Below are positions 1 to 44,246 of a stretch of 44,246 bases of DNA, piece by piece; within the stretch, counting starts at the first letter, position 1; the number at the start of each line of letters is the position of its first letter. Made by a program: the position numbers and the translations under genes. The stretch is taken from the IMG/VR virus record IMGVR_UViG_3300045988_013393, positions 1 through 44,246 of that record; one strand, 5' to 3'. The stretch comes from a virus (taxonomy: Duplodnaviria; Heunggongvirae; Uroviricota; Caudoviricetes). A model generated the notes under the pieces. The model was not told the DNA's origin. It worked only from the letters and a program-made list of their open reading frames with translations, and made no database searches.

Positions 1-84
1 ACCTGTTACACCACCTGTTACACCACCTGTTACACCACCTGTTACACCACCTGTTACACCACCTGTTACACCACCTGTTACACC
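1..84. repeat. Tandem direct repeat, 12-bp unit ACCTGTTACACC, 7 copies; array continues at window end (44192-44246)
   Basis: Seven perfect head-to-tail copies at 1-84; same unit and phase family at the 3' end of the window, consistent with a circular/permuted assembly broken inside the array. Confidence 0.9.
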
Positions 85-216
85 AGCACGGTATTGCACA
101 CCAGCTTTCCACGCCCGCCACGCGAGACGCGTCTTAACGTTCAGGTACCCTTTCTTTGAACCTTTGTTAACCGGCAGACCCTCGACTACAGCCCACCGTT
201 CAAATGCTTCTCTCAT
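1..216 (-). CDS. N-terminal part of small (GVTG)n repeat protein (ORF runs off window start, resumes at window end)
   Basis: ATG at 216-214 preceded by GAGGA RBS; reads MREAFERWAVVEGLPVNKGSKKGYLNVKTRLAWRAWKAGVQYRA then in-frame GVTG repeats through the 12-bp array; no stop before position 1. Confidence 0.4.
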   Translation of the reverse strand, partial: MREAFERWAVVEGLPVNKGSKKGYLNVKTRLAWRAWKAGVQYRAGVTGGVTGGVTGGVTGGVTGGVTGGVTG

Positions 217-219
217 AAC

Positions 220-411
220 TTAGTCCTCATCATCTTCTAAGTCAGGGTACACTATGAAATCTCCAGGCCTTTGCAACTCAGCGCCAGCCATAAAATAACC
301 AAGTGCTTCGGCCCTTTCGGAATCTGTTTTAAACTCAGACAAAGGGTATCTTTCATAGAACTTGTTAATTAATAACGCCTGGTCAAACTTAGTCGCATCG
401 TAACCGCTCAT
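220..411 (-). CDS. Hypothetical small protein (63 aa), acidic C-terminus LEDDED
   Basis: ORF with ATG start; ATGA overlap with the upstream gene (translational coupling). Confidence 0.45.
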   Translation of the reverse strand: MSGYDATKFDQALLINKFYERYPLSEFKTDSERAEALGYFMAGAELQRPGDFIVYPDLEDDED

Positions 412-602
412 AACTCTACCCCATGGTGCTTAAGGAAACTGTTTAACTTGTACTCACGGTACTGTACGGACGCTTTAGCGCGAGCGACAAACCATGCCTT
501 TGAGGAAAAATATGGCGTACTCTCCCATGTATCGAGAGCTAATTTAGCGTTACTTAATCCGCGACGTAGACGCTCAAGGCGTAATTGGTTATACGGACTC
601 AT
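408..602 (-). CDS. Hypothetical small protein (64 aa)
   Basis: ATG start, ATGA-coupled to neighbours. Confidence 0.45.
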   Translation of the reverse strand: MSPYNQLRLERLRRGLSNAKLALDTWESTPYFSSKAWFVARAKASVQYREYKLNSFLKHHGVEL

Positions 603-871
603 ACCAACCCCATCTTCTCTTTAACGTGCACCCAAAACTCACCACAATACCAGCACCACATAAGATTAGGTGTCTCGCGCACCCAACCATAATCCTTTCG
701 GGCACGAATCGGAATAATGCCTTTAGTGAAATAATAACCCGTGCGCAGAAAATCAGGGTCGCGCGTCGCAGTGCGCCACATGTTATAAAACTGCTCCAGC
801 CCGGCACCCCGGCGCATGACCCGTATTTTATGGTTATATTCCGCTACTGTTTTCAGTTCAGTGTTATTCAT
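599..871 (-). CDS. Hypothetical protein (90 aa)
   Basis: ATG start, coupled to neighbours in the minus-strand small-gene array. Confidence 0.45.
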   Translation of the reverse strand: MNNTELKTVAEYNHKIRVMRRGAGLEQFYNMWRTATRDPDFLRTGYYFTKGIIPIRARKDYGWVRETPNLMWCWYCGEFWVHVKEKMGLV

Positions 872-1056
872 TTACGGCAACCTCCCTCAGAGTCGTCGGC
901 ACGAGCATCACGATTCGATGCCGTTCTCTCCCGCACTTCGACCATCCTTCCTACCTCTGCGGCGTAATACACATACAGCTTTATTGCGTAATCTTTATTA
1001 CTCGTGGTCTCTGTTATGGCTCCGTCTACGTATACGTCGTAAATTAATTCTTCCAT
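868..1056 (-). CDS. Hypothetical small protein (~62 aa)
   Basis: ORF track 868..1059; ATG at 1056-1054 overlaps the upstream stop. Confidence 0.4.
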   Translation of the reverse strand: MEELIYDVYVDGAITETTSNKDYAIKLYVYYAAEVGRMVEVRERTASNRDARADDSEGGCRK

Positions 1057-1238
1057 CACTTCGCCCCTTTGAATTTAAAATTGTTGCCGATGAGTTCCAT
1101 ATCCTGCGCGTATAAAACGGTGAGATACGACCCCGTTAAAGATTCAGCAAAATAGATATTATTTTCTTTGTGAAATGCGAATATGACCGCAAATTCTCCG
1201 GTCTCAGTAACCCGAACCAACTGACCCTTCTTAAACAT
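1056..1238 (-). CDS. Hypothetical small protein (~60 aa), first gene of minus-strand small-gene array
   Basis: ORF track 1056..1247 starts with GTG; ATG at 1238 has a GAGGAG RBS 8 nt upstream. Confidence 0.45.
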   Translation of the reverse strand: MFKKGQLVRVTETGEFAVIFAFHKENNIYFAESLTGSYLTVLYAQDMELIGNNFKFKGAK

Positions 1239-1272
1239 AACCCTCACTCCTCTGTCTCGTTTCGATAAGTGA

Positions 1273-1301
1273 ATAGTATCCTATTATGTTGGGGTGTGCA
1301 A
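1273..1301 (-). promoter_or_regulatory. Class B sigma70-like promoter (TTGCAC-N17-TACTAT) with embedded GAATAG-N4-CTATTA palindrome
   Basis: On minus strand TTGCAC (1301-1296), 17-bp spacer, TACTAT (1278-1273); ~60-bp element nearly identical to 22553-22581, 32481-32509 and 43865-43893. Confidence 0.5.
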
Positions 1302-1363
1302 GAGATTAGTTACGTTGCCGTTGTGATTCTTTAGGGAAGGTTGTGCCTTTATTCTTATTACTT

Positions 1364-1394
1364 GGTAACTAAAGGGCAGGCCTTAAGCCTGCCC
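1364..1394 (-). terminator. GC-rich stem-loop (GGGCAGGC-cttaa-GCCTGCCC), possible intrinsic terminator on minus strand
   Basis: 8-bp perfect stem; T-rich tract follows on minus strand (plus taactaaa 1366-1373). Confidence 0.3.
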
Positions 1395-1534
1395 AATAAT
1401 CGTTACATTTTTACGGTTGCGAATCTACGGCACATTAAGAAACAGTAGATATTTCAGCGGGTTACTTCTTTAAATGAGATTTAGATACACTTATCCTTAA
1501 ACCCCAAGGCAAGCATCTCAGTTGTCTGGGAGGG

Positions 1535-1566
1535 GTTGACGAATCCCTCGGGGAGGGTTCGTCAAC
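1535..1566. promoter_or_regulatory. Long imperfect palindrome GTTGACGAA(t)CCCT-cgggg-AGGGTTCGTCAAC in divergent non-coding region
   Basis: 13-bp arms with one bulge read directly from sequence; function unknown (operator, ori element or RNA structure). Confidence 0.3.
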
Positions 1567-1660
1567 TCCGTAATATATACAAGTCCCAAAACCATTATAC
1601 AAACATGTGTCAAGAACTTTCAATAACTTTTTTGTAAAGATTAAATATAGCAGGGATTGG

Positions 1661-1689
1661 TTGCTTTTACATCCCCGCTATCCTATACT
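1661..1689 (+). promoter_or_regulatory. Sigma70-like promoter (TTGCTT-N17-TATACT) for plus-strand early operon
   Basis: -35 at 1661-1666, -10 at 1684-1689, ~30 nt upstream of the first early gene RBS. Confidence 0.45.
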
Positions 1690-1720
1690 CAGCTCCACCA
1701 AACAAACAGGAGATATAAAA

Positions 1721-1903
1721 ATGCAACATTACATGACCCAGAATGAAGTAGCTGAGCGTATTGGGGTGACACGCCAGACAATTAATAACTGGTTGCGCAG
1801 TGGTAAATTCCCTGACTGCTGTATTAAAGTTATGGGTCGCCGTTTACCAGGAACATTTGACCGTAATAAAGTTGAAGCGTGGATTAAGGAGAATGTGAAA
1901 TGA
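1721..1903 (+). CDS. Small HTH DNA-binding protein (AlpA/excisionase-like fold suggested)
   Basis: ATG 1721 with AGGAGA RBS; sequence MQHYMTQNEVAERIGVTRQTINNWLRSGKFP is a classic helix-turn-helix; ORF track start at 1607 is likely too long. Confidence 0.55.
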   Translation: MQHYMTQNEVAERIGVTRQTINNWLRSGKFPDCCIKVMGRRLPGTFDRNKVEAWIKENVK

Positions 1904-2190
1904 AAGGTGTAATTTTCCACAATAAAGCAGAAAACGAAGTGTATATGGTTCACTCCGTGGTTGGAGAGTTCGCCCTATGCTTCAACATCTCTTGCCACCT
2001 TGATACCTACCGGCCTTTCTGCGTAGAAACAGAAATGAAGCTAATTAGCTTACGCCAGCTAAGCACCATGTCGGCGTCGCTTAACGTAAGAGATAATCTC
2101 GGGTATATCGACTTCTATTTCGGCGATGATTTGGTCGAGGAATATTTTGAAGAGTATAAAAATTTGCTGGAAGAGTTGGCTAAACGGTAA
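1900..2190 (+). CDS. Hypothetical protein (96 aa)
   Basis: ORF, ATGA-coupled to the upstream HTH gene. Confidence 0.45.
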   Translation: MKGVIFHNKAENEVYMVHSVVGEFALCFNISCHLDTYRPFCVETEMKLISLRQLSTMSASLNVRDNLGYIDFYFGDDLVEEYFEEYKNLLEELAKR

Positions 2191-2202
2191 AAAGAAACCC
2201 CA

Positions 2203-2388
2203 ATGCTAGAACGTCGGGGCCGAAGCACAAATCATCAAAGTAAGCACAAGGATTATACAATGACGAAGTTAATAGTTCCACAGTTGCGCCGCCAGAAACA
2301 CGGCGCTGATTTCTTCGCACCGGTAAAGATGAACCGCGCAATGCGTCGTATGCAGGAAGCCTTAGAACGCGCGGAGAAAAAGAAATGA
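2203..2388 (+). CDS. Hypothetical small basic protein (start uncertain, possibly 2260)
   Basis: ORF overlapping the primase start by ATGA; lysine/arginine-rich. Confidence 0.35.
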   Translation: MLERRGRSTNHQSKHKDYTMTKLIVPQLRRQKHGADFFAPVKMNRAMRRMQEALERAEKKK

Positions 2389-4592
2389 ATATTGTTTTTG
2401 CAACGCTGCGTAACACTTTCGATAAAAACCCGGTAGCCCGTGAAATGCCACTGGAGCAGTTTGTAGAGTATGTCTGCGATACATCGAAGCGCCTGTCCGT
2501 AGACCCGTCATGGACTAAGGAAGAGTACGACGCGGCCAAGATTAAGCAGAAAGCTATTGCGCCGGTTGGCGGTCGCCGTAAGAACGCGATTCTGGAAGAC
2601 AGTGTGGTTAAGTTCGATTTCGACCATCTAAACCGTACCCAGTACCGCGACCTCACCCGCAAATTCAAGAACGCGCCGTTCTTCAATATTCTGCACACAA
2701 CGGCGTCGCACCAGCACGCGTGTAAAAACGGTGACTACGCTTTCCGCGTTCTTGTACCGGCCCGCACGCCGTTTAACTCTAACGACGCGTGGATGGTGCA
2801 ACGTGCTATTTGTGCTGAGTTAGAAATAGACGAAGCATTGCGCGACCACTGCACAGAAGATGGCAACCGCCTTATCTACCTGCCGCATAAAGAGTCGAAG
2901 ATAACGGTTACAGAAGGGCGTGTTATCCGTGCCGAGCGGTACATCAAGAAAGCCGAAGAAATGGGGTTGCGTAAGCGTGAAGCTAAGACCCTTGCTGCCG
3001 ATGAGCATGGGCTTAACGCGGATATAGCGCATTTCTGCGAAGCGGAGCTTGGCCTTGACGCTTTATCTTCCGGTCGCGGGTACGAAGTGCCTTGCCCTAA
3101 CGAACACCTGCACACCGGCAAAGGCTCCACCAGCATCATGCTCGACGGTAAAGAAGTGCGCTTCGTGTGCCAGCACACAAACAACGGTGCTTGCACTGAG
3201 CTTAACCGCCGACAACATTTGGCCCTGCGTATGTGCGGCCTTCCGGACGAGCTTAACGTAGACAAGCAACCTATCAGTATTAACAGCATTCGTGCGGCTC
3301 TGCCTGATTTACCGGATGAAGAGATTGAAGAACTGCACCGCACAGAGAACGAGGAGCCTGTAACTTGTACACTGGAAGACCTTGAAGACGATGACGAGTT
3401 ACCTGAACCGGTAAAGGCTGATTTCGTCGTTGAAGGGTACATGCCGTCGGATTGCATCTGGGACATCGTCGGGGAATCCGGCACATATAAATCATTCTAT
3501 ACGCTGGGTATGATGTACCTGAGCGCCGCAGGGTACCGGTTTGCAGGCGCTGATACACAGCGTTGCCACCATTTCTATATTGACGGTGAGGGCGGTGCTG
3601 CCACACGCACCCGTATTGATGCACTCGCGGCTAAATACGGCGAGGAAGGTAAAGATTATGTACATGTCATCGATATGGGCGAAGTTGGCAAACTGAAAAG
3701 CCTGATTAAGCTAATGCGAGAAACTGCGGGTGGCGAACCCATCGGCATGGTCGCGTTCGATACTCTCAACCAGACACTGGCCCTGACGATTGATAAGTTC
3801 GACGAGAACAGTTCATCAACGGCAATCGGCATGGGTAAAGTTATCGCCATCCTTAAAGAAGTACGTGACGCAACTAAAGCCGCGGTGGGCGTCGTCCACC
3901 ATACACCGAAGGGCGGAAAGAAAGCCCGTGGCAGCGGGGCGCTGTATGCGGGTGTCGATGTGGAACTGACAATAGAACGTGCAACCGACCGTCAGATAAA
4001 CGTATACCACTCGAAATTTAAGCACGGGCCTCAACAGAAAACGGTTGGCATGGTGCTGGAGTCCGTACAGTTCCGTGAAGCGCCGCCGCCGAAAGAGTAC
4101 CGCGCGGTTGAGTTCCTGGGCAGCACAGAGGAATACGGCACAATCGTAAACCTCGACCTGCCGGAACCACACAAGGCGCTTGTTCTGATGCCGTGGGGCT
4201 TCGAGCCGTTCAAAACTGACGAGGAGAAAGAGCGGGAAGAAGGGTTAACTAACGAAGGTAAACAAAAAGTAAAGGAAGAAGTTAAACGCGGCAGGGATGA
4301 AGTAAGGAAGGAGTCGATACTTTCGGCACTGGAAGACCTGCAACAGTCAGATGACACAGGTCGCGGTTTTACTCAGCAGCAGATAGTGGCCCGTTCCGGT
4401 GACTTTTCTGTGACTAACACCCATCTTGATAAAATGCTGAAAGATGGTGAACTAATGCTAGGCTGTGATGCTAATGGCGAAGTAGTACCGAGAACGTATC
4501 GTATACCTGAAAGAATAGGGGATAGATTAAGGCCGAAGACAATATACGAACCGAATGAAATGCTAGTGGTTACTGAGGAAGATTTGGAATAG
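2385..4592 (+). CDS. Putative primase-polymerase / P-loop helicase replication protein (735 aa)
   Basis: N-terminal DxD (FDFDH) and H-rich (HTTASHQH) motifs suggest an AEP-like primase; Cys/His cluster CPNEHLH...CQH...C; Walker A GESGTYKS, Walker B MVAFD; acidic C-terminus ending EEDLE. Confidence 0.6.
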   Translation: MNIVFATLRNTFDKNPVAREMPLEQFVEYVCDTSKRLSVDPSWTKEEYDAAKIKQKAIAPVGGRRKNAILEDSVVKFDFDHLNRTQYRDLTRKFKNAPFFNILHTTASHQHACKNGDYAFRVLVPARTPFNSNDAWMVQRAICAELEIDEALRDHCTEDGNRLIYLPHKESKITVTEGRVIRAERYIKKAEEMGLRKREAKTLAADEHGLNADIAHFCEAELGLDALSSGRGYEVPCPNEHLHTGKGSTSIMLDGKEVRFVCQHTNNGACTELNRRQHLALRMCGLPDELNVDKQPISINSIRAALPDLPDEEIEELHRTENEEPVTCTLEDLEDDDELPEPVKADFVVEGYMPSDCIWDIVGESGTYKSFYTLGMMYLSAAGYRFAGADTQRCHHFYIDGEGGAATRTRIDALAAKYGEEGKDYVHVIDMGEVGKLKSLIKLMRETAGGEPIGMVAFDTLNQTLALTIDKFDENSSSTAIGMGKVIAILKEVRDATKAAVGVVHHTPKGGKKARGSGALYAGVDVELTIERATDRQINVYHSKFKHGPQQKTVGMVLESVQFREAPPPKEYRAVEFLGSTEEYGTIVNLDLPEPHKALVLMPWGFEPFKTDEEKEREEGLTNEGKQKVKEEVKRGRDEVRKESILSALEDLQQSDDTGRGFTQQQIVARSGDFSVTNTHLDKMLKDGELMLGCDANGEVVPRTYRIPERIGDRLRPKTIYEPNEMLVVTEEDLE

Positions 4593-4609
4593 GTAAAAAG
4601 AAAGGGGCG

Positions 4610-4825
4610 TTAAGCCCCTTCACCGAACGCCAGCCACTTGGCGTCTACTTCCAGCACTTCCGCCAGTTTAAACAGCGTCGCCGGGCGGACGTCCTGAGTC
4701 ACCCCAAGCGCAAGCTGGTTAATAGCGCCCTGGGAAACGCCCGCCAGAACAGCCAGACGGCGCTGGGAGATGCCGAGTTCTTTACGGCGTTGTTCTACAC
4801 GGATACCTAGTTCAGATGGTTGCAT
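4610..4825 (-). CDS. XRE-family HTH transcriptional regulator (Cro/CI-like, 71 aa)
   Basis: ISQRRLAVLAGVSQGAINQL helix-turn-helix; AAGGAG RBS; only minus-strand gene in the plus-strand early block, divergent from operator-containing promoters. Confidence 0.7.
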   Translation of the reverse strand: MQPSELGIRVEQRRKELGISQRRLAVLAGVSQGAINQLALGVTQDVRPATLFKLAEVLEVDAKWLAFGEGA

Positions 4826-4845
4826 GTCAATTACTCCTTAGTCAG

Positions 4846-4874
4846 TTGATATGTGAATAGTACCATATTAATTA
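4846..4874 (+). promoter_or_regulatory. Class A promoter, degenerate copy (TTGATA-N17-TAATTA) with GAATAG palindrome
   Basis: Upstream member of a tandem promoter pair between the XRE gene and ORF 4950. Confidence 0.4.
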
Positions 4875-4889
4875 TTTTAGAAAAGCCCA

Positions 4890-4918
4890 TTGACAAGTGA
4901 ATAGTTCGCTATTATAGT
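4890..4918 (+). promoter_or_regulatory. Class A sigma70 promoter (TTGACA-N17-TATAGT) with GAATAG-ttcg-CTATTA palindrome in spacer
   Basis: Consensus -35; same architecture at 7009 and 10777. Confidence 0.6.
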
Positions 4919-4949
4919 TAGCCTATACCAAACGAGAGGAGAGAAACAA

Positions 4950-5450
4950 ATGTTAGAACAGTTCTTAAAATTACTGGAGCGTTTCGTAGTTGCCCATGAA
5001 CTGATTGCGGCGAACAGTGCGAAACAAGTTGTTCATGCCGCCGCGCCGCTGGAAGTAGAGACGGTAGTGTATACCGAAGAATCAGCTTCCGAGTGCGAAG
5101 AAGAAACAACAAAAGAAATCACGGTTGAAGGTGAAGACGTCGTTGACACTAAACCTGCGGAGGAAGAGAAGCCGAAACGCAAGCCGCGTAAAGCTAAAGT
5201 AGAGGAACCAACGCCAGAGCCGGAAGAAGAGAAGGAAGAAGTCGATTACCAGTCTCTGCGTGACCAGATTCAGGCTATCGACGATGCAATTAACGAAGGC
5301 CCGAGCAATGCCGCGTGTGACGATTCGGATGAACTGCTAGAAGAGTTCACCGGCAAGAAGATGAAGATTGCCGCGATTAAAGACGAAGACCTGGCCGAGT
5401 ACCTGGAACGCCTGACGGCAATCAAGAACAAGTATTTCAAAGAAGAATAA
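4950..5450 (+). CDS. Highly acidic hypothetical protein (166 aa, Glu/Asp-rich)
   Basis: ORF with RBS; long acidic low-complexity segments (EEEKPKRKPRKAKVEEPTPEPEEEKEE). Confidence 0.5.
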   Translation: MLEQFLKLLERFVVAHELIAANSAKQVVHAAAPLEVETVVYTEESASECEEETTKEITVEGEDVVDTKPAEEEKPKRKPRKAKVEEPTPEPEEEKEEVDYQSLRDQIQAIDDAINEGPSNAACDDSDELLEEFTGKKMKIAAIKDEDLAEYLERLTAIKNKYFKEE

Positions 5451-5493
5451 CTATCTCGCGGCCTTCGGGCCGCTTTAACTGAGGGTCGGAATT

Positions 5494-5766
5494 ATGATTT
5501 ACCAACTCTACCGCGCCGTTGACAGGCGGGATAACATAGAGGCGTTATGGCTGTTGCGTGCGCCGTCCGGTGCACACCAGATGGAAGAGATGGCGTACTT
5601 AGGAAAAGTACCACGGCCTAAAGATATAGGCCGTCACGTGTCGCAGATTAAGCGCACGACTTTTGCCAAGCCTGACTTTTATGTCTTCGAGTCGATGTAT
5701 GGGTGGGCTATGCACTGCGACCATAAGACACGACATTTAATTGACCAGTGGGAGAGCAGGGTATGA
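5494..5766 (+). CDS. Hypothetical protein (90 aa)
   Basis: ORF, ATGA-coupled to the downstream nuclease gene. Confidence 0.45.
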   Translation: MIYQLYRAVDRRDNIEALWLLRAPSGAHQMEEMAYLGKVPRPKDIGRHVSQIKRTTFAKPDFYVFESMYGWAMHCDHKTRHLIDQWESRV

Positions 5767-7004
5767 TTCTAAAAGAACGCGGTGGCAATAACGACGTACA
5801 CGCATTACTGTCGCCATCCGGTGCTAAAAAGTGGCTTACCTGCGCCGCATCGCTGGCCTGTGAAAAAGACATTCCAAATACGTCAGGTAAAGCCGCCGTA
5901 TTGGGTACCGCCATGCACACCATAGCTGAGATGCACTTAAACCAGTACATCAAAGGCACTGCGCTGCCGTTAGAGCGTGAAGTCGGCGCTTACGTGCTGG
6001 ATGAAGGTAAAGGCCAGATTAAGGCGCTAATCAGCCCGATGAAAGGCGCGGTACTGATTACGGCGGATATGATTGAGCAAGTGCGCAAGTATACCGACTA
6101 CTGCAAAGCGATTATCGATGTAGCGACTTACGCCAAGCTGGAAATGCGGGTAAATCTTACCGAGGTATTGCATCCGGGCTACGAAGGCGTTGAGACATTC
6201 GGAACCGCTGACCTTGTTGCCGTTCAGGAACTGGCGAACACCGAAGAGCACATGCTCATTATTGGCGACCTGAAAACAGGACGGCATCGTGTCGAAGCGA
6301 AAGAAAACAAGCAGCTTATGCTTTACGCGCTGGGTGTTTATCGCCGACTAAAGCGACGTTATAGCATAACAACCGTTCGTCTGGTCATCTTCCAGCCTTA
6401 CGCTGGGGGCGCGTCAGAGTGGGACATCTCGGTTGAGGGCCTTGAACTGTTCGCTAAGTTTGCGCAGAAACGCGCGCTGTTGGCCCTTGATGCTTATTCC
6501 CGCGGCAAGAAGAACCTGAAAGCGTCGGACTTCAAGCCGTCTGTCGATGGTTGTCAGTGGTGTCGGTTCTCTGAACAATGCGCTGCGCGTACAAAAACCG
6601 TTAACTCGGTACTGGCGGAAGAACTGGAAGACGATTTTGCGCTGGAACTTACGCCGGAGCAACTCGTAGCTGAGTATGAGAAGTTGCCGTTGTTGCGCCA
6701 GCACATCGACAAGGTTGAGAAAGCTATGGCCGCCGCGTTGCATTCCGGTAAGAAAGTGCCAGGGTACAAACTGGTTGAAGGTCGTCCTGGTAATCGTGCG
6801 TGGAAAGATGCGGAGAAAGTAGCAGAACTCTACGGCGACAAGCTGACTAAAGAAGTGCTCATGTCACCTACCGAAGCTGTTAAAGTCATACCGGAAGAAG
6901 AACTGAAAGACTTCATTACCCGTAAGCCCGGCGCGCCATGCGTCACAACGGCGGATGACAAACGTCCTGAGTGGAATCAGGTTAGTGAAGAAGATTTGGA
7001 ATAA
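5763..7004 (+). CDS. PD-(D/E)XK exonuclease, Cas4/RecB-like with Fe-S cysteine cluster
   Basis: N-terminal Cys (WLTCAAS), D...DLK motif (ADLVAV...IGDLKTG), QxxxY (QLMLYALG), CQWCRFSEQC cluster; C-terminus ends SEEDLE. Confidence 0.65.
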   Translation: MILKERGGNNDVHALLSPSGAKKWLTCAASLACEKDIPNTSGKAAVLGTAMHTIAEMHLNQYIKGTALPLEREVGAYVLDEGKGQIKALISPMKGAVLITADMIEQVRKYTDYCKAIIDVATYAKLEMRVNLTEVLHPGYEGVETFGTADLVAVQELANTEEHMLIIGDLKTGRHRVEAKENKQLMLYALGVYRRLKRRYSITTVRLVIFQPYAGGASEWDISVEGLELFAKFAQKRALLALDAYSRGKKNLKASDFKPSVDGCQWCRFSEQCAARTKTVNSVLAEELEDDFALELTPEQLVAEYEKLPLLRQHIDKVEKAMAAALHSGKKVPGYKLVEGRPGNRAWKDAEKVAELYGDKLTKEVLMSPTEAVKVIPEEELKDFITRKPGAPCVTTADDKRPEWNQVSEEDLE

Positions 7005-7008
7005 AGTG

Positions 7009-7037
7009 TTGACACCTGAATAGTTAGCTATTATATT
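7009..7037 (+). promoter_or_regulatory. Class A sigma70 promoter (TTGACA-N17-TATATT) with GAATAG-ttag-CTATTA palindrome
   Basis: Consensus -35/-10 spacing, upstream of the SSB-like gene. Confidence 0.6.
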
Positions 7038-7093
7038 TCTAATCACTGGCCGGGCAGCTTCCCGGAGTAAACTGAAAACTGAGGAATCGAGAT

Positions 7094-7720
7094 ATGGGTA
7101 TTAAACTGAATCTGCGTAAAGTAAACACTGCATGGGTTAACGTATTTGAACGCGAAAAAGACCGTGAAAACGATGACGGCTCAATCACTAAAGGCCAGTA
7201 CAGCGCAACGATTATCATGCCGCCGGACCATGCTCAAATCGACGCGCTCTACGACACTGTTTACGCTGTAGTCGAAGAAGCATTGGGTGCCGCCGCTGCC
7301 GAAAAATGGATGAAGTCTAACTACGGCGAAGGTAAGCACATGGATAAATGTGCGATTAAAGATATTGCTGAGCGCGACAATCCGTTTGAAGACTTCCCGG
7401 AAGGCTTCTACTTCAAAGCGAAGGCTCAGAAACAGCCACTGATTGTAACCTCTAAAAAAGGTGAGACTCAGGTAGAACAGGACTTCAACGTAGACGGCGA
7501 ACAGATTGAAGGGGAACAGGTTTACAGCGGCTGCGTTGCTAACGTAAGCGTCGAAATCTGGTTCAGCCAGAAATACAAAGTCCTCGGCGTCAATCTGCTG
7601 GCGATTAAATACGTTGGTGAAGGTAAAGCGTTTGGTGGTTCTAAAGTTGCTGCGAGCGTCGATGACCTGGAAGACGACGAAGAAGACGAAGCACCGCGCC
7701 GCGAACGTCGCCGCCGCTAA
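7094..7720 (+). CDS. Putative ssDNA-binding protein (208 aa) with acidic-then-basic C-terminal tail
   Basis: Position between nuclease and DNA polymerase; C-terminus DDLEDDEEDEAPRRERRRR; assignment by context and composition only. Confidence 0.4.
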   Translation: MGIKLNLRKVNTAWVNVFEREKDRENDDGSITKGQYSATIIMPPDHAQIDALYDTVYAVVEEALGAAAAEKWMKSNYGEGKHMDKCAIKDIAERDNPFEDFPEGFYFKAKAQKQPLIVTSKKGETQVEQDFNVDGEQIEGEQVYSGCVANVSVEIWFSQKYKVLGVNLLAIKYVGEGKAFGGSKVAASVDDLEDDEEDEAPRRERRRR

Positions 7721-7740
7721 TATCTGAATCAATTTAACTA

Positions 7741-7762
7741 GGGCCCTTCATTGGGCCTTTTT
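7741..7762 (+). terminator. Intrinsic terminator (GGGCCC-ttcatt-GGGCC + TTTTT)
   Basis: GC stem followed by T5 immediately after the SSB-like gene stop. Confidence 0.6.
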
Positions 7763-7781
7763 ACTAAGGGTCGAAAATAAT

Positions 7782-9980
7782 ATGCCTAATCTATTGTATC
7801 TGGATACTGAGACATTCTCTGAAGCGGACTTAAAGAAAGTCGGATCGTATGCGTACGCGGAGCATCCGACAACCGAGATTATAATTTGTACATATGCCAT
7901 TGATGATGGGCCCGTAGAAGTATGGGATTGCACTTCCGAACCGGTAATGCCAATAAGCCTCCGCATTGCGCTGCGCAATGTTATGCGCGGACGTATGAGA
8001 ATTGTAGGTCATAACTTTTTAATGTTCGACAGGCTTGTTATGAAGCACTGCTGGGGCGTTGATATCAAGCCAAGAAACACCATTGACACGATGATTAGAG
8101 CGTTTCGTCACGCGTTGCCGGGTTCACTTGACGCATTGTGCGAAGTGCTGGGCGTATCTGCGGACAACGCGAAAGACAAACGCGGTAAAGCACTGATTCA
8201 GCGTTTTTCTAAACCGACGCCGAAGAACTACAAAATCCGCCGTTACACCGCCGAAACTCACCCAGATGAGTGGGCGCTGTTCATCAAGTACGCCGTGAGC
8301 GACATCACTGCGATGCGTGAAGTCTTCCATAAGCTGCCGCGTTGGGGTAACTCCGAGTTCGAAGACCGTGTACTGGAACTTGACCAGTTAATCAACGACC
8401 GCGGGTTTAAGGTTGATGTGGCGCTGGCGGAAGCTGCGATTGAGGCCGTAGAGAAACACAAGGCGCAGTTGCAGGAAGAAGCCCAACGCAAATACGGCGG
8501 CTCGCTAACTGGCAAAGACTTTCTACCTATTCTGCGGGAACTGGCCCCCGCGCACCGTATTCATAACGCGCAGAAGTCGACACTCAATGACCTGCTGGCG
8601 GATGATGATTTGCCAGATGACGCCCGCACGATTATCGAAATGCGCCTCGGGGCCGCGTCTACAGCATCGACGAAATATAACCCGCTGCTGCTGGGTCGCT
8701 CGTCGGACGACCGTCGTCGCGGTTGCTTGCAGTACGGCGGGGCAAAACGCACTTTGCGATGGGCGGGTAAAGGCTTCCAGCCGCAGAACCTGGCGCGCGG
8801 GTACTATCACGATGATGAACTGGATAAAGGCATTTCAGCGTTACTTAAGGGCCGTGCGCATCGCCGTTTTGATGTGGCCAAGCTAACGGCATCTACGGTT
8901 CGTAGCTGCATTATCCCGGAAGCCGGGCATAAGTTTGTCGTCGCCGATTACTCTAACGTTGAGGGTCGTGGGCTTGCGTGGCTGGCGGGCGAAGAAACCG
9001 CGCTCGATACGTTCCGCGCCGGACTGGATATTTACTGCGTAACCGCGGGCAAGATGTTTGGTATGGACCCTGATGACATTAAGAAAAACTTCAAGGAAAT
9101 CAGACAGATAGGCAAAGCATGCGAACTGGGTCTCGGCTACGAGGGCGGCGTCGGAGCGTTCGTTACGTTCGCCAAAAACTTAGGCCTCGACCTTATTGAG
9201 ATGGCAAAAACAATGGACGGGACTTTCCCCGACCACATCTGGGCTGCTACCGCACGTGGGTATGAGTGGGCGCGTATTCAGGAAGCCAAGCGACCACCGC
9301 ATCCCGGTGAAAAGGATGACCGACCATCATATATTCTGGACAAGAAAGTGTGGCGCACATGTGATGCAATCAAGCGTATGTGGCGCGAGTCACACCCGGA
9401 AACAGTAGCGTTCTGGCGCGACCTTAAAGATGGAATTTTAGCCGCTGTTCGTAATCCTGGTCGTGAATTTTGGGCCGGGGCACACTTGCGCCGGAATGGT
9501 GAAAGGGCTATCCGCATATGGCGTACCGTAGAATTTGATTCGTCGGGCAGGAAGGTTCCTGGCTGGTGGTTGTGTATGGAGTTGCCGTCAGGCCGTATCC
9601 TCTCGTATCCGGGAATCGGCGTTAGTGTGACAAAGGAAACAGACGAAGACGGACGGGTAAACACGAATGTGCGAATCAAGTATCAGGGTGAAAACCAGTT
9701 AACCCGCCAATGGACTACCCTGTACACCCACGGCGGCAAAGCCTGCGAAAACATTGTTCAGGCGCTGTGCCGTGATTTACTCGCATATGCGATGATTAAT
9801 GTTGAGGGTGGCGGGTATCCCATCGTGCTTTCGGTACACGATGAACTGGTGTGTGAAACTCCGGATACCCCAGAGTACACGGTGGCCGAACTGGAAAAAT
9901 TAATGTGTTCTCTGCCTGAGTGGGCAGAAGGCTTCCCTCTTGTCGCGGAAGGTGCGGAGATGAAGCGCTATGCTAAGTAA
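7782..9980 (+). CDS. DNA polymerase, family A, with 3'-5' exonuclease domain
   Basis: Exo I motif LYLDTETFS; polymerase motif A VVADYSNVEGR; motif C LSVHDELV. Confidence 0.85.
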   Translation: MPNLLYLDTETFSEADLKKVGSYAYAEHPTTEIIICTYAIDDGPVEVWDCTSEPVMPISLRIALRNVMRGRMRIVGHNFLMFDRLVMKHCWGVDIKPRNTIDTMIRAFRHALPGSLDALCEVLGVSADNAKDKRGKALIQRFSKPTPKNYKIRRYTAETHPDEWALFIKYAVSDITAMREVFHKLPRWGNSEFEDRVLELDQLINDRGFKVDVALAEAAIEAVEKHKAQLQEEAQRKYGGSLTGKDFLPILRELAPAHRIHNAQKSTLNDLLADDDLPDDARTIIEMRLGAASTASTKYNPLLLGRSSDDRRRGCLQYGGAKRTLRWAGKGFQPQNLARGYYHDDELDKGISALLKGRAHRRFDVAKLTASTVRSCIIPEAGHKFVVADYSNVEGRGLAWLAGEETALDTFRAGLDIYCVTAGKMFGMDPDDIKKNFKEIRQIGKACELGLGYEGGVGAFVTFAKNLGLDLIEMAKTMDGTFPDHIWAATARGYEWARIQEAKRPPHPGEKDDRPSYILDKKVWRTCDAIKRMWRESHPETVAFWRDLKDGILAAVRNPGREFWAGAHLRRNGERAIRIWRTVEFDSSGRKVPGWWLCMELPSGRILSYPGIGVSVTKETDEDGRVNTNVRIKYQGENQLTRQWTTLYTHGGKACENIVQALCRDLLAYAMINVEGGGYPIVLSVHDELVCETPDTPEYTVAELEKLMCSLPEWAEGFPLVAEGAEMKRYAK

Positions 9981-10101
9981 ACTGATTATCGCGGTACTGG
10001 CGGGATTTGCCGCCGGTGTCTACTGTCACGAGGGCCAATACGGCATGATTGTCGCCGTATTATGCATGTTTATCGCAATTTATCTGTGGGTGCTGGAATG
10101 A
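9970..10101 (+). CDS. Small hydrophobic membrane peptide (43 aa)
   Basis: ATG overlapping the polymerase stop; MLSKLIIAVLAGFAAGVY...IAIYLWVLE; below the ORF-track size cutoff. Confidence 0.3.
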   Translation: MLSKLIIAVLAGFAAGVYCHEGQYGMIVAVLCMFIAIYLWVLE

Positions 10102-10187
10102 AAATTTACTGGTTATACGAAGAAGACTGTCGAATCTGTCCGCGTTGCGGGATTGAGCATACGAAACGTGAGGGGTGTGTATTATGA
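10098..10187 (+). CDS. Tiny Cys-rich ORF (29 aa, CxxCxRC, zinc-ribbon-like)
   Basis: ATGA-coupled on both sides; MKIYWLYEEDCRICPRCGIEHTKREGCVL. Confidence 0.25.
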   Translation: MKIYWLYEEDCRICPRCGIEHTKREGCVL

Positions 10188-10378
10188 GTAACAAACCATT
10201 TAGTAAGAAACTAGCCGCGTTAGTGGATATGCCGGAATGGGAATTTATCATGGTAATGGGAGATGGGTTCTTTAGTGACGTTTGTGCCGGGTGTACGCAC
10301 AAAGGCGTTTACTATTCGGAACACGACATCTATCAAGCGTACTTCCTGCGTAACCCAGATGCGGAGCCGTTGTTATGA
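10184..10378 (+). CDS. Hypothetical protein (64 aa)
   Basis: ATG 10184 overlapping the upstream stop; ORF track 10175..10378. Confidence 0.4.
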   Translation: MSNKPFSKKLAALVDMPEWEFIMVMGDGFFSDVCAGCTHKGVYYSEHDIYQAYFLRNPDAEPLL

Positions 10379-10527
10379 CGATGTTTGTATTTTGGTCGAT
10401 AGTAACCATGCTCGCGCTGTTACTCAGTGCGGGAATAGCTTCGATGTTCTATTATGGCCTGTTCTTTAAGTTTGTTGGTGTTGCCGTTCTCGGCGGGGCT
10501 TTCATCACCTGGATTCTGCGCTCATGA
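10375..10527 (+). CDS. Small membrane protein (50 aa)
   Basis: ATGA-coupled; two hydrophobic segments. Confidence 0.3.
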   Translation: MTMFVFWSIVTMLALLLSAGIASMFYYGLFFKFVGVAVLGGAFITWILRS

Positions 10528-10808
10528 CCCCGGAGGGCAAGATTCAGAAATACGCAAAAGAGCGATTCGAGGCCCTGGGGGGCCTCGTACGCAAATTGTC
10601 GTACGAAAATAGAGTGGGCGCTCCTGACCTGCTGGTAATTCTCCCCGGCGGCATCGTATGGTTCGTCGAGGTTAAGAAAGACGAAAATACGAAGCCTGAC
10701 CTGCACCAGTTACGAGAGCACGAGCGGATGCGTAAACGTGGTGCAAATATTTTTGTCGTCGGGTCGTTCAAACAGGTTGACGACCTAATAGCGAACTATT
10801 ATAGTTAG
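10524..10808 (+). CDS. VRR-NUC domain nuclease (PD-(D/E)XK)
   Basis: GAPDLLVILPGGIVWFVEVKK matches the VRR-NUC signature; sits upstream of an SNF2 helicase, a common phage pairing. Confidence 0.65.
   Translation: MTPEGKIQKYAKERFEALGGLVRKLSYENRVGAPDLLVILPGGIVWFVEVKKDENTKPDLHQLREHERMRKRGANIFVVGSFKQVDDLIANYYS
10777..10805 (+). promoter_or_regulatory. Class A promoter (TTGACG-N17-TATAGT) with perfect TAATAG-cgaa-CTATTA palindrome
   Basis: Lies inside the 3' end of the VRR-NUC gene, upstream of gene 10839. Confidence 0.5.
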
Positions 10809-10838
10809 TCCTACACCAACAATATAAGGAATTTAGAA

Positions 10839-11033
10839 ATGAAACATGAATACGACCGCAAACCAGCACGTGACATCGTACCGGGCGACATGATTTTCAA
10901 CGTTAAGACCCGTCGTCCTGTTGCCGTTGATACAGTGTTCGTCGAGTCGAACGGTAAACTGGTCATCGAAGATGTAACCGGTAACGTTACGGCGTTTGGG
11001 CGGAAGGAATTGGTACTCTACGTTAAGGGTTGA
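10839..11033 (+). CDS. Hypothetical small protein (64 aa)
   Basis: ORF with RBS AAGGAA; DIVPGDMIF motif resembles small ORF 40137-40301 (DLVPGDVLF). Confidence 0.45.
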   Translation: MKHEYDRKPARDIVPGDMIFNVKTRRPVAVDTVFVESNGKLVIEDVTGNVTAFGRKELVLYVKG

Positions 11034-12460
11034 TTATGTCTAAATTTATCCGTCGAGAGTACCAGAAGCTCATGACTTCGTTCATGCTGCAACACCCGCG
11101 CTGTAATATTTGGGCCTCGATGGGCGCGGGCAAAAGTTCCGCAACGATGTGGGTTCTAAACCGCCTGTTCCGCAACGGGCAGCTTACGGAAGAGGACCGC
11201 GTGTTAATCCTCGCCCCGTTACGTGTTGCATCCGGTACGTGGCCCGCAGAACAAACTAAGTGGGGTTTCCCTTGTCTGAGTGTCGTCGATGCGACCGGTA
11301 GCGAGAGGCGCCGCATCGCGGCGCTGGAGTCGGACGCTAACGTGGTATGCACCAACTACGAAGTTATCGAGTGGCTGATTGACTACTACGGCAAAGACGA
11401 CTGGCCTTTTACGGTTATCGTTGCCGATGAGAGCACGAAACTGAAATCATTCCGCAGTCGTTCAGGCGGCAGCAAGCGGGCAAAGGCGCTTAGCAAGGTT
11501 GCGTTCGGTAAGGTCAAGCGTTTTATAAACCTGACGGGAACGCCATCACCTAACGGCCTCAAAGACTTGTGGGGCCAGAACTGGTTTATCGACGCTGGCG
11601 AGCGCCTCGGCTCATCGTACACGGCATTCACCGACCGCTGGTTCAACTCGGTACAGAAAGGCAAATCGGCTATGGCGCGCGAATACCACGCTCGCCCTGG
11701 TGCGGATAATGAAATTCACCAGAAGATGAAAGACATCAGCCTGACGATTGACGCCGCCGAGTGGTTTGGTTGCGAAGCGCCGATTATTGTACCGGTTGAA
11801 ATTGACCTGCCGAAGAAAGCACGTCAGGCGTACATCGATATGGAGGAAAAGTTATTCGCGGAACTGGAGAGCGGAGAAGTTGAAGCGGCTAACGCGGCTG
11901 CGAAGACATCTAAGTGTTTGCAGATTGCGTCCGGTGCCGTGTATGTATCAGGGCCAGATGGCGAAGCAACGAAAGACTGGGAGAAAGTGCATGACACGAA
12001 GCTGGACGCGCTGGAGTCCATTGTTGAAGAGTTGCAGGGTGCGCCGTTACTGGTGGCCTATCAGTTCAAGCATGAACTGGAGCGCATCCTTAAGAGATTC
12101 CCACAAGCCCAGGCGTTTGCCAAAGGGGCCAAGGGTAATAAGCAGATGGAAGCGTGGAACCGCGGTGAAATCGAGATTTTGTGCGTGCATCCCGCATCAG
12201 CCGGCCATGGTTTGAATTTACAGGACGGCGGCCATCATCTGGCGTTCATCTCGCAAGGCTGGAACCTTGAGCACTATTTGCAGGTCGTGGAGCGTATAGG
12301 TCCGGTCCGCCAGAAACAGGCAGGCCACGAACGACCGGTGTTCCTTTATCACATCGTTGCTAAAGACACGCTGGACGAGGTTGTTGCCGCGCGTACCGAC
12401 GAGAAGAAAACGGTGCAGGAAGAGTTGCTTAATTACATGAAGAGACGAGGTAAGAAATGA
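11030..12460 (+). CDS. SNF2/DEAD-like superfamily 2 helicase
   Basis: Walker A MGAGKSS, DExx box VADEST, C-terminal helicase domain. Confidence 0.7.
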   Translation: MIMSKFIRREYQKLMTSFMLQHPRCNIWASMGAGKSSATMWVLNRLFRNGQLTEEDRVLILAPLRVASGTWPAEQTKWGFPCLSVVDATGSERRRIAALESDANVVCTNYEVIEWLIDYYGKDDWPFTVIVADESTKLKSFRSRSGGSKRAKALSKVAFGKVKRFINLTGTPSPNGLKDLWGQNWFIDAGERLGSSYTAFTDRWFNSVQKGKSAMAREYHARPGADNEIHQKMKDISLTIDAAEWFGCEAPIIVPVEIDLPKKARQAYIDMEEKLFAELESGEVEAANAAAKTSKCLQIASGAVYVSGPDGEATKDWEKVHDTKLDALESIVEELQGAPLLVAYQFKHELERILKRFPQAQAFAKGAKGNKQMEAWNRGEIEILCVHPASAGHGLNLQDGGHHLAFISQGWNLEHYLQVVERIGPVRQKQAGHERPVFLYHIVAKDTLDEVVAARTDEKKTVQEELLNYMKRRGKK

Positions 12461-12642
12461 AGCTTAATGTTGGAGACGAAATATACAGCGTACATTCATT
12501 CAATACTTTCACAATCGAGTACATATCAAAAGACGGCAACAGCTTTGTTTTGGTAAGCTCAGACGGTAAGTACGAAAATTCACGATGCTACACACTGCCG
12601 GATATAAAGCGCAGTTTCAAGAAAAGCGAAGGTAAGAAATGA
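12457..12642 (+). CDS. Hypothetical small protein (61 aa)
   Basis: ORF, ATGA-coupled. Confidence 0.4.
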   Translation: MKLNVGDEIYSVHSFNTFTIEYISKDGNSFVLVSSDGKYENSRCYTLPDIKRSFKKSEGKK

Positions 12643-12776
12643 ACGTCATAGCCCCGATCCCCGCATTGCAAAAACGTATCAAGGAACTCGAAGAAGAGGT
12701 TCTACGACTACGACAGCAAAGAGACGCCGCTAATGCGCAACTGGCGTTTGTACTGGAGAAGTTATCCGAAGATTAG
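12639..12776 (+). CDS. Small coiled-coil protein (45 aa)
   Basis: ATG overlapping the upstream stop; IKELEEEVLRLRQQRDAANAQL heptad-like; below ORF-track cutoff. Confidence 0.3.
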   Translation: MNVIAPIPALQKRIKELEEEVLRLRQQRDAANAQLAFVLEKLSED

Positions 12777-12780
12777 AGAA

Positions 12781-12807
12781 AAGGCCCCGATTGGGGCCTT
12801 AGTTTTA
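12781..12807. terminator. Bidirectional intrinsic terminator (AAGGCCCC-gatt-GGGGCCTT)
   Basis: Between convergent early plus operon and minus-strand tailspike gene; same stem reused at 25211, 33063 and 35545. Confidence 0.65.
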
Positions 12808-14799
12808 TCCTAGTTTTGTATACGTCCAGTTAAATGTCGTCGTGCCCTGACTTGTTATCGCTACATCCCTTCCTGATGCAGAAAACGTTATGAATGCCCC
12901 CACTTTTAATGGCGTTAGAGTTAACGCACCATCATACATCGCTAGTTGGGTAGAAGAGTAGTTGGTTCCGCTATCCGAAGCCCATACACTAATGAGATAC
13001 ATCCCCTGCATATTTGGCAATGTAAACAATGTTGTTTGCGTACTGGCATTTACTAATTGCGTTCCTTTTGCGGTGTAGAAACCGGGGGTCTGTAGACCAG
13101 CGGATGATACTTGTTGGGTGTACCCACCAGATACAAGACCAGATATCGGGGTGCAGAACCAGTTAACATTACCCTGACTAACTACTGATATAACGGGGGT
13201 GCCACCTGCAGGCGCGCGCCAGCGTCCGCTGTACACGTCAATTCGGGATGTTGCGTCCTTAGCGTATAACGTAACAGGGTATCCAGTTCCGATGTAAGTG
13301 ATTGCGTTCTCCGACAAGTCATCCTCAGAAGAGTCGATTATAACCTGACTTGTTCCGGATGCCTTTATGAAAGAAACGACACCACTTGCCGCGGGGGCTA
13401 CAGTTTTCATCTGGTTTTGATGAGCTGTTAAGCCAGATATTTTGCCATTAGTGTTCTCAAAATGGATAAGAGAACAATCGGAGCCGCCGTCTGTAGAAAT
13501 GATATTTCCTTCAGCATCAAATCCCATGATGTTAACCGAGTGCGAGTTAACGAAATGCAAACCGGCACTCCCGTAAGACCCTCCGGATACGCCTATCGCT
13601 GATTGGTCCATAGCGCAGTTGAGCATAGTTACAGACATGACGGCACCAAATTGATAAGGCGAGACGCATCCGGATGCGTAGCAAGTCTCCATCAAAATTG
13701 TTGTTCCTAGTGTTTTAATAAAGCCATCATGACAATTTCGCGCCCATACGTTTTGTAACTTAGTAAGGTAAGTTCCGGTGGTGTCGGAGAAACAGCGCCA
13801 TGCACCATGTACTGTGCAGTTTTTAATCTCAGACATTTCAAGACCAGTAGTACCGGCTTCAGTGGAGTAGAAATTAAATGCTATCTTCCCACTATTTCCG
13901 GTCGTGACGGTTGGCGTATCCCCCGGATTGTAGAATATATACAGTCCGTCGATGAACAGTTGAATCATTTTCGTCCCACCGGAAGAGCTGCCCTGAGCGA
14001 GCGCGAAAAGGGATATATCTCCGTCAACGGATATAAACGACTGGGCACGGTTGATGCCGTCGGTGTTCTCGCCGACGATTCTGACGCTATTATTGAAATA
14101 GATGGTGGAGTTAACGAAGCCCGTTCCTTTTGGGATTAGCACTGTCTTTTTGGAGTTGCATGCGGCCTGTATGGCAGCGTAATCAGTCGACTGGGTAAGA
14201 CTCGTAACAAAGGGGTATACCATCTGGGCTGCTGTAAGAGTAGAGAATTTCTCGCTTAGTGGGTGGATGTCACCATCCCATGTAGCGCCGAAGTCATAAA
14301 TACTTACAGCATCACTTACCTTGCTATGTAGGGTTCTCCCAACGGCTCCGGCCAGTACAGATTTAACCCCGACCATGGCGTCGCCTAGTTGCACATCGTC
14401 CGTGTTTGCTAAATCATCGCGTAGATATGGGTCGGTCTGCGGCTTCCAGTTAGCGTTACCGACCGGGTTAAACGATGCAGGGACAACAACCGGAAGCGTA
14501 CCCGCGTATGAGTACCACGTTTTACTCACCGGGTCATAAACAATTTTGTCACGGTCATTAACAGTTAGCGTGCCGCCGGTAGAAAAGTCCCACGATACGG
14601 GAGAAAAACCAGCGTCACGCAGTACCGCCGGGAGGGTCTTCTGCGTCTGGCCTGTAACAGCATTGGTCGCGTAATCAATATCTGCACCACCAGCAACCCC
14701 GCCTGCTTTACCGGTGATAACCTCGATTTCGAAAATCTGGTGTTTACGTGCGATTTGCATCGACTCCAGACTTACAACATCACCACATCCGCTTGACAT
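12805..14799 (-). CDS. Tailspike / tail fibre receptor-binding protein (664 aa)
   Basis: Last gene of tail module; GAGGA RBS; Gly/Ser/Thr/Asn-rich central region typical of beta-helix tailspikes. Confidence 0.6.
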   Translation of the reverse strand: MSSGCGDVVSLESMQIARKHQIFEIEVITGKAGGVAGGADIDYATNAVTGQTQKTLPAVLRDAGFSPVSWDFSTGGTLTVNDRDKIVYDPVSKTWYSYAGTLPVVVPASFNPVGNANWKPQTDPYLRDDLANTDDVQLGDAMVGVKSVLAGAVGRTLHSKVSDAVSIYDFGATWDGDIHPLSEKFSTLTAAQMVYPFVTSLTQSTDYAAIQAACNSKKTVLIPKGTGFVNSTIYFNNSVRIVGENTDGINRAQSFISVDGDISLFALAQGSSSGGTKMIQLFIDGLYIFYNPGDTPTVTTGNSGKIAFNFYSTEAGTTGLEMSEIKNCTVHGAWRCFSDTTGTYLTKLQNVWARNCHDGFIKTLGTTILMETCYASGCVSPYQFGAVMSVTMLNCAMDQSAIGVSGGSYGSAGLHFVNSHSVNIMGFDAEGNIISTDGGSDCSLIHFENTNGKISGLTAHQNQMKTVAPAASGVVSFIKASGTSQVIIDSSEDDLSENAITYIGTGYPVTLYAKDATSRIDVYSGRWRAPAGGTPVISVVSQGNVNWFCTPISGLVSGGYTQQVSSAGLQTPGFYTAKGTQLVNASTQTTLFTLPNMQGMYLISVWASDSGTNYSSTQLAMYDGALTLTPLKVGAFITFSASGRDVAITSQGTTTFNWTYTKLG

Positions 14800-14811
14800 A
14801 TAGAGTCCTCT

Positions 14812-17367
14812 TTAACTAAAACCGTTGCTGAATCCGTCGGAGAAACCGCGACCGAAAGGCGCGACGCCGTCGTATTTATAGAAATCTGCTTCATAGTTAA
14901 TCCCGGTAATCTTAACCGTTCTGTCGTCTCCGGGGTCAACTGTAGAAACAAGAATCATCTGAGCATTATGCCTTGCTTCGTTACCGAATGAAAACTCAGT
15001 TTTTAGTGCGCTATTCCCTGTGTATATCGCCTCTTGAGGCGCAGAGAGCATAACCACTTCACGGTCGTGGCTTCCAGGCACAACAGCAACACTTTGAACT
15101 CCGCCGTCTCTCTTCTTAAGAATCAGTGAGTGGTCATCCCCCGGAGTAAACGTAACCGGCTGAGAAAGAGTAAGGGTAAGCCCATTAACGGCAACGACAT
15201 AACCATCTTGAGGTGCTACTCGCGAGCCTTTAACTACGCTTATTGCCCGTCCTGGAAGCACAAAAACCCCTTCTTCTGTCGCCGTGAATGATACCGTCAC
15301 CTTCTTCAACAGGTTCTTCTGGTACCGACGGTACGCCGCCCAGTACGCCTGACGATAATTACGTATACCTTTAGAGTCATACGTTTCTGTGTTAACACCG
15401 CCCTCGGCGGGAATGCTGATGGTCTCTTTTACGTTAGTATCTGGGTCGATGTAGGAGAACTTAAGACTATCGTATACCTGAGCGTCGTTGAATGTGCGCG
15501 TCCACTTTTCCGAAGCTGTTGTCTTACTTCGATGTGTGAATACCATTTCCGGCCCCATACGCGGGCGCTCGAAATCCAGTAATATGTCTTGCCCTTTACG
15601 ATATGGAGTGCAGAAAATAGCATCGGCTATTGTGCTGATGATATCCTGCATGGTCATTTTATAGTCGTCAAAAGTGTAGCAGAATTGACCCGCCTCCACG
15701 TTACCGAAATAATTCTCAATCTCGGTCTGAGTCGCTAACAACTTGTCCATATTGGATGTTGTTAGGTTGAGATTACCTACTACCGGGTCACGGGCGAGAC
15801 GTATTAATGATTGAATGGCCTGAGTATTCGGTGTCATTACGGTGTCGAATACACCATTACCGAGGTATTTGTACACCATCTCTGTGGCGACCATACGTAA
15901 CTGTGGTTGCTTAATCTCTGCGGCCCGCGGCGTCTGCTTACGTGCCGAGTGTACGGTAGTACGATTGCCGTAATGTGGCGTAGTGTCACGGACCTGACCG
16001 TAAAGGTTGATATAGGAAACCTCGTCTACCACGGTGCCCTCGAAATCAAGGTCCAGGTTGGTAACACGACGGGCACGTACCCTAACTTTCGACCTCATGG
16101 GCAAGTCGGCGTAAATAGTAACTCCGGTGTAGTCGGCGGACCGACCAGATATAACGGCCTGTTTTGAATAGATACTCCCGTATGGGGCACCGGTTTCATC
16201 GAGTAGTTGGTATTGGAGTTCAATAGTTACCGACGTACGCAATTTACTGCCGTTGTCTTTATACATACCGTTAGCGGCAGCGATGTTGACTACTACGCGT
16301 TCAACTTCCAGGCGGTTTAAGGTGGTCCAGTCGGTTAATGTTCTTTCATACGTATCCACGGGGCCTACCCACGTGTCACTTCTCTGGGAAAGTGAATAGG
16401 TGGTTGAGCCTAAAGCAGCCCAATTAGACGCGCCGCCGGTGTCGACCCGCAGCTCGAAGTTATCGACATAAAGAACACGAAAGTTGCCGTTGGTATTTGT
16501 TACGTCCGGAACGTCAAAGTTATTGAACGACGCGGTGTCACCAACAGATAATATTTCCGCGAAGCCAGAATCCCCCGTGTCGTCATACAGGTATCCAATT
16601 TTTGTAGCAGAGTCATATCTCACGCGGCCCGTGTCGCTTGGGTTGACCCGAATATCGTTCTGGGCTTTAAGAACGGCTCCATCTACTTCATTAGACGCGA
16701 TAGTTATATAAAGATTCTGATTGATAGGTTCCCCCACCAGAAGCTGCGGGGTATTTGTATTGTTGGGGGATGTAAACGGCGCGTACACCGCGACAGAGGT
16801 CCCCGTAATCTCCTGTACCTTAGTATCGCCGTCGGTAATATCTTCGGCCCTGATGTCCAGATACCCACGACCGGCATCGTAGTATCCGTATTCAATAATG
16901 CGACCAGATTCATCGAATATTTTATAGGTAGTCATGAGGTCATTAGGGATAGTCTGGACTCTGCCGCAAATATCATACGACCGTTCATATGGACGGGGTT
17001 TATTGTTTCGGTCCGTCAGGCTGTTGTTGGGGGACTCAGCCTGCTGGTTCGCTAAACTCGTTTTAGGCGTTTTCTGCGACGGAGAAATCAACTTGGTAAC
17101 AAATTTAAGCACACCCAAAGGGTCCAGGAGTTTACCCAGAAAACCGCCACCGCCACCAGCGCCTTCGATAATATGGAAAACATCGTCTTCTTTCAGCGCT
17201 TCGAAATCTTCAGTTACTTCCGTGTCCTCGCCGATCTCGCCACGGTAAATACGTACAGGCACCCCGTCGGGGATGTTAGCGACGACGTATTCCATCGGCG
17301 GTACGTTGTGCCGTTCGCGGTCGAAAGTACCGTCTTCGTTACGGGTGTAATGTAATGTCAGCGCCAA
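14812..17367 (-). CDS. Tail tip / central fibre protein (lambda gpJ-like; start uncertain, TTG at 17367 with GGAGA RBS)
   Basis: Large protein following gpK/gpL-like genes in lambda order; ORF track 14812..17442. Confidence 0.6.
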   Translation of the reverse strand: MALTLHYTRNEDGTFDRERHNVPPMEYVVANIPDGVPVRIYRGEIGEDTEVTEDFEALKEDDVFHIIEGAGGGGGFLGKLLDPLGVLKFVTKLISPSQKTPKTSLANQQAESPNNSLTDRNNKPRPYERSYDICGRVQTIPNDLMTTYKIFDESGRIIEYGYYDAGRGYLDIRAEDITDGDTKVQEITGTSVAVYAPFTSPNNTNTPQLLVGEPINQNLYITIASNEVDGAVLKAQNDIRVNPSDTGRVRYDSATKIGYLYDDTGDSGFAEILSVGDTASFNNFDVPDVTNTNGNFRVLYVDNFELRVDTGGASNWAALGSTTYSLSQRSDTWVGPVDTYERTLTDWTTLNRLEVERVVVNIAAANGMYKDNGSKLRTSVTIELQYQLLDETGAPYGSIYSKQAVISGRSADYTGVTIYADLPMRSKVRVRARRVTNLDLDFEGTVVDEVSYINLYGQVRDTTPHYGNRTTVHSARKQTPRAAEIKQPQLRMVATEMVYKYLGNGVFDTVMTPNTQAIQSLIRLARDPVVGNLNLTTSNMDKLLATQTEIENYFGNVEAGQFCYTFDDYKMTMQDIISTIADAIFCTPYRKGQDILLDFERPRMGPEMVFTHRSKTTASEKWTRTFNDAQVYDSLKFSYIDPDTNVKETISIPAEGGVNTETYDSKGIRNYRQAYWAAYRRYQKNLLKKVTVSFTATEEGVFVLPGRAISVVKGSRVAPQDGYVVAVNGLTLTLSQPVTFTPGDDHSLILKKRDGGVQSVAVVPGSHDREVVMLSAPQEAIYTGNSALKTEFSFGNEARHNAQMILVSTVDPGDDRTVKITGINYEADFYKYDGVAPFGRGFSDGFSNGFS

Positions 17368-17723
17368 AATTCTATCTCCGCATAAGTTTCGCGCAAGTCT
17401 TCCAGACGGTCTAACCGTACCTGGCGACTCGCCAGCTCGCAATGACTAACCATACCGTCATAGTATACTCCGGCGTGCCAGATTACACGGTTTCTGTGCC
17501 GTGTTGCCATCAGCACGGCATCGAAGTTTTGCGGAGTTTCTACGCGTACAAGGCCTTTAGTATCTTTATGGCCTTCTTCGAAGGCGTCGTTAATCTGTGT
17601 TGGCGAAGCGACGTTAAACTCAGGCGTAAAGAGGCCTACATCCGCACGAACGTTACGGACATGGTGCCAGCAATTACGACGGCGAAAGTCGTACGGCAAC
17701 CCTGTATAAGAATTAATATTCAT
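17358..17723 (-). CDS. Tail assembly protein, lambda gpK-like (NlpC/P60-type Cys/His)
   Basis: Conserved Cys (RRNCWHHV) and His (HAGVYYDGMVSHC); position between gpL-like and gpJ-like genes. Confidence 0.55.
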   Translation of the reverse strand: MNINSYTGLPYDFRRRNCWHHVRNVRADVGLFTPEFNVASPTQINDAFEEGHKDTKGLVRVETPQNFDAVLMATRHRNRVIWHAGVYYDGMVSHCELASRQVRLDRLEDLRETYAEIEFWR

Positions 17724-18235
17724 GTGGACAAAACGCCCCGTAACAATGGGATTACTGAAGGGGTCATTAGTTCACCAGTGGCCCTTTGGTTCAACATAGG
17801 AACGCCAACGTCGGCGGTAAATAGCCCCTTTTCCTGGTTTATCGACTGTAACTCGTACACAACAGGCCCATCAGCCGGGTAAGACAAATCAGTACCAACA
17901 AAACGGCGGAATATGAATTTAGGTAGCACGGTATTATCAGGCGGTATCCTGTCCATCTCATCATCTAACTGGTTACCAATATCAGGTAATGCGAACGACG
18001 CCCGCTGGTCCATGTCGTTATTGTTGGCGGCCCCTTTAGCCTCCATAGGGGTAGCCTCAAACGTTACGACTTCTCCGGTCTCTAACGTCGCCGTCAGGTC
18101 GGAAGTTCCGCGCACAAGCAAATACCGCTTTGAAAGAAGCGGGTGTACTATCTCCAGCGTCGTGTAGTCAATTTCGCCGTCGGGATTTGAGGCCAGCTTA
18201 CGGCGGTAGGCTGCTTCTACAGATTCCTGGCTCAT
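17720..18235 (-). CDS. Minor tail protein, lambda gpL-like
   Basis: Size and position in the TMP-M-L-K-J order. Confidence 0.45.
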   Translation of the reverse strand: MSQESVEAAYRRKLASNPDGEIDYTTLEIVHPLLSKRYLLVRGTSDLTATLETGEVVTFEATPMEAKGAANNNDMDQRASFALPDIGNQLDDEMDRIPPDNTVLPKFIFRRFVGTDLSYPADGPVVYELQSINQEKGLFTADVGVPMLNQRATGELMTPSVIPLLRGVLST

Positions 18236-18238
18236 AAA

Positions 18239-19330
18239 TTAACCGTCCACATTAAAATCAATACGAGTGATATATTTACTGCCCCACGCAGAATCCGCTT
18301 GGGGGATAGTCGCGTAACCGTCAACAGCCTGAACGTTTACCACAGAGCTGTCGGAGTATGTAATGTCGATGCTTGTTGCGCCGTTCATTGCTACTTTTGC
18401 CGATGCCGCTTGGCGGCCCACAGCAGACGAATCTGTGATTATTGGCGACGTGGCAAATGGTTTTTTTTCAACCTGAGCGGACGCAACTGAAAAAGAAGAT
18501 GCTCCATCCGATGCGTAAGACGTGAGTCTGGTAGACGTCATAGACGGTATGCTTGCTACCGCTATGGAGGATAGTGCAGAACCGTCCCCTGTCGCGATTG
18601 TGGTAGTTGAGCATAGAACCCGCCCAGTGCCTAACCCGCCTATCTGGTAGTTAATAGAACCGCCTTCTGGCGGAACACGCCCAACGGCAACACCATCAAT
18701 AAATGTTAGAGGCCATTCATTAGTGGCTGATTGCACAAGATTGCCGTTGCGGTTGATGTAATAAACCTGCGGCCCGTCGTACACAATGCGGCTATCCAGG
18801 GCGGACGCCAGAAGGTTAATCGGCGGGTATCCTGCGGGCCCTTCATCGCTCCAGATGCGCGGGAACGTAGTCTCATAGTTCGCGTATATTTTCAGGAAAC
18901 TACCCAGACAATCCCCGTAGCAACCATACAAATCTGGCAGATTCTTAGTAAGACATGTGTCTTCCTGAATTGCTGTGCGCTCTGCTGTAGCCGTAAACGT
19001 AATGACCCAGTTCTTGCCGTCGTCTGTGCTATCGCTAATATCAGACGTAATAAGAACCTGGTGGTCTTCGATACCTAAACCCGTATCGTGCGGCATGATA
19101 AATGAAGACGCACCGCCGTCTATGTTGTTCAGGAAGCTATAGAACGCCTGGCGACCGAGCGATGATACGACCAGGGTAACGCTAATCGGCACCGGTTCGA
19201 AGTATGTATCACGCCCCTGACGAGGCACACCGCCCTGAACTTCTGTACGCCAGATATTACTCCCTCGCGTTTGGGAGTACCCCTTCGACACTATTGGTCG
19301 AAGGGACATAGGGAATCTCAAATCACTCAT
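18239..19330 (-). CDS. Minor/distal tail protein (lambda gpM-like position)
   Basis: Immediately downstream of the tape measure gene. Confidence 0.45.
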   Translation of the reverse strand: MSDLRFPMSLRPIVSKGYSQTRGSNIWRTEVQGGVPRQGRDTYFEPVPISVTLVVSSLGRQAFYSFLNNIDGGASSFIMPHDTGLGIEDHQVLITSDISDSTDDGKNWVITFTATAERTAIQEDTCLTKNLPDLYGCYGDCLGSFLKIYANYETTFPRIWSDEGPAGYPPINLLASALDSRIVYDGPQVYYINRNGNLVQSATNEWPLTFIDGVAVGRVPPEGGSINYQIGGLGTGRVLCSTTTIATGDGSALSSIAVASIPSMTSTRLTSYASDGASSFSVASAQVEKKPFATSPIITDSSAVGRQAASAKVAMNGATSIDITYSDSSVVNVQAVDGYATIPQADSAWGSKYITRIDFNVDG

Positions 19331-19333
19331 TGG

Positions 19334-21670
19334 TTAATACCCCGGCTGGTTTCGTGTAGCCCGGCGGGACTTGGAGATTGCACTGTTGCTGTCTTGTAAC
19401 GCCGCCGATACTGTTTCACTGATGATAACACGTAACCGCCCTTCGTCGTCACGCTCTGTAACGGCGGAATCAACTCGTCCGGTGGTGTTGTTGACGATTG
19501 TCACGCTGTCACCGCCTGACTTGTTGCCGTTCTCGCCCATAATCTGGCGCATCTGTTCTGCGGTACGGACGCGTGACGCACCTGCCGGCATAATAACTTC
19601 GGGCTTGTTACGTTCTGCAATGGTGGATAGCTGCCCGGCAGCTAAGTTACCACCCTGTTCACGGGCCGAACGAATCTTGCTGATGTTAGCGAGACCTGCC
19701 GCTACCGCTGTAGCTGCTGCTATCGGCCCAAGTATCCAACCAACAAAAGGAATCGCGGACGCAGATTTATAAGCCTCGATGGCGGATGTGTATGTGGCGA
19801 TGGTGGCCTGGGCGATAGCAAACGCTTTATAAGCGGTAGACGCTTCGCCAAGCGACGATTTAATATTATCCGCCATCATTCCGAAAGCGTTACCGGTAGC
19901 GTTGGCACGTTTCAAAGCATACTGGTCGTTTATAGCATTAACCGCAGCCTGGTACTGCTCCTCGTTAATAAGGTTCTGTTCGCGATATCGGTCTGCAACG
20001 TCAAGTTTTTGTTGTTCCTGAATCTCCAAAAGCTCAAGCTCTGCGGCATTCTGACCCATAATCTGAGCCATGAAGTCTTCACCTTTCTGGTTCTTCTTCT
20101 GTCGTTCTTTCTTCCGCTTGGCGAGTTCTTCCTGGCGAGCGGTGTCCGCCTCCAACATAATCTGAGTTTTAGCGTTCTCGTATTGCTGGTCGCTAAGAAG
20201 CTGATTGCCGTAAAACTCCTGTAGCTTGGTTAGCTGCTGTTCCTGGTTGGCTTCTATTTTCTGGAATACGTCATCATTGAGATGAATCGACTGGTAGTAG
20301 AAATCCTCAGCGGCTTTCTTCTGGCGCTTGAACGCATCTGCGGCTTTCTTAGCGGCTTTTGCACCTGCGCTATCATCTTCGGATCCGCCACCAGTACCGG
20401 TTACCTTAAATTTACTAAGACCTTCTTCCTTAGCGGCTTCTTTGTCGATGTCATATGCCGCGCGTTTAAGCGCGACGATATTTTGCTGAGCCTCCACCTG
20501 TTCGCGGAAACTTTTACGGGTCAGGTCCGCAACATCGCGCTGAGTATCCAGTGCCATCCCTAGCTGGAAGTTAATGTTTTTTGCTACGTCTACAGATTCC
20601 CCTGGTGTGAAGGCAGCTTTCACCAACCGGCCAGCGTCCTGTGCCCCTTTAACCATATCTTCAAAGAAGCGCTCCATCGCGGTAAATTCTTCTGCGATGA
20701 AATCGAGCGCATCGGCAGCTGATTCCGCGATGGTTGTCGCCGTTTGTTCGCCGCTGTCGGTGATACTTTTACTGCTAAAATCCCAAAGTTCATTCAGCCC
20801 GTTTATTGCGTCGCCTACGAAACCAAATGCCGCGTCGAACGACATCTCTATCGCGCTGCCCACTTCTGACGCGATGTCACCCCACATACGCATCTCAGCG
20901 GTGAGTTCGCCGGATGCTACCTGTGCGTTAAGTTCCTGGATTAAATCATCGATGTACCGGATAGGTTCCGCAAGAGCACCAACATCAAGGCTGGTGGCCA
21001 GTGTCATTTTTAACTGCGACCATGAGTCGCTGGCACTGGCGATGGCCCCGTTAAGTGTGTTGGCCTGGTCCGCCATAGCCCCCGCGAAGTTTACGTTACC
21101 AATGTTGAGCAGGTATTGCTCGATGTCGGCAGCGCTCTTCTTAACTACCGTAGTGGTGCCCTGGAATGTAAATTCAACATCGTTTTTGTTCTGCTTGGCC
21201 TTGATACCAAATTCTTTAAGGCGCTCAAATTCAAATGTACTAGCGTCCGCAACGGCCTCAATCATCTGATTAAGGTCTTTACCCATAGCAGCGGCAGTGT
21301 TGCCATAGGAGCGCAACGCTTCTTCTGAGGGGGTAAGGCCGAGAGCCACCAGTTTACGGAATCCCTCTACCGCCTGTTCAAGGCCATACGGAGTGTCGCG
21401 CGCGAAGTCTTGCAGGATGCTTAACGCCTGTCTTGCCCCCTGCGTGCTTCCGGTTAGCGTTTTCAGGCTGGCGGACATCTTGTCCAGTTGCCGTTGGGAG
21501 TCTACCAGTTCCTGTGCGGCCTTGTACGCGGTCGCGGCGACAATTGAAGCGAGTCCAGCTACGGCTGCCCCCGCTACTTTTGCCGACTTGGAGAGATTAT
21601 CAAGACGGTCCGATGTAGCTTTCGCGCCTTGCTCTGATACCTTTACAACTAAACTAGCTACATCAGCCAT
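19334..21670 (-). CDS. Tail tape measure protein (778 aa)
   Basis: Long Ala/Gln/Glu-rich coiled-coil protein directly after G/T chaperones; C-terminal hydrophobic segment. Confidence 0.8.
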   Translation of the reverse strand: MADVASLVVKVSEQGAKATSDRLDNLSKSAKVAGAAVAGLASIVAATAYKAAQELVDSQRQLDKMSASLKTLTGSTQGARQALSILQDFARDTPYGLEQAVEGFRKLVALGLTPSEEALRSYGNTAAAMGKDLNQMIEAVADASTFEFERLKEFGIKAKQNKNDVEFTFQGTTTVVKKSAADIEQYLLNIGNVNFAGAMADQANTLNGAIASASDSWSQLKMTLATSLDVGALAEPIRYIDDLIQELNAQVASGELTAEMRMWGDIASEVGSAIEMSFDAAFGFVGDAINGLNELWDFSSKSITDSGEQTATTIAESAADALDFIAEEFTAMERFFEDMVKGAQDAGRLVKAAFTPGESVDVAKNINFQLGMALDTQRDVADLTRKSFREQVEAQQNIVALKRAAYDIDKEAAKEEGLSKFKVTGTGGGSEDDSAGAKAAKKAADAFKRQKKAAEDFYYQSIHLNDDVFQKIEANQEQQLTKLQEFYGNQLLSDQQYENAKTQIMLEADTARQEELAKRKKERQKKNQKGEDFMAQIMGQNAAELELLEIQEQQKLDVADRYREQNLINEEQYQAAVNAINDQYALKRANATGNAFGMMADNIKSSLGEASTAYKAFAIAQATIATYTSAIEAYKSASAIPFVGWILGPIAAATAVAAGLANISKIRSAREQGGNLAAGQLSTIAERNKPEVIMPAGASRVRTAEQMRQIMGENGNKSGGDSVTIVNNTTGRVDSAVTERDDEGRLRVIISETVSAALQDSNSAISKSRRATRNQPGY

Positions 21671-22055
21671 CGTTTCTACCCTCGAAAATAGCGTCTAAGC
21701 TCATGATGATGTCAGATTCGAACATGCCTATATTCTGGCCTGAAACGGTGCTGTATGCCACTAAATCCGACCATCTTAACTGTTCGCGCGGGTACATCTT
21801 GATGCCATCATCGTCCACTCGGCGGGTGAATTTGATTTCCCTGTACTTCTCGAAGGTGGTTAATAGCTCAGGGGGGCATTCCGGCCCTGTGTCCGGCGTT
21901 GCTTCCGGCGCGTCTTGCATAACCCCCATAGCAATTAGCGCGGCTTTATGCCCGTCGGCGATACTGTCAAACTCCCGCCGTTTGTGGCGGGTTATGAAGT
22001 TCCAACGGGCAAACTGGAGCAACGCGTCTACTTTTCCTGCAATTGGTGAAGCTGT
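21663..22055 (-). CDS. Tail assembly chaperone gpT-like, probably made as G-T fusion by -1 frameshift
   Basis: T frame stays open upstream of its start and overlaps the end of the G ORF; slippery GGAAAAG on minus strand (plus 22031-22037) sits at the last G codons. Confidence 0.55.
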   Translation of the reverse strand, partial: TASPIAGKVDALLQFARWNFITRHKRREFDSIADGHKAALIAMGVMQDAPEATPDTGPECPPELLTTFEKYREIKFTRRVDDDGIKMYPREQLRWSDLVAYSTVSGQNIGMFESDIIMSLDAIFEGRNDG

Positions 22056-22444
22056 TCATTGTGGAAAACAACAACGTGTTCAGCGAGTCGTTTATATTGT
22101 GAGAAAAGAGTATTCAGGTTCTCTTTATTAAATTCATCGTCGAGACTCCAACCGTTAACCAGTTCAAGCGCTAACTGGCGGTTAAGGTCCGTTGCGGCGT
22201 CTTCCATCTTGATGTTGTATTCCGAGAAATCTTTCAGTTCCTCGCATTTATCGCGAAGCGGTTTCAATTTACCTAATGCCGCGCGGTACGCAAGTGTAAA
22301 CGCCCTCATAGCTTTAACAGCAACGTCTGCCTCCGGTGAAACAACGTTCAGCCACTCCCCTGAATCGGTGCCGTCTTTCAGTGGTATCGGCATACGGGCG
22401 CCTTTTTCTGCCTCAGCTTCGTAATAAAAATCAGAAAGTTTCAT
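22028..22444 (-). CDS. Tail assembly chaperone gpG-like
   Basis: 138-aa ORF directly upstream of the TMP with slippery site at its 3' end. Confidence 0.6.
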   Translation of the reverse strand: MKLSDFYYEAEAEKGARMPIPLKDGTDSGEWLNVVSPEADVAVKAMRAFTLAYRAALGKLKPLRDKCEELKDFSEYNIKMEDAATDLNRQLALELVNGWSLDDEFNKENLNTLFSQYKRLAEHVVVFHNEQLHQLQEK

Positions 22445-22552
22445 TCTTTAATCCTTTGGTTAAGAGGTTACAGGTTAATGGTAAATGCGCCAGACGGGAA
22501 CCACCCGCTTTTCGTGTGCGACACTAGGCGCAAAATTATTCTATCACATTAC

Positions 22553-22581
22553 TTGCGCACCCCAACATAATAGGATACTAT
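22553..22581 (+). promoter_or_regulatory. Class B promoter (TTGCGC-N17-TACTAT) driving plus-strand accessory island
   Basis: Near-identical to the element at 1273-1301; conserved leader ttaactcaaacaggag before ATG 22623. Confidence 0.5.
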
Positions 22582-22622
22582 TCACTTACACCAACAATGT
22601 TAACTCAAACAGGAGCTACACC

Positions 22623-22814
22623 ATGACAGGTATTACTATGTTCTTCTTAATCATTATCGTTTTAGTTTATTTTATCCCGTTTTTAGTGGCCCATATGCGC
22701 GGACATAAAGCGAAACTGGCGATATTCATGGCTAATCTGTTTCTCGGCTGGGTTCTGCTGCCGTGGGTATTTATTTTAATCTGGGCTTGCAACTCGAATG
22801 TCAAAGAGAAGTGA
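22623..22814 (+). CDS. Small membrane protein, superinfection-immunity (Imm)-like
   Basis: 63 aa, two TM segments; YFIPFLVAHMRGHKAKLAIFMANLFLGWVLLPWV...IWAC resembles the Imm-family signature as recalled from memory; AGGAG RBS. Confidence 0.5.
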   Translation: MTGITMFFLIIIVLVYFIPFLVAHMRGHKAKLAIFMANLFLGWVLLPWVFILIWACNSNVKEK

Positions 22815-22852
22815 GCTAGTATAGGACAAATCCTAAACACGAGGAAGTAAGC

Positions 22853-23983
22853 ATGGCCCGGAAGAAAATAACCGACGAACAGTTACAGGAAGAATTGAAC
22901 GCCGGAACAAAGATTATCGACATATCCCGTAAATACGGCATCTCAGACCGAGTTATTCGTATCCGTAAAGCGAAGCTGGCGAAGAAAGGCGTAGGTCACG
23001 GTCGTGACGTTAGCCATCTTGTCCCGGACGGCTACAAAATTAAAGGAACGTCGTCACTGGTGGACGAGTTCGGCAACACTAAGTTGCAATGGGTTAAGAC
23101 AGACACCGACGCCGAACGTCAGGTCGAGTTAATGAAAGCCGTGATCGAAGGAATGAAGTCGGAGATTACGCCAGTTGCGCCGGTTAAAGCGACTCGAGCC
23201 AAACGCGACGATAAACTACTCAATCTGTACACGGTATCTGATTTCCATCTTGGTATGCTGGCCTGGGCTGACGAGAGCGGCGACGACTGGGATATGAAGA
23301 TTGCGGAAGACCTGTTCTCCCGATGGTTCGATGCGGCGTTTCAGAAAGCACCAGATGCAGGAACTGGGGTTATTAACCTGCTGGGTGACTTCGCGCACTT
23401 CGATAGTCTGGATGCGGTTACGCCAGCGAGTGGTCATGTTCTTGATGCGGACACTCGTTATCAGAAACTGGTCCGCTACATGATTCGTATGGTACGCCGT
23501 GTTGTTGACATGGCGCTGGTTAAGCATAAATCTGTTCGCTTGCTTATCGTGCAAGGGAACCACGACGAAAGCGGAATGATTTGGTTAGCTGAGATGTTTA
23601 GTACGCTGTACGACAATGAGCCGCGTGTGTTCGTCGATACGTCGCCGGATGTTTACAAGATGGTCCAACACGGCAAAACTACGCTGTTCTTTCACCACGG
23701 GCATAAGGCGCGATTCGACGCTATCGAACCGGTAATGATTGCCAAGTTCCGTAAAGCGTTCGGCGAGAGTGTTTACAGCTACGCCCACGTAGGCCATCTG
23801 CACCACCAGAAGATTGTAGAAAGCCGTAACATGATTGTTGAGCAACACCGCACCTTAGCGGCTAAAGACGCCTACGCCTCGCGCGGCGGATGGATGTCGG
23901 GCCGTAGTGCAAATGTAATTACTTATAGCGCCGAATATGGCGAGGTCGCACGTTTAACTATTTCACCGGAGATGCTGGGATGA
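22853..23983 (+). CDS. HTH domain fused to calcineurin-like metallophosphoesterase (SbcD/Mre11-like motifs)
   Basis: N-terminal HTH (ISRKYGISDRVIRIRKAKLAKKG); MPP motifs DFHLG, GDFAHFD, GNHDE, HHGH, GHLHH; DxHLG is typical of SbcD/Mre11 nucleases. Confidence 0.6.
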   Translation: MARKKITDEQLQEELNAGTKIIDISRKYGISDRVIRIRKAKLAKKGVGHGRDVSHLVPDGYKIKGTSSLVDEFGNTKLQWVKTDTDAERQVELMKAVIEGMKSEITPVAPVKATRAKRDDKLLNLYTVSDFHLGMLAWADESGDDWDMKIAEDLFSRWFDAAFQKAPDAGTGVINLLGDFAHFDSLDAVTPASGHVLDADTRYQKLVRYMIRMVRRVVDMALVKHKSVRLLIVQGNHDESGMIWLAEMFSTLYDNEPRVFVDTSPDVYKMVQHGKTTLFFHHGHKARFDAIEPVMIAKFRKAFGESVYSYAHVGHLHHQKIVESRNMIVEQHRTLAAKDAYASRGGWMSGRSANVITYSAEYGEVARLTISPEMLG

Positions 23984-24468
23984 AAGATATTGTGATTTTC
24001 GATTTAGACGGGACATTGGCGGATGGTACTCATCGTTTACACCTGCTGCCGAAAGATAACTACGGCGAAACCTGGGCGTGGAAGCCTTTTAACATGGCCT
24101 GCAAAGATGACGCGCCCATTAAAGATAACATCCACTTGTGCAACACGCTGTGGCATACCGGGATGACCATAATCATCCTTACCGGGCGAAGCGACGACGC
24201 CGAGGAAGAAACTCGTGAGTGGTTACGTAAAAACAATGTCAAGTTCGACGTTCTGTTAATGCGCAGCAAGCACGACAACAGAAAAGACATCGTAATTAAA
24301 GAAGAGGTGTTACGTGCTATCGGGCTGGAGAGAATATTGTGTGCGTTCGACGACTCTCCAGCGGTAATAAAGCATTTCCGCGGACTCGGTATAACCACTC
24401 ACGCGGTTACTGAATACGACTGTAACGGGAACTCTACACACTTAAAATCACACGGGAGCGATAAATAA
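23980..24468 (+). CDS. HAD-family phosphatase, polynucleotide-kinase 3'-phosphatase-like
   Basis: DxDGT motif (VIFDLDGTLADG) and downstream segments resemble the T4 Pnk phosphatase domain (from memory); ATGA-coupled to the MPP gene. Confidence 0.55.
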   Translation: MKDIVIFDLDGTLADGTHRLHLLPKDNYGETWAWKPFNMACKDDAPIKDNIHLCNTLWHTGMTIIILTGRSDDAEEETREWLRKNNVKFDVLLMRSKHDNRKDIVIKEEVLRAIGLERILCAFDDSPAVIKHFRGLGITTHAVTEYDCNGNSTHLKSHGSDK

Positions 24469-25037
24469 TGGCTAAGGTAATTATTCTTAATGGCCCTGCG
24501 GGCTGCGGGAAAGACACACTTGCTATGGCGCTGGTAGAAATGGGCTTTGCGAAAGGAACTACCAGTTTCAAGAATCCAATGTTCAATATTGCTCGGGCAG
24601 CGTTAGGCCCGGATGCTTACCACGAATTTCTCGACGGCTACGACGACCGGGCACGGAAAGAAAAGCCAGAATGTTTCCTTAATGGGTTGTCGCGACGTCA
24701 GTTCATGATTGCTATCTCGGAGCAATTCATTAAGCCTGTACTTGGCAATGATTATTTCGGTAAGTATCTCGCTGAAAACTTGCCTGACGGCGACGAAGTT
24801 TTTGTAGTGTCCGACGGTGGGTTTGCCAGTGAAGTTGCCCCTATCGTCGCCGCTGGGCATGACGTGCGAATCGTCCGCTTGCACCGAGACGGCTACACGT
24901 TTGACGGGGATAGCCGTGGCTACCTGTACGATATTGATGGGGTAGTATGCCATGACGTCGCCATCATTCCTGGTGAGATTACATTAACCGCGGCCACGGT
25001 TGCCAATAGAATCCTGGGGATTTACCCAAATGCGTGA
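24468..25037 (+). CDS. P-loop kinase (dNMP-kinase-like; possible polynucleotide/nucleotide kinase)
   Basis: Walker A GPAGCGKDT resembles the SGKDT P-loop of T4 gp1 dNMP kinase; start overlaps the phosphatase stop (TAATG). Confidence 0.5.
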   Translation: MAKVIILNGPAGCGKDTLAMALVEMGFAKGTTSFKNPMFNIARAALGPDAYHEFLDGYDDRARKEKPECFLNGLSRRQFMIAISEQFIKPVLGNDYFGKYLAENLPDGDEVFVVSDGGFASEVAPIVAAGHDVRIVRLHRDGYTFDGDSRGYLYDIDGVVCHDVAIIPGEITLTAATVANRILGIYPNA

Positions 25038-25206
25038 AGGCACAATGGGGACAATATACGTTATCCGCGTATATGACGAAGAATGGGATGAGTGGGTTGA
25101 TATTTACGCCGTAGGTAGCAAGGAAGAGGCGACAAAAGAGATGACAGAACGGAGTGACAGAGGTCAGTTAACTAACTTCTACGAAATGCCATTCAAAAGT
25201 GAGTGA
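25030..25206 (+). CDS. Hypothetical small protein (58 aa)
   Basis: ATG overlapping the kinase stop; last gene of island before terminator. Confidence 0.35.
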   Translation: MREGTMGTIYVIRVYDEEWDEWVDIYAVGSKEEATKEMTERSDRGQLTNFYEMPFKSE

Positions 25207-25210
25207 GAAA

Positions 25211-25237
25211 AAGGCCCCGAAAGGGGCCTTAGTTTTA
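25211..25237. terminator. Bidirectional intrinsic terminator (AAGGCCCC-gaaa-GGGGCCTT + TTTTA)
   Basis: Closes the plus-strand island; convergent with the major tail gene. Confidence 0.65.
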
Positions 25238-26407
25238 TGCGTAGGTGATACGCTGGATAACAATAGACGACTGGTACTGATTGCCGGTAGCCTGGCCTTC
25301 GATGGACTGAGTGATTGACTCTGGTCCGCCAATCTCAGGCGTAACCGCCGTAAGCTCTGCGCGTTTCAGGCTGAAAGACATAGCCCCGTTTACCCCCGCC
25401 AGAATAGAGTTAATCTCTACCTGCTGTTCGTTGATAAACTTCTGAATCATCGCCATGTCGTACAGCTTACCAGAGATGGAGAATGTGTTAGCTGCGCGGC
25501 CACGTTCCACGAACGCAACACTACTGTTGCCGAGTTCGAACTGCGCGGAAGCACCGTTGTCGTTGGTGATGGTCAGAGTATCGCAACGCAACGGCGTAGA
25601 ACCGTCGAACACAGACACATCTACGGATGAGAACGGCTCATCGGTAAACGTCACCCGGGAGAAATCAGAACCTGCTGGCGGTGCAGAAAGAATTTCCTGA
25701 CTCAGACCGATGAACGGGAAGCTGCCTGTCACCATCGCGTTTACGGCCTGTTCAATGGTGAAACCGGAGATTTCCACGCCTTTGGTCAGCATGTACGCGT
25801 CAAGGTTCCCGCACTGTCCTTTGAACCATGTCAGGATGGAGAACGTCTTACATTCGTTACCGGTTTCCAATTTATCGCCTGTTTTAGCGTCGGTGGTTAC
25901 AGTCTCTGCTGTCAGCGTGTGCTGGATACCCGCACCCGTAACTACAAGAGCAGAAACCGCGGTCACGATAAACGGTTTTGCGTTGTCGCCGGTTAAGTCG
26001 GTGAATGCAATCAGGTCGCCAACCTCTACACCGTCAGTAATGAAGCTACCGGCAGCGCGGGTGAATGTTTTACCTGCTGGAGCGACCGTAATTTCAGCAC
26101 CCGTAATCTCTACCCCGTCCTGCCACGTAGAAGTCATAGCACCCGCAAGGAAATCATCCTGGCTACGTGAGCTAAGTTCGATGGCGTACTCCCCGCTAAC
26201 CTGTTTGTTACCGGTGCGGATGGATGTGGTTTCTCTGCTGCCGTCGAGTTCGTTGGAAGTCAGCGCATCGCGGGTTACCGCAGGAACACCGCCAGTGTTA
26301 CGCAACGGCGACCAGACCGGGCTAGTCGGTGTTACGCCAGGGGTCACTTCCGCCACATAGAATTGCGCGGTATTCGCGCCCTTAAAAGGAGTTGTAGCCA
26401 TATTCAC
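25235..26407 (-). CDS. Major tail (tube) protein (390 aa)
   Basis: Position immediately upstream of G/T chaperones (interrupted by island); Thr/Ser-rich. Confidence 0.55.
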   Translation of the reverse strand: MNMATTPFKGANTAQFYVAEVTPGVTPTSPVWSPLRNTGGVPAVTRDALTSNELDGSRETTSIRTGNKQVSGEYAIELSSRSQDDFLAGAMTSTWQDGVEITGAEITVAPAGKTFTRAAGSFITDGVEVGDLIAFTDLTGDNAKPFIVTAVSALVVTGAGIQHTLTAETVTTDAKTGDKLETGNECKTFSILTWFKGQCGNLDAYMLTKGVEISGFTIEQAVNAMVTGSFPFIGLSQEILSAPPAGSDFSRVTFTDEPFSSVDVSVFDGSTPLRCDTLTITNDNGASAQFELGNSSVAFVERGRAANTFSISGKLYDMAMIQKFINEQQVEINSILAGVNGAMSFSLKRAELTAVTPEIGGPESITQSIEGQATGNQYQSSIVIQRITYA

Positions 26408-26820
26408 AGCCTCTTGGTGAATGCAATAAAGTTAATTGACAATGGTCGTTTGGCCCATCCGTTTTCTACAATCAGCGGCCCCAGGCTAACCGATTGAACC
26501 TCGGCGCAGATGTCGTTACGCGAAAATGACTTACCTGCTTTAAACGCCGTGTTAAGTAAGTCTGCCATTTTATTGATTGGCGCGCTACCTTTCACCGATG
26601 CGTAGTTAATGTCGACCTGATAAACACCTGAGCGTTGTTCTGTGAAGAACAAATCTGCCTGTTCTGTATCCGCAAGTAACATGTAACTTGCCAGATACGG
26701 CGTATCGGTTGGCGTCGGCGCGTCGATGTTTTCAAGCGAGACCTTGATGCCGTTGGTTGTTCCGAAGGCTACCAGCGGCACATCAAATGCTTTGGTTAAG
26801 TCCTCAAAGTAGCCCATCAT
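26404..26820 (-). CDS. Tail/neck structural protein (138 aa)
   Basis: Coupled ORF in head-to-tail joining region. Confidence 0.4.
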   Translation of the reverse strand: MMGYFEDLTKAFDVPLVAFGTTNGIKVSLENIDAPTPTDTPYLASYMLLADTEQADLFFTEQRSGVYQVDINYASVKGSAPINKMADLLNTAFKAGKSFSRNDICAEVQSVSLGPLIVENGWAKRPLSINFIAFTKRL

Positions 26821-27212
26821 TTCACCTTGTTGGCTTCTTCGTTAATGAGTTGCTGGAAGCGGGACACATTCACCCGGACAAATCCTTGTGGCGCTTGCTG
26901 CGACCAGCCATACTCCAGCCGTTGTGCATACGGCAGATTATTTGTCAGCGTGAACTCGTGCCAGTCTGCGGCTTTCAGTACGAAACTTGTAGCGTTTCCG
27001 GTTGCCGTGTTTCCTGATTTATCGGTGGCGTCCGTAATCCCGGAAGCGGGGGTACTGCCAGAGGCCATCCAGTTCATTCGGAACCGGCCTGTATCTACCG
27101 GACTCGCCTTTATAATAGCGGAAAACAGCTTGATAGACACCTGGCGCATCACCTTCTCGGGGTTCTTCTTCGCCTTTTCCACGAACTTAGAGACATCGAG
27201 CGCGAAACTCAT
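26817..27212 (-). CDS. Head-tail joining protein (131 aa)
   Basis: Coupled ORF, position. Confidence 0.4.
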   Translation of the reverse strand: MSFALDVSKFVEKAKKNPEKVMRQVSIKLFSAIIKASPVDTGRFRMNWMASGSTPASGITDATDKSGNTATGNATSFVLKAADWHEFTLTNNLPYAQRLEYGWSQQAPQGFVRVNVSRFQQLINEEANKVK

Positions 27213-27649
27213 TTTCTCACCTGAATAAAGTATGCCACAACGTCATCGTTAACCATCTTCTTCTCGATGGCTACTACCGACCACTGCTCACCGCCGAATT
27301 GCACCTTGTCTTCCATCTTCGGTACGACACTGCAATCCGCTTTAACAATCATGTCGCCCGCCTGAATCGTTGTACCGTTCACCAGTCCCGCGTTTACCGG
27401 AACCGGAACAGCTTTCAATGGCAACACTTCATCCGCAGACCAGACGTATTCACCGAGAACTTCATCCCACACTTTCGTACCAGCGCGAACCAGAGATACC
27501 GTGCTACCGAATTTGGTTAACAGGCGTGTACCCACGCCTTGCATACGTTTACTGAAAGCGGTGCTCATTTTAGCACCTCTTGCAGCGTCAAAAGAACACC
27601 GTAACTGTGCAAGGCTACCGCGGTAAGAAAACCAAAAACTACACCACAT
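27209..27649 (-). CDS. Head-tail joining protein (146 aa)
   Basis: Coupled ORF, position. Confidence 0.4.
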   Translation of the reverse strand: MWCSFWFSYRGSLAQLRCSFDAARGAKMSTAFSKRMQGVGTRLLTKFGSTVSLVRAGTKVWDEVLGEYVWSADEVLPLKAVPVPVNAGLVNGTTIQAGDMIVKADCSVVPKMEDKVQFGGEQWSVVAIEKKMVNDDVVAYFIQVRK

Positions 27650-27662
27650 GTGAACTTATTCA

Positions 27663-28277
27663 TCAGGCGGCCTCCAGTCTCGAAATAACCAATAGCGCGG
27701 ACGGCGCTGTACCCCATGCAGTTACGGTAGCGGCTTGTGGGTATACGCCGCCGAAGTTACTCCCGGCGCTATCCCGCATAATCTGAACGGCAAACGTCTG
27801 GCCTGCGGTCGGGTTAATAGCAACACGAGACTCAATAGGAATTGTAGTATCCGCGCTTACCAGTTTCGTAGCGGCTGGCGAGCCGTATTGTGCGCCATTA
27901 ACCAGAATGCGCGATAGCAAGATAGAGGTTCCGCTAGCACCAGTGCGGCCTGCCTGTAACTTGATGCGAACGGCGTAGTTACCCGCGGTGTTGAACGTAA
28001 CCGGCCCCGCAGCATTAATCATTACCGGGTCAGATGCACTACCCTGAGCAGAGCCGAACGATACCTGCAACGCCGTATCTACTGCGGTAGGCGCTTGTAT
28101 CACGATTGACGCGGCACGGAGAACTTCAACCTCTTTCACGCCTGACGCAGCGTAAAGCATGGAGTCCGCTAACTGTGTGTTTACCTCACGCAACAACTCA
28201 GGCGTTATAGCGCCAGTTGTATTATCTGCGAGATTTTTCCCGATAAGGGTGAACATCTCTGTTTTAGTCTTCGCCAT
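27663..28277 (-). CDS. Structural protein (204 aa)
   Basis: ORF in structural block. Confidence 0.4.
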   Translation of the reverse strand: MAKTKTEMFTLIGKNLADNTTGAITPELLREVNTQLADSMLYAASGVKEVEVLRAASIVIQAPTAVDTALQVSFGSAQGSASDPVMINAAGPVTFNTAGNYAVRIKLQAGRTGASGTSILLSRILVNGAQYGSPAATKLVSADTTIPIESRVAINPTAGQTFAVQIMRDSAGSNFGGVYPQAATVTAWGTAPSALLVISRLEAA

Positions 28278-28279
28278 TT

Positions 28280-28792
28280 TTAACCCCGGTACACGTTAAA
28301 CGAGAAGCCATTGTTAAGACCACCACACAGTAACGGGCGTAAAGCGTCATCGGCTGCGGTGATTGATGTAGTAGCGCCAGAGCTGCCGTTGTTGAAGTAG
28401 GTGACGGTTACTGCGCCCTCTACGCGCTCGGTCTGTACCGAACGTCCGTCAGAGTTAGCCCGCACCTCAGTACCTGCGCCATATGTAGCAGCGGCAATTA
28501 CCTGCGCAAGAATTACCTGTTTCGGAATGGCGTTGTTGGCCACCGGGAACCCGTTTAACGTAACGCCGGTGCGGGGGTATGCAAGAGACTGTTCGGCGGA
28601 TACTCGACGACCGCACATCTGCGGTTCTGCAAGCCCTACATAAGCAGCACCGTTGCGTAAGGCCACCTCTGCTGCGGTATCGTCTTCCGGCAGCTCAAGG
28701 CCATAATTAGCCGCTAACGCGCGGGCGTCAGCCAGACTAATGTAACTGTCGGCATTCGGGACGATCACCCCAGTTTCCACGATTAGCGGCAT
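28280..28792 (-). CDS. Head completion/connector-associated protein (170 aa)
   Basis: ORF in structural block. Confidence 0.4.
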   Translation of the reverse strand: MPLIVETGVIVPNADSYISLADARALAANYGLELPEDDTAAEVALRNGAAYVGLAEPQMCGRRVSAEQSLAYPRTGVTLNGFPVANNAIPKQVILAQVIAAATYGAGTEVRANSDGRSVQTERVEGAVTVTYFNNGSSGATTSITAADDALRPLLCGGLNNGFSFNVYRG

Positions 28793-28795
28793 AAA

Positions 28796-28975
28796 TTATT
28801 CCTCTGACTTACGGCGACGACGCTTAGTACCACCGCCGTTGTTGTGCGCTTCTTCGTTGTCCGGTTGAGTCGCAACCAGTTCATCCGCTTCTACAACACC
28901 GCGAACCGGCATTACCTGACCGTCAACAATATCAACGTGGGTGTACTTTTCGCGGATTACGTAATTATCTGCCAT
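28796..28975 (-). CDS. Small protein (59 aa) with basic C-terminus (KRRRRK)
   Basis: ATG 28975 with RBS AAGGAAAGG; below ORF-track cutoff. Confidence 0.3.
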   Translation of the reverse strand: MADNYVIREKYTHVDIVDGQVMPVRGVVEADELVATQPDNEEAHNNGGGTKRRRRKSEE

Positions 28976-29011
28976 GACCTTTCCTTATTACGGCCCCGAA
29001 GGGCCGTTGTA

Positions 29012-29362
29012 TTAAGACACAGTTGCTACGGTGCTGCGGGAGATAATATTACCATACACATCGTGAACAACCACTTTATACGTGCCTGAATCTGCGGTAG
29101 TAGTGGACGCCTTCGCATAGGTAGCTGCGGTGGCTCCGTCGATGGCGTTGTTATCTTTGTACCACTGGTAGGAATACGGCTCCAGACCGCCAGTTACCAC
29201 TACGGTAAGAGTCATAGTCTGCCCCGCCGTAACTGCGGTGGTAGCCGCAAGCGCGGTAGAAAAAGACGCTGGCGAGATATTCGCCATATCGATTTCAACC
29301 TGACCATCGGTAGGAGAATCATCAGAAACACCGGTAATACGACGTTTGATTACATCAACCAT
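29012..29362 (-). CDS. Ig-like domain protein (116 aa), probable capsid decoration
   Basis: YSYQWYKDNNAIDGATAATY...GTYKVVV is typical of an I-set/Big Ig-like domain. Confidence 0.5.
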   Translation of the reverse strand: MVDVIKRRITGVSDDSPTDGQVEIDMANISPASFSTALAATTAVTAGQTMTLTVVVTGGLEPYSYQWYKDNNAIDGATAATYAKASTTTADSGTYKVVVHDVYGNIISRSTVATVS

Positions 29363-29374
29363 TTTTAAGCTCCT

Positions 29375-29677
29375 TTAGCTTACGGTTCCTGCGTTTTTAA
29401 GCGCAGTCAACAGATCTGCTACGGTAGTGCGCAGCGCGGTAACATCAGTTCGGAGTTTGTTGTACTCAGCTACAAGGGCACCGAACTCGGTCTTAGTCGG
29501 GGCGTCAGCAGACTGCGCTCCTTCACCAGCGGTAACCGCCGCAGCAGGTGCGGCTACAGTAGCTGACTTTTTAACGCCACCAACTACGCTGGTAGTAGCA
29601 GGCGTGACTGGGATATCAAAGTCGCCGAAATCGACATTCTGAAGGCTGCGCGGCAAGCCTTTTCCGGTCTTGGCCAT
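29375..29677 (-). CDS. Hypothetical head-associated protein (100 aa)
   Basis: ORF between capsid gene and Ig-like gene. Confidence 0.4.
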   Translation of the reverse strand: MAKTGKGLPRSLQNVDFGDFDIPVTPATTSVVGGVKKSATVAAPAAAVTAGEGAQSADAPTKTEFGALVAEYNKLRTDVTALRTTVADLLTALKNAGTVS

Positions 29678-29736
29678 AATTTACCTCTTAGTAAATGAAA
29701 AGAGGGACCGAAGTCCCTCTCGATTATATCTTAACC

Positions 29737-30786
29737 TTAAGCACCGACGCCAGTTACCAGGAAGGCAATAGGTACATGCTTACGGTCAACAACACGGTTC
29801 CAGTTGGAGGCGTTCGCCAGGTCCTGCCAGGAAGCAGAGCGGGCGATAGTCTCGGTCCCGTTGCCAGTGATTACCGCGCTGGTGAAGCTGTAACCAAACG
29901 GATGCAGCAACCAGGTCTTACGGGTCCACAGGGTTTCAACGCCACCACCGTTACCACGAGACGCTTCGCGTTCGTATTCCAGCGGGTTAGACGGGTTGCC
30001 CTCGCCGTAACCGATAGCACCGTTACCGAAGATGATGGAGATGAACTTACGGCTCGGGCTGGGGCCGACTACGGTCATGCTGTCGTCAACAATCACGCGG
30101 TAGCCCTGGTAAGTAGCAAACATGGTGTTGTTATCGGCGTCGCGGATGAAGTCGATAAGCTGCTGTTTACGTGCCTGCGCATATACGAAGCTGTGCATCG
30201 CGATAGCGCCCAACACTTCACCGCCGTTGCCCATCAGCGCATCACCCATAGTCTGGGTAGCGTCGATGAACGCGCCTGCGTCGAAGCCCAGAGTAGCGGA
30301 CACGTCGATTACCATGTCATTCTGCTCGTGGTAAGCATCGGTGGCGGCTACGTTGTCGTTGTACAGACCGAGCGCGGTAGCAATCAGACGGCGTTGTGCC
30401 TGACGCTGCCAGAAGTTATCCAGACGGGACGCTACGGATTGCAGCGGGTTCTGGCTGGTCAGTTCAACAGTCAAATCCGCCTGGCCGAAACCTTCGTTCA
30501 GGTAAGCTACGCGAACGTCCATCTCACCGGTTTGCACGTTACGCGGGGTGGCGACGTCCTGATATACATCGTTCGAGTAGTTCGGCTCGATAGAGGTATC
30601 AATCGCTTTCCAGTACGGCAGAACAGCTTTGTTGGACGGGCCGTTTGCGATAGCGGCGGCGTACGGAGTCTGGGTCAGAATACCTGACTGGAAGAACGCG
30701 GTTTTCTCTACCGGGTCCTCTGTCATGTAAGACAGAATGACCGATTCTTTACCAGTTACGATATCGCCGATAGTAGTAATTGCCAT
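29737..30786 (-). CDS. Major capsid protein (349 aa)
   Basis: Directly after scaffold gene (TAATG overlap); size and position. Confidence 0.65.
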   Translation of the reverse strand: MAITTIGDIVTGKESVILSYMTEDPVEKTAFFQSGILTQTPYAAAIANGPSNKAVLPYWKAIDTSIEPNYSNDVYQDVATPRNVQTGEMDVRVAYLNEGFGQADLTVELTSQNPLQSVASRLDNFWQRQAQRRLIATALGLYNDNVAATDAYHEQNDMVIDVSATLGFDAGAFIDATQTMGDALMGNGGEVLGAIAMHSFVYAQARKQQLIDFIRDADNNTMFATYQGYRVIVDDSMTVVGPSPSRKFISIIFGNGAIGYGEGNPSNPLEYEREASRGNGGGVETLWTRKTWLLHPFGYSFTSAVITGNGTETIARSASWQDLANASNWNRVVDRKHVPIAFLVTGVGA

Positions 30787-31490
30787 TATTTTTTCCTCAG
30801 GGCTTTAAGTTGCCGTTCAAATTCGGCAGGGTTCGATTCGTACAGAGCGATACGCTCCGCTTCACTCATGTCTTTAAACGCTGGTGCGGCCCCGCCGCCT
30901 TTGCTACCGGAAGCCCCGCCGCCGGAAGCTGCATTTGCTTTAATCAAATGCGAAAACGCTTTGTGTTCGCGCAGGTACTTGCGGAACTGTTCCGGGTCAG
31001 TTGTGATTACGTTGCCGTCTGCACCAACAAACTTAGTAACCACGTCATCGCCTTCAAACTCAGTCTTAACGAACGGAGCAAGAATGTCTACTGCTTCCGG
31101 TGTGATGAAATCACCTGCGAAAGAGCCTAACACCGCTTTACGTTCGCTGCCGAGGATGCGCTCTGCCATTTTGGAGATGCGACCATCTTTCTCGGCTAAC
31201 ACCGGGTCATACTGGCTACGAATCGTCTTTTCGAACTCGTCCATCTTACCGGCGGCTTTTAGCGCCTCCTGGTGCGCGCGCTGACGTTCCTCTTCGGCCT
31301 CTCTTGCTTTACGAGCGGCTTCTTTCTTCTCGTTCAGCAATGCTTCCTGGTTAGCCTTAAGCCCGGCAACTTCTTTCTCAATCAGCGCCTGCACTTCTTC
31401 GGCTGTGTACATTTTAGGAGCGTCACCGCCACCTGATTTATCTTCTGCCCCAGCTTCTTCCTGGAGCGGATAACGTAAAAAACGATTCAT
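30786..31490 (-). CDS. Scaffolding protein (ATG 31490; ORF track extends to 31544 via TTG)
   Basis: Charged, Ala/Glu/Lys-rich helical protein directly upstream of capsid gene. Confidence 0.6.
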   Translation of the reverse strand: MNRFLRYPLQEEAGAEDKSGGGDAPKMYTAEEVQALIEKEVAGLKANQEALLNEKKEAARKAREAEEERQRAHQEALKAAGKMDEFEKTIRSQYDPVLAEKDGRISKMAERILGSERKAVLGSFAGDFITPEAVDILAPFVKTEFEGDDVVTKFVGADGNVITTDPEQFRKYLREHKAFSHLIKANAASGGGASGSKGGGAAPAFKDMSEAERIALYESNPAEFERQLKALRKK

Positions 31491-31544
31491 AGTCAGTATG
31501 TCCCCTGGACGTTGGAACCCGGGCCACCCGGATTTACATGTCAA

Positions 31545-31590
31545 GAATAAATTATTCCAACATGCAAGGCAACTATTCCAGAATATTCCT
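31545..31590. promoter_or_regulatory. Cluster of GAATA/TATTC palindromes (GAATAAaTTATTC, TATTCcaGAATA, GAATATTC) between Rz1 and scaffold gene
   Basis: Three overlapping inverted repeats sharing the half-site of the promoter operators; possible late promoter TTGCCT-N17-TATTCT on minus strand. Confidence 0.35.
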
Positions 31591-31818
31591 CACATAATCC
31601 TGCAACTCGTAAACCTGCTGCCGTAGTTTTCGCCCGCAGTCAATACTCATAACATCAGCAGACAGGTCTTCGTCAGCATCAGCTTTTGCGTCACTAAATT
31701 TACACGGTTCAACCATCAAAGACGCTTTCACGGGCGGCAATGTGTTCGGAGTGTATTCCGGTGCGCAGCCCGTTATCCCAATTATTACAGCCGACAGGAA
31801 TAATTTATTCATGGTCAT
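31573..31818 (-). CDS. Outer-membrane spanin lipoprotein (Rz1-like)
   Basis: Signal peptide with lipobox ITGC (MTMNKLFLSAVIIGITGC); overlaps the 3' end of the Rz-like gene. Confidence 0.65.
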   Translation of the reverse strand: MTMNKLFLSAVIIGITGCAPEYTPNTLPPVKASLMVEPCKFSDAKADADEDLSADVMSIDCGRKLRQQVYELQDYVRNILE

Positions 31819-32161
31819 ATCCTGAGATGTGATTGGCGTTATCGATGGCGGCCTGTTTCAGCTTAACGCGTGCTTCATCGAAAGTGCAGACATTGCGGCC
31901 AGGCGTCCTGACGTACTTAACGACTTCCTGCGTAATGGTTACGGTGCGGGCAGCACCCTGCTGTTCAGCGACGGCGGCACGGGTGTCGTTTTGTTGCTGC
32001 CGTTGTGTTTTCTTCGCTAGCTCCGCCTGTGCTTTCTGCTGTTGCTGCGAAACGAGATTCGCCCGGCCTTCGTTCCAGCCGCTGCGATACTGGTAGATTC
32101 CGTAGCCGTATGTCAGGAGGATGAAACATGCTCCAGCTACGACAGTTGCGTTAAGATTCAT
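31805..32161 (-). CDS. Inner-membrane spanin (Rz-like)
   Basis: N-terminal TM segment then Gln/Ala-rich coiled coil; paired with downstream lipoprotein. Confidence 0.65.
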   Translation of the reverse strand: MNLNATVVAGACFILLTYGYGIYQYRSGWNEGRANLVSQQQQKAQAELAKKTQRQQQNDTRAAVAEQQGAARTVTITQEVVKYVRTPGRNVCTFDEARVKLKQAAIDNANHISGYDHE

Positions 32162-32412
32162 GTTTCCCCTTTCTCGATAAGTAAAGCCCCGCCTTAAAGC
32201 GGGGCGCTAGTCCTTATCATTTAAACATAGAAACGGCGTAATCTCAGTAAACCAGTTACTTTTTACACAAGCAATAGAGTATGGCCCTTCCGAACGCGTC
32301 AGCGTAACTACACTCAGGACTTACGTCCCGCTCCGTTACCTGCCCGCGCCGCGGTCGCTTGCTCATACTTCACAAGCTCAGGTGGAGCTTATCATATTTT
32401 CAGTGAAAAGTC

Positions 32413-32458
32413 AACTATTCGAATAGTTTATTCCAACGTTTACAATTGAGTGGAATAA
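32413..32458. promoter_or_regulatory. Perfect 16-bp palindrome AACTATTCGAATAGTT plus inverted repeat TTATTCCA-N15-TGGAATAA
   Basis: Read directly; contains CTATTC/GAATAG half-sites; lies just upstream of a class B promoter. Confidence 0.4.
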
Positions 32459-32480
32459 CTGGAATACGTAAATAAATAGT

Positions 32481-32509
32481 TTGCGCGCACCAACATAATA
32501 GGGTACTAT
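32481..32509 (+). promoter_or_regulatory. Class B promoter (TTGCGC-N17-TACTAT) driving plus-strand moron 32537
   Basis: Same conserved element and leader (ttaacttaaacaggag) as at 22553. Confidence 0.5.
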
Positions 32510-32536
32510 TCAGTTAACTTAAACAGGAGATGATAA

Positions 32537-33058
32537 ATGGTTACTACAGTAATTACTTTCCCTGCGTATGTAGGGGCGAAAATATGCAGGGCTAAAAATG
32601 ATGTTCGCTACTATTTGAACGCTTTTTACATAGACCCTGAAGGATTGATAGTGTCTACGGACGGTCATAGATTGTTCGGCGACAATGTGAAGACCAACGT
32701 TGAGAAAGGGACTCTCATAGACATCAAAGGGAGAGAGCCTTCTAAATTTAACTACGCGGAGGTAAACCACGACAACGGCAGTGTATCTTTCTATGACGAT
32801 AATCGTGCGCTTATATGTACACTTCCGGTAGATGTTGTAGAAGGAAACTTTCCTGACTGGAGACGCGTGGCGCACATCACACCGGGTGTTGTCGATAGTA
32901 TAGGGTTCACTCTGCGCTATTTGGCAGACGCGTACAAGATTTCTAAGGCATACAAAAATGAAATTGCTCGTTTCGATTTCCAGGACCAAACCAGAGGATG
33001 CAAAATACAATTTTCAAACACGGCCTTTATGGTGTTAATGCCTGCGCGATTTAAATAA
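32537..33058 (+). CDS. Hypothetical protein (173 aa), plus-strand moron in head module
   Basis: Own promoter, AGGAG RBS and own terminator; opposite strand to all neighbours; no family recognised. Confidence 0.5.
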   Translation: MVTTVITFPAYVGAKICRAKNDVRYYLNAFYIDPEGLIVSTDGHRLFGDNVKTNVEKGTLIDIKGREPSKFNYAEVNHDNGSVSFYDDNRALICTLPVDVVEGNFPDWRRVAHITPGVVDSIGFTLRYLADAYKISKAYKNEIARFDFQDQTRGCKIQFSNTAFMVLMPARFK

Positions 33059-33062
33059 AACT

Positions 33063-33086
33063 AAGGCCCCTTACGGGGCCTTTTAT
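33063..33086. terminator. Intrinsic terminator (AAGGCCCC-ttac-GGGGCCTT + TTTTAT)
   Basis: Immediately after moron stop; same stem as the other terminators. Confidence 0.65.
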
Positions 33087-33544
33087 CATTCTGGCTTAGT
33101 GACCTTCGCCGCTTTACTGACAGCCTCTACACCATCGGCATCAGTAACTTTAACGAAGTATTCACCTGCTGCGTTAACCGTCAGAGACAAAGCCTCTTCC
33201 GGGACGTTTACCACTTCCTTCCCGTCTTTGTACCAGGTCAGCACATACGGCGCTTTGCCCGCCTTAACTTCGACGGTGATGGTGGCGCTACCGTCGACCA
33301 GCTCGGTGTCTTTCGGTTGCACAGAGAAATACACATCGCCAGCATCTGCCAGATACGGAATCTCATAAAGCATACCAGCAGCAGAGAGTGCGATACCGGT
33401 CTTGTCCGCATACGGCATCTCGTCTACAGGTGTACCTAGTACACTTTCATCTTCAACGTAGGTTACGTTCTCACCAGAACCGGATACACGGGCGTACTGG
33501 ACTACGCGACGCGACGGCACATCAGTTACTTTAAAAAAGCCCAT
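33086..33544 (-). CDS. Ig-like domain protein (152 aa), probable decoration protein
   Basis: C-terminal YVLTWYKDGKEV...GEYFVKV Ig-like signature. Confidence 0.5.
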   Translation of the reverse strand: MGFFKVTDVPSRRVVQYARVSGSGENVTYVEDESVLGTPVDEMPYADKTGIALSAAGMLYEIPYLADAGDVYFSVQPKDTELVDGSATITVEVKAGKAPYVLTWYKDGKEVVNVPEEALSLTVNAAGEYFVKVTDADGVEAVSKAAKVTKPE

Positions 33545-33547
33545 AAA

Positions 33548-34171
33548 CTAAACCTCTTTCATTGAGTTAATCTTACGTAAGACGCCTTCGAAAAGGCGTG
33601 GGTCTATGCTATCGCAAAGGCCTTTGTATTCATATGCTAATTCAATTTTTCTATGAAACCAGGCTACATGTGCCTCTTGAGCGGTTTCGTAAGCGCCTAT
33701 TTGTTCAGATACACAATCCACGGATACTTGGGCGATGAATCTTTTCTTTTGTTTATGAAAATGTACCCCAAGCGGGTGTTTGCCTCGAAGAGCGTCGTGG
33801 GCTGTGAGGAAAGTGTTAAGGGATTTGGGGATGAAAACACAGTTAGAAGCGTCATAAACCTTATTTCCTGGATTCAGTAAATCCTTATCTATCTGCCACC
33901 CAGGTACATAAAAATTATCAAACCAGACCTTGAAATTACTGAACACCAACCAATCGTCCGACACGCGGCAGCCTATATAGGTTCTGTTTCTTTGCTGCCA
34001 TTTCTTGTCGTAGCACCTCTTTAACATGTTCTTCCATCCGGCATAGGACGCTATATGCACCCCTCCGTGACTTATCGGTGAAACATCATTAATACCAACC
34101 CCAAAAACAATTCCCATATTAAATCCTATAAGAAAACCCCATGAAGATTGGTCGATGCCAGAGATAGGCAT
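33548..34171 (-). CDS. AP2-domain DNA-binding protein, degenerate HNH homing-endonuclease-like
   Basis: C-terminal AP2-like segment (GVHFHKQKKRFIAQV...IGAYETAQEAHVAW); central HNH-like stretch with Lys in place of His (QIDKDLLNPGNKVY); true start may be internal. Confidence 0.4.
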   Translation of the reverse strand: MPISGIDQSSWGFLIGFNMGIVFGVGINDVSPISHGGVHIASYAGWKNMLKRCYDKKWQQRNRTYIGCRVSDDWLVFSNFKVWFDNFYVPGWQIDKDLLNPGNKVYDASNCVFIPKSLNTFLTAHDALRGKHPLGVHFHKQKKRFIAQVSVDCVSEQIGAYETAQEAHVAWFHRKIELAYEYKGLCDSIDPRLFEGVLRKINSMKEV

Positions 34172-34241
34172 ACCTTCATGGGGTTATATTCTTTCTCTAT
34201 TTTTAGTAGTTCACCGACCAAAGCTAGCTACTAGGTATACT

Positions 34242-35285
34242 TTATACCGACCTAAGATACTCAGCAACCCTGTTGTCTAACTCCGCCATCTCCTTTAGGG
34301 TTAAAGGTCTACCAAAAGCGTCAACAGATATTACCCGGAATTCCTCTGGTGATACCCCACTATTCCTGAATATCGCACCGCGGGTCGGCCCGAGTGCTTC
34401 GTCCACGAACCACGCCGGTTGTTGTTTCAGGAACTCGTAGTAAGTGGTGTCTGCGCTTACCTGAGTACCTCCGTCCGCGCCCTTAGCCGCACGTTTTGCG
34501 CCTTTATCGAGGAAGTCGAACTCTGAACTGATTACCGGGGCCGTGCACGACCGACAATTCGGATGGGCTGGGGGCATCGGCCCTTTACCAATTTCCCATG
34601 TCATTCCGTCTCTGGCTCTGCAAATCGTACTGGTACGGCTATCCAGCGTTGATACCCATTCATATCTCTCAATGATGTCGTCGTTCTGTCGGTATGTCTC
34701 GTTACGGGCTTCGTTGGATACGTGGGACAGCGCAGTACGTATTACCGTAGCGGCGTTGCGTTCAGAGATGTCAGCCAGTCCACCTGCGCCTACGACATTC
34801 TTAACGATCTGCCGCGTGGTTTGGCCCTGAACAAAGCCCATCTTAACGCCTGTTACGAGACGTGCTACTTCCGTTTCACCCCAACCCGACATCAGCTTAG
34901 AGAAATCAACAGGCTTGTCGCTCAATGAGAGCGGTTGAAACTCGGCGGCGGCCCACACCTGTTCGGCGGTAGGCGTAACAAATTCAGCATTAACGTTGGT
35001 GGTAAGTGTCTTTACGTTCCACCCTGCTTCATATGCCGCCAGCTCCTTAAGGTCTTCTGTCAGCTTTGTCTGCCAGTCACCTGTAAGCCCGGTCAGTGCT
35101 TCCTCAAGGTCGCGTAACAATTTATTCAGTCGCGCGGTGCTGCGACCGTCGTCGCCGAATAGCAACACCTGCCGTTTGATTTCGCCCCGCATTTCCTGAA
35201 TGAACGGCGCGAGGTCTTTCACTTCACCGGATGCGGTGCGTTGCAGCCATATCTGGTGGCTGATTAGTGATGTAAGTAGTGGCAT
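34242..35285 (-). CDS. Head morphogenesis / minor head protein (SPP1 gp7-like position)
   Basis: 347-aa ORF directly downstream of portal. Confidence 0.5.
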   Translation of the reverse strand: MPLLTSLISHQIWLQRTASGEVKDLAPFIQEMRGEIKRQVLLFGDDGRSTARLNKLLRDLEEALTGLTGDWQTKLTEDLKELAAYEAGWNVKTLTTNVNAEFVTPTAEQVWAAAEFQPLSLSDKPVDFSKLMSGWGETEVARLVTGVKMGFVQGQTTRQIVKNVVGAGGLADISERNAATVIRTALSHVSNEARNETYRQNDDIIERYEWVSTLDSRTSTICRARDGMTWEIGKGPMPPAHPNCRSCTAPVISSEFDFLDKGAKRAAKGADGGTQVSADTTYYEFLKQQPAWFVDEALGPTRGAIFRNSGVSPEEFRVISVDAFGRPLTLKEMAELDNRVAEYLRSV

Positions 35286-35372
35286 ATTTTATCGTCCCGA
35301 TAAACAATTCGATTTAAAGGTGTCATGTATACGTACGATACTACATTCGTTGATTAAACAGGAGGCTTAAAC

Positions 35373-35540
35373 ATGAACCACCATAAACTGATTACCGCTT
35401 TCATCAATAACGGTTGGACTGAGAAAGACGCTTTTGATGCAGCATACGCGTATAGAAACTGTGACTTGACGCTTGAAGGGGATTCTCAAGAGGATTATGA
35501 CAAAGCAGTAAGAGAAGAAATGGGTTGCTGGGGGAGCTAA
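35373..35540 (+). CDS. Small plus-strand moron ORF (55 aa)
   Basis: CAGGAGG RBS; followed by terminator; between portal and head morphogenesis genes on opposite strand. Confidence 0.4.
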   Translation: MNHHKLITAFINNGWTEKDAFDAAYAYRNCDLTLEGDSQEDYDKAVREEMGCWGS

Positions 35541-35544
35541 AACT

Positions 35545-35569
35545 AAGGCCCCATAACGGGGCCTTTTTA
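35545..35569. terminator. Intrinsic terminator (AAGGCCCC-ataac-GGGGCCTT + TTTTTAT)
   Basis: Hairpin with T-run directly after the moron ORF. Confidence 0.65.
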
Positions 35570-35570
35570 T

Positions 35571-37040
35571 TTAATCCTGCTGCTGCGCCGCCTGCGGAAT
35601 CTCTCCGGCTACCTGAGCAACAGCACCTAACGGCAGCGGCGCGTCCCCGATAGCATTCTTAATGTCCTCGTCTGTCCAGTCGGTTACACCCGCCTTGCGC
35701 AACGCAGCATAATAAGCAGTAGCGGGCAGCAAACCTGCGTTAATATCAGCCATCCACTGAGCGCGGTCCTGGGCGGTCATCGGTTGCAGGAAGAACTCCA
35801 TATTCAATTTAAACTCAACCTCTGTACCTTCACGCAACCCTAACATCGCAGCTACCCAGCGCAACGCATCTGTATACGCCATGCTTACATTACGTGCGAT
35901 TGTCGCCATAACTGACGTATCCGCACCGCGTTGCAGTCTGGCCGATTCAGCGGTGATTTGCTGCGTCGGGGTGATAAGCTGCGCACCAATCTGGATGGCC
36001 TGATTCTCTTTATCCAGCATGTTCTGTTTGGCGAGGTTGTTCTCCCCCGCCTGAACCAGAAACGCATTGCCGCCGTGGCCGATGTTATGGCCCGAACGCG
36101 ACCCCATACGCACGCCGTGGGGGTTGGCTTCTTTCCACTGTTCCATGCTCATATTCTCACCAGGGGCGATGAACAGAGTAGGCTGGCCAACAACGAAGCT
36201 GGACTCCTCATTGTCCGCGCTGTTGCGGAAATGCCCGATATTAAGCTCGGCCAACGGCAGCAAAGGGGCGTCGTCGATGGTCGCGTCATTGTTGCTTGCC
36301 CCAATAAAAGTGAACGGGATTTTGCCGCGTAACTGTTCGCCGAGTTCCGGGAATATTTCGATTACTTCATCCTGAGCGCCACCTTCGGCATCGAAGCGGT
36401 AAATGCGCTGGCGGTAGCGACCATCAATCAGGTCGAGAACGCGGTATTGTTCGCCGAACTTTGTTTCGAACTCTGCGCCCGGTTCTGAGTATTCCCATAC
36501 CTCACGCAGCACGACCATTGTCACACGGTTAACTGAACCGACGCGGGTCAGTCGCCAGTTGATGATGTTCTCCGCGGTATAGAATGCGATGACCGGGTTT
36601 AGTAACCCTGCGTTCTGCTCGGCTGCCGTCGCTGCGGCTGTCTCCGGGGCGTCAACCAGCAACCCGCCACGTCCTACTGAGTCAATTTCCATCAGCGTGT
36701 CCTGGGCATGCTGCCACAGCCCGACACCAGAACCGTCGGCATTGCGTAACAGGTACTCCAGTTCACGAGGAATAATCTGCTCAGGGTCTTTTCTCATAAC
36801 TGAGCCGACCATACCCGACAGGGTGCGCTTGGTGAAGTTGTAGCAGATAGCGCCGTTCTCGTATTCCTCCTGGCGTTGGGCGGCGTAAGTCGGGTCAGGC
36901 TCGTTCTTCCCGACGTTACGCAGGTAACGGATAAGGTCGCCTTCCAGCGCATGGCGCACCTTCTGCCATTTATCAAAGTGATGCAGCCATTCCCGGTGTT
37001 TTGTCTTAACACCTTGATTCTGACCGTTCATAGTTAACAT
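35571..37040 (-). CDS. Portal protein (489 aa)
   Basis: Follows terminase large subunit; size typical. Confidence 0.65.
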   Translation of the reverse strand: MLTMNGQNQGVKTKHREWLHHFDKWQKVRHALEGDLIRYLRNVGKNEPDPTYAAQRQEEYENGAICYNFTKRTLSGMVGSVMRKDPEQIIPRELEYLLRNADGSGVGLWQHAQDTLMEIDSVGRGGLLVDAPETAAATAAEQNAGLLNPVIAFYTAENIINWRLTRVGSVNRVTMVVLREVWEYSEPGAEFETKFGEQYRVLDLIDGRYRQRIYRFDAEGGAQDEVIEIFPELGEQLRGKIPFTFIGASNNDATIDDAPLLPLAELNIGHFRNSADNEESSFVVGQPTLFIAPGENMSMEQWKEANPHGVRMGSRSGHNIGHGGNAFLVQAGENNLAKQNMLDKENQAIQIGAQLITPTQQITAESARLQRGADTSVMATIARNVSMAYTDALRWVAAMLGLREGTEVEFKLNMEFFLQPMTAQDRAQWMADINAGLLPATAYYAALRKAGVTDWTDEDIKNAIGDAPLPLGAVAQVAGEIPQAAQQQD

Positions 37041-37052
37041 TGAATAATCCTC

Positions 37053-38303
37053 TTAAAGTGCGAAAGTCACCGGGATGTTGATTACTGGTTTAACCACCGG
37101 CATCTCGTAAACTACAGGATAGCCCAGGGCATCTGCCATATGGTCGATGATGCCGTCTTTGGATGGCTCCCCGTTATCGTCATATGCCTGCTGCTCCAGC
37201 GTCTTCGCTATCTCAGGGCATAAGTGGTCGTTAACCCACAGCTTACCTTTTTCCAGTGCGGTATTCACCGCTAAAACACGGTCTTTAACCGGCGGGTTGG
37301 CGGATTTAGCGCGAACATCGAACCCCGCCTGCTGTAGTAAGGCAATATCGGAGATTGACGCCGAGTTGGTTTTGCGGTTCTTGCCACTGGCGTCGGGGTA
37401 AACGACGATGCGGTGGCCTTGCGACTTCCACTTCTCGGTAATTACGCGCACGGTATCCGGCGTATCGAACAGGCCTTTCAGTTCTGCTACTGCATGCCAG
37501 CCGTCTTTACGTTGCACATACACGGCGCTGGCGTTCTTCGTAACGTTGAAGTCCTGCCCGATGTACAGCGTGTCGCCAGGTTGAATTGTCTCTTTGCTGC
37601 GGTGCTTACGGCGGTCGTATGCGTAATACACGCTGCCGGAGGTCAGGTTAACGAACTCACCGTTCAGATACGCGTTAATCAGTTGCGCGGGGTAAGTCTC
37701 TGTCAGCGAGCTGATGTAATCCGGCGGCAGGAACCGCGCATTCTCGTGTGTGGAGGCCTGCACCATAGAGTAACTTGGCGTAGGATTCTCTTTGAACTTG
37801 GAGTAGACGAACTTGAACCCTTCCGGCGTTGTGGTGACGGAGATGTGGTTAATTACACCCGGGATAACCAGACGCATACGGGCTACGATTTTGTTCCACG
37901 CCAGTTCAGCTTTCTCGCGACTCAGTACGTCCAACTCATCCACGACCGCCGCAGCGATTTTGAAACCAACTATCGAGCCGGGGTTATCCATCGAACGGCA
38001 GATAACCGTACCGAGCACCGTCTTACCGCGGGTAACAACGACTTCTTTGTCGCCAGATTTAACCAGCACATCGAGGCCGAGAAGGTTAGCCGCTTCCTCG
38101 AATGTCGGGTAGAAGATGTCGCGGATGGCAGGATACGTCGGACCGAAGTAGCCAAGGCGCGTACCGGGGTGCTTGAGCATGAACGTAAGCAGGTCCAGAC
38201 AGCCTACGAATGTCTTGCCGCTGCCGAAGCCCCCGACGTAGGCTTTGTATTTGTTATCGCAATTCAGGAACAGTGCCTGGGGCGCGGATAGCTGGATACT
38301 CAT
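37053..38303 (-). CDS. Terminase large subunit
   Basis: Walker A GGFGSGKT, Walker B VVDELD, C-terminal nuclease region; ATGA-coupled to the small subunit. Confidence 0.8.
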   Translation of the reverse strand: MSIQLSAPQALFLNCDNKYKAYVGGFGSGKTFVGCLDLLTFMLKHPGTRLGYFGPTYPAIRDIFYPTFEEAANLLGLDVLVKSGDKEVVVTRGKTVLGTVICRSMDNPGSIVGFKIAAAVVDELDVLSREKAELAWNKIVARMRLVIPGVINHISVTTTPEGFKFVYSKFKENPTPSYSMVQASTHENARFLPPDYISSLTETYPAQLINAYLNGEFVNLTSGSVYYAYDRRKHRSKETIQPGDTLYIGQDFNVTKNASAVYVQRKDGWHAVAELKGLFDTPDTVRVITEKWKSQGHRIVVYPDASGKNRKTNSASISDIALLQQAGFDVRAKSANPPVKDRVLAVNTALEKGKLWVNDHLCPEIAKTLEQQAYDDNGEPSKDGIIDHMADALGYPVVYEMPVVKPVINIPVTFAL

Positions 38304-38845
38304 TCCTCTACCTCGCCCATATTCGTTGTCACGATTTTACCTACAGGCTCCGCGACACTGAAAATAATCTCAGTCGGTGCTGTTTCTTCGGTGGACTCAA
38401 CAGGTTTCTCTTTGCTTAAGCCCAGCTTAGCCGCAGCAAACGTAGCGGAGATACCGGCGGCGCCTGTCTCAGTGAAATACGCCTCTTCCAGCGCCTGAGC
38501 GGTTTCATAGGCTTCTGCAAACGCCGGAATCTCACGCAACCACAGCTTAATAATAGGGATAGTTACGCCGATGTGTAAGGCGAAGCGGGCCAGTGACGGG
38601 GGTTTATCCTGAATCAGCGGGCGTTCGTCACCCTTGGACGTAGGTACGAGTTCCCATGAGTTGCGGTCAAAGAACCGGATTAACTCGTCGCAATAGTCCG
38701 GGTCCCACAATGCCGCAGAATTACGGGATGACTGGTAAAGGCTCTGTTTACCCCGCGGTCGTTTACGGCGACGGTTGGCACTAACAGCCTCTTCATGTGC
38801 AGCTTGCACCACCTCAGGTGATGGTTGCTTAAGTGTAAGTTTCAT
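38300..38845 (-). CDS. Terminase small subunit (start at ATG 38845; ORF track extends to 38884)
   Basis: Directly upstream of and coupled to the large subunit; HTH-like segment; GGGGG RBS before MKLTLKQ. Confidence 0.55.
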   Translation of the reverse strand: MKLTLKQPSPEVVQAAHEEAVSANRRRKRPRGKQSLYQSSRNSAALWDPDYCDELIRFFDRNSWELVPTSKGDERPLIQDKPPSLARFALHIGVTIPIIKLWLREIPAFAEAYETAQALEEAYFTETGAAGISATFAAAKLGLSKEKPVESTEETAPTEIIFSVAEPVGKIVTTNMGEVEE

Positions 38846-38972
38846 ATAACCCCCTGACATATGCGTCTGACCATCAGAGCGCATCAGACGCGCCCTACGC
38901 GTCTAAAGGGATTATATAAGGGGATTGGGCTGGATGTACAGAAAAGCCCTCCGTAGAGGGCTTGATGGTTGG

Positions 38973-39128
38973 TTACCCGGTGATATCTCTGCCGTCTACC
39001 AGTGCTAACGGGATTCTCACTTCACCGTTGAATGTTTCGGCGTACCAGAACTTCTCACACTGCGTTACACTGAAAACATCGAGTTCTGACGTAGCGCCGG
39101 TTTTCCAGTAGACAGTTAACTTTTTCAC
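38973..39128 (-). CDS. Small ORF (51 aa, GTG start)
   Basis: GTGA-coupled to the upstream gene; below ORF-track cutoff. Confidence 0.25.
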   Translation of the reverse strand: MKKLTVYWKTGATSELDVFSVTQCEKFWYAETFNGEVRIPLALVDGRDITG

Positions 39129-39361
39129 TCCTCACTCTCCTCTTTAGCAATGCGTTGCTCAGTTTTAGTGATACCGCGGCGAGTGAATAACACCGGGCTT
39201 GTCTTAACATGCGTCATAAGACGGTTGTTATAAATTACGTGACGCTCGCAGTTAACGTCTTTGCTGTACTTCGCAATCGTCATTTCGTTGATGCCAGTTT
39301 GTCGGCATGTCTCAGCCATCGTGCCATATTCTTTAATCAGGTTCGGAATGCTGGTAATCAT
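39125..39361 (-). CDS. Small HTH-containing protein (78 aa)
   Basis: GTMAETCRQTGINEMTIAKYSKD helix-turn-helix; ATGA-coupled; ORF track 39125..39385. Confidence 0.4.
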   Translation of the reverse strand: MITSIPNLIKEYGTMAETCRQTGINEMTIAKYSKDVNCERHVIYNNRLMTHVKTSPVLFTRRGITKTEQRIAKEESEE

Positions 39362-39528
39362 CCTAAGAAATTCCTCGTTGTCCACATCGCATTCGGATAT
39401 TTATTATCGCGGTCCTGCACTACGGTAATCATGTTACCGCGTTGCACGAGGCAAAAGTGCCGCTGTTGCTCGCCGTTATAGCGCCGCCATATTGCTTCTT
39501 CGATTGCTGCGTTGATGTCACTGAACAT
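39358..39528 (-). CDS. Small ORF (56 aa)
   Basis: ATG start, ATGA-coupled; below ORF-track cutoff. Confidence 0.25.
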   Translation of the reverse strand: MFSDINAAIEEAIWRRYNGEQQRHFCLVQRGNMITVVQDRDNKYPNAMWTTRNFLG

Positions 39529-39615
39529 TAATATCTACCCCGCAGAAATCCAACCAATAACCCAATGAAGTAACTAAGACCGACCAGACCAATAACCACC
39601 TCAAGACTCATACTC

Positions 39616-39804
39616 TCACCCCACTATCTCATCACCAAGCCACGCCGTTTCTCGTATATCGTCGACCACACAGGCGGCGTGCTCCCGGCTTATTGCAAAA
39701 ATGTAGAAGCTGAACTTCTTCCCGTCGGCGTCGATGTGGTTAACCGAGTAGGGTTTCCATAGGACGCCATCAATAACTACCGGTTCAGGCGCTTTCATAC
39801 CCAT
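39616..39804 (-). CDS. Hypothetical small protein (~62 aa)
   Basis: ORF track 39616..39807 (GTG); ATG at 39804. Confidence 0.35.
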   Translation of the reverse strand: MGMKAPEPVVIDGVLWKPYSVNHIDADGKKFSFYIFAISREHAACVVDDIRETAWLGDEIVG

Positions 39805-39982
39805 CACCAGAGACTTTGTTCAGGTTGAATCGGTTAATCAGTTCACGGCGTGTCTCATAGAGCGACTCAACCATTTGCTCAGCTACCGCGATTTTAGTAT
39901 TAAGGACGTGCATCACGTGACCGATGTCTACGCCGCCGTTAACAGCCTCTACCATCATCTTTTCGTATTCGCGGTCAGTCAT
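39785..39982 (-). CDS. Hypothetical small protein (65 aa)
   Basis: ATG start, ATGA-coupled. Confidence 0.4.
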   Translation of the reverse strand: MTDREYEKMMVEAVNGGVDIGHVMHVLNTKIAVAEQMVESLYETRRELINRFNLNKVSGDGYESA

Positions 39983-40137
39983 ACTTTACGCTCTCCCCAC
40001 ATGCGATTGAGATACCTGTTCTTGTCCGGCCCCTGGAAACTGTTACGTTTCATCAGTTCCTCGCGTGTCGGGAACGGTGTGTGACTGACTTTACGGCCTA
40101 CTCGTAATAGTTGGCTTACTTGACCTTGTTCGCTCAT
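39979..40137 (-). CDS. Small ORF (52 aa)
   Basis: ATG start; coupled to both neighbours. Confidence 0.3.
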   Translation of the reverse strand: MSEQGQVSQLLRVGRKVSHTPFPTREELMKRNSFQGPDKNRYLNRMWGERKV

Positions 40138-40301
40138 CACTTAACCTCAACATAATCGGTAGTAAGGAATACAATTTCGCCGTTAACAATCAAAAGCGGC
40201 GTATCTTCTAGGACACTTTTAACCTCTACAAAATACCCGCCGTAACTGTTATCTATAAACAGAACGTCTCCAGGTACTAAATCTGCGGCTAACTTGCTCA
40301 T
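40137..40301 (-). CDS. Small ORF (54 aa), resembles ORF 10839
   Basis: ATG start; DLVPGDVLF...VEVK resembles DIVPGDMIF...LYVKG of 10839-11033. Confidence 0.3.
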   Translation of the reverse strand: MSKLAADLVPGDVLFIDNSYGGYFVEVKSVLEDTPLLIVNGEIVFLTTDYVEVK

Positions 40302-40546
40302 TTCTTCTCTCCTGCATAAGCTGCTTTCAGTGTCTGCATCGCGGCGAACCAGAACGCGTCCGCTGGAATGCTGTTGCTCAGGTTACTAACGGCGATACGT
40401 GCCATCAGTTGCGCGTCTTTGAATGCCTCGGTATCCGTGATTTTCATTGGAAATTTACGCATAGCAACCGGGTCGTTATCCATAGTCCATGCGATGCATT
40501 TAGCTTCAAGTTCCTCGGTTATTTCTACCGTTGATACGTTACTCAT
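40298..40546 (-). CDS. Hypothetical protein (82 aa)
   Basis: ATG start; first gene after the long non-coding region. Confidence 0.4.
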   Translation of the reverse strand: MSNVSTVEITEELEAKCIAWTMDNDPVAMRKFPMKITDTEAFKDAQLMARIAVSNLSNSIPADAFWFAAMQTLKAAYAGEKK

Positions 40547-40628
40547 TTCTCTCTACTCCGTTCTCGTTGTCGATGGAGTAAATATAATAGGGTCGAAGGT
40601 AATAGTCAACTAGTCATTGCGGAAAATA

Positions 40629-40662
40629 GATAAAAAAAATCCCGGCTGGGTCAGGGCCGGGA
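40629..40662 (-). terminator. Intrinsic terminator on minus strand (ATCCCGGC-loop-GCCGGGAT + T8)
   Basis: 8-bp stem followed by eight T on minus strand (plus A-run 40631-40638). Confidence 0.6.
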
Positions 40663-40702
40663 TAAAACTGGAGAGTAGAGGGATGAAGCAGGAGGTGATT
40701 TA

Positions 40703-40731
40703 AGTATCGTCGGATTAGTCTTAGGTGTCAA
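40703..40731 (-). promoter_or_regulatory. Candidate promoter (TTGACA-N17-GATACT) for a short minus-strand transcript
   Basis: Consensus -35 on minus strand; would give a ~65-nt pyrimidine-rich RNA ending at terminator 40629-40662. Confidence 0.25.
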
Positions 40732-40857
40732 CAGAGATTCTCCGGCACGCGTTACCGCACTTTGGCCCGACCTTGTTACGGGTCCGCGGGGGTGATGGTA
40801 CCCGGGATGCCCTCAATGTTGTTTAATCTTCTGTTGCCGTTAGTCTATCAAACTACG

Positions 40858-40890
40858 GACAAAATAAAACCCGGATTCGCGGTCCGGGTT
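40858..40890 (-). terminator. Intrinsic terminator on minus strand (AACCCGGA-ttcgcgg-TCCGGGTT + TTTTATTTT)
   Basis: Perfect 8-bp stem with T-rich tail, downstream of endolysin. Confidence 0.55.
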
Positions 40891-41067
40891 TCGGGTGGTG
40901 CAAGCACAAACAGCGTAGGGCTATTATTCCCCGTAACCCGCTTGCTCGTCAATATCGTCACGGGATTTAACCGGGTTGGTGAACTCTTGCAGTGCCATAA
41001 CGGCCTCCATTAGCAAATACGAAAAACTTGGCCTAACCAGAATACTACACGTCCCAGTTCTCTTCCA

Positions 41068-41571
41068 TCATTTAACAGCCCTCCCAATAGCCTCCGCCTC
41101 CTGCCACGGTTTACCGTCGAACAGCGCCAGACGACCAGCTACGCGACGGCGTAGGCCGAGCACAGGCTCGAGTTTACCGGTTTTCGGGTTGCGTTGGTTA
41201 ATGAACTGACTCATCTTATGCCGTAAGGTTGTGATGTCCCCCTGCCGTAGCGCCTTACCAGTTCCAGTAGTAGCCGCAATCACGCCAGTCCCTGCGTTGA
41301 ACACCAGGTCGACAACGGCATCAAACTGAGCCTGGGTCAGTGAGGGGTGCGCGACTTCATCGACTGCTTTCACCGCCCACTGCATATCACGGTTCAGTAA
41401 CAGCAACCCCTGGCCTTCGGTAATCTTCTGGCCTTCGTACACATCCGGTCCGGTATGGCCCCAGCCTATAGTCCAGTATTTCTCGTTCTTTGTTGCTTTG
41501 TATGCAGTTCCGCGAAACTTCTCCCACGCCTTTTTGAACTGCAGCCCATTATCTGAAATATTTCGAGACAC
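41068..41571 (-). CDS. Endolysin, lysozyme-like (GTG start at 41571; ORF track extends to 41622)
   Basis: Lysozyme-like catalytic region (AWEKFRG...YWTIGWGHTG); GGAGGA RBS before the GTG. Confidence 0.65.
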   Translation of the reverse strand: MSRNISDNGLQFKKAWEKFRGTAYKATKNEKYWTIGWGHTGPDVYEGQKITEGQGLLLLNRDMQWAVKAVDEVAHPSLTQAQFDAVVDLVFNAGTGVIAATTGTGKALRQGDITTLRHKMSQFINQRNPKTGKLEPVLGLRRRVAGRLALFDGKPWQEAEAIGRAVK

Positions 41572-41821
41572 GCTTATATCCTCCGTACGACAACCACGCC
41601 TGACGAATCTGACGCAGCGCAACTAATGTGATTAACGTCTCAGGCAACGTTGGTGACACGCTGCCCTGTAACAGGTGGATACATCCGGCGGCGCAGACAA
41701 TCACAGTCAGGATATAGAGCACACGCCCGAATAACCCGTCGTCCACGTGCCCATTATACACACTGAACAGGGACGAAGCGCCCATTGCCAGCATTACGAC
41801 AAACCAGAATAGCTCAGTCAT
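41549..41821 (-). CDS. Holin/antiholin-like membrane protein (90 aa, two TM segments)
   Basis: MTELFWFVVMLAMGASS and ILTVIVCAAGCIHLL hydrophobic segments; immediately upstream of endolysin. Confidence 0.5.
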   Translation of the reverse strand: MTELFWFVVMLAMGASSLFSVYNGHVDDGLFGRVLYILTVIVCAAGCIHLLQGSVSPTLPETLITLVALRQIRQAWLSYGGYKRVSKYFR

Positions 41822-42122
41822 GAGGTCCTCCCGGGCGGGAAATATCGCCACCCGATACGATGCCAGAAAGGCGGGAATAGATAGGCATCCAGAGAATGGC
41901 AATGATGAATCCGAGGCCAGCTATCTCGCGCTCACCGGTAATACCGAACCATTGAGCGGCAAGAGGTGCACCGAAAATGGCACACGCGAAGCCGGTGAGA
42001 AGAAATACCAGTCCGTCGACTGGACCGGATATAGACTTTTTATGTTGTCTTAGTCCGACCAATCCACCGACCAGTGCGGCGGTGAGAAGCCACCCCGTCA
42101 CTGTTTCAGTAAATTTATCCAA
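41814..42122 (-). CDS. Holin (102 aa, TTG start with GGAGGA RBS)
   Basis: Multiple TM segments, charged C-terminus; first gene of lysis cassette. Confidence 0.5.
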   Translation of the reverse strand: MDKFTETVTGWLLTAALVGGLVGLRQHKKSISGPVDGLVFLLTGFACAIFGAPLAAQWFGITGEREIAGLGFIIAILWMPIYSRLSGIVSGGDISRPGGPHD

Positions 42123-42197
42123 GATGAATCCTCCAGGTGCGTATTAAGTATGCAGTAACTGGAGGATAGCACGGTTAGGAATTATCTTAATAACGGT

Positions 42198-42491
42198 TTA
42201 TTTATGTCTCCAGATGTATGGCCGTCTCTGCGGTTTCGTCGGAATATCATCATATCCCAGCGATTTCCAGTAATTAAATAACCGATTAGCGATAGCCGCG
42301 CGTTCCTTTGTTTTAAACTCACCGAGATTCACGGCCTTCCCGTTCTGGAATCCACAGGCTCGGATAGCTTTACGTCTGGCCTGAATCTCTGGGTACGGCA
42401 CGTTACGGCGGCGCTTGTATATCTGAGTGTTTGCTCTCGGCGACAGCGGCGCAAGGCCGCTGCGTTTCAGGATGTCAGTTGCAAGGCTCAT
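42198..42491 (-). CDS. Hypothetical basic protein (97 aa)
   Basis: ATG 42491, ATGA-coupled; ORF track 42198..42536. Confidence 0.4.
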   Translation of the reverse strand: MSLATDILKRSGLAPLSPRANTQIYKRRRNVPYPEIQARRKAIRACGFQNGKAVNLGEFKTKERAAIANRLFNYWKSLGYDDIPTKPQRRPYIWRHK

Positions 42492-42682
42492 ATTCTGAGA
42501 ATCTCGCGGGCCATTTCTTCTGTAACTTTCGAACAAGGTTCGTACATTACCTGTTCAGCGAATTCACGTAACTTTGCTTCAAGTTTCAGATAAGCATCAT
42601 ACTCTACATAATCGCCGTATGCATACTCAGCCATCTCGGGCTCTGGCAGACCCCACGCTTTTACCTCATATCTCTGCGCCAT
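42488..42682 (-). CDS. Hypothetical small protein (64 aa), paralog of 42682-42864
   Basis: YDAYLKLEAKLREFAEQ parallels YEDYAKLEAELQKYKDQ in the adjacent gene. Confidence 0.4.
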   Translation of the reverse strand: MAQRYEVKAWGLPEPEMAEYAYGDYVEYDAYLKLEAKLREFAEQVMYEPCSKVTEEMAREILRI

Positions 42683-42864
42683 CAATCCACCCCTTCCACA
42701 CGTGTAACTGACCCGCAGTTCGCGCACTCGACGTAATCAGGGAACTGGTCTTTGTATTTCTGTAACTCGGCTTCGAGTTTCGCGTAGTCTTCATAACTTA
42801 CGTACTCCCCGTTTACTTTGCTATCGAAGTGGCCATCTTCATAAAAGCCTTTGCGAACAGCCAT
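42682..42864 (-). CDS. Hypothetical small protein (60 aa) with C-terminal CxxC
   Basis: ATG start; tandem paralog of the downstream gene. Confidence 0.4.
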   Translation of the reverse strand: MAVRKGFYEDGHFDSKVNGEYVSYEDYAKLEAELQKYKDQFPDYVECANCGSVTRVEGVD

Positions 42865-42866
42865 AA

Positions 42867-43070
42867 TTATCTCTCCTGTTTACCAAGTCGCTTAGGTGAG
42901 CAGATAGCGCGTACCTCTGAATCGTTGGGCTTGTCGCCCTGAAACAGAAAGTGCGCGTTCTCTGCGGCGCGTGCCGCTGACTGGCACGCCTCCATCGAGT
43001 AAAACGTTTCTGATGCCGCCAGTTGCATCTGGCCTGCGGTAAGTGTCCAGATAAATAAGATGCTGGTCAC
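42867..43070 (-). CDS. Hypothetical small protein (67 aa, GTG start)
   Basis: ORF coupled to the upstream gene; hydrophobic N-terminus. Confidence 0.35.
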   Translation of the reverse strand: MTSILFIWTLTAGQMQLAASETFYSMEACQSAARAAENAHFLFQGDKPNDSEVRAICSPKRLGKQER

Positions 43071-43546
43071 TACTTACGCGCCCCACAATTAAAGCAAACG
43101 AATCCACTTTTGCGTTTACTATATAACCAATTGTGCTCGCATTCCTGTGTGTCAATCTTGTATTCCACTATGTCTGCGTATGTTCCATCCCAAATCCACG
43201 ACCGCTTTTCTGCTGCTACACTGTGTTTCGGCTCCTCCCCGTTGCGATACCGGATAAATACCATAGTCCCATCCGGCACAGGTTGTCGTGCGCCATAATG
43301 CGGCCTCCAGGCGTTGTACTGAGTATCTTCCTTACGGCAACCAGATTGCTCTGCTGCTATATAAGCGCCTACGTCACCCGTAGCTGTAGCCAACGCCTTA
43401 TGCAACTCCTTAATATGTTCTGACGCATCACGTAACTGATTCTTAAGTGACTGCACCTCATGCGCCAGGCCTTCGCACTGGTTGTTATTTACCTGCTGCC
43501 GTAACTGGTCAATCAGGTACTCGAATACTTCGTTTTTATTGTTCAT
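43070..43546 (-). CDS. Hypothetical protein (158 aa), N-terminal coiled coil, C-terminal Cys cluster
   Basis: ATG start; C-terminal CEHNW...CFNCG zinc-ribbon-like. Confidence 0.45.
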   Translation of the reverse strand: MNNKNEVFEYLIDQLRQQVNNNQCEGLAHEVQSLKNQLRDASEHIKELHKALATATGDVGAYIAAEQSGCRKEDTQYNAWRPHYGARQPVPDGTMVFIRYRNGEEPKHSVAAEKRSWIWDGTYADIVEYKIDTQECEHNWLYSKRKSGFVCFNCGARK

Positions 43547-43703
43547 TTTTCTGTTGCTCCCGGTCTCTTTTTAACATTTCGTTGGCTTCCGCCGGTGCCT
43601 CTTTCCAGGTATCGAACTGGCGCCCGTTGCACACCCACGGAGCACCATTATAATTTCCTCTACGTCTTAAGTACCCGTACGATACTGCTTCTTTAAACGT
43701 CAT
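43536..43703 (-). CDS. Small ORF (55 aa)
   Basis: ATG start, overlaps downstream gene by 11 nt; below ORF-track cutoff. Confidence 0.3.
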   Translation of the reverse strand: MTFKEAVSYGYLRRRGNYNGAPWVCNGRQFDTWKEAPAEANEMLKRDREQQKNEQ

Positions 43704-43833
43704 ATTCTTCACCCCTTTTCTCGTCCACCCTGACTAGAAGCGATTTAGTGTCGCCGTCGCACACCGAAGTGCTGCCCATCATTTCGTAAGCATCTACCAG
43801 TTCGCCTAAAGTCCAGCTACCGTACCAACCCAT
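43693..43833 (-). CDS. Small ORF (46 aa), first gene after class B promoter
   Basis: ATG with GAGGAGA RBS. Confidence 0.35.
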   Translation of the reverse strand: MGWYGSWTLGELVDAYEMMGSTSVCDGDTKSLLVRVDEKRGEEYDV

Positions 43834-43864
43834 ATCCTGTCTCTCCTCTCGTTTGTGTAAATGA

Positions 43865-43893
43865 ATAGTAGCCTATTCTATCTTAGTGTGCAA
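43865..43893 (-). promoter_or_regulatory. Class B promoter (TTGCAC-N17-TACTAT) with perfect GAATAG-gcta-CTATTC palindrome
   Basis: Aligns with the element at 1273-1301 including the downstream leader; drives the minus-strand small-gene array towards the lysis cassette. Confidence 0.5.
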
Positions 43894-43900
43894 GTAAATT

Positions 43901-44071
43901 TTATTGGTGTTTTAAAGATAATCGTTCACTGCGAATCCAGTAGTACCTCGGGCGTCGTACCCACTGACGCCATCGCATAACACGGTACTTGTTGCCGTCT
44001 GACGCAACAATAAGCCCGAATCGCTTTTCTCCGTTTCTACCGGTCCAGGTTACGATGTCATTCAGTTTCAT
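43901..44071 (-). CDS. Small basic ORF (56 aa)
   Basis: ATG 44071 with CAGGAGA RBS; Arg/Trp-rich C-terminal half. Confidence 0.3.
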   Translation of the reverse strand: MKLNDIVTWTGRNGEKRFGLIVASDGNKYRVMRWRQWVRRPRYYWIRSERLSLKHQ

Positions 44072-44124
44072 TGTTGCATCTCCTGCAATAGTCGCTTCGA
44101 TTGTTGCGTTTGGTGAAATAGAAC

Positions 44125-44163
44125 AAAAATGAGAAAAATGATACGCTGCTGTGTAGCAGCGTA
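44125..44163 (-). terminator. Intrinsic terminator on minus strand (TACGCTGCT-acac-AGCAGCGTA + T-rich tail)
   Basis: Perfect 9-bp stem followed on minus strand by TCATTTTTCTCATTTTT; lies just after the stop of the repeat ORF. Confidence 0.55.
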
Positions 44164-44185
44164 AGTCACTCAGTAAAATCCCAAA

Positions 44186-44246
44186 CTATTGACCTGTTAC
44201 ACCACCTGTTACACCACCTGTTACACCACCTGTTACACCACCTGTT
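44186..44246 (-). CDS. C-terminal part of (GVTG)n repeat protein; stop at 44188-44186
   Basis: Minus-strand GVTG frame through the repeat ends with Gln then TAG just outside the array; joins ORF 1-216 only if the replicon is circular/permuted. Confidence 0.35.
   Translation of the reverse strand, partial: TGGVTGGVTGGVTGGVTGQ
44192..44246. repeat. Tandem direct repeat ACCTGTTACACC, 4 full copies plus 7 bp, continuous with array at 1-84
   Basis: Same unit as window start; window ends mid-unit. Confidence 0.9.

Follow-up and report, generated by a model that had tools for sequence, protein, structure and literature searches.

A probable 'Jersey'-family spanin pair among the head genes of a Kagunavirus: a standard gene position, a recombinant allele and a predicted structured leader

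Two genes resembling a spanin pair lie among the head genes of the phage studied here, 8,907 nt (8.9 kb, i-spanin start to endolysin) from its lysis cassette, which raises the question of whether this split is unusual and whether the pair was acquired and is regulated separately. The window, that is the whole 44,246-nt stretch of DNA analyzed, is a complete Kagunavirus genome (Guernseyvirinae). A preliminary description had reported an Rz-like/Rz1-like pair about 9 kb from the holin and endolysin genes and had called such a split uncommon. The pair (PHROG Rz-like spanin matches, a transmembrane segment and a lipobox) and the distance were confirmed, with all elements lying where they had been placed. 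The supposed rarity did not hold: Dhillonvirus and three genera of Guernseyvirinae share the layout as a fixed trait, GenBank relatives are annotated with it, and it is in print. Indeed, the separation of spanins from the lysis cassette is the normal, already published arrangement for this group of Escherichia coli and Salmonella phages, and for this reason we consider the layout ordinary. Based on homology, topology and gene context, the pair is very probably an ordinary two-component spanin of the 'Jersey' family, found where Guernseyvirinae normally carry these genes. As a finding, the split layout brings nothing new and amounts to a rediscovery of how Guernseyvirinae genomes are normally laid out; only the leader RNA deserves follow-up. 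The features are listed in Table 1.

Table 1. Coordinates in the window of the spanin locus, its neighbors and the lysis cassette.
Feature	Position	Strand	Basis or remark
Hoc-like decoration gene	33544-33086		upstream of spanins
Bidirectional terminator-like hairpin	33063..33082	.	terminator scan; terminators annotated on both strands in Schulenburg
Half-size beta-clamp-like gene	32537..33058	+	phrog_3007, phrog_947; weak TIGR00663 dnaN match
Genome-wide motif TGAATAGTAnCCTATTAT, one copy	32495..32512	-	putative phage promoter or operator
Cluster A, TATTCC/GGAATA half-sites	32415..32466	-	just upstream of P2
Promoter-like site P2	32386..32414	-	-35 TTGACT (32414..32409), 17-nt spacer, extended -10 TGATAAGCT (hexamer 32391..32386)
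36-aa ORF (MSKRPRRGQ...)	32256..32366	-	annotated 'hypothetical protein' in Schulenburg
Predicted RNA rod, 76 nt, four stacked helices and GUAA tetraloop cap	32283..32358	-	folding and covariation
Extended hairpin, GC core 32205..32186	32176..32218	-	ends 14 nt before i-spanin start codon
i-spanin, 118 aa	31805..32161	-	ORF; phrog_2536 Rz-like spanin, 7e-52
Recombinant core of spanin pair	31615..32010, breakpoints approximate (+/-15 nt)	-	sliding identity
o-spanin lipoprotein, 79 aa	31573..31812	-	phrog_5672 (2e-20), phrog_1267; lipobox ITG/C
Cluster B, GGAATA/TATTC half-sites (GGAATAATTTATTC and TTGACA)	31544..31590	-	between o-spanin stop and scaffold
Small hairpin CCGGG-UGG-CCCGG	31518..31531	-	just upstream of scaffold ribosome-binding site
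Head scaffolding protein gene	30786..31490	-	phrog_206, 1e-54; annotated scaffolding protein in Schulenburg
Major capsid protein gene	29737..30786	-	phrog_247, 2e-117
Terminator-like site after capsid gene	29721..29700		terminator scan
Lysis cassette, holin-holin-endolysin	41068..42122	-	PHROG matches
Holin	42122..41814	-	phrog_2359/phrog_2508 for the two holins; 3 TM peaks
Second holin/antiholin	about 41821..41549	-	phrog_2359/phrog_2508 for the two holins; 2 TM peaks
Endolysin	ORF 41622..41068, start approximate	-	phrog_7, phrog_33703

The only strongly hydrophobic stretch of the i-spanin covers residues 5-23, consistent with an N-terminal transmembrane (TM) helix, a TM segment having been noticed in the preliminary description, and nothing hydrophobic follows in the hydropathy profile. 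Helices were predicted at residues 5-84 and 94-112 in a single-sequence AlphaFold (AF2) model (mean pLDDT 70), and one periplasmic cysteine (C92) is present. With its small size, single N-terminal TM segment and periplasmic domain that is mostly helical, the protein has the form expected of the i-spanin in a two-component (Rz/Rz1 type) system. Neither the window phage nor K1G has a Lys or Arg before this segment, whereas the other aligned relatives have one, which slightly weakens the positive-inside argument. Identity of the i-spanin was 75% to K1G, 72% to FSL SP-031 and 38% to HK578.

For the o-spanin, the longest ORF (31573..31818, minus strand) codes for 81 aa from an alternative ATG at 31818, but the second ATG, at 31812, is the likelier start since it is preceded by AGGA 7 nt upstream and agrees with the annotated starts in Shemara and FSL SP-031. 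With this start, the two spanin genes overlap by 8 nt (14 nt with the upstream ATG), and an 8-bp overlap is classed as 'separated' architecture by Kongari et al. (PMC6139136). The signal MNKLFLSAVIIGITG/C carries the lipobox ITG/C with Ala, and no Asp, at position +2; a rule-based assessment of the lipobox and outer-membrane signal thus upheld the ITGC motif of the preliminary description, and no other ORF in the 44-kb window had a credible lipobox. Two periplasmic cysteines, C37 and C59, do not vary across the family alignment and, together with C92 of the i-spanin, are available for possible intermolecular disulfides. The best phage match was the Shemara o-spanin (88.8%), with identities of 89% to Shemara, 68% to FSL SP-031 and 39% to HK578. 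Both proteins were significantly similar to members of the 'Jersey' family, the similarity on which assignment to this family is based.

The holin, second holin-like gene and lysozyme previously placed at 41068-42122 were supported by PHROG matches. No spanin-like ORF was found downstream of the endolysin, where a terminator-like site occurs at about 40890-40863, nor a second spanin or remnant beside the endolysin, nor another spanin-like gene in the window. The pair lies outside the lysis cassette, a location which is usual for spanins and not required, as the T4 exception illustrates. Following the established Rz/Rz1 model, the i-spanin would be anchored in the inner membrane by its N-terminal helix and extend a helical rod into the periplasm, and the o-spanin would receive a lipid at Cys16, be sorted to the outer membrane and bind the i-spanin. 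The peptidoglycan mesh would keep this complex inactive; once the inner membrane has been opened by the distant holins and the wall cleared by the endolysin, the freed complexes would fuse the two membranes and complete lysis. The split could be tolerated since the holin would set the timing and the spanins would be harmless until the wall is gone, so that they would need late expression only and not adjacency to the holin and endolysin genes.

A comparison of gene order, proposed in the preliminary description and run here on relatives, found spanins at the equivalent head-module site, annotated as such in close relatives. The order head-morphogenesis/Hoc, spanins, scaffold/capsid recurs in Kagunavirus, Jerseyvirus, Cornellvirus and Dhillonvirus, and the head-module position is common to Schulenburg, K1G, SETP7, Shemara, FSL SP-031 and HK578. 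Spanin homologues occur in about 660 phage records, and 71 of the 76 IMG/VR spanin loci have head-gene neighbors. Two loci, L104 and L110, carry homologues at 38-39% identity in canonical holin-endolysin-i/o-spanin cassettes. The split itself is stated or implied in three publications (PMC6763661, PMC9825357, PMC9409062). In the window, the spanins do lie between the decoration and scaffold genes as first described, with the scaffold gene directly downstream, but the bidirectional terminator and the opposite-strand clamp-like gene also intervene on the Hoc side. Upstream of the leader, this clamp-like gene sits in a cargo slot of variable content, which holds other genes in Shemara and FSL SP-031 and in which the gene is absent in K1G and SETP7.

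Independent acquisition had been suggested for this locus. Read as a recent event, it would make the spanin cassette a separately acquired, moron-like insertion with its own promoter, specific to the phage or its genus. Several features fit such an insertion, namely a promoter-like site and leader of its own, the flanking of the cassette by two half-site clusters that are the only two of the genome, and the adjoining variable cargo slot; moreover, homologous spanins in ordinary lysis cassettes elsewhere indicate that the pair moved between contexts at some point, and its middle was clearly exchanged by recombination. However, the same position is found in the three Guernseyvirinae genera, in Dhillonvirus and at most of the IMG/VR loci, so that any relocation predates these lineages, and nothing spanin-like was left beside the endolysin; the direction of the move is not inferable from these data. 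The conserved position argues for an old relocation, and we regard a recent insertion as unlikely. Still less probable, the two ORFs could have no part in lysis and encode head-assembly accessories, or a membrane protein/lipoprotein pair serving some other function, for example superinfection exclusion; the PHROG label would then have been carried over by similarity. Phage lipoproteins with exclusion roles do exist (T5 Llp, the Cor family), the genes are located in the head module, neither the i-spanin nor the o-spanin is matched by a curated Pfam or NCBIfam model, and we found no experimental study of this family in the literature. Yet overlapping genes for a TM protein and a lipoprotein, with conserved periplasmic cysteines and sizes typical of spanins, are hard to reconcile with this alternative, as are the homologues found directly after holin and endolysin genes in L104 and L110; a phage of a Gram-negative host with holins and an endolysin would also be left with no other spanin candidate. 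The reading as a 'Jersey' two-component spanin is the one retained below.

Judging from sliding identity, the recent event at this locus is an internal recombination that replaced the middle of the spanin pair. A core of about 390 nt (~32010-31615) consists of Cornellvirus-like DNA set in a Kagunavirus backbone. Outside the core, identity is 95-100% to K1G/Schulenburg and 42-72% to Shemara/FSL SP-031; inside, it is 80-100% to Shemara and 0-82%, mostly below 70%, to K1G/Schulenburg. The exchanged block spans the C-terminal half of the i-spanin and most of the o-spanin: i-spanin residues 1-57 are identical to K1G, and residues 58-118 are of Cornellvirus type. K1G, Schulenburg and SETP7 have the overlapped spanin architecture (155 nt shared), whereas the window phage has the separated one because its central ~390 nt is Cornellvirus-type. 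This allele represents a natural switch from overlapped to separated architecture through the exchange of one block, and bears on the question of architecture transitions raised by Kongari et al.

The separate regulation proposed in the preliminary description survives as an apparent regulatory region of the pair's own, made of a conserved promoter-like site and a predicted structured leader. The region upstream of the i-spanin is 375 nt long (32162-32536) rather than the ~330 nt first given. The promoter-like site P2 appears to be a conserved extended -10 promoter: its -35 element, spacing and TGnTA are kept in most Kagunavirus-, Jersey- and Cornell-type leaders, and the Shemara-like group (L039, Shemara) gave no alignment at this site. 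A simple promoter scanner did not list P2, whose -10 hexamer TAAGCT agrees with TATAAT at only 3 of 6 positions. Just upstream, cluster A includes the perfect palindrome CTATTCGAATAG (32415-32426), centered at about -41.5 relative to P2, and is kept in most leaders of the three genera, the Shemara-like group again excepted. In the whole genome, just two sites, A and B, have three or more half-sites within 120 nt. Palindromes had been rightly noticed in the leader, but GAATAG alone is not enriched in the genome (24 matches vs 18.5 expected), only the composite motifs are. The motif TGAATAGTAnCCTATTAT has seven copies in the window against 0.09 expected, and PHIRE gave the same consensus for phage fBC-Eco01 (PMC9825357). 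We found no transcriptome study of this phage group in the literature.

Downstream of P2, folding pointed to a structured RNA. The 230-nt leader has a minimum free energy z-score of -2.9, and the rod was predicted independently in 15 of 17 sequence variants. In the alignment fitted to the rod model (R1), 94.9% of cells were paired, compared with 25-39% in slid controls, and 10 of the 23 pairs change on both sides; 0 of 500 shuffles reached the observed score. These values come from an alignment fitted to the model, which comprises no more than 17 distinct sequences drawn from two or three clades. Per-variant folds and covariance-model alignment were used in place of RNAalifold, which on a MAFFT alignment across three genera gave a poor consensus (-8.6 kcal/mol), MAFFT mis-registering the stems. 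An Rfam search of the window and of 12 related loci gave no match at gathering thresholds (best E-values in the leader 3.3-4, at chance level). An R1 search at E <= 1 did not detect the Cornell-type and L095-type leaders. These leaders are long and structured, share the motifs AGCGRG before a hairpin, CGGAAGGG and GACUUA(C/G)G, and are not reliably alignable.

The GC hairpin seen in the preliminary description was recovered before the i-spanin, terminator-like in the scan, and its flanks also pair, lengthening the helix. Compensatory changes were observed in the core (C-G to G-C in the Jersey type, to U-A in L059) and at the base (G-C to U-A). In the window phage, the stem followed by UUUACUUAU passes the terminator scan, and the stem is followed by UUAGCGUAU in Jersey-type and by CACUGUUAC in Cornell-type leaders; since the U-tract is not kept in these, a terminator role outside Kagunavirus is doubtful. 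A helix sequestering the start codon (AUGUUU/AAACAU), predicted in Kagunavirus, was dropped as it is not kept in the Jersey type.

The leader could alternatively be protein-coding, its conservation reflecting coding constraint on the 36-aa arginine-rich ORF as a small regulator, for example an N-like peptide binding a GNRA hairpin. This ORF is intact in most Kagunavirus leaders and annotated in Schulenburg, its product has an arginine-rich N-terminus, and the same RNA contains a hairpin capped by GUAA. However, one-base indels cut it to 9 or 17 aa or shift its frame in six variants (L010, L012, L016, L026, L027, L029), L007 lacks the start codon, and the Jersey- and Cornell-type leaders, which keep the RNA structure, all lack the ORF. 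The changes affect both partners of a base pair together, and some involve G-U pairs that are meaningful only for RNA of the minus strand; no good ribosome-binding site precedes the ATG, and the arginine codons are explained as a by-product of the GC-rich stem. We rejected the N-like peptide on account of the frameshifts and the absence in relatives; the ORF is probably not a gene, and a coding leader seems very improbable. The transcript would open with a conserved structured leader, the 76-nt rod and the hairpin before the ribosome-binding site, most likely with a role in read-through, processing, stability or translation. As a tentative extension, which we hold to be possible and no better than that, the 230-nt leader may be a new clade-wide cis-regulatory RNA (GNRA-capped rod and pre-RBS hairpin), transcribed from an extended -10 promoter under a TATTC/GAATA-binding factor and gating the late spanin-scaffold-capsid unit through antitermination/attenuation, RNase III processing or translational control. 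If so, it would supersede an erroneous 'hypothetical protein' annotation carried by hundreds of Guernseyvirinae genomes. A functional leader RNA would also offer a first way into how late genes are controlled in these phages, which are in wide use for therapy and biocontrol.

The spanins had also been described as embedded in the capsid operon. They are probably co-transcribed with the downstream scaffold and major capsid genes, as suggested by the terminator scan, which found sites following the Hoc-like and the capsid genes and none between o-spanin and scaffold; toward the upstream head genes, a terminator and an opposite-strand gene separate them. The late unit would run from P2 through the leader, i-spanin, o-spanin, scaffold and major capsid genes to the terminator, with the spanin pair promoter-proximal. 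Cluster B overlaps the last o-spanin codons and is kept upstream of the scaffold in K1G, SETP7, Shemara and FSL SP-031, even with a gene between spanins and scaffold. The TTGACA there was rejected as a promoter because no usable -10 lies at 16-18 nt. The small scaffold-proximal hairpin is kept with compensatory changes in SETP7, Shemara, FSL SP-031 and HK578.

Among known systems, the closest is the 'Jersey' two-component spanin family defined by Kongari et al. 2018 (PMC6139136) from Jersey, SETP3/7, K1G, K1H, K1ind, HK578, FSL SP-031 and others. The pair shares with it homologous i- and o-spanins, two conserved o-spanin periplasmic cysteines, a polyQ-rich first helix and the position between head-morphogenesis and scaffold genes; it differs in its separated architecture, reported there only for three FSL SP-031-like phages (Cornellvirus). 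Schulenburg/Schulenberg (MK931438; PMC6763661), Snoke, Sciku, Golestan, fBC-Eco01 and K1ind3 have 92-95% nucleotide identity over the region and the same gene order, and spanins are called at this site in annotated Kagunavirus genomes. For Schulenburg, the separation of spanins from holin/antiholin and endolysin has been stated (PMC6763661). Its leader is nearly identical, but its i-spanin has 128 aa, its overlapped o-spanin is mis-started in the record at 48 aa, without the lipobox that the full ORF has from a GTG further upstream, and the 36-aa leader ORF is annotated as a gene, which our comparison argues against. Since o-spanins in this clade are often mis-started or missed, and many records say only 'hypothetical protein', the present assignments may be of use for annotation.

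The pair resembles lambda Rz/Rz1 in its predicted makeup, an inner-membrane protein and an outer-membrane lipoprotein spanning the periplasm, and both phages have a one-strand gene order with lysis genes followed by terminase, portal and head genes. It differs in showing no detectable similarity to the Rz/Rz1 families in Pfam, and in having spanin genes that are separated and not embedded, 8.9 kb downstream of the endolysin. The lambda late leader (PR', 6S RNA, tR', then S, R and Rz/Rz1) offers a similar layout of promoter, ~200-nt leader and terminator-like hairpin before lysis genes, although the U-tract of the hairpin here is not conserved in sister genera; we take this resemblance to PR'-tR' to be an analogy from layout, not membership. 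Finally, T4 also carries its spanins away from both the holin (t) and the endolysin (e) genes: pseT.3 and pseT.2 make up a separated i-/o-spanin pair of 117 and 83 aa, similar in size to the present one (PMC6139136). T4 spanins belong to another family and all T4 lysis genes are scattered, whereas here the holins and endolysin stay in a cassette, but T4 shows that having spanins unlinked to the other lysis genes is known and viable.

The window, 44,246 bases long, comprises the entire genome of a phage in the genus Kagunavirus (subfamily Guernseyvirinae). With positions 29500-34500 as query, 485 phage records were matched, the best being the E. coli phages Schulenburg, fFiEco02, fPoEco01, fBC-Eco01, and K1ind3 (92-95% identity), and the relatives of the first 25 kb agree with these. 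Both spanin proteins already occur in public collections in exactly this form. All elements named in the preliminary description were found where it had placed them. A bidirectional terminator and an opposite-strand gene cut the spanin genes off from the upstream head genes, and the gene order of the window has no terminator between the spanins and the scaffold and capsid genes. The opposite-strand gene, a half-size beta-sliding-clamp-like gene surrounded by head-module genes, occupies a variable cargo site adjoining the spanin leader; this slot holds a metallophosphatase in Shemara, another ORF in FSL SP-031, and is empty in K1G and SETP7. Among relatives, the free-standing HNH homing-endonuclease gene is present in Schulenburg and missing from K1G and SETP7.

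Features of the phage genome around the spanin and lysis genes, in transcription order, followed by leader elements and other sites
Feature	Position	Strand	Remarks
Holin, holin, endolysin	42122-41068	-	First in transcription order; followed by terminator-like site
Small genes		-	Between that site and small terminase
Small terminase, large terminase, portal, head morphogenesis (Mu F-like), HNH endonuclease, Hoc-like decoration		-	In this order; HNH at 33548-34171
Bidirectional terminator			Between Hoc-like and beta-clamp-like genes
Beta-clamp-like gene	32537-33058	+	Between bidirectional terminator and leader
Leader, i-spanin, o-spanin, scaffold, major capsid		-	Leader at 32162-32536 (375 nt); major capsid followed by terminator-like site
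i-spanin ORF	32161..31805	-	118 aa; PHROG phrog_2536 'Rz-like spanin' (7e-52)
o-spanin ORF	31818..31573	-	81 aa; phrog_5672 (2e-20) and phrog_1267
Head fibre, second decoration protein, adaptor		-	After terminator-like site following major capsid
36-aa leader ORF	32366..32256	-
76-nt rod	32358..32283	-
Leader hairpin	32218..32176	-
P2 promoter-like site	32414..32386	-	TTGACT, 17 nt, extended -10 TGATAAGCT
TGAATAGTAnCCTATTAT copies	1270, 4854, 4898, 7017, 43862	+
TGAATAGTAnCCTATTAT copies	22567, 32495	-
Small hairpin	31518-31531	-	Before scaffold ribosome-binding site
Candidate small RNA	40625-40735	-

The sole hydrophobic stretch of the i-spanin spans residues 5-23, and its single-sequence AlphaFold model contains helices 5-84 and 94-112 (mean pLDDT 70). 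The o-spanin has the signal MNKLFLSAVIIGITG preceding Cys, with Ala at +2, and a six-frame scan of the whole genome revealed no other credible lipobox ORF. Its second ATG (31812; 79 aa) is the likelier start, since AGGA lies 7 nt upstream and the resulting 8-nt gene overlap equals that of Shemara and FSL SP-031. Distant homologues of both proteins (38-39% identity each) sit in textbook lysis cassettes, namely P21-type holin, phage lysozyme, i-spanin, and overlapped o-spanin in one locus (L104) and 3-TM holin, GH19 endolysin, i-spanin, and o-spanin in another (L110), which supports the spanin assignment beyond database labels. Across the family, both of the o-spanin's periplasmic cysteines are fully conserved and the i-spanin cysteine nearly so, a pattern that agrees with the published description of the Jersey spanin family (PMC6139136). 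In this clade, o-spanin annotations are often wrong, and many relatives call the pair only 'hypothetical protein'. The o-spanin recorded for Schulenburg (locus L001, 3669-3992) is a 48-aa form lacking signal and lipobox; the full protein has 87 aa, its GTG start codon lying within the i-spanin gene.

The lysis cassette encodes two holins, phrog_2359 (three TM peaks) and phrog_2508 (two TM peaks), plus an endolysin, and lies 8,907 nt from the i-spanin start, in line with the roughly 9 kb reported earlier. No spanin candidate was found 3' of the endolysin, a region made up of a terminator-like site and approximately 520 nt devoid of sizeable ORFs. This split had been called uncommon and taken to suggest independent acquisition or regulation. 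Gene-order comparison does not support the view that it is uncommon and independently acquired, as the spanins occupy the same position in the Kagunavirus phages Schulenburg and K1G, the Jerseyvirus phage SETP7, the Cornellvirus phages Shemara and FSL SP-031, and the Dhillonvirus phage HK578. Using tblastn, o-spanin and i-spanin relatives were detected in 660 and 670 phage records, respectively, most of which are from Salmonella and Escherichia phages belonging to these groups. Head genes (scaffold, capsid, Hoc-like, or head-morphogenesis) were found within 1.2 kb in 71 of the 76 IMG/VR loci carrying an i-spanin relative. The published genomes of fBC-Eco01 (Gp11/12 vs. Gp68-70; PMC9825357), Golestan (ORF7/8 vs. 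ORF66-68), and SeF1 (Gp_009/010 vs. Gp_063-065) give the spanins low gene numbers and the holins and endolysin high ones, and the 'Jersey' spanin family of Kongari et al. (PMC6139136), with 27-28 members, includes K1G, HK578, and FSL SP-031. The separation of the spanins from the lysis cassette is an already known, clade-wide, and old feature.

The spanin pair of this phage is itself a chimera. The i-spanin is identical to K1G over residues 1-57 and Cornellvirus-type over residues 58-118, and the o-spanin is Shemara-like (89%) except at its C-terminus, where ten residues (LQDYVRNILE) are Kagunavirus-type. Compared as DNA, the region is 95-100% identical to K1G and Schulenburg down to position ~32010, 0-82% (mostly <70%) from there to ~31615, then 95-100% again; the pattern against Shemara is the opposite. 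As a result, the two genes overlap by 8 nt, vs. 155 nt in K1G, Schulenburg, and SETP7, placing the pair in the 'separated' class, which Kongari et al. (PMC6139136) described in the Jersey family only from FSL SP-031-like phages. The exchanged block comprises the C-terminal half of the i-spanin and most of the o-spanin, which would fit with interacting parts traveling together. This recombinant allele of separated architecture is a modest addition to what is known.

The 36-aa leader ORF is recorded as a 'hypothetical protein' in Schulenburg. It lacks conservation: six variants have it shortened to 9 or 17 aa or shifted in frame, one related locus (L007) has no start codon for it, and Jersey- and Cornell-type leaders do not contain it. 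The 230-nt leader fold was stronger than shuffles (z = -2.9), and the 76-nt rod was predicted separately in 15 of the 17 distinct variants, which come from two genera. A covariance model built on Kagunavirus variants was used to align 43 matches, Jersey types included. In this alignment, which is fitted to its own model and holds only 17 distinct rows from few clades, 94.9% of cells were paired and 10 of 23 pairs changed on both sides. None of 500 shuffles reached the observed covariation score, and sliding the partners by 1-3 columns lowered pairing to 25-39%. Frequent G-U pairs indicate that the structure belongs to RNA of the spanin strand. The GC hairpin noted earlier forms the core of an extended hairpin, which stops 14 nt short of the i-spanin start codon and has compensatory changes in its core (C-G to G-C or U-A) and base (G-C to U-A); it passes a terminator scan in this phage, and its U-tract is not retained in sister genera. 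The leader has no Rfam match. Speculatively, it might control read-through, undergo RNase III processing, affect stability, or dampen spanin translation atop a very highly expressed operon. This covarying, un-catalogued RNA is a modest addition, and the only part that could repay experiments. Distant relatives (L095-L102; 53-63% i-spanin identity) carry a different long leader in the 330 nt 5' of the i-spanin homologue, also without Rfam match. In it, the motifs TTGCGAGT/ACTCGCAA are repeated and a long-range helix (UUGCUGCCGUU/AACGGCAGCAA) encloses ~190 nt; L100 has a similar helix (CUGCCGUA/UACGGCAG). The motif GACUUA(C/G)G is common to all of them, L100 included, and to Cornell-type leaders.

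Most leaders of the Kagunavirus, Jersey, and Cornell types retain the spacing and key bases of P2; those of the Shemara-like group do not align at this site. Directly 5' of P2 lies the perfect palindrome CTATTCGAATAG, with further TATTCC/GGAATA half-sites. GAATAG on its own, highlighted previously, was not enriched. Clusters of at least three half-sites occur at only two places genome-wide, the leader and just 3' of o-spanin, 5' of scaffold. In Shemara and FSL SP-031, another gene intervenes and the second cluster stays beside scaffold, so the spanin unit and scaffold probably share a putative DNA-binding factor. Seven copies of TGAATAGTAnCCTATTAT (0.09 expected) are present in the window, one at the top of the leader, each pointing the same way as the genes downstream. 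In the fBC-Eco01 paper (PMC9825357), this consensus, obtained by PHIRE scan, was ascribed to a phage RNA polymerase; we consider a putative host-polymerase promoter (-10 TATTAT) with an overlapping operator more likely than a phage polymerase site. Two other elements were observed. The small hairpin before scaffold (CCGGG-UGG-CCCGG) is retained out to HK578; its stem changes are compensatory and its UGG loop does not vary. The 520 nt poor in ORFs that follow the endolysin contain the candidate small RNA, which has a sigma-70-like promoter (TTGACA-17-GATACT), a predicted ~65-nt C/U-rich transcript (CACCUCCUGCUUCAUCCCUCUACUCUCC), and a clean terminator (CCCGGC...GCCGGG plus eight T; hairpin z = -2.7).

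In lambda Rz/Rz1, formation of the spanin complex, its restraint by peptidoglycan, and membrane fusion are established. Carried over from there, the standard account is the best-supported one for this spanin family: i-spanin and o-spanin would assemble a periplasm-spanning complex in late infection and be held back by peptidoglycan, the holins (42122-41549) would set the timing and the endolysin strip the wall, and the spanins would then fuse the inner and outer membranes. These steps also appear in review sections of PMC6139136. Since timing would be set by the holin, the spanin genes would need only late expression, so that their separation could be tolerated here as in T4, in which the spanins are not linked to the holin or the endolysin (Kongari et al., PMC6139136).

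Follow-up and report, generated by a model that had tools for sequence, protein, structure and literature searches.

A truncated β sliding clamp homolog on a mobile accessory cassette in the head-gene region of a Kagunavirus genome

Introduction

A pocket on the β sliding clamp (DnaN) docks the clamp-binding motifs (QL[SD]LF-type) of polymerases, the clamp-loader subunit δ, Hda, MutS/MutL, and ligase, and this same pocket is an antibiotic target. Eighteen distinct residues make up its subsites I and II, according to a review of the clamp and its partners (PMC11139829). The same source reports that δ, the clamp-loader "wrench," has a ~50-fold stronger affinity for monomeric β than for the dimer.

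Short phage homologs of polIII-β were noted by Kazlauskas and Venclovas in 2011, with no function assigned (PMC3201878), and our search of the literature found no functional or experimental study of short phage clamps. Annotation of these proteins in GenBank varies from record to record and includes sliding clamp, "DNA polymerase III sliding clamp," β subunit, "beta clamp domain-containing protein," and "RusA-like Holliday junction resolvase." The genome paper on phage fBC-Eco01 calls the protein a processivity clamp (PMC9825357). The family has been known and annotated for more than a decade. What is new here is a residue-level reading, in which the pocket is kept and the parts that build the ring are lost, together with the description of a shuffled Kagunavirus cassette that carries the gene.

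Results

Genomic setting

The window analyzed here, the whole 44,246-nucleotide viral record IMGVR_UViG_3300045988_013393 from IMG/VR, is an essentially complete genome of a Kagunavirus (Guernseyvirinae), a virulent E. coli siphophage. In its head module, a plus-strand ORF of 173 amino acids with an ATG start (32537–33058) is surrounded entirely by minus-strand genes, as an initial annotation of this DNA had stated. The genes on one side encode the major capsid protein (29737–30786), the scaffold (30786–31544), and the spanins (31573–32161). Those on the other side encode an Ig-like decoration protein (33086–33544), a head-morphogenesis protein (34242–35285), and the portal (35571–37040). The 2.7 kb surrounding the ORF match phage Schulenburg at 96.6%, and partial matches to the same 2.7 kb were found in ~300 Escherichia and Salmonella phage records. 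An overlapping minus-strand ORF of 163 amino acids (32519–33010) was dismissed because homology, fold, and conservation all lie in the plus-strand frame.

The neighborhood has other features of note. A 207-amino acid HNH endonuclease, probably a homing endonuclease, is encoded on the minus strand between the head-morphogenesis and decoration genes (33548–34171); this gene is variable, being present in Schulenburg and K1ind3 and missing from fBC-Eco01 and AV104. A minus-strand ORF of 36 amino acids (32256–32366) is annotated in Schulenburg and fBC-Eco01 as well. After this small ORF, just upstream of the spanin genes, stands a strong hairpin (32186–32205; GCCCCGC-TTTAAG-GCGGGGC with a minus-strand T-run), which raises the question of how the spanin, scaffold, and capsid genes are transcribed past it.

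Identification of a truncated β clamp

The initial annotation recognized no domain in the 173-amino acid protein. That claim is overturned by four approaches (phmmer, hhalign, AlphaFold2, and Foldseek), which identify a clear β-clamp homolog. A phmmer search against PDB sequences matched E. coli β in three collinear pieces, pairing query residues 16–47 with β 144–178 (TDGHRL), residues 99–117 with β 235–253 (FPDYRRV), and residues 117–171 with β 312–365 (VVMPMR, the C terminus). When a 54-sequence family alignment was compared with E. coli DnaN, hhalign returned a probability of 99.65% (E 4e-25) across β 139–366, with a gap at ~254–311 and ~27% identity over the aligned region. Structure prediction, which the initial annotation had proposed alongside profile comparison, likewise gave a β-clamp fold: the AlphaFold2 model has a pLDDT of 95.2 and a pTM of 0.90, and its best 50 Foldseek matches in the PDB were all β clamps (probability 1.0).

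Relative to E. coli β, the phage protein keeps residues ~139–253 (domain II) joined directly to residues ~312–366 (the C-terminal half of domain III), while domain I and the N-terminal half of domain III (~254–311) are lost. Domain II lacks its second inner helix in the model, and longer family members retain residues at this place. The residues of the head-to-tail β dimer interface (domain I residues I78 and F106; domain III residues I272, L273, E298, and E304; PMC11139829) all fall in segments that are absent from the phage protein. Scores against curated models are 15.7 bits for Pfam PF02767 (threshold, 27) and 17.3 bits for TIGR00663 (cut-off, 137.65), and the 173 residues do not span the three-domain, ~366-amino acid architecture of DnaN. 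Given that the interface segments are missing and that the scores lie far below the DnaN thresholds, the protein is a DnaN homolog but not a canonical three-domain, ring-forming clamp. It has instead the features of a short phage clamp, namely a phage protein of ~160–230 amino acids that matches only the central and C-terminal parts of DnaN.

The protein also matches PHROG 3007 (E 3.7e-35, profile positions 12–186 of 190), which is labeled "RusA-like Holliday junction resolvase." Identification as a RusA resolvase was rejected, as the protein has no RusA match and adopts a clamp fold in the model. The RusA label of PHROG 3007 has been copied onto truncated clamp genes in many records (e.g., PQ423993, NC_054645, and PQ850630).

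Conservation of the clamp-binding-motif pocket

When the pocket was mapped through conserved motifs, 15 of its 18 residues proved identical to those of E. coli β (R24, L27, T41, G43, H44, R45, L46, P106, R110, V111, Y128, V166, M168, P169, and R171). At the other three positions, β N320 is replaced by T, with N in the majority of the family; β V344 is replaced by G, at a position that is not conserved in clamps (PMC11139829); and β M364 is replaced by A, with either A or M in the family. Most columns of the 54-member family alignment that are invariant or nearly so are pocket positions. The phage protein thus retains the contiguous piece of the clamp from which the docking site for partners is built.

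Size and distribution of the family

We searched 1.84 billion representative proteins, clustered at 50% identity, with the family profile. At E ≤1e-30, 177 family clusters were retrieved; the best 150 of these 177 are all 141–265 amino acids in length, and most match from the first few residues. Relaxing the threshold to E ≤1e-10 gave 13,828 matches, which probably include full-length DnaN proteins. By tblastn, the protein was found in 237 phage records, with hosts that include Escherichia, Salmonella, Klebsiella, Vibrio, Acinetobacter, Burkholderia, and others. The BFVD contains many predicted viral structures of this kind, 163–266 amino acids in length, with TM-scores up to 0.87.

Signals of the cassette

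The ORF belongs to a 615-bp plus-strand block (32470–33084) that aligns to fBC-Eco01 and comprises a promoter-like element, a leader, the ORF, and a terminator. An AGGAG ribosome-binding site (32525–32529), 7 nucleotides 5′ of the ATG, forms part of the leader (32513–32536, plus strand). This leader is conserved, in agreement with the initial annotation: GTTAACTTAAACAGGAG is found again at 22599–22615 (16 of 17 bases), a degenerate form is present at 35342–35364, and other cargo follows the leader in 47 phage records.

A "class B" promoter had also been proposed ahead of the gene, and self-BLAST of the region upstream of the ORF detected the corresponding element (32481–32512, plus strand), with a −35 TTGCGC (32481–32486), a 17-nucleotide spacer, and a −10 TACTAT (32504–32509). 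That it is a repeated element is well supported: the pattern TTGCRC-N10-AATAGGNTACTATTCA has four exact copies in the window (1270–1301 and 43862–43893, minus strand; 22553–22584 and 32481–32512, plus strand), against a chance expectation of 0 (100 shuffles). Its function stands less firmly. We infer promoter activity and write of a promoter-like element, since it agrees with the σ70 consensus at 7 of 12 positions and was not flagged by a generic σ70 promoter scan. The same element also heads a cluster that ends in the lysozyme gene.

The terminator proposed after the gene is present and is bidirectional (33063–33082). It consists of AAGGCCCCTTACGGGGCCTT, that is, AAGGCCCC-TTAC-GGGGCCTT, and was called on both strands, with an 8-pair stem and a folding energy of −18.8 kcal/mol; the convergent decoration-protein gene, which ends at 33086, shares it. 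Copies of AAGGCCCC-loop-GGGGCCTT occur at 12781–12800, 25211–25230, 33063–33082, and 35545–35565, where 0 would be expected by chance. All four lie at junctions of converging plus- and minus-strand genes.

The palindrome AATAGGGTACTATT (32497–32510) overlaps the promoter-like element and is a possible operator. Across the window, the palindrome AATAG-N4-CTATT is present in at least seven promoter-like sites and resembles an operator at which a dimeric phage regulator would bind. At the class A sites in the replication module (4900–4913, 7019–7032, and 10787–10800, plus strand), it makes up the spacer between near-consensus promoter hexamers (TTGACA/G ... TATATT/TATAGT). At the class B sites (1272–1285, 22569–22582, 32497–32510, and 43864–43877), it overlaps the −10. 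A half-palindromic variant lies near 4855–4868. The divergent intergenic region contains a perfect 16-nucleotide palindrome, AACTATTCGAATAGTT (32413–32428), in which the half-sites CTATT and AATAG are arranged opposite to those of the promoter palindromes. The motif was reported in the fBC-Eco01 paper as promoters for a phage-encoded RNA polymerase (PMC9825357); no RNA polymerase gene was found in the annotations of ~24 kb of fBC-Eco01 or among the scanned ORFs of the window.

Other plus-strand genes in the window bear related signals. Between the portal and head-morphogenesis genes is another moron-like slot, occupied by a 55-amino acid ORF (35373–35540, plus strand) with no Pfam match. Its leader (TTGATTAAACAGGAGG) is similar to that of the clamp cassette and its terminator is the same, and this slot is the one that carries the truncated clamp in fBC-Eco01. 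Inside the tail/head region, a class B element heads a plus-strand island (~22553–25037). Its genes encode a small protein annotated as superinfection immunity in fBC-Eco01, a 376-amino acid metallophosphoesterase, a 162-amino acid HAD phosphatase of the polynucleotide kinase-phosphatase type (E 8.5e-21), and a 189-amino acid protein with a weak P-loop kinase-like (AAA_18) match. The island may be an RNA-repair module against anticodon nucleases. Small hypothetical ORFs replace the 162- and 189-amino acid genes in fBC-Eco01.

Mobility and optional status of the cassette

Megablast located the full cassette (32470–33084) in 23 phage records, compared with ~300 Guernseyvirinae records that have the common flanking genes. 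Another 47 records, including all seven BASEL Kagunaviruses (Bas70–76), keep only its first ~70 nucleotides (query 1–70, promoter-like element and leader), after which a different "hypothetical protein" is encoded. Schulenburg also carries the cassette. The slot is empty in K1ind3, where homology jumps from 32466 to 33063 (a gap of window positions 32467–33062), and is occupied in AV104 by an unrelated gene of 104 amino acids. Unrelated cargo behind the same promoter-like element and leader was seen in AV104, fBC-Eco01, and Bas70–76.

The truncated clamp gene itself occupies three different slots within the subfamily. In fBC-Eco01, the cassette is found between the portal and head-morphogenesis genes, with 97.6% nucleotide and 99.4% amino acid identity, and the decoration/spanin slot of that phage has the same promoter-like element and terminator with two other small genes. 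The third slot is that of Salmonella phage SE1, where a copy with 67% identity separates the scaffold gene from the spanin genes. Considering that 23 records carry the full cassette, against ~300 with the flanking genes, and that the gene is distributed over three slots, the truncated clamp does not appear to be a core part of the replisome in these phages. The comparisons show a self-contained, horizontally shuffled accessory cassette in the Kagunavirus head-gene region, and the repetition of the cassette ends at several slots suggests that cargo is exchanged by homologous recombination.

The initial description of the gene as a moron is upheld by these data: it is a bounded, opposite-strand accessory unit that is absent from K1ind3, has its cargo swapped among relatives, and is placed in other slots in fBC-Eco01 and SE1. 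Relatives compared for presence or absence do not all carry the gene, and its product is not a structural or assembly protein. We place the probability at roughly 95% for the identity of the protein as a truncated β sliding clamp (DnaN) homolog and likewise for its accessory, mobile status.

Selection appears to act on the truncated clamp gene, because the ORF differs from the fBC-Eco01 copy by one amino acid and three nucleotides over 522 nucleotides and because the family is large and consistently short. Truncation relative to DnaN, with scores short of the Pfam (15.7 versus 27 bits) and TIGR00663 (17.3 versus 137.65 bits) thresholds, might also bring to mind a decaying, functionless remnant of a captured dnaN. 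We consider such a remnant very improbable, in view of a large, uniformly short family whose matches begin at residue 1, an invariant pocket, a fold predicted with very high confidence, and a gene equipped with a ribosome-binding site, a promoter-like element, and a terminator of its own. Moreover, the fBC-Eco01 protein is near-identical although the DNA of its flanking genes is only 87–93% identical.

Being mobile, accessory, and placed in a variable slot, the cassette would also suit an anti-defense decoy, the free pocket of which would sequester immune effectors and toxins, of host or prophage origin, that dock on the β clamp. Clamp-targeting toxins are described in the available portion of PMC12795458, and in Skatevirus one plus-strand island contains both the clamp gene and a gene annotated as an anti-restriction protein. 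Yet the 173-amino acid protein matched none of the PADLOC families at E ≤1, and we identified no known E. coli defense system that acts through the β pocket, leaving the decoy quite unlikely. The broader suggestion made at the outset, an anti-defense or host-modulating role, is a plausible candidate function.

Gene neighborhoods and candidate functions

Outside the Kagunavirus head region, the surroundings of the clamp gene differ. It adjoins a gene for a ParB-like HTH protein in Skatevirus and Klebsiella phages, and the order in Serratia phage Eta is ParB-like gene, clamp, helicase. The adjoining gene in EP23 encodes an Nmad5 protein, and in uncultured phages the neighbors are DUF932 and an extended series of small genes. 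In a Serratia fonticola prophage, the clamp gene comes just after a CI-like repressor gene and lies upstream of, and on the same strand as, genes for a DUF2800 nuclease, SSB, and PolA; in another context, PolA and a DUF5906 (primase-helicase-type) gene are nearby. Phages with their own family A polymerase carry the gene (this window and EP23), as does LPST10, which has no annotated DNA polymerase. Because both situations occur, the truncated clamp does not seem to be tied to a phage polymerase.

Our preferred reading of its function, to which we give somewhat less than an even chance, is a non-ring pocket module that binds host proteins bearing clamp-binding motifs. With the interface segments missing, the truncated clamp would be unable to close a β2-type ring; given no ring and a pocket that is the conserved feature, the likeliest core activity would be binding of clamp-binding-motif peptides via the retained pocket. 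In the version we favor, the protein would titrate out the clamp loader, polymerases, or repair factors in competition with the host clamp. A monomeric pocket would be expected to compete effectively because of the ~50-fold preference of δ for monomeric β (PMC11139829). In a second version, it would tether clamp-binding-motif proteins with no need for the clamp loader. Either would shift the host replication and repair machinery in favor of the phage. Certain observations count against the pocket module. The pocket is also the best-conserved part of DnaN generally, and some of the conservation may be structural. In other phages, the gene lies within or beside replication modules. Simple sequestration of Pol III would harm phages that depend on Pol III, such as LPST10.

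The main rival to the pocket module is a processivity or tethering factor. Such a protein would form a ring-like oligomer, or would bind DNA directly through its helix face in the manner of UL42 and without a clamp loader, thereby keeping PolA of the phage, or a polymerase of the host, attached to phage DNA. Basic residues are conserved on both of the retained inner helices (K134 in 93%, K140 in 76%, K20 in 70%, and K137 in 67% of the family). The pI of this protein is 8.4, above the 5.25 of ring-forming β, and pI has been used to predict non-ring clamps (PMC3201878). Since these lysines are conserved and the family is less acidic than β, direct DNA binding or a genuine tethering role retains some probability. 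In several unrelated phages and a prophage, the gene has a helicase, SSB, or PolA gene as its neighbor, and sliding clamp is the label that GenBank annotators have given it. The family is, however, only mildly basic (median pI 7.7, range 4.9–9.0), the gene is optional among Kagunaviruses that have the same replication module, and the known dimer-interface segments are gone along with one inner helix. It is also present in LPST10, a phage without an annotated polymerase. No canonical clamp-binding motif was detected in PolA or at the termini of the large phage proteins encoded in the window. Regular expressions run over 74 putative proteins of the window yielded no convincing motif of this type, the only candidates being QALLI near the N terminus of a 63-amino acid ORF and an internal QLALEL in a 138-amino acid protein. 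On balance, a processivity or tethering function seems doubtful.

The neighborhoods and the pocket also bear on an adaptor, which would recruit host clamp-binding proteins (Pol III core, Pol I, and ligase) to a phage replication or recombination protein and couple them to the phage helicase/primase, as opposed to inhibiting them. A conserved pocket, occurrence in phages that have no polymerase and must use host Pol III, and recurrent adjacency to a ParB-like HTH protein and a helicase would all be in keeping with this role. But the cassette described here has a single gene with no co-transferred partner, no conserved second interaction surface was identified, and the neighbors vary by lineage (Nmad5 in EP23, DUF932 elsewhere). 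We regard the adaptor as unlikely.

Discussion

If the pocket module is extended to the family at large, many small phages might carry a "pocket-only" clamp fragment as a molecular mimic of the replisome interaction hub. A free pocket, independent of the loader, would capture δ, polymerases, or repair proteins and so rewire host replication and repair. We advance this generalization tentatively. Hub mimicry of the β clamp was not described in the literature examined. A protein that proved to be pocket-only would be a natural tool to probe or block interactions between the clamp and its partners and could reveal a new strategy of host takeover. Although unsurprising as an annotation, the truncated clamp is a well-defined candidate, amenable to direct testing, for a new way in which phages manipulate the host replisome. 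For annotators, neither the full processivity-clamp label (PMC9825357) nor "RusA-like resolvase" fits the evidence. The cassette also illustrates how Kagunaviruses swap accessory genes within the structural region, with a shared promoter/leader end and a shared terminator end recurring over several slots.

The closest relatives are the short phage polIII-β homologs (PMC3201878; PHROG 3007), which are the same kind of protein as the 173-amino acid clamp of the window; among them, the Kagunavirus and Dhillonvirus branch (169–173 amino acids) is the most reduced form. DnaN itself (PF02767/PF02768, TIGR00663) shares homologous sequence and fold over domain II and the C-terminal half of domain III, including 15 of 18 pocket residues. 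The phage protein departs from DnaN in its length (173 versus 366 amino acids), in the absence of domain I and the N-terminal half of domain III, in the loss of one inner helix, and in its location on a mobile phage cassette. The herpesvirus non-ring processivity factors UL42, UL44, and BMRF1 combine two complete clamp domains with a strongly basic face for binding DNA and serve their own polymerase as essential partners, whereas the phage clamp is smaller, mildly basic, and optional. Interference with or use of the β-clamp hub by phages is likewise represented by Twort Gp168 (PMC8565349) and Mu MuC (PMC12867686). As presented in the available portions of those two reports, both act on the host clamp itself; the truncated clamp copies part of the clamp and would bind its partners instead. 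With phage morons, finally, the cassette shares a promoter-like element and a terminator of its own, an orientation opposite to its neighbors, and polymorphism of presence and cargo among close relatives. It differs from them in that the host phage is virulent, with no expression from a prophage, and in that the ends of the cassette are repeats common to several slots.

Follow-up and report, generated by a model that had tools for sequence, protein, structure and literature searches.

A conserved promoter-terminator-promoter cassette with a candidate small RNA between the lysis and packaging genes of a Kagunavirus phage

Introduction

What function, if any, resides in the interval 40547-41067 of the phage genome analysed here? 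The window, which means the whole stretch of 44,246 nucleotides that was analysed, is the genome of a Kagunavirus (Guernseyvirinae). Phages of the Guernseyvirinae (Kagunavirus, Jerseyvirus and Cornellvirus) are among the commonest isolated phages of E. coli and Salmonella and find use in phage therapy, biocontrol and synthetic biology. A first-pass annotation had described the interval as lacking a convincing open reading frame (ORF), and had suggested that it holds two tandem terminators together with a small regulatory RNA, or else a packaging or replication site. A literature search for small RNAs (sRNAs) or maps of transcription start sites (TSS) in Kagunavirus or Jerseyvirus found none; genome papers list predicted promoters and terminators and nothing further, and a Kagunavirus transcriptome paper reports genes only (PMC12645636).

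Results

Layout and conservation of the interval

Comparison with relatives has highlighted a 183-bp cassette on the minus strand (40550-40732), placed between the lysis genes and the packaging genes and ordered as promoter P1, an RNA of about 64 nt, terminator T2, promoter P2 and a 5'UTR. Conservation within 40547-41067 is confined to this cassette, and the remaining 40733-41067 is variable, mosaic filler, so that the expected conservation of the interval in related genomes was found for the first part and not for the second. Neither P2 (40609-40581) nor the conserved extent 40550-40732 had been listed in the first-pass annotation. The features are as follows.

40298-40546, minus strand: first gene of the downstream operon, 82 aa, function unknown (from the ORF list; matches phrog_2180)
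40547-40574, minus strand: conserved operon 5'UTR (AUCGACAACGAGAACGGAGUAGAGAGAA), ending at the start codon (predicted TSS)
40581-40609, minus strand: promoter P2, TTGACT (40609-40604), 17-nt spacer, TATATT (40586-40581), from scanning and conservation
40632-40663, minus strand: terminator T2, 8-bp stem (40663-40656 with 40646-40639), 9-nt loop, U8 at 40639-40632
40632-40696, minus strand: candidate small RNA of about 64 nt, ends placed from promoter and terminator geometry
40703-40731, minus strand: promoter P1, TTGACA (40731-40726), 17-nt spacer, GATACT (40708-40703), from pattern scan and conservation
40733-40847, minus strand: variable filler module of about 115 bp, common only to Ivi, EcoPhCCP1 and fEg-Eco19
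40858-40892, minus strand: terminator T1, stem 40892-40866, tail UUUUAUUUU to 40861, from scanner and folding
40924-41008, minus strand: unannotated 24-aa gene (MALQEFTNPVKSRDDIDEQAGYGE), GGAGG Shine-Dalgarno (SD) sequence at 41008-41004, ATG at 40998, stop ending at 40924
41045-41071, minus strand: 8-codon micro-ORF MMEENWDV, overlapping the endolysin stop (ATGA), from comparison with relatives

Promoter-like sites in the gap numbered 5 against 3.6 expected and terminator-like sites 2 against 2.8, neither being above chance; it is their conservation, and not their counts, which makes these sites credible. The cassette is present in 445 phage records, while 447 records have a terS at least 60% identical to that of this phage, and it is thereby found in essentially all sequenced relatives. 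The edges of conservation are exact, being the -35 hexamer of P1 upstream and the start codon downstream. Five sequences were found to precede the -35 hexamer (the endolysin stop, the stop of the 24-aa gene, T1, a module termed d and the end of the Jersey endolysin), and several different genes follow the UTR among relatives, both flanks of the cassette being mosaic. The 82-aa gene forms this mosaic downstream boundary in the window, and relatives carry other first genes after the same UTR. Among 53 distinct cassettes, conservation is about 99-100% in the hexamers, the CAUCCCUCU core and the U-tract and about 81% in the promoter spacers. The genomes of Guernseyvirinae have been annotated for protein genes only, and several records place spurious ORFs over the cassette.

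Promoters P1 and P2 and the operon leader

The TTGACA-17-GATACT promoter on the minus strand, as proposed earlier, was confirmed at 40731-40703. P1 matches TTGACA/TATAAT at 10 of 12 positions and is the sole exact match to the TTGACA-17-GATACT pattern in the window. Its -35 and -10 hexamers are each conserved at 0.997 over the 53 distinct cassettes, as against 0.82 for the spacer and 0.51 for the upstream flank, and the spacer length is fixed at 17 nt throughout the cassettes compared. One lineage (L024) keeps the hexamers around a wholly different 17-nt spacer, and the -35 hexamer is retained in at least four different upstream contexts. This looks like the conservation pattern of a working promoter, with selection apparently acting on the hexamers and the spacer length and not on the spacer sequence. 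From the geometry of the promoter, the TSS would be located at about 40696.

In P2, the same 53 cassettes gave 0.99 for the -35 hexamer and 1.0 for the -10 hexamer versus 0.81 for the spacer, and both hexamers (CTATTATATT) are shared with the other strong promoters of the genome at 4890 and 7009. P2 starts about 20-23 bp past the U-tract of T2, and the T2-to-P2 spacing is conserved along with the intervening ATCT..T-rich stretch. It is the predicted promoter of the small-gene/terminase/structural operon. The 5'UTR of this operon is conserved at 0.96, with 14 of its 28 positions invariant, while the gene after it varies between phages. In addition, the packaging/structural operon takes its promoter and leader from the cassette, which also marks a hotspot of module exchange. 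The T-tract of T2 occupies the position of a would-be UP element of P2.

Terminators T1 and T2

Both terminators of the first-pass annotation were confirmed by folding on the minus strand, and only their description as a tandem pair was misleading, T1 being part of a variable insert which many relatives lack and T2 being universal. T1 (-14.4 to -15.8 kcal/mol) lies right next to P1 in Schulenburg, Golestan and EM1, and fBC-Eco01, AG11 and EcoPhCCP1 have no T1; in this phage it is predicted to end the lysis/small-gene transcript. A second promoter-terminator unit ending at T1 (TTGACG, 18 nt, AATAAT, 40952-40923) was considered and rejected, its promoter lying inside the 24-aa gene and not being kept in the T1-bearing phage Golestan.

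T2 folds with -13.8 kcal/mol (z = -2.56), and it was missed by the pattern scanner because the loop limit of the scanner is 8 whereas the loop of T2 has 9 nt. A covariance check across related phages had been suggested earlier and was carried out on 27 relatives, in which 98.3% of cells were paired and three pairs showed compensatory change; in the control, sliding of the pairing partner gave only 23-50% paired. The U-tract of T2 is invariant in the 53 distinct cassettes. A GC-rich hairpin, an immediate U-tract and pairing kept in evolution point to an intrinsic (Rho-independent) terminator. T2 would be the universal terminator and, after the endolysin, the sole one in many relatives.

The candidate small RNA

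The predicted transcript is made up of a C/U-rich 5' half (CACCUCCUG...CAUCCCUCU...CUCUCC), the stretch AGUUUUAU, the T2 hairpin and U8. The pyrimidine-rich, anti-SD-like character that had been ascribed to its 5' part was borne out, since pyrimidines make up 82% of this 34-nt part (top 0.07-0.1% among genome windows of the same length) and the first 10 nt of the RNA, AUCACCUCCU, recur without mismatch at the 3' end of E. coli 16S rRNA. This 16S-like 10-mer is not itself conserved, being GCUCCUG in Jerseyvirus and CACUCCUUG in two Kagunavirus variants. The CAUCCCUCU core is conserved at 0.99 in the 53 distinct cassettes, equal to the promoter hexamers. The 5' 34 nt are unpaired in the minimum free energy as well as the centroid structure.

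An Hfq-binding module consists of a U-rich stretch before the terminator hairpin and a 3' tail of at least 6-7 U. In the candidate RNA, AGUUUUAU (UUUA in Jerseyvirus) precedes the hairpin and a 3' tail of U7-U14 is present in all copies; by sequence, the RNA carries both such a module and a single-stranded conserved seed. The covariance model found one copy per genome. In Rfam 15, searched at a permissive threshold, no family reached its gathering score, and the two best matches, RF02278 (24.7 versus 50 bits) and RF02837 (19.5 versus 49.5 bits), rest on the terminator only. No tRNA or tmRNA was found. A search of E. coli complete genomes with E up to 10, which covers matches of at least about 18 nt, gave no homologue and no long complement, and the core pattern had only scattered, unrelated matches in 185,579 species genomes, none of them in Enterobacteriaceae. 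The product of the cassette is most likely an undescribed phage small RNA, bounded by its promoter and terminator and having an unstructured, anti-SD-like 5' half.

Outside Kagunavirus and Jerseyvirus, a related arrangement was observed. In Cornellvirus, a promoter overlapping the endolysin end is followed by a short C-rich RNA, a U8 terminator and a second promoter; the sequence of this RNA is different, its 5' part is invariant and its hairpin changes with compensation. Hafnia phage TS33 keeps P1-like, T2-like and P2-like elements, with a homing endonuclease gene of the HNH type in the slot. Over Kagunavirus, Jerseyvirus, Cornellvirus and TS33, the segment between P1 and T2 ranges between 22 nt and about 190 nt, the latter with a homing endonuclease gene in addition. 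Since the RNAs of Cornellvirus and TS33 share little sequence with that of Kagunavirus, it is the promoter-terminator-promoter layout which is universal and not one RNA sequence, and the TS33 slot with its endonuclease gene means that the unit could also be read as a moron-like slot.

Searches for pairing partners

A P1 c4-like pairing between the RNA and the conserved 5'UTR next to it was rejected as no better than chance, 158 of 1000 seed shuffles scoring as well. A pairing of 8-9 bp can be drawn by eye in Kagunavirus and Jerseyvirus, and the adjacent 5'UTR ranks 10th of 85 initiation regions in phage Schulenburg. The genome-wide duplex scan of the window revealed nothing prominent at start sites, the best non-self site (11854, plus strand) being inside an ORF. 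The three-genus target search, based on the top 40 sites per genome and flank homology, gave no site common to Kagunavirus, Jerseyvirus and Cornellvirus. The terL start region (AGAGGAAUG, 38301-38309) pairs in Kagunavirus only and was discarded as a target. A helix between the C/U tract and the purine-rich terminal part of the endolysin ORF was likewise discarded (z-scores -1.2, -1.0 and +0.3); it has 11 bp in fBC-Eco01, AG11 lacks it, and in the window its two sides are mismatched, lie far apart and are separated by T1. A resemblance of GCUCCUUUA in Jerseyvirus to boxA/nut was also rejected, since it is not kept in Kagunavirus, which has a CCAG insertion, and the hairpin concerned is a terminator. 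The earlier idea of a small regulatory RNA has gained support: the unit is conserved in 445 records, its hairpin covaries and it is non-coding, but no target was found in the phage-genome scans.

Small open reading frames and filler

The view that the interval contains no convincing ORF had to be revised, as a 24-aa gene with a coding signature lies at 40998-40924, with GGAGG 5 nt upstream of its ATG. It differs from the phiWAO78-1 copy by seven synonymous and two non-synonymous codons and, over the first 18 codons, from that of Skatevirus SeSz-2 by six synonymous and three non-synonymous ones. With tblastn, the gene was found in Ivi, phiWAO78-1, vB_kpnM_D1 and four Skatevirus records and is annotated in none of them; in SeSz-2 it comes with an SD and a terminator of its own. 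Comparison with the PHROG families gave no match. The synonymous excess, the ribosome-binding site and the homologues elsewhere argue for a small-protein gene. At the position of the micro-ORF, relatives have MDEYEGV or MMDEFDGF, and Schulenburg and phiWAO78-1 show only synonymous differences (TAC/TAT, GGT/GGC). The micro-ORF resembles the C-terminus ...VDEYEGC of the small protein of SeSz-2, and MMEENWDV is probably the 3'-terminal remnant of a small gene. The filler 40733-40847 has no frame combining a coding signature with a start codon and no Rfam match, and a structure in module d (40733-40860) was rejected (fold z = +0.25).

Discussion

We propose with moderate confidence that the cassette is a conserved regulatory unit, located at the boundary between the lysis genes and the small-gene/terminase/structural operon, which yields a trans-acting base-pairing sRNA. 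From the observed sequence elements, conservation pattern, hairpin covariation, non-coding nature and taxonomic distribution, we infer the following mode of action. The near-consensus P1 would be used by host sigma-70 RNA polymerase, with a start at about 40696, and transcription of about 64 nt would end in release of the RNA at T2, a strong intrinsic terminator. In build, the product would resemble an enterobacterial base-pairing sRNA, with a 34-nt unstructured 5' half, a U-rich stretch and a U8 tail. The anti-SD-like motifs of the 5' half (CUCCU, CAUCCCUCU and CUCUCC) may pair in trans with those ribosome-binding regions in host or phage mRNAs that are purine-rich and SD-like, thereby lowering translation, and Hfq would probably assist this pairing. 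In relatives whose cassette abuts the endolysin, T2 may also end the lysis-operon transcripts. We give little probability to a broader mode, in which the RNA is an abundant mimic of the anti-SD tail of 16S rRNA and masks strong SDs (AGGAGGUGAU-type) transcriptome-wide with no single target. Such an RNA would be made from the near-consensus promoter on each replicating phage genome, and it could redistribute ribosomes among host and phage messages or set the timing of late and lysis protein synthesis. A second speculative reading is that P1-T2-P2 would be a hand-off device in which polymerase freed at T2 re-initiates at P2.

The layout P1/x/T2/P2, as the universal feature of Kagunavirus, Jerseyvirus, Cornellvirus and TS33, may alternatively reflect an operon boundary only, where T2 ends the lysis operon, P2 starts the next one, and P1 serves transcription itself with the RNA as a by-product; in variants of this explanation, P1-recruited polymerase re-initiates at P2, or P1-T2 is an emptied moron slot. 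The conserved T2-P2 spacing, with the ATCT..T-rich stretch between, and the target searches that came up empty are in its favour, and we consider it possible, if rather unlikely, because the RNA body is not drifting (CAUCCCUCU 0.99 versus promoter spacers 0.81-0.82), the 5' part of the Cornellvirus RNA is invariant while its hairpin varies, and a relic would hardly hold near-perfect hexamers in 445 records. The whole unit is, moreover, kept in the window although T1 would already end the lysis transcript there. A strong, constitutive-looking promoter having a strong terminator within about 65 nt, upstream of the packaging/structural operon, may also suggest a regulated leader, P1 being the real late promoter and T2 an attenuator overridden by a phage factor, on the model of lambda PR'-tR' with Q and its 6S RNA. 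The RNA would then be the terminated leader, and such leaders can be sRNAs themselves, as is StxS in Stx phages. This explanation is unlikely in our judgement, as the conserved strong P2 right after T2 makes read-through unnecessary and no antiterminator is annotated in the curated genomes of Schulenburg, AG11 and Shemara, where many small ORFs are without known function. The initial transcribed TAAATC/TAAACC is a poor -10-like pause element because the final T is missing, and the RNA has no nut- or put-like structure.

A packaging or replication site, the other option of the first-pass annotation, was found to be unsupported, and a pac or origin element as the cause of conservation is highly improbable. 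It is true that a conserved non-coding block lies about 1.7 kb upstream of terS and that a few records (EnJE1, LP31 and three Cornellvirus records) begin or end inside it, but from phage to phage the records break at different positions, and the core motif occurs once in the genome with no repeats or iterons. Conservation peaks exactly at the promoter hexamers, the hairpin and the U-tract, which fits transcription signals and not a protein-binding array. The terS of this phage is P22-like, and the pac site of P22 is located within the terS gene; the obvious repeat array of the genome is found elsewhere, outside the cassette. Some relatives have a small-protein gene annotated over the cassette (AG11_59A, 39 aa; Ivi ECPH5_11, 38 aa), and the window has a 26-codon TTG-started frame at 40731-40651, but coding is scarcely credible. 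Indels of +2 and -4 nt between the Kagunavirus and Jerseyvirus cassettes break the frame and, not being multiples of three, rule out coding for the candidate RNA, which contains no AUG and no GUG. The frame at 40731-40651 has neither an ATG nor an SD, its start codon would coincide with the -35 hexamer, and the SHWT1 annotation is on the opposite strand.

The base-pairing sRNA preferred here can be compared with several known systems. CyaR (RyeE), an Hfq-dependent enterobacterial sRNA, is likewise short with its own promoter and an intrinsic terminator, and comparison of E. coli cyaR and the 16S 3' end showed that its seed shares CACCUCCU, a 16S anti-SD sequence, with the candidate RNA. CyaR represses its targets via pairing with their SD regions. 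However, there is no homology past the 8-mer and cmscan gave no CyaR match; the motif is in a hairpin loop in CyaR whereas it is at the unstructured 5' end in the candidate RNA, and CyaR is a CRP-controlled host gene whereas the candidate RNA is encoded by a virulent phage. The lambda PR'-tR' unit with its 6S RNA, and the 6S-derived StxS of Stx phages, also combine a strong phage promoter and a nearby intrinsic terminator to give a short abundant RNA, and the lambda unit and the cassette both adjoin lysis and late genes. On the other hand, the lambda unit is upstream of the lysis genes and the present one downstream of the endolysin. Late expression in lambda needs Q antitermination through tR' with no second promoter, whereas here the conserved P2 follows the terminator, and the cassette thereby departs from PR'-tR'. 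No Q-like gene is annotated in Schulenburg, AG11 or Shemara.

A resemblance to 3'UTR-embedded sRNAs of the MicL and DapZ type, whose own promoter lies within the upstream gene, is seen in fBC-Eco01, AG11 and Cornellvirus, where the promoter extends into the last part of the endolysin ORF and one terminator serves both the RNA and the upstream mRNA; in the window, by contrast, a 335-bp insert with its own terminator parts the endolysin from the unit, which makes the unit a free-standing gene in this phage. The best Rfam match, RF02278 (a toxic sRNA of Betaproteobacteria), resembles the candidate in its small size and in having a pyrimidine motif of the UCUCC type ahead of a GC-rich terminator; membership was rejected at the score given above, the match being almost all terminator. 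Phage morons are likewise autonomous promoter-to-terminator units between two gene blocks, and the TS33 slot carries its HNH endonuclease gene, but the candidate unit has no ORF and is universal in the lineage rather than sporadic.

If confirmed, the RNA would mean that a lineage of strictly virulent phages has a small RNA conserved in all its members. To our knowledge, few sRNAs from virulent phages are known, and it would therefore be a tractable addition. It would also offer a handle on phage reprogramming of translation or late-gene timing, given a 183-bp cassette, one promoter mutation and a 9-nt core. The operon promoter and leader, together with the module-exchange hotspot, are useful for engineering Guernseyvirinae phages, and with the unannotated 24-aa gene the catalogue of phage micro-proteins grows by one small entry.

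Gene order around the gap

The window was assigned by megablast to the genus Kagunavirus (Guernseyvirinae), with Escherichia phage Ivi as its nearest relative. All genes surrounding the gap at 40547-41067 are carried on the minus strand.

42122-41549, minus strand: two holins, first in transcription order
41622-41068, minus strand: endolysin, after the holins and before the gap
from 40546, minus strand: run of small genes, after the gap and before terS
38884-38300, minus strand: terS, after the small genes and followed by terL

Given this order, the gap lies between the lysis cassette and the packaging/structural operon. The terL gene (37053-38303, minus strand) is mosaic within the subfamily, with 99% identity to K1G and Schulenburg and only ~54% to Jerseyviruses and some Kagunaviruses (e.g. 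Bas75), whereas terS is 80-98% identical across Kagunavirus and Jerseyvirus.

Promoters, terminators and the candidate RNA

A promoter (P1) and two intrinsic terminators (T1, T2) listed in the first-pass annotation were all recovered; that list was incomplete, as a promoter following T2 (P2) had been overlooked.

40892-40866, minus strand: T1 stem, tail UUUUAUUUU (scanner and folding)
40731-40726 and 40708-40703, minus strand: P1, TTGACA, 17 nt, GATACT
about 40696 to about 40633, minus strand: predicted RNA of ~64 nt, ends placed from promoter/terminator geometry
40663-40632, minus strand: T2, AUCCCGGC pairing with GCCGGGAU, 9-nt loop, U8
40609-40604 and 40586-40581, minus strand: P2, a third promoter 3' of T2, TTGACT, 17 nt, TATATT

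The fold of T2 has an energy of -13.8 kcal/mol (z = -2.56), and it was unseen by the pattern scanner because the loop limit of the scanner is 8. The 5' part of the candidate RNA, described earlier as pyrimidine-rich and similar to an anti-Shine-Dalgarno (SD) sequence, was indeed found to be 82% pyrimidine over its first 34 nt (top 0.07% among equal-length windows of this genome) and unpaired in the fold. Its AUCACCUCCU exactly matches 10 nt of the 16S rRNA 3' end, and this 10-mer is specific to Kagunavirus. Promoter-like and terminator-like matches in the gap region were not above shuffled expectation in number; it is their conservation that makes the sites credible.

A family of strong promoters whose spacer and -10 region contain an inverted repeat (TTGACA..TGAATAGT...CTATTATA.T) was also observed at 1261-1287, 4890-4918, 7009-7037 and 43853-43879 (plus strand) and at 22567-22593 (minus strand). 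The same motif has been ascribed to a phage RNA polymerase in the fBC-Eco01 paper, and it looks like an operator for the Cro-like HTH regulator. P2 has the -35 and -10 in common with this family, without the GAATAGT half.

Conservation of the cassette

The gap was used as a blastn query against 50,697 phage records and matched 445, with general matching only for query 1-186 (window 40547-40732), where Kagunavirus copies are 94-97% and Jerseyvirus copies 77-80% identical. As the terS type of the window is found at >=60% identity in 447 records, the block is present in practically every Kagunavirus/Jerseyvirus genome. The gap, earlier treated as one non-coding region, is thus conserved in relatives over 40547-40732 and mosaic over 40733-41067. 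The P1 -35 hexamer is the exact upstream edge of the conserved block, and the start codon is its downstream edge; the first gene 3' of the conserved UTR varies among phages, and at least five different contexts were found upstream of TTGACA.

Contexts upstream of TTGACA
fBC-Eco01: endolysin stop within the -35 hexamer (GGT-TGA-CA)
Jerseyvirus: endolysin end
phiWAO78-1: stop of a 24-aa gene
Schulenburg, Golestan, EM1: T1
window, Ivi, EcoPhCCP1: 115-bp module

Mean majority-base frequency in 53 distinct cassettes, taken from IMG/VR contigs as well as phage records
Upstream flank: 0.51
P1 -35: 0.997
P1 spacer: 0.82
P1 -10: 0.997
Initial transcribed bases: 0.77
CAUCCCUCU core: 0.99
T2 stems: 0.95-0.96
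T2 U-tract: 1.0
P2 -35: 0.99
P2 spacer: 0.81
P2 -10: 1.0
5'UTR: 0.96

The P1 spacer is fixed at 17 nt, even in a lineage (L024) with a wholly unlike spacer sequence. Conserved hexamers with freer spacers of fixed length are a signature pointing to two working promoters. Structure analysis across related phages, proposed earlier as a check, favoured T2, which is 98.3% paired in 27 sequences versus 23-50% with the partner slid; at three pairs both partners have changed, Kagunavirus having GGC/GCC where Jerseyvirus has GGUAA/UUACC. The RNA body has +2 and -4 nt indels between the genera and is without AUG; the ORFs that the AG11, Ivi and SHWT1 records place there are therefore not genes. Direct observations cover the sequence elements, the pattern of selection on them and the fact that the RNA is non-coding. 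Hypothetical proteins annotated over the RNA/terminator block on either strand, namely AG11_59A (L004 1502-1621), Ivi ECPH5_11 (L001 1719-1835) and SHWT1_47 (L049 747-857), are likely mis-annotations.

Small genes in the variable filler

The sharp cassette edges and varied contexts mark the remaining 40733-41067 as mosaic filler, which contains an 8-codon relic ORF, a 24-aa gene, T1 and a module without coding or structural signal. The view that the gap holds no convincing ORF was not borne out, as the ATG at 40998 opens a frame to the stop at 40924 (minus strand), with GGAGG 5 nt upstream.

40924-41008, minus strand (L055 1501-1581 in a compared locus): 24-aa gene MALQEFTNPVKSRDDIDEQAGYGE, GGAGG SD and synonymous-biased differences
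41045-41071, minus strand: 8-codon ORF MMEENWDV, overlapping the endolysin stop

Relative to its phiWAO78-1 copy, the 24-aa gene shows seven synonymous and only two non-synonymous codon differences. The peptide was matched by tblastn in eight phage records, none of which annotates it, and had no match among PHROG families; its homologue in Skatevirus SeSz-2 (MALQEFTDPVKSRKDMDESVDEYEGC) lies at an operon end with an SD and a terminator of its own. ORF 40998-40924 is evidently a real, unannotated micro-gene. The counterparts of MMEENWDV in relatives are MDEYEGV or MMDEFDGF, two relatives differing synonymously, and its likeness to VDEYEGC, the C-terminus of a SeSz-2 small protein, suggests that it is probably a recombination relic. 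In Schulenburg (L002) and EM1 (L052), a different insert of ~110 bp, bounded by an inverted repeat (TAAGCC...GGCTTA), stands between endolysin and T1 in place of the 24-aa gene and is possibly a small structured element.

Distribution in other lineages

In Cornellvirus (Shemara and 25 other records), no cassette copy was detectable by blastn, yet the layout is the same: TTGGAC-17-TATACT overlaps the endolysin gene end; next come AAAUAUUCCACCCAGCCAGCCUUU, a hairpin and U8, and finally TTGCAT-17-TATAGT ahead of the first small gene. In a set of five Cornellvirus sequences the 5' part does not vary, and the hairpin occurs in two versions with compensatory changes. Hafnia phage TS33 retains P1-like and P2-like promoters and a T2-like terminator, and the slot between the P1-like element and the T2/P2-like pair (L135 910-1720) harbours non-coding sequence of ~190 nt, carrying a terminator of its own, plus an HNH (HNH_3 + AP2) homing endonuclease gene. 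Within this non-coding sequence lies ACAGGAGGTGATTT, which is exactly complementary to the 5' end of the Kagunavirus RNA and is a perfect SD without a start codon at the right spacing. What all lineages share, given the different RNAs of Cornellvirus and TS33, is the promoter-terminator-promoter layout and not one RNA.

The covariance model found one element copy per genome, no Rfam family matched, and no counterpart was found in complete E. coli or one-per-species bacterial genomes. An unrelated GC-rich viral contig (56.9 kb, IMG/VR; L056 289-400) carries TTGACA-17-CATACT, then CCCUCUGCGUCACGCAAGGCGCAUCCCUCUCUGAUUCAA followed by a terminator. The arrangement resembles an analogous short CCCUCU-bearing RNA unit, but the number of hits would also fit a chance match to the search pattern.

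Proposed function and alternatives

The first half of the cassette would form an autonomous unit of near-consensus sigma-70 promoter, short unstructured C/U-rich RNA and strong terminator. T2 would double as the lysis-operon terminator where the cassette adjoins the endolysin, and its T-tract occupies the position expected of an UP element of P2. The RNA has a 5'-terminal single-stranded seed, a U-rich stretch before the hairpin and a U7-U14 tail, which is the build of Hfq-type enterobacterial base-pairing sRNAs. Its seed motifs CUCCU, CAUCCCUCU and CUCUCC complement purine tracts of the SD type, and the same CACCUCCU is present in the seed of E. coli CyaR. On this build, complementarity and seed match, a trans-acting riboregulator occluding ribosome-binding sites is the favoured reading, with about an even chance of being correct. 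Promoter firing, the ends of the RNA, its dependence on Hfq and its targets are predictions from sequence; the sole transcriptome study of a Kagunavirus reports at the level of genes (PMC12645636). The neighbouring 5'UTR has no significant complementarity to the RNA, and the target search in phage genomes gave no site common to Kagunavirus, Jerseyvirus and Cornellvirus, pairing at the terL start being found in Kagunavirus only. Fold-back of the RNA on the endolysin 3' end was neither conserved nor significant. These negative results, together with the restriction of the 16S-like 10-mer to Kagunavirus, weigh against the favoured reading.

The universality of the layout, with differing RNAs in Cornellvirus and TS33, would also fit a role for transcription itself or for a moron-like slot; this is a live but less probable alternative, as the core at 0.99 against 0.81 in spacers argues for selection on the RNA or DNA sequence itself. 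An attenuator of the lambda PR'-tR' type is rather unlikely, being weakened by the presence of P2 after T2 and by the lack of an annotated antiterminator in the Schulenburg, AG11 and Shemara genomes. The packaging or replication site suggested in the first-pass annotation is poorly supported, and a pac or ori site is very improbable. A small protein encoded over the RNA stretch is the least probable of all, given the intergenus indels and missing AUG.

The proposed riboregulator would resemble CyaR in its action as an anti-SD-seeded sRNA, and in relatives its placement is that of 3'UTR-embedded sRNAs with their own promoter; resemblance to the lambda 6S RNA unit is superficial. With no Rfam match and no homology, it belongs to none of these. 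The literature search found no description of the cassette RNA, and genome papers give the promoters and terminator as separate, unconnected predictions. The element is a candidate phage-encoded sRNA family; it lends itself to easy testing and occurs throughout a large phage subfamily of practical importance.

Window ends

Perfect 12-bp tandem repeats (ACCTGTTACACC) were observed at 1-85 (7.1 copies) and 44192-44246 (4.6 copies); the window is thus a circular or permuted genome cut within one ~140-bp array, which may represent iterons or an assembly breakpoint.

Follow-up and report, generated by a model that had tools for sequence, protein, structure and literature searches.

The flagged stretch at positions 43693–44071 raises the question of whether the tiny, overlapping minus-strand ORFs found near both ends of the analysed DNA (the window, 44,246 nt in total) are genuine genes, how they are organized and transcribed, and what their products might contribute to the phage. 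The sequence-only reading had described two arrays of about 20 such ORFs, translationally coupled and including tandem paralogs, and had assigned them to a host-takeover or anti-defence gene pool in which no member has a recognisable function.

The genome and its relatives

A search of phage records with a 5.2-kb query (39000–44246) matches 447 records. The best matches are Escherichia phages of the genus Kagunavirus (Guernseyvirinae), with 87–93% identity over 68–82% of the query, and Salmonella phages of the genus Jerseyvirus rank next. The large ORFs of the window encode a helicase-primase-type ATPase, a PD-(D/E)XK nuclease, a family A DNA polymerase, an SNF2 helicase, a tape-measure protein, a portal-type protein and a T4-type large terminase; Rfam (at the gathering threshold) and tRNA scans of the entire window yield nothing. 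The matches to Kagunavirus, together with the content of the large ORFs, indicate that the window is the complete, ~44.2 kb genome of a member of this well-sampled group of lytic siphoviruses.

The order of genes, namely control region, small genes, two holins, endolysin, small genes and terminase, is shared with the phages Golestan, fBC-Eco01, Bas71 and Bas74, and is also found in two Salmonella phages of the genus Jerseyvirus, BPS11Q3 and ER10. In Golestan (NC_042084, gp54–gp77), fBC-Eco01 (OM272052) and the BASEL phages Bas70–76, the small-gene region has the same position, strand and gene order as in the window. The promoter-like element, the terminator and the lysis cassette of the annotated Kagunavirus and Jerseyvirus phages are the same as those of the window, and most of the small genes are 85–98% identical to an annotated “hypothetical protein” of these phages; the window differs from them in having its own combination of cassettes. 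Small genes of this kind, which are typical of tailed phages, are already annotated as hypothetical proteins in more than 100 related records.

One region of small genes, cut inside a repeat

A 12-nt tandem repeat spans both ends of the window, with 7.1 copies at 1–85 and 4.6 copies at 44192–44246, and, read on the minus strand, it supplies the (GVTG)n tail of an ORF with its start at 216. Direct joining of the window ends shifts the frame of this ORF; once a 7-nt terminal overlap is removed, the frame is restored and the protein ends in GVTGQ-stop at 44187. In Golestan, fBC-Eco01, Bas71 and Bas74, the small genes run uninterrupted from the divergent control region to the lysis cassette. Given the repeat at both ends and the uninterrupted region in the relatives, the window junction is therefore an arbitrary assembly cut, and the left and right arrays form a single contiguous region, which runs leftwards from the divergent control region (~1300) across the junction to the lysis cassette. 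The minus-strand small genes on either side of the junction are thus present as described, but they do not make up two separate arrays. The GVTG repeat itself is expanded in the window, with ~11 units compared to 2–3 in Golestan. The features of the region, in the leftward direction, are as follows.

1266..1301, minus strand: promoter-like element at the head of the left block; TTGCAC-N17-TACTAT and the palindrome AATAG-N4-CTATT, followed by the conserved leader AAACGAGA and a ribosome-binding site (RBS); listed in the fBC-Eco01 annotation as a PHIRE “phage promoter” (PMC9825357)
1056..1238, minus strand: L1, 60 aa; invariant ends MFKKGQLV... and ...LIGNNFKFKGAK with a hypervariable middle; phrog_12538
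868..1056, minus strand: L2, 62 aa; TGATG 1-nt overlap with L1; phrog_30617
599..871, minus strand: L3, 90 aa; ATGA overlap; CxxC motif; without a PHROG or Pfam match
408..602, minus strand: L4, 64 aa; ATGA overlap; dN/dS 0.10 against Golestan
220..411, minus strand: L5, 63 aa; ATGA overlap; phrog_27229
1..216, minus strand: 5' part of the junction-crossing ORF (MREAFERW...), with the (GVTG)n C-terminal tail from the repeat at 1–85; phrog_15836 covers residues 1–42 only
44187..44246, minus strand: 3' part of the junction-crossing ORF, with the repeat at 44192–44246 and the stop codon TAG at 44189–44187 once the 7-nt terminal overlap is removed
44142..44163, minus strand: intrinsic terminator, hairpin and T-run, within a leader of ~115 nt whose conservation exceeds that of the gene after it
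43901..44071, minus strand: R1, 56 aa (focal ORF); predicted SH3/Tudor/KOW-like small beta-barrel, Guernseyvirinae-specific, a clean presence/absence cassette
43858..43893, minus strand: the promoter-like element again (copy 2), at the head of the right block
43693..43833, minus strand: R2, 46 aa (focal ORF), acidic; 30 phage records
43536..43703, minus strand: R3, 55 aa from ATG; rare (6 records); overlaps both neighbors by 11 nt
43070..43546, minus strand: R4, 158 aa; conserved coiled-coil N-terminus, C-terminus ending in C...CxxC; phrog_6094
42867..43070, minus strand: R5, 67 aa, GTG start; core gene with a hydrophobic N-terminus and two cysteines; phrog_3766
42682..42864, minus strand: R6, 60 aa, paralog A
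42488..42682, minus strand: R7, 64 aa, paralog B; TGATG 1-nt overlap with R6
42198..42491, minus strand: R8, 97 aa, predicted AP2-type DNA-binding domain; core gene directly upstream of the lysis cassette
41068..42122, minus strand: lysis cassette with two holins and an endolysin, located between the right and post-lysis blocks
40581..40614, minus strand: promoter-like site TTGACT-N17-TATATT heading the post-lysis block; a copy of the palindrome with one mismatch lies over its -35 region
38973..40546, minus strand: post-lysis block, 8 small genes
Post-lysis genes 1–4, minus strand, start–stop: 40546–40298 (82 aa); 40301–40137 (54 aa, VPGD); 40137–39979 (DUF2737); 39982–39785
Post-lysis genes 5–8, minus strand, start–stop: 39804–39616; 39528–39358; 39385–39125 (NinH-like); 39128–38973

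The two arrays hold 14 genes (five in the left block, the repeat-bearing gene and eight in the right block), so that the earlier count of about 20 is reached only when the eight genes beyond the lysis cassette are included. The latter form a third block (40546–38973), which lies between the endolysin and the small terminase and includes the VPGD ORF at 40137–40301.

Gene junctions and coding signal

Overlaps are found at 9 of the 11 gene junctions within the left and right arrays: four are of the ATGA type, three are of 1 nt (TGATG twice, TAGTG once) and two are of 11 nt, and the remaining two junctions are spacers of 2–3 nt. The junctions of the post-lysis block are similar. Among the overlap types originally listed for this DNA, ATGA is confirmed at the four junctions, GTGA occurs just once, in the post-lysis block, and TAATG is found at no junction. 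Such stop/start overlaps would couple translation, with ribosomes running down each array. When the best start codons are chosen, a purine-rich Shine-Dalgarno sequence lies upstream of nearly every small gene, including the 56-, 46- and 55-aa ORFs; the latter three, which fall below 60 aa, are indeed present on the minus strand at 43901–44071, 43693–43833 and 43536–43703.

A tblastn search with the 56-aa ORF identifies homologs in 240 phage records, 212 of which are from Salmonella phages and encode a full-length protein at the same position with 44–52% amino acid identity; the dN/dS against these distant homologs is 0.33–0.39. The 46-aa ORF is found in 30 records with identity down to 57–66% and dN/dS of 0.14–0.45, and its changes include 8 synonymous and 5 non-synonymous ones, though only ~20% of the sites are synonymous. 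For the 55-aa ORF, found in 6 records, dN/dS is 0.07–0.17, and the comparison with 22664BS2 reveals 6 synonymous and 2 non-synonymous changes, again with only about one-fifth of the sites being synonymous. Among the remaining small genes, dN/dS is 0.02–0.6 where the number of changes suffices, with the exception of L1 and L2, the most rearranged genes of the left block, for which the values are ~0.35–1.2 depending on the relative compared.

Judging from these substitution patterns, the sub-60-aa ORFs behave as protein-coding genes under purifying selection. That they are untranslated chance frames in regulatory or spacer DNA is highly improbable: the ORFs are very short, the 56-aa ORF sits between a terminator and a promoter, with flanking non-coding DNA better conserved than the ORF itself, and a nonsense codon truncates it in Bas74, but the 56-aa protein is kept at full length with ~50% identity across two genera (dN/dS 0.33–0.39), its AlphaFold model is confident (pLDDT 90.8), the 46-aa and 55-aa ORFs show an excess of synonymous changes (8 vs 5 and 6 vs 2, respectively) despite the low fraction of synonymous sites (~20%), and each of the three has a good RBS.

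Promoter-like elements, palindrome and terminator

An element of ~60 nt precedes both the left block (1301–1266) and the 46-aa gene (43893–43858) and consists of TTGCAC, a 17-nt spacer, TACTAT, AAACGAGA and an RBS. There are 2 strict copies of this element compared to 0.04 expected, and 5 extended copies in the whole genome compared to 0.01 expected, each located ~20–35 nt upstream of an RBS and ATG. The palindrome AATAG-N4-CTATT, which overlaps the -10 hexamer, is found in 10 copies in the genome (with at most one mismatch) compared to 1.05 expected, and the distance from any copy to the next downstream start codon of its strand does not exceed ~75 nt. Both the -35 and the -10 hexamers of the element deviate from the consensus, and a sigma-70 scan missed them. 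Across six phages, the element and its leader are nearly invariant and the flanking genes differ. The intrinsic terminator at 44163–44142 separates the left unit from the genes downstream; the 56-aa ORF, between this terminator and the next promoter, is without a convincing promoter of its own. The small-gene region is split into at least three units, each headed by a promoter-like element with the palindrome.

In fBC-Eco01, PHIRE detected this same motif, as seven “phage promoters” with the consensus tgAATAGTa-ccTATTat-T, and the authors assign the repeated motif to a “phage-encoded RNA polymerase” (PMC9825357), wording that is treated here as a PHIRE default. Because the large ORFs of the window (those of at least 416 aa; two large ORFs of the tail region have no Pfam match at all) yielded no RNA polymerase domain, we infer that the host sigma-70 RNA polymerase would transcribe the units early in infection and that the palindrome would be bound by a phage regulator, which may coordinate the units. 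The literature searched (genome reports and the BASEL paper) contains no transcription or early-gene data for Kagunavirus or Jerseyvirus.

Mosaic gene content and proposed cassette exchange

The 56-aa ORF is cleanly missing in Bas71, 22664BS2 and Golestan, and in all three the conserved leader and RBS run straight into the promoter, with just the final dozen nucleotides of the ORF left in between. Bas74 has the ORF, but with a nonsense codon at position 33. Six genomes display six different gene orders downstream of the same, nearly invariant promoter, and neither the left block nor the focal 657 nt is covered to 80% or more by any record. In R4, the 158-aa protein, near-identical N-terminal 45 residues are joined to differing C-terminal modules among phages. 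In BPS11Q3, the terminator-leader is ~90% identical to that of the window and the 56-aa gene that follows only ~58% identical at the nucleotide level; the promoter downstream of this gene is conserved in both Salmonella phages examined. In this handful of genomes (six), the gene content differs cassette by cassette, with the breakpoints at the conserved promoter, RBS and terminator linkers, and these linkers might be the recombination points at which cassettes are shuffled.

A precedent exists in T4-type phages, in which composite cassettes of promoter and terminator, the PeSL, bring about modular shuffling (PMC2839356, PMC4122927). As with the PeSL, a conserved early-type promoter next to a terminator hairpin flanks small variable ORFs, and insertions, deletions and replacements end there. 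The differences are that the window comes from a siphovirus with a distinct motif and that, of the two parts, only the promoter recurs in the genome (5–10 copies), the terminator hairpin occurring in one copy beside it. PeSL-like recombination at this motif would be deduced from six genomes. A more far-reaching proposal, possible but on the unlikely side, is that the linkers act like PeSL in Guernseyvirinae, moving tiny genes between phages of E. coli and Salmonella, and that the lineage-restricted 56-aa barrel and its neighbors are new host-directed or counter-defence effectors under the control of a single palindrome-binding regulator.

Folds and domains of the products

The products are small binding modules, namely a barrel, an AP2 domain, a pair of paralogs, a coiled-coil protein with a cysteine motif, a NinH-like protein and a DUF2737 protein. 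The statement that none of these genes has a recognisable function goes too far: relationships to AP2, DUF2737 and NinH are detectable, and an SH3/Tudor-like fold is predicted for the 56-aa protein. Among the small proteins, Pfam recognises only the DUF2737 and NinH-like ORFs, NCBIfam gives no meaningful match for ten small proteins, and the PHROG families of most of the others are of unknown function, with five proteins lacking any PHROG.

The ORF at 39979–40137 belongs to DUF2737 (PF10930), with a score of 32.2 bits compared to the cut-off of 25 (E 1e-7). The ORF at 39125–39385 matches NinH (PF06322) with 24.3 bits (E 2.9e-5), below the gathering cut-off of 29.8, and has no NCBIfam hit; its 93%-identical homolog in Golestan is named “NinH family protein” in RefSeq. 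NinH of phage lambda is a Fis-like DNA-binding protein (PMC7166090).

The 97-aa protein R8 itself has no Pfam hit at E < 0.1. However, 7 of 40 homologs match the Pfam AP2 domain (PF00847; best E 1e-6), and a search of the PDB with the family profile identifies the AP2 domain of WRI1 (E 3.5e-4), followed by two further hits that are also AP2, the structures coming from plants and apicomplexans. The AP2 fold is expected to comprise a three-stranded sheet that packs onto one helix; for R8, only two strands are modelled. R8 is also distinct in being a stand-alone protein of 97 aa with a disordered basic N-terminus and no other detectable domain. The protein, encoded just upstream of the holins, is conserved in phages of E. 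coli, Salmonella, Klebsiella and Enterobacter. These profile matches suggest that R8 is a protein with an AP2-type DNA-binding domain and might function as a DNA-binding regulator. The label “peptidase HslV family” found in relatives belongs to a different Salmonella-phage gene and does not apply to R8. The 67-aa protein R5 is 96% identical to its counterpart in a Salmonella phage and is therefore a core gene.

The AlphaFold model of the 56-aa protein (pLDDT 90.8) is an SH3-like barrel of four to five strands. In this model, the protein would adopt an SH3/Tudor/KOW-like barrel, a generic fold that gives no function; sequence identity to the Tudor, KOW, PWWP and NdhS barrels is 10–20%, with no membership in any of them at the sequence level. 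A HMMER search with the family among 1.84 billion representative proteins identifies 18 members, all encoded in phage contigs of ~40–45 kb; the matches comprise its own lineage and SH3-like repeats of unrelated proteins, and no known family is bridged. Similarly, in a fold search of viral models, only the Salmonella-phage homolog of the protein itself is significant.

The proposal of tandem paralogs at 42682–42864 and 42488–42682 proved sound. A BLASTP comparison of R6 (42864–42682) and R7 (42682–42488) gives an E value of 2e-6, with 42% identity over 36 residues. The Smith-Waterman score of 67, the best of all small-protein pairs tested, compares to 25.7 +/- 4.9 for shuffled sequences (8 SD; maximum 54) and is reached by none of 5000 shuffles. 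Across 9 family members, including ones from other phages, the two families share the N-terminal MVQRY and the core G-YV-YEDY-KLEA-L. For the recurrent VPGD protein (10839–11033 and 40137–40301), the motif is present in both ORFs, and their relatedness is only suggestive: the score of 47 is reached by 2 of 5000 shuffles and is the second best of ~325 pairs, which corresponds to ~0.1 after correction for multiple comparisons, and the BLASTP alignment spans only 14 residues, with most of the identity within the 14 N-terminal residues. The copy at 40137–40301 is rare (4 records). A relationship between L1 (1238–1056) and the 56-aa barrel was also considered and dropped, the pairwise score being at chance level and the hhalign probability 1%.

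Role of the region

Taken together, these observations are best compatible with the flagged stretch being, probably, an accessory small-gene region of a lytic Kagunavirus, in which promoter-headed units mix core and exchangeable genes. The genes lie beside the divergent control region, the usual place of host-takeover and accessory genes. Under this hypothesis, the translationally coupled units would bring together a small number of conserved genes, core or DNA-binding, and exchangeable small binding modules of conditional benefit, and the variable genes may encode conditionally useful binders of host or phage macromolecules that act in host takeover, exclusion or counter-defence.

A possibility that merits some weight, even if it is rather doubtful as a general explanation, is that the majority of the genes act within the programme of the phage itself, as DNA-binding regulators or as replication, recombination or transcription factors comparable to those of the lambda nin region, and are not directed at the host. 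The AP2 protein, conserved across the subfamily and located directly upstream of the lysis genes, fits this possibility, as do the NinH-like and DUF2737 ORFs, given the Fis-like DNA binding of lambda NinH (PMC7166090), and the operator-like palindrome at the heads of 10 gene blocks needs a protein that binds it. Nevertheless, most members are individually dispensable across the relatives, which is unexpected of core regulators; a relationship of the DNA-binding type is found in only 3 of the 22 small genes (the repeat-bearing ORF counted); and two HTH proteins with genes elsewhere in the genome (1720–1903, plus strand, and 4825–4613, minus strand) are just as plausible as binders of the palindrome.

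It is unlikely that the region is a dedicated anti-defence island, in which most of the small proteins would inhibit bacterial immunity and an arms race would maintain the variability. The small size of the genes, their position, typical of early genes, their strongly variable presence (6 records for the 55-aa ORF, 4 for the VPGD ORF and 30 for the 46-aa ORF) and the acidic 46-aa product all agree with such an island, and PHROG gives weak matches, one to a Lar-like family (E 0.0063) and one to a Gp5.9-like family (E 0.0072). These two matches are confined to short, coiled-coil-like stretches with insignificant E values, however, and both identities were rejected; a match to a known inhibitor is found neither in Pfam and NCBIfam nor among PDB sequences. 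Furthermore, the BASEL study reports Kagunavirus phages to be highly sensitive to restriction-modification systems, with their sensitivity to Old varying (PMC11990801), several products look DNA-binding or regulatory (the AP2 domain, the NinH-like protein and neighboring HTH proteins), and the 67-aa and 97-aa ORFs are core genes conserved across two genera that do not belong to the variable pool. Of the host-takeover or anti-defence gene pool proposed initially, the dense set of small accessory genes, many of them dispensable and mosaic, is borne out, and the anti-defence assignment, with no significant match to an inhibitor, is not.

For an accessory region of mixed core and exchangeable genes, the outcome is a refined annotation of a well-sampled phage genus that by itself opens no new question: real tiny ORFs are told apart, a fold or domain is proposed for two products, and the regulatory elements heading the gene blocks are mapped. 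Such an annotation is useful for engineering small phages and for screening genes because the conserved genes are separated from the exchangeable ones and the swap points are marked. The results would carry greater weight if the variable genes were shown to encode new factors of host takeover or counter-defence, or the exchange of cassettes to be driven by the linkers.

A parallel outside the subfamily is found in the lambda nin region and comparable lambdoid blocks, which also consist of runs of genes for 50–100 aa with ATGA-type overlaps that are individually dispensable and mosaic, and the block of the window shares with them the NinH-like and DUF2737 ORFs. Unlike the nin region, which is located between P and Q, the blocks of the window adjoin the lysis and terminase genes, and the phage is lytic, not lambdoid.

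Terminated promoter elements and a common palindrome

Two of the blocks of small minus-strand genes, the post-lysis block and the left block, are preceded by similar promoter-terminator elements:

40630-40731, minus strand: promoter, pyrimidine-rich stretch and terminator, upstream of the post-lysis block
1374-1623, minus strand: second near-consensus promoter with a terminated stretch, upstream of the left block

The 40630-40731 element starts with a near-consensus promoter, TTGACA-N17-GATACT, followed by a pyrimidine-rich stretch of ~65 nt and a strong terminator made up of a hairpin and U8; its entire length is nearly unchanged across the Kagunavirus relatives Golestan, Bas74 and Bas71. Within the pyrimidine-rich stretch, AUCACCUCCU is identical to the 16S rRNA 3' end, and CUCUACUC is complementary to GAGUAGAG in the ribosome-binding site region of the next gene (start at 40546). 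Possible readings of this element, which has no match in Rfam, are a small RNA and a terminated leader of the kind found at lambda PR'. In the 1374-1623 element, about 200 nt with a long hairpin and a terminator (1394-1374) lie downstream of the promoter, TTGAAA-N18-TATAAT overlapped by a TTGACA. Given that this element is located directly upstream of the left-block promoter, it has the same layout as 40630-40731, i.e., a strong promoter, a short terminated transcript and then the block promoter.

The palindrome AATAG-N4-CTATT occurs genome-wide in 10 copies, compared to 1.05 expected:

1272, 4856, 4900, 7019, 10787, 22569, 32406, 32497, 40601 and 43864: copies of AATAG-N4-CTATT, 14 nt each

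All copies head a gene block and overlap a -10 or -35 hexamer. The palindrome looks like an operator whose regulon extends over the genome. One of the copies lies upstream of a gene for a Cro/CI-type HTH protein (4825-4613, minus strand), and the product of this gene could be an autoregulated binder of the palindrome.

Leader of the 56-aa gene and the repeat across the window ends

The terminator-bearing non-coding leader of the 56-aa gene in this E. coli phage (44072-44186) shows about 90% identity to its counterpart in the Salmonella phage BPS11Q3 (L006, 2883-3001), compared to about 58% nucleotide identity for the 56-aa gene that follows it. Because the leader is far more similar than the gene, this comparison suggests a recent exchange or an additional function of the leader itself.

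The following two features span the window ends:

1-85 and 44192-44246, both window ends: 12-nt tandem repeat ACCTGTTACACC
216 to 44187, minus strand: repeat-bearing ORF encoding a small conserved protein

The repeat gives this protein about 11 C-terminal GVTG units, compared to about 2-3 in the Golestan homologue, and the match to phrog_15836 is limited to residues 1-42. When the two window ends are joined directly, the ORF changes frame; hence both the repeat copy number and the junction are probably assembly-dependent.

Modular small proteins

In the window and its homologues from five relatives (L001-L005), the product of the first left-block gene (1056-1238) combines invariant termini, MFKKGQLV at the N-terminus and LIGNNFKFKGAK at the C-terminus, with a middle part that is wholly different from phage to phage. 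An ORF of this stretch is labelled "FeoA family protein" in the record of one relative. In the 158-aa protein (43070-43546), the N-terminal 45 residues are nearly identical across homologues, including those from Salmonella phages, and are fused to differing C-terminal modules of 80-190 residues; the module in the window protein terminates in a zinc-ribbon-like C...CxxC motif. The database protein P0050 has an N-terminal half from the 56-aa family fused to the C-terminal half of the 67-aa core protein, and appears to be a natural deletion in which the intervening genes were lost.
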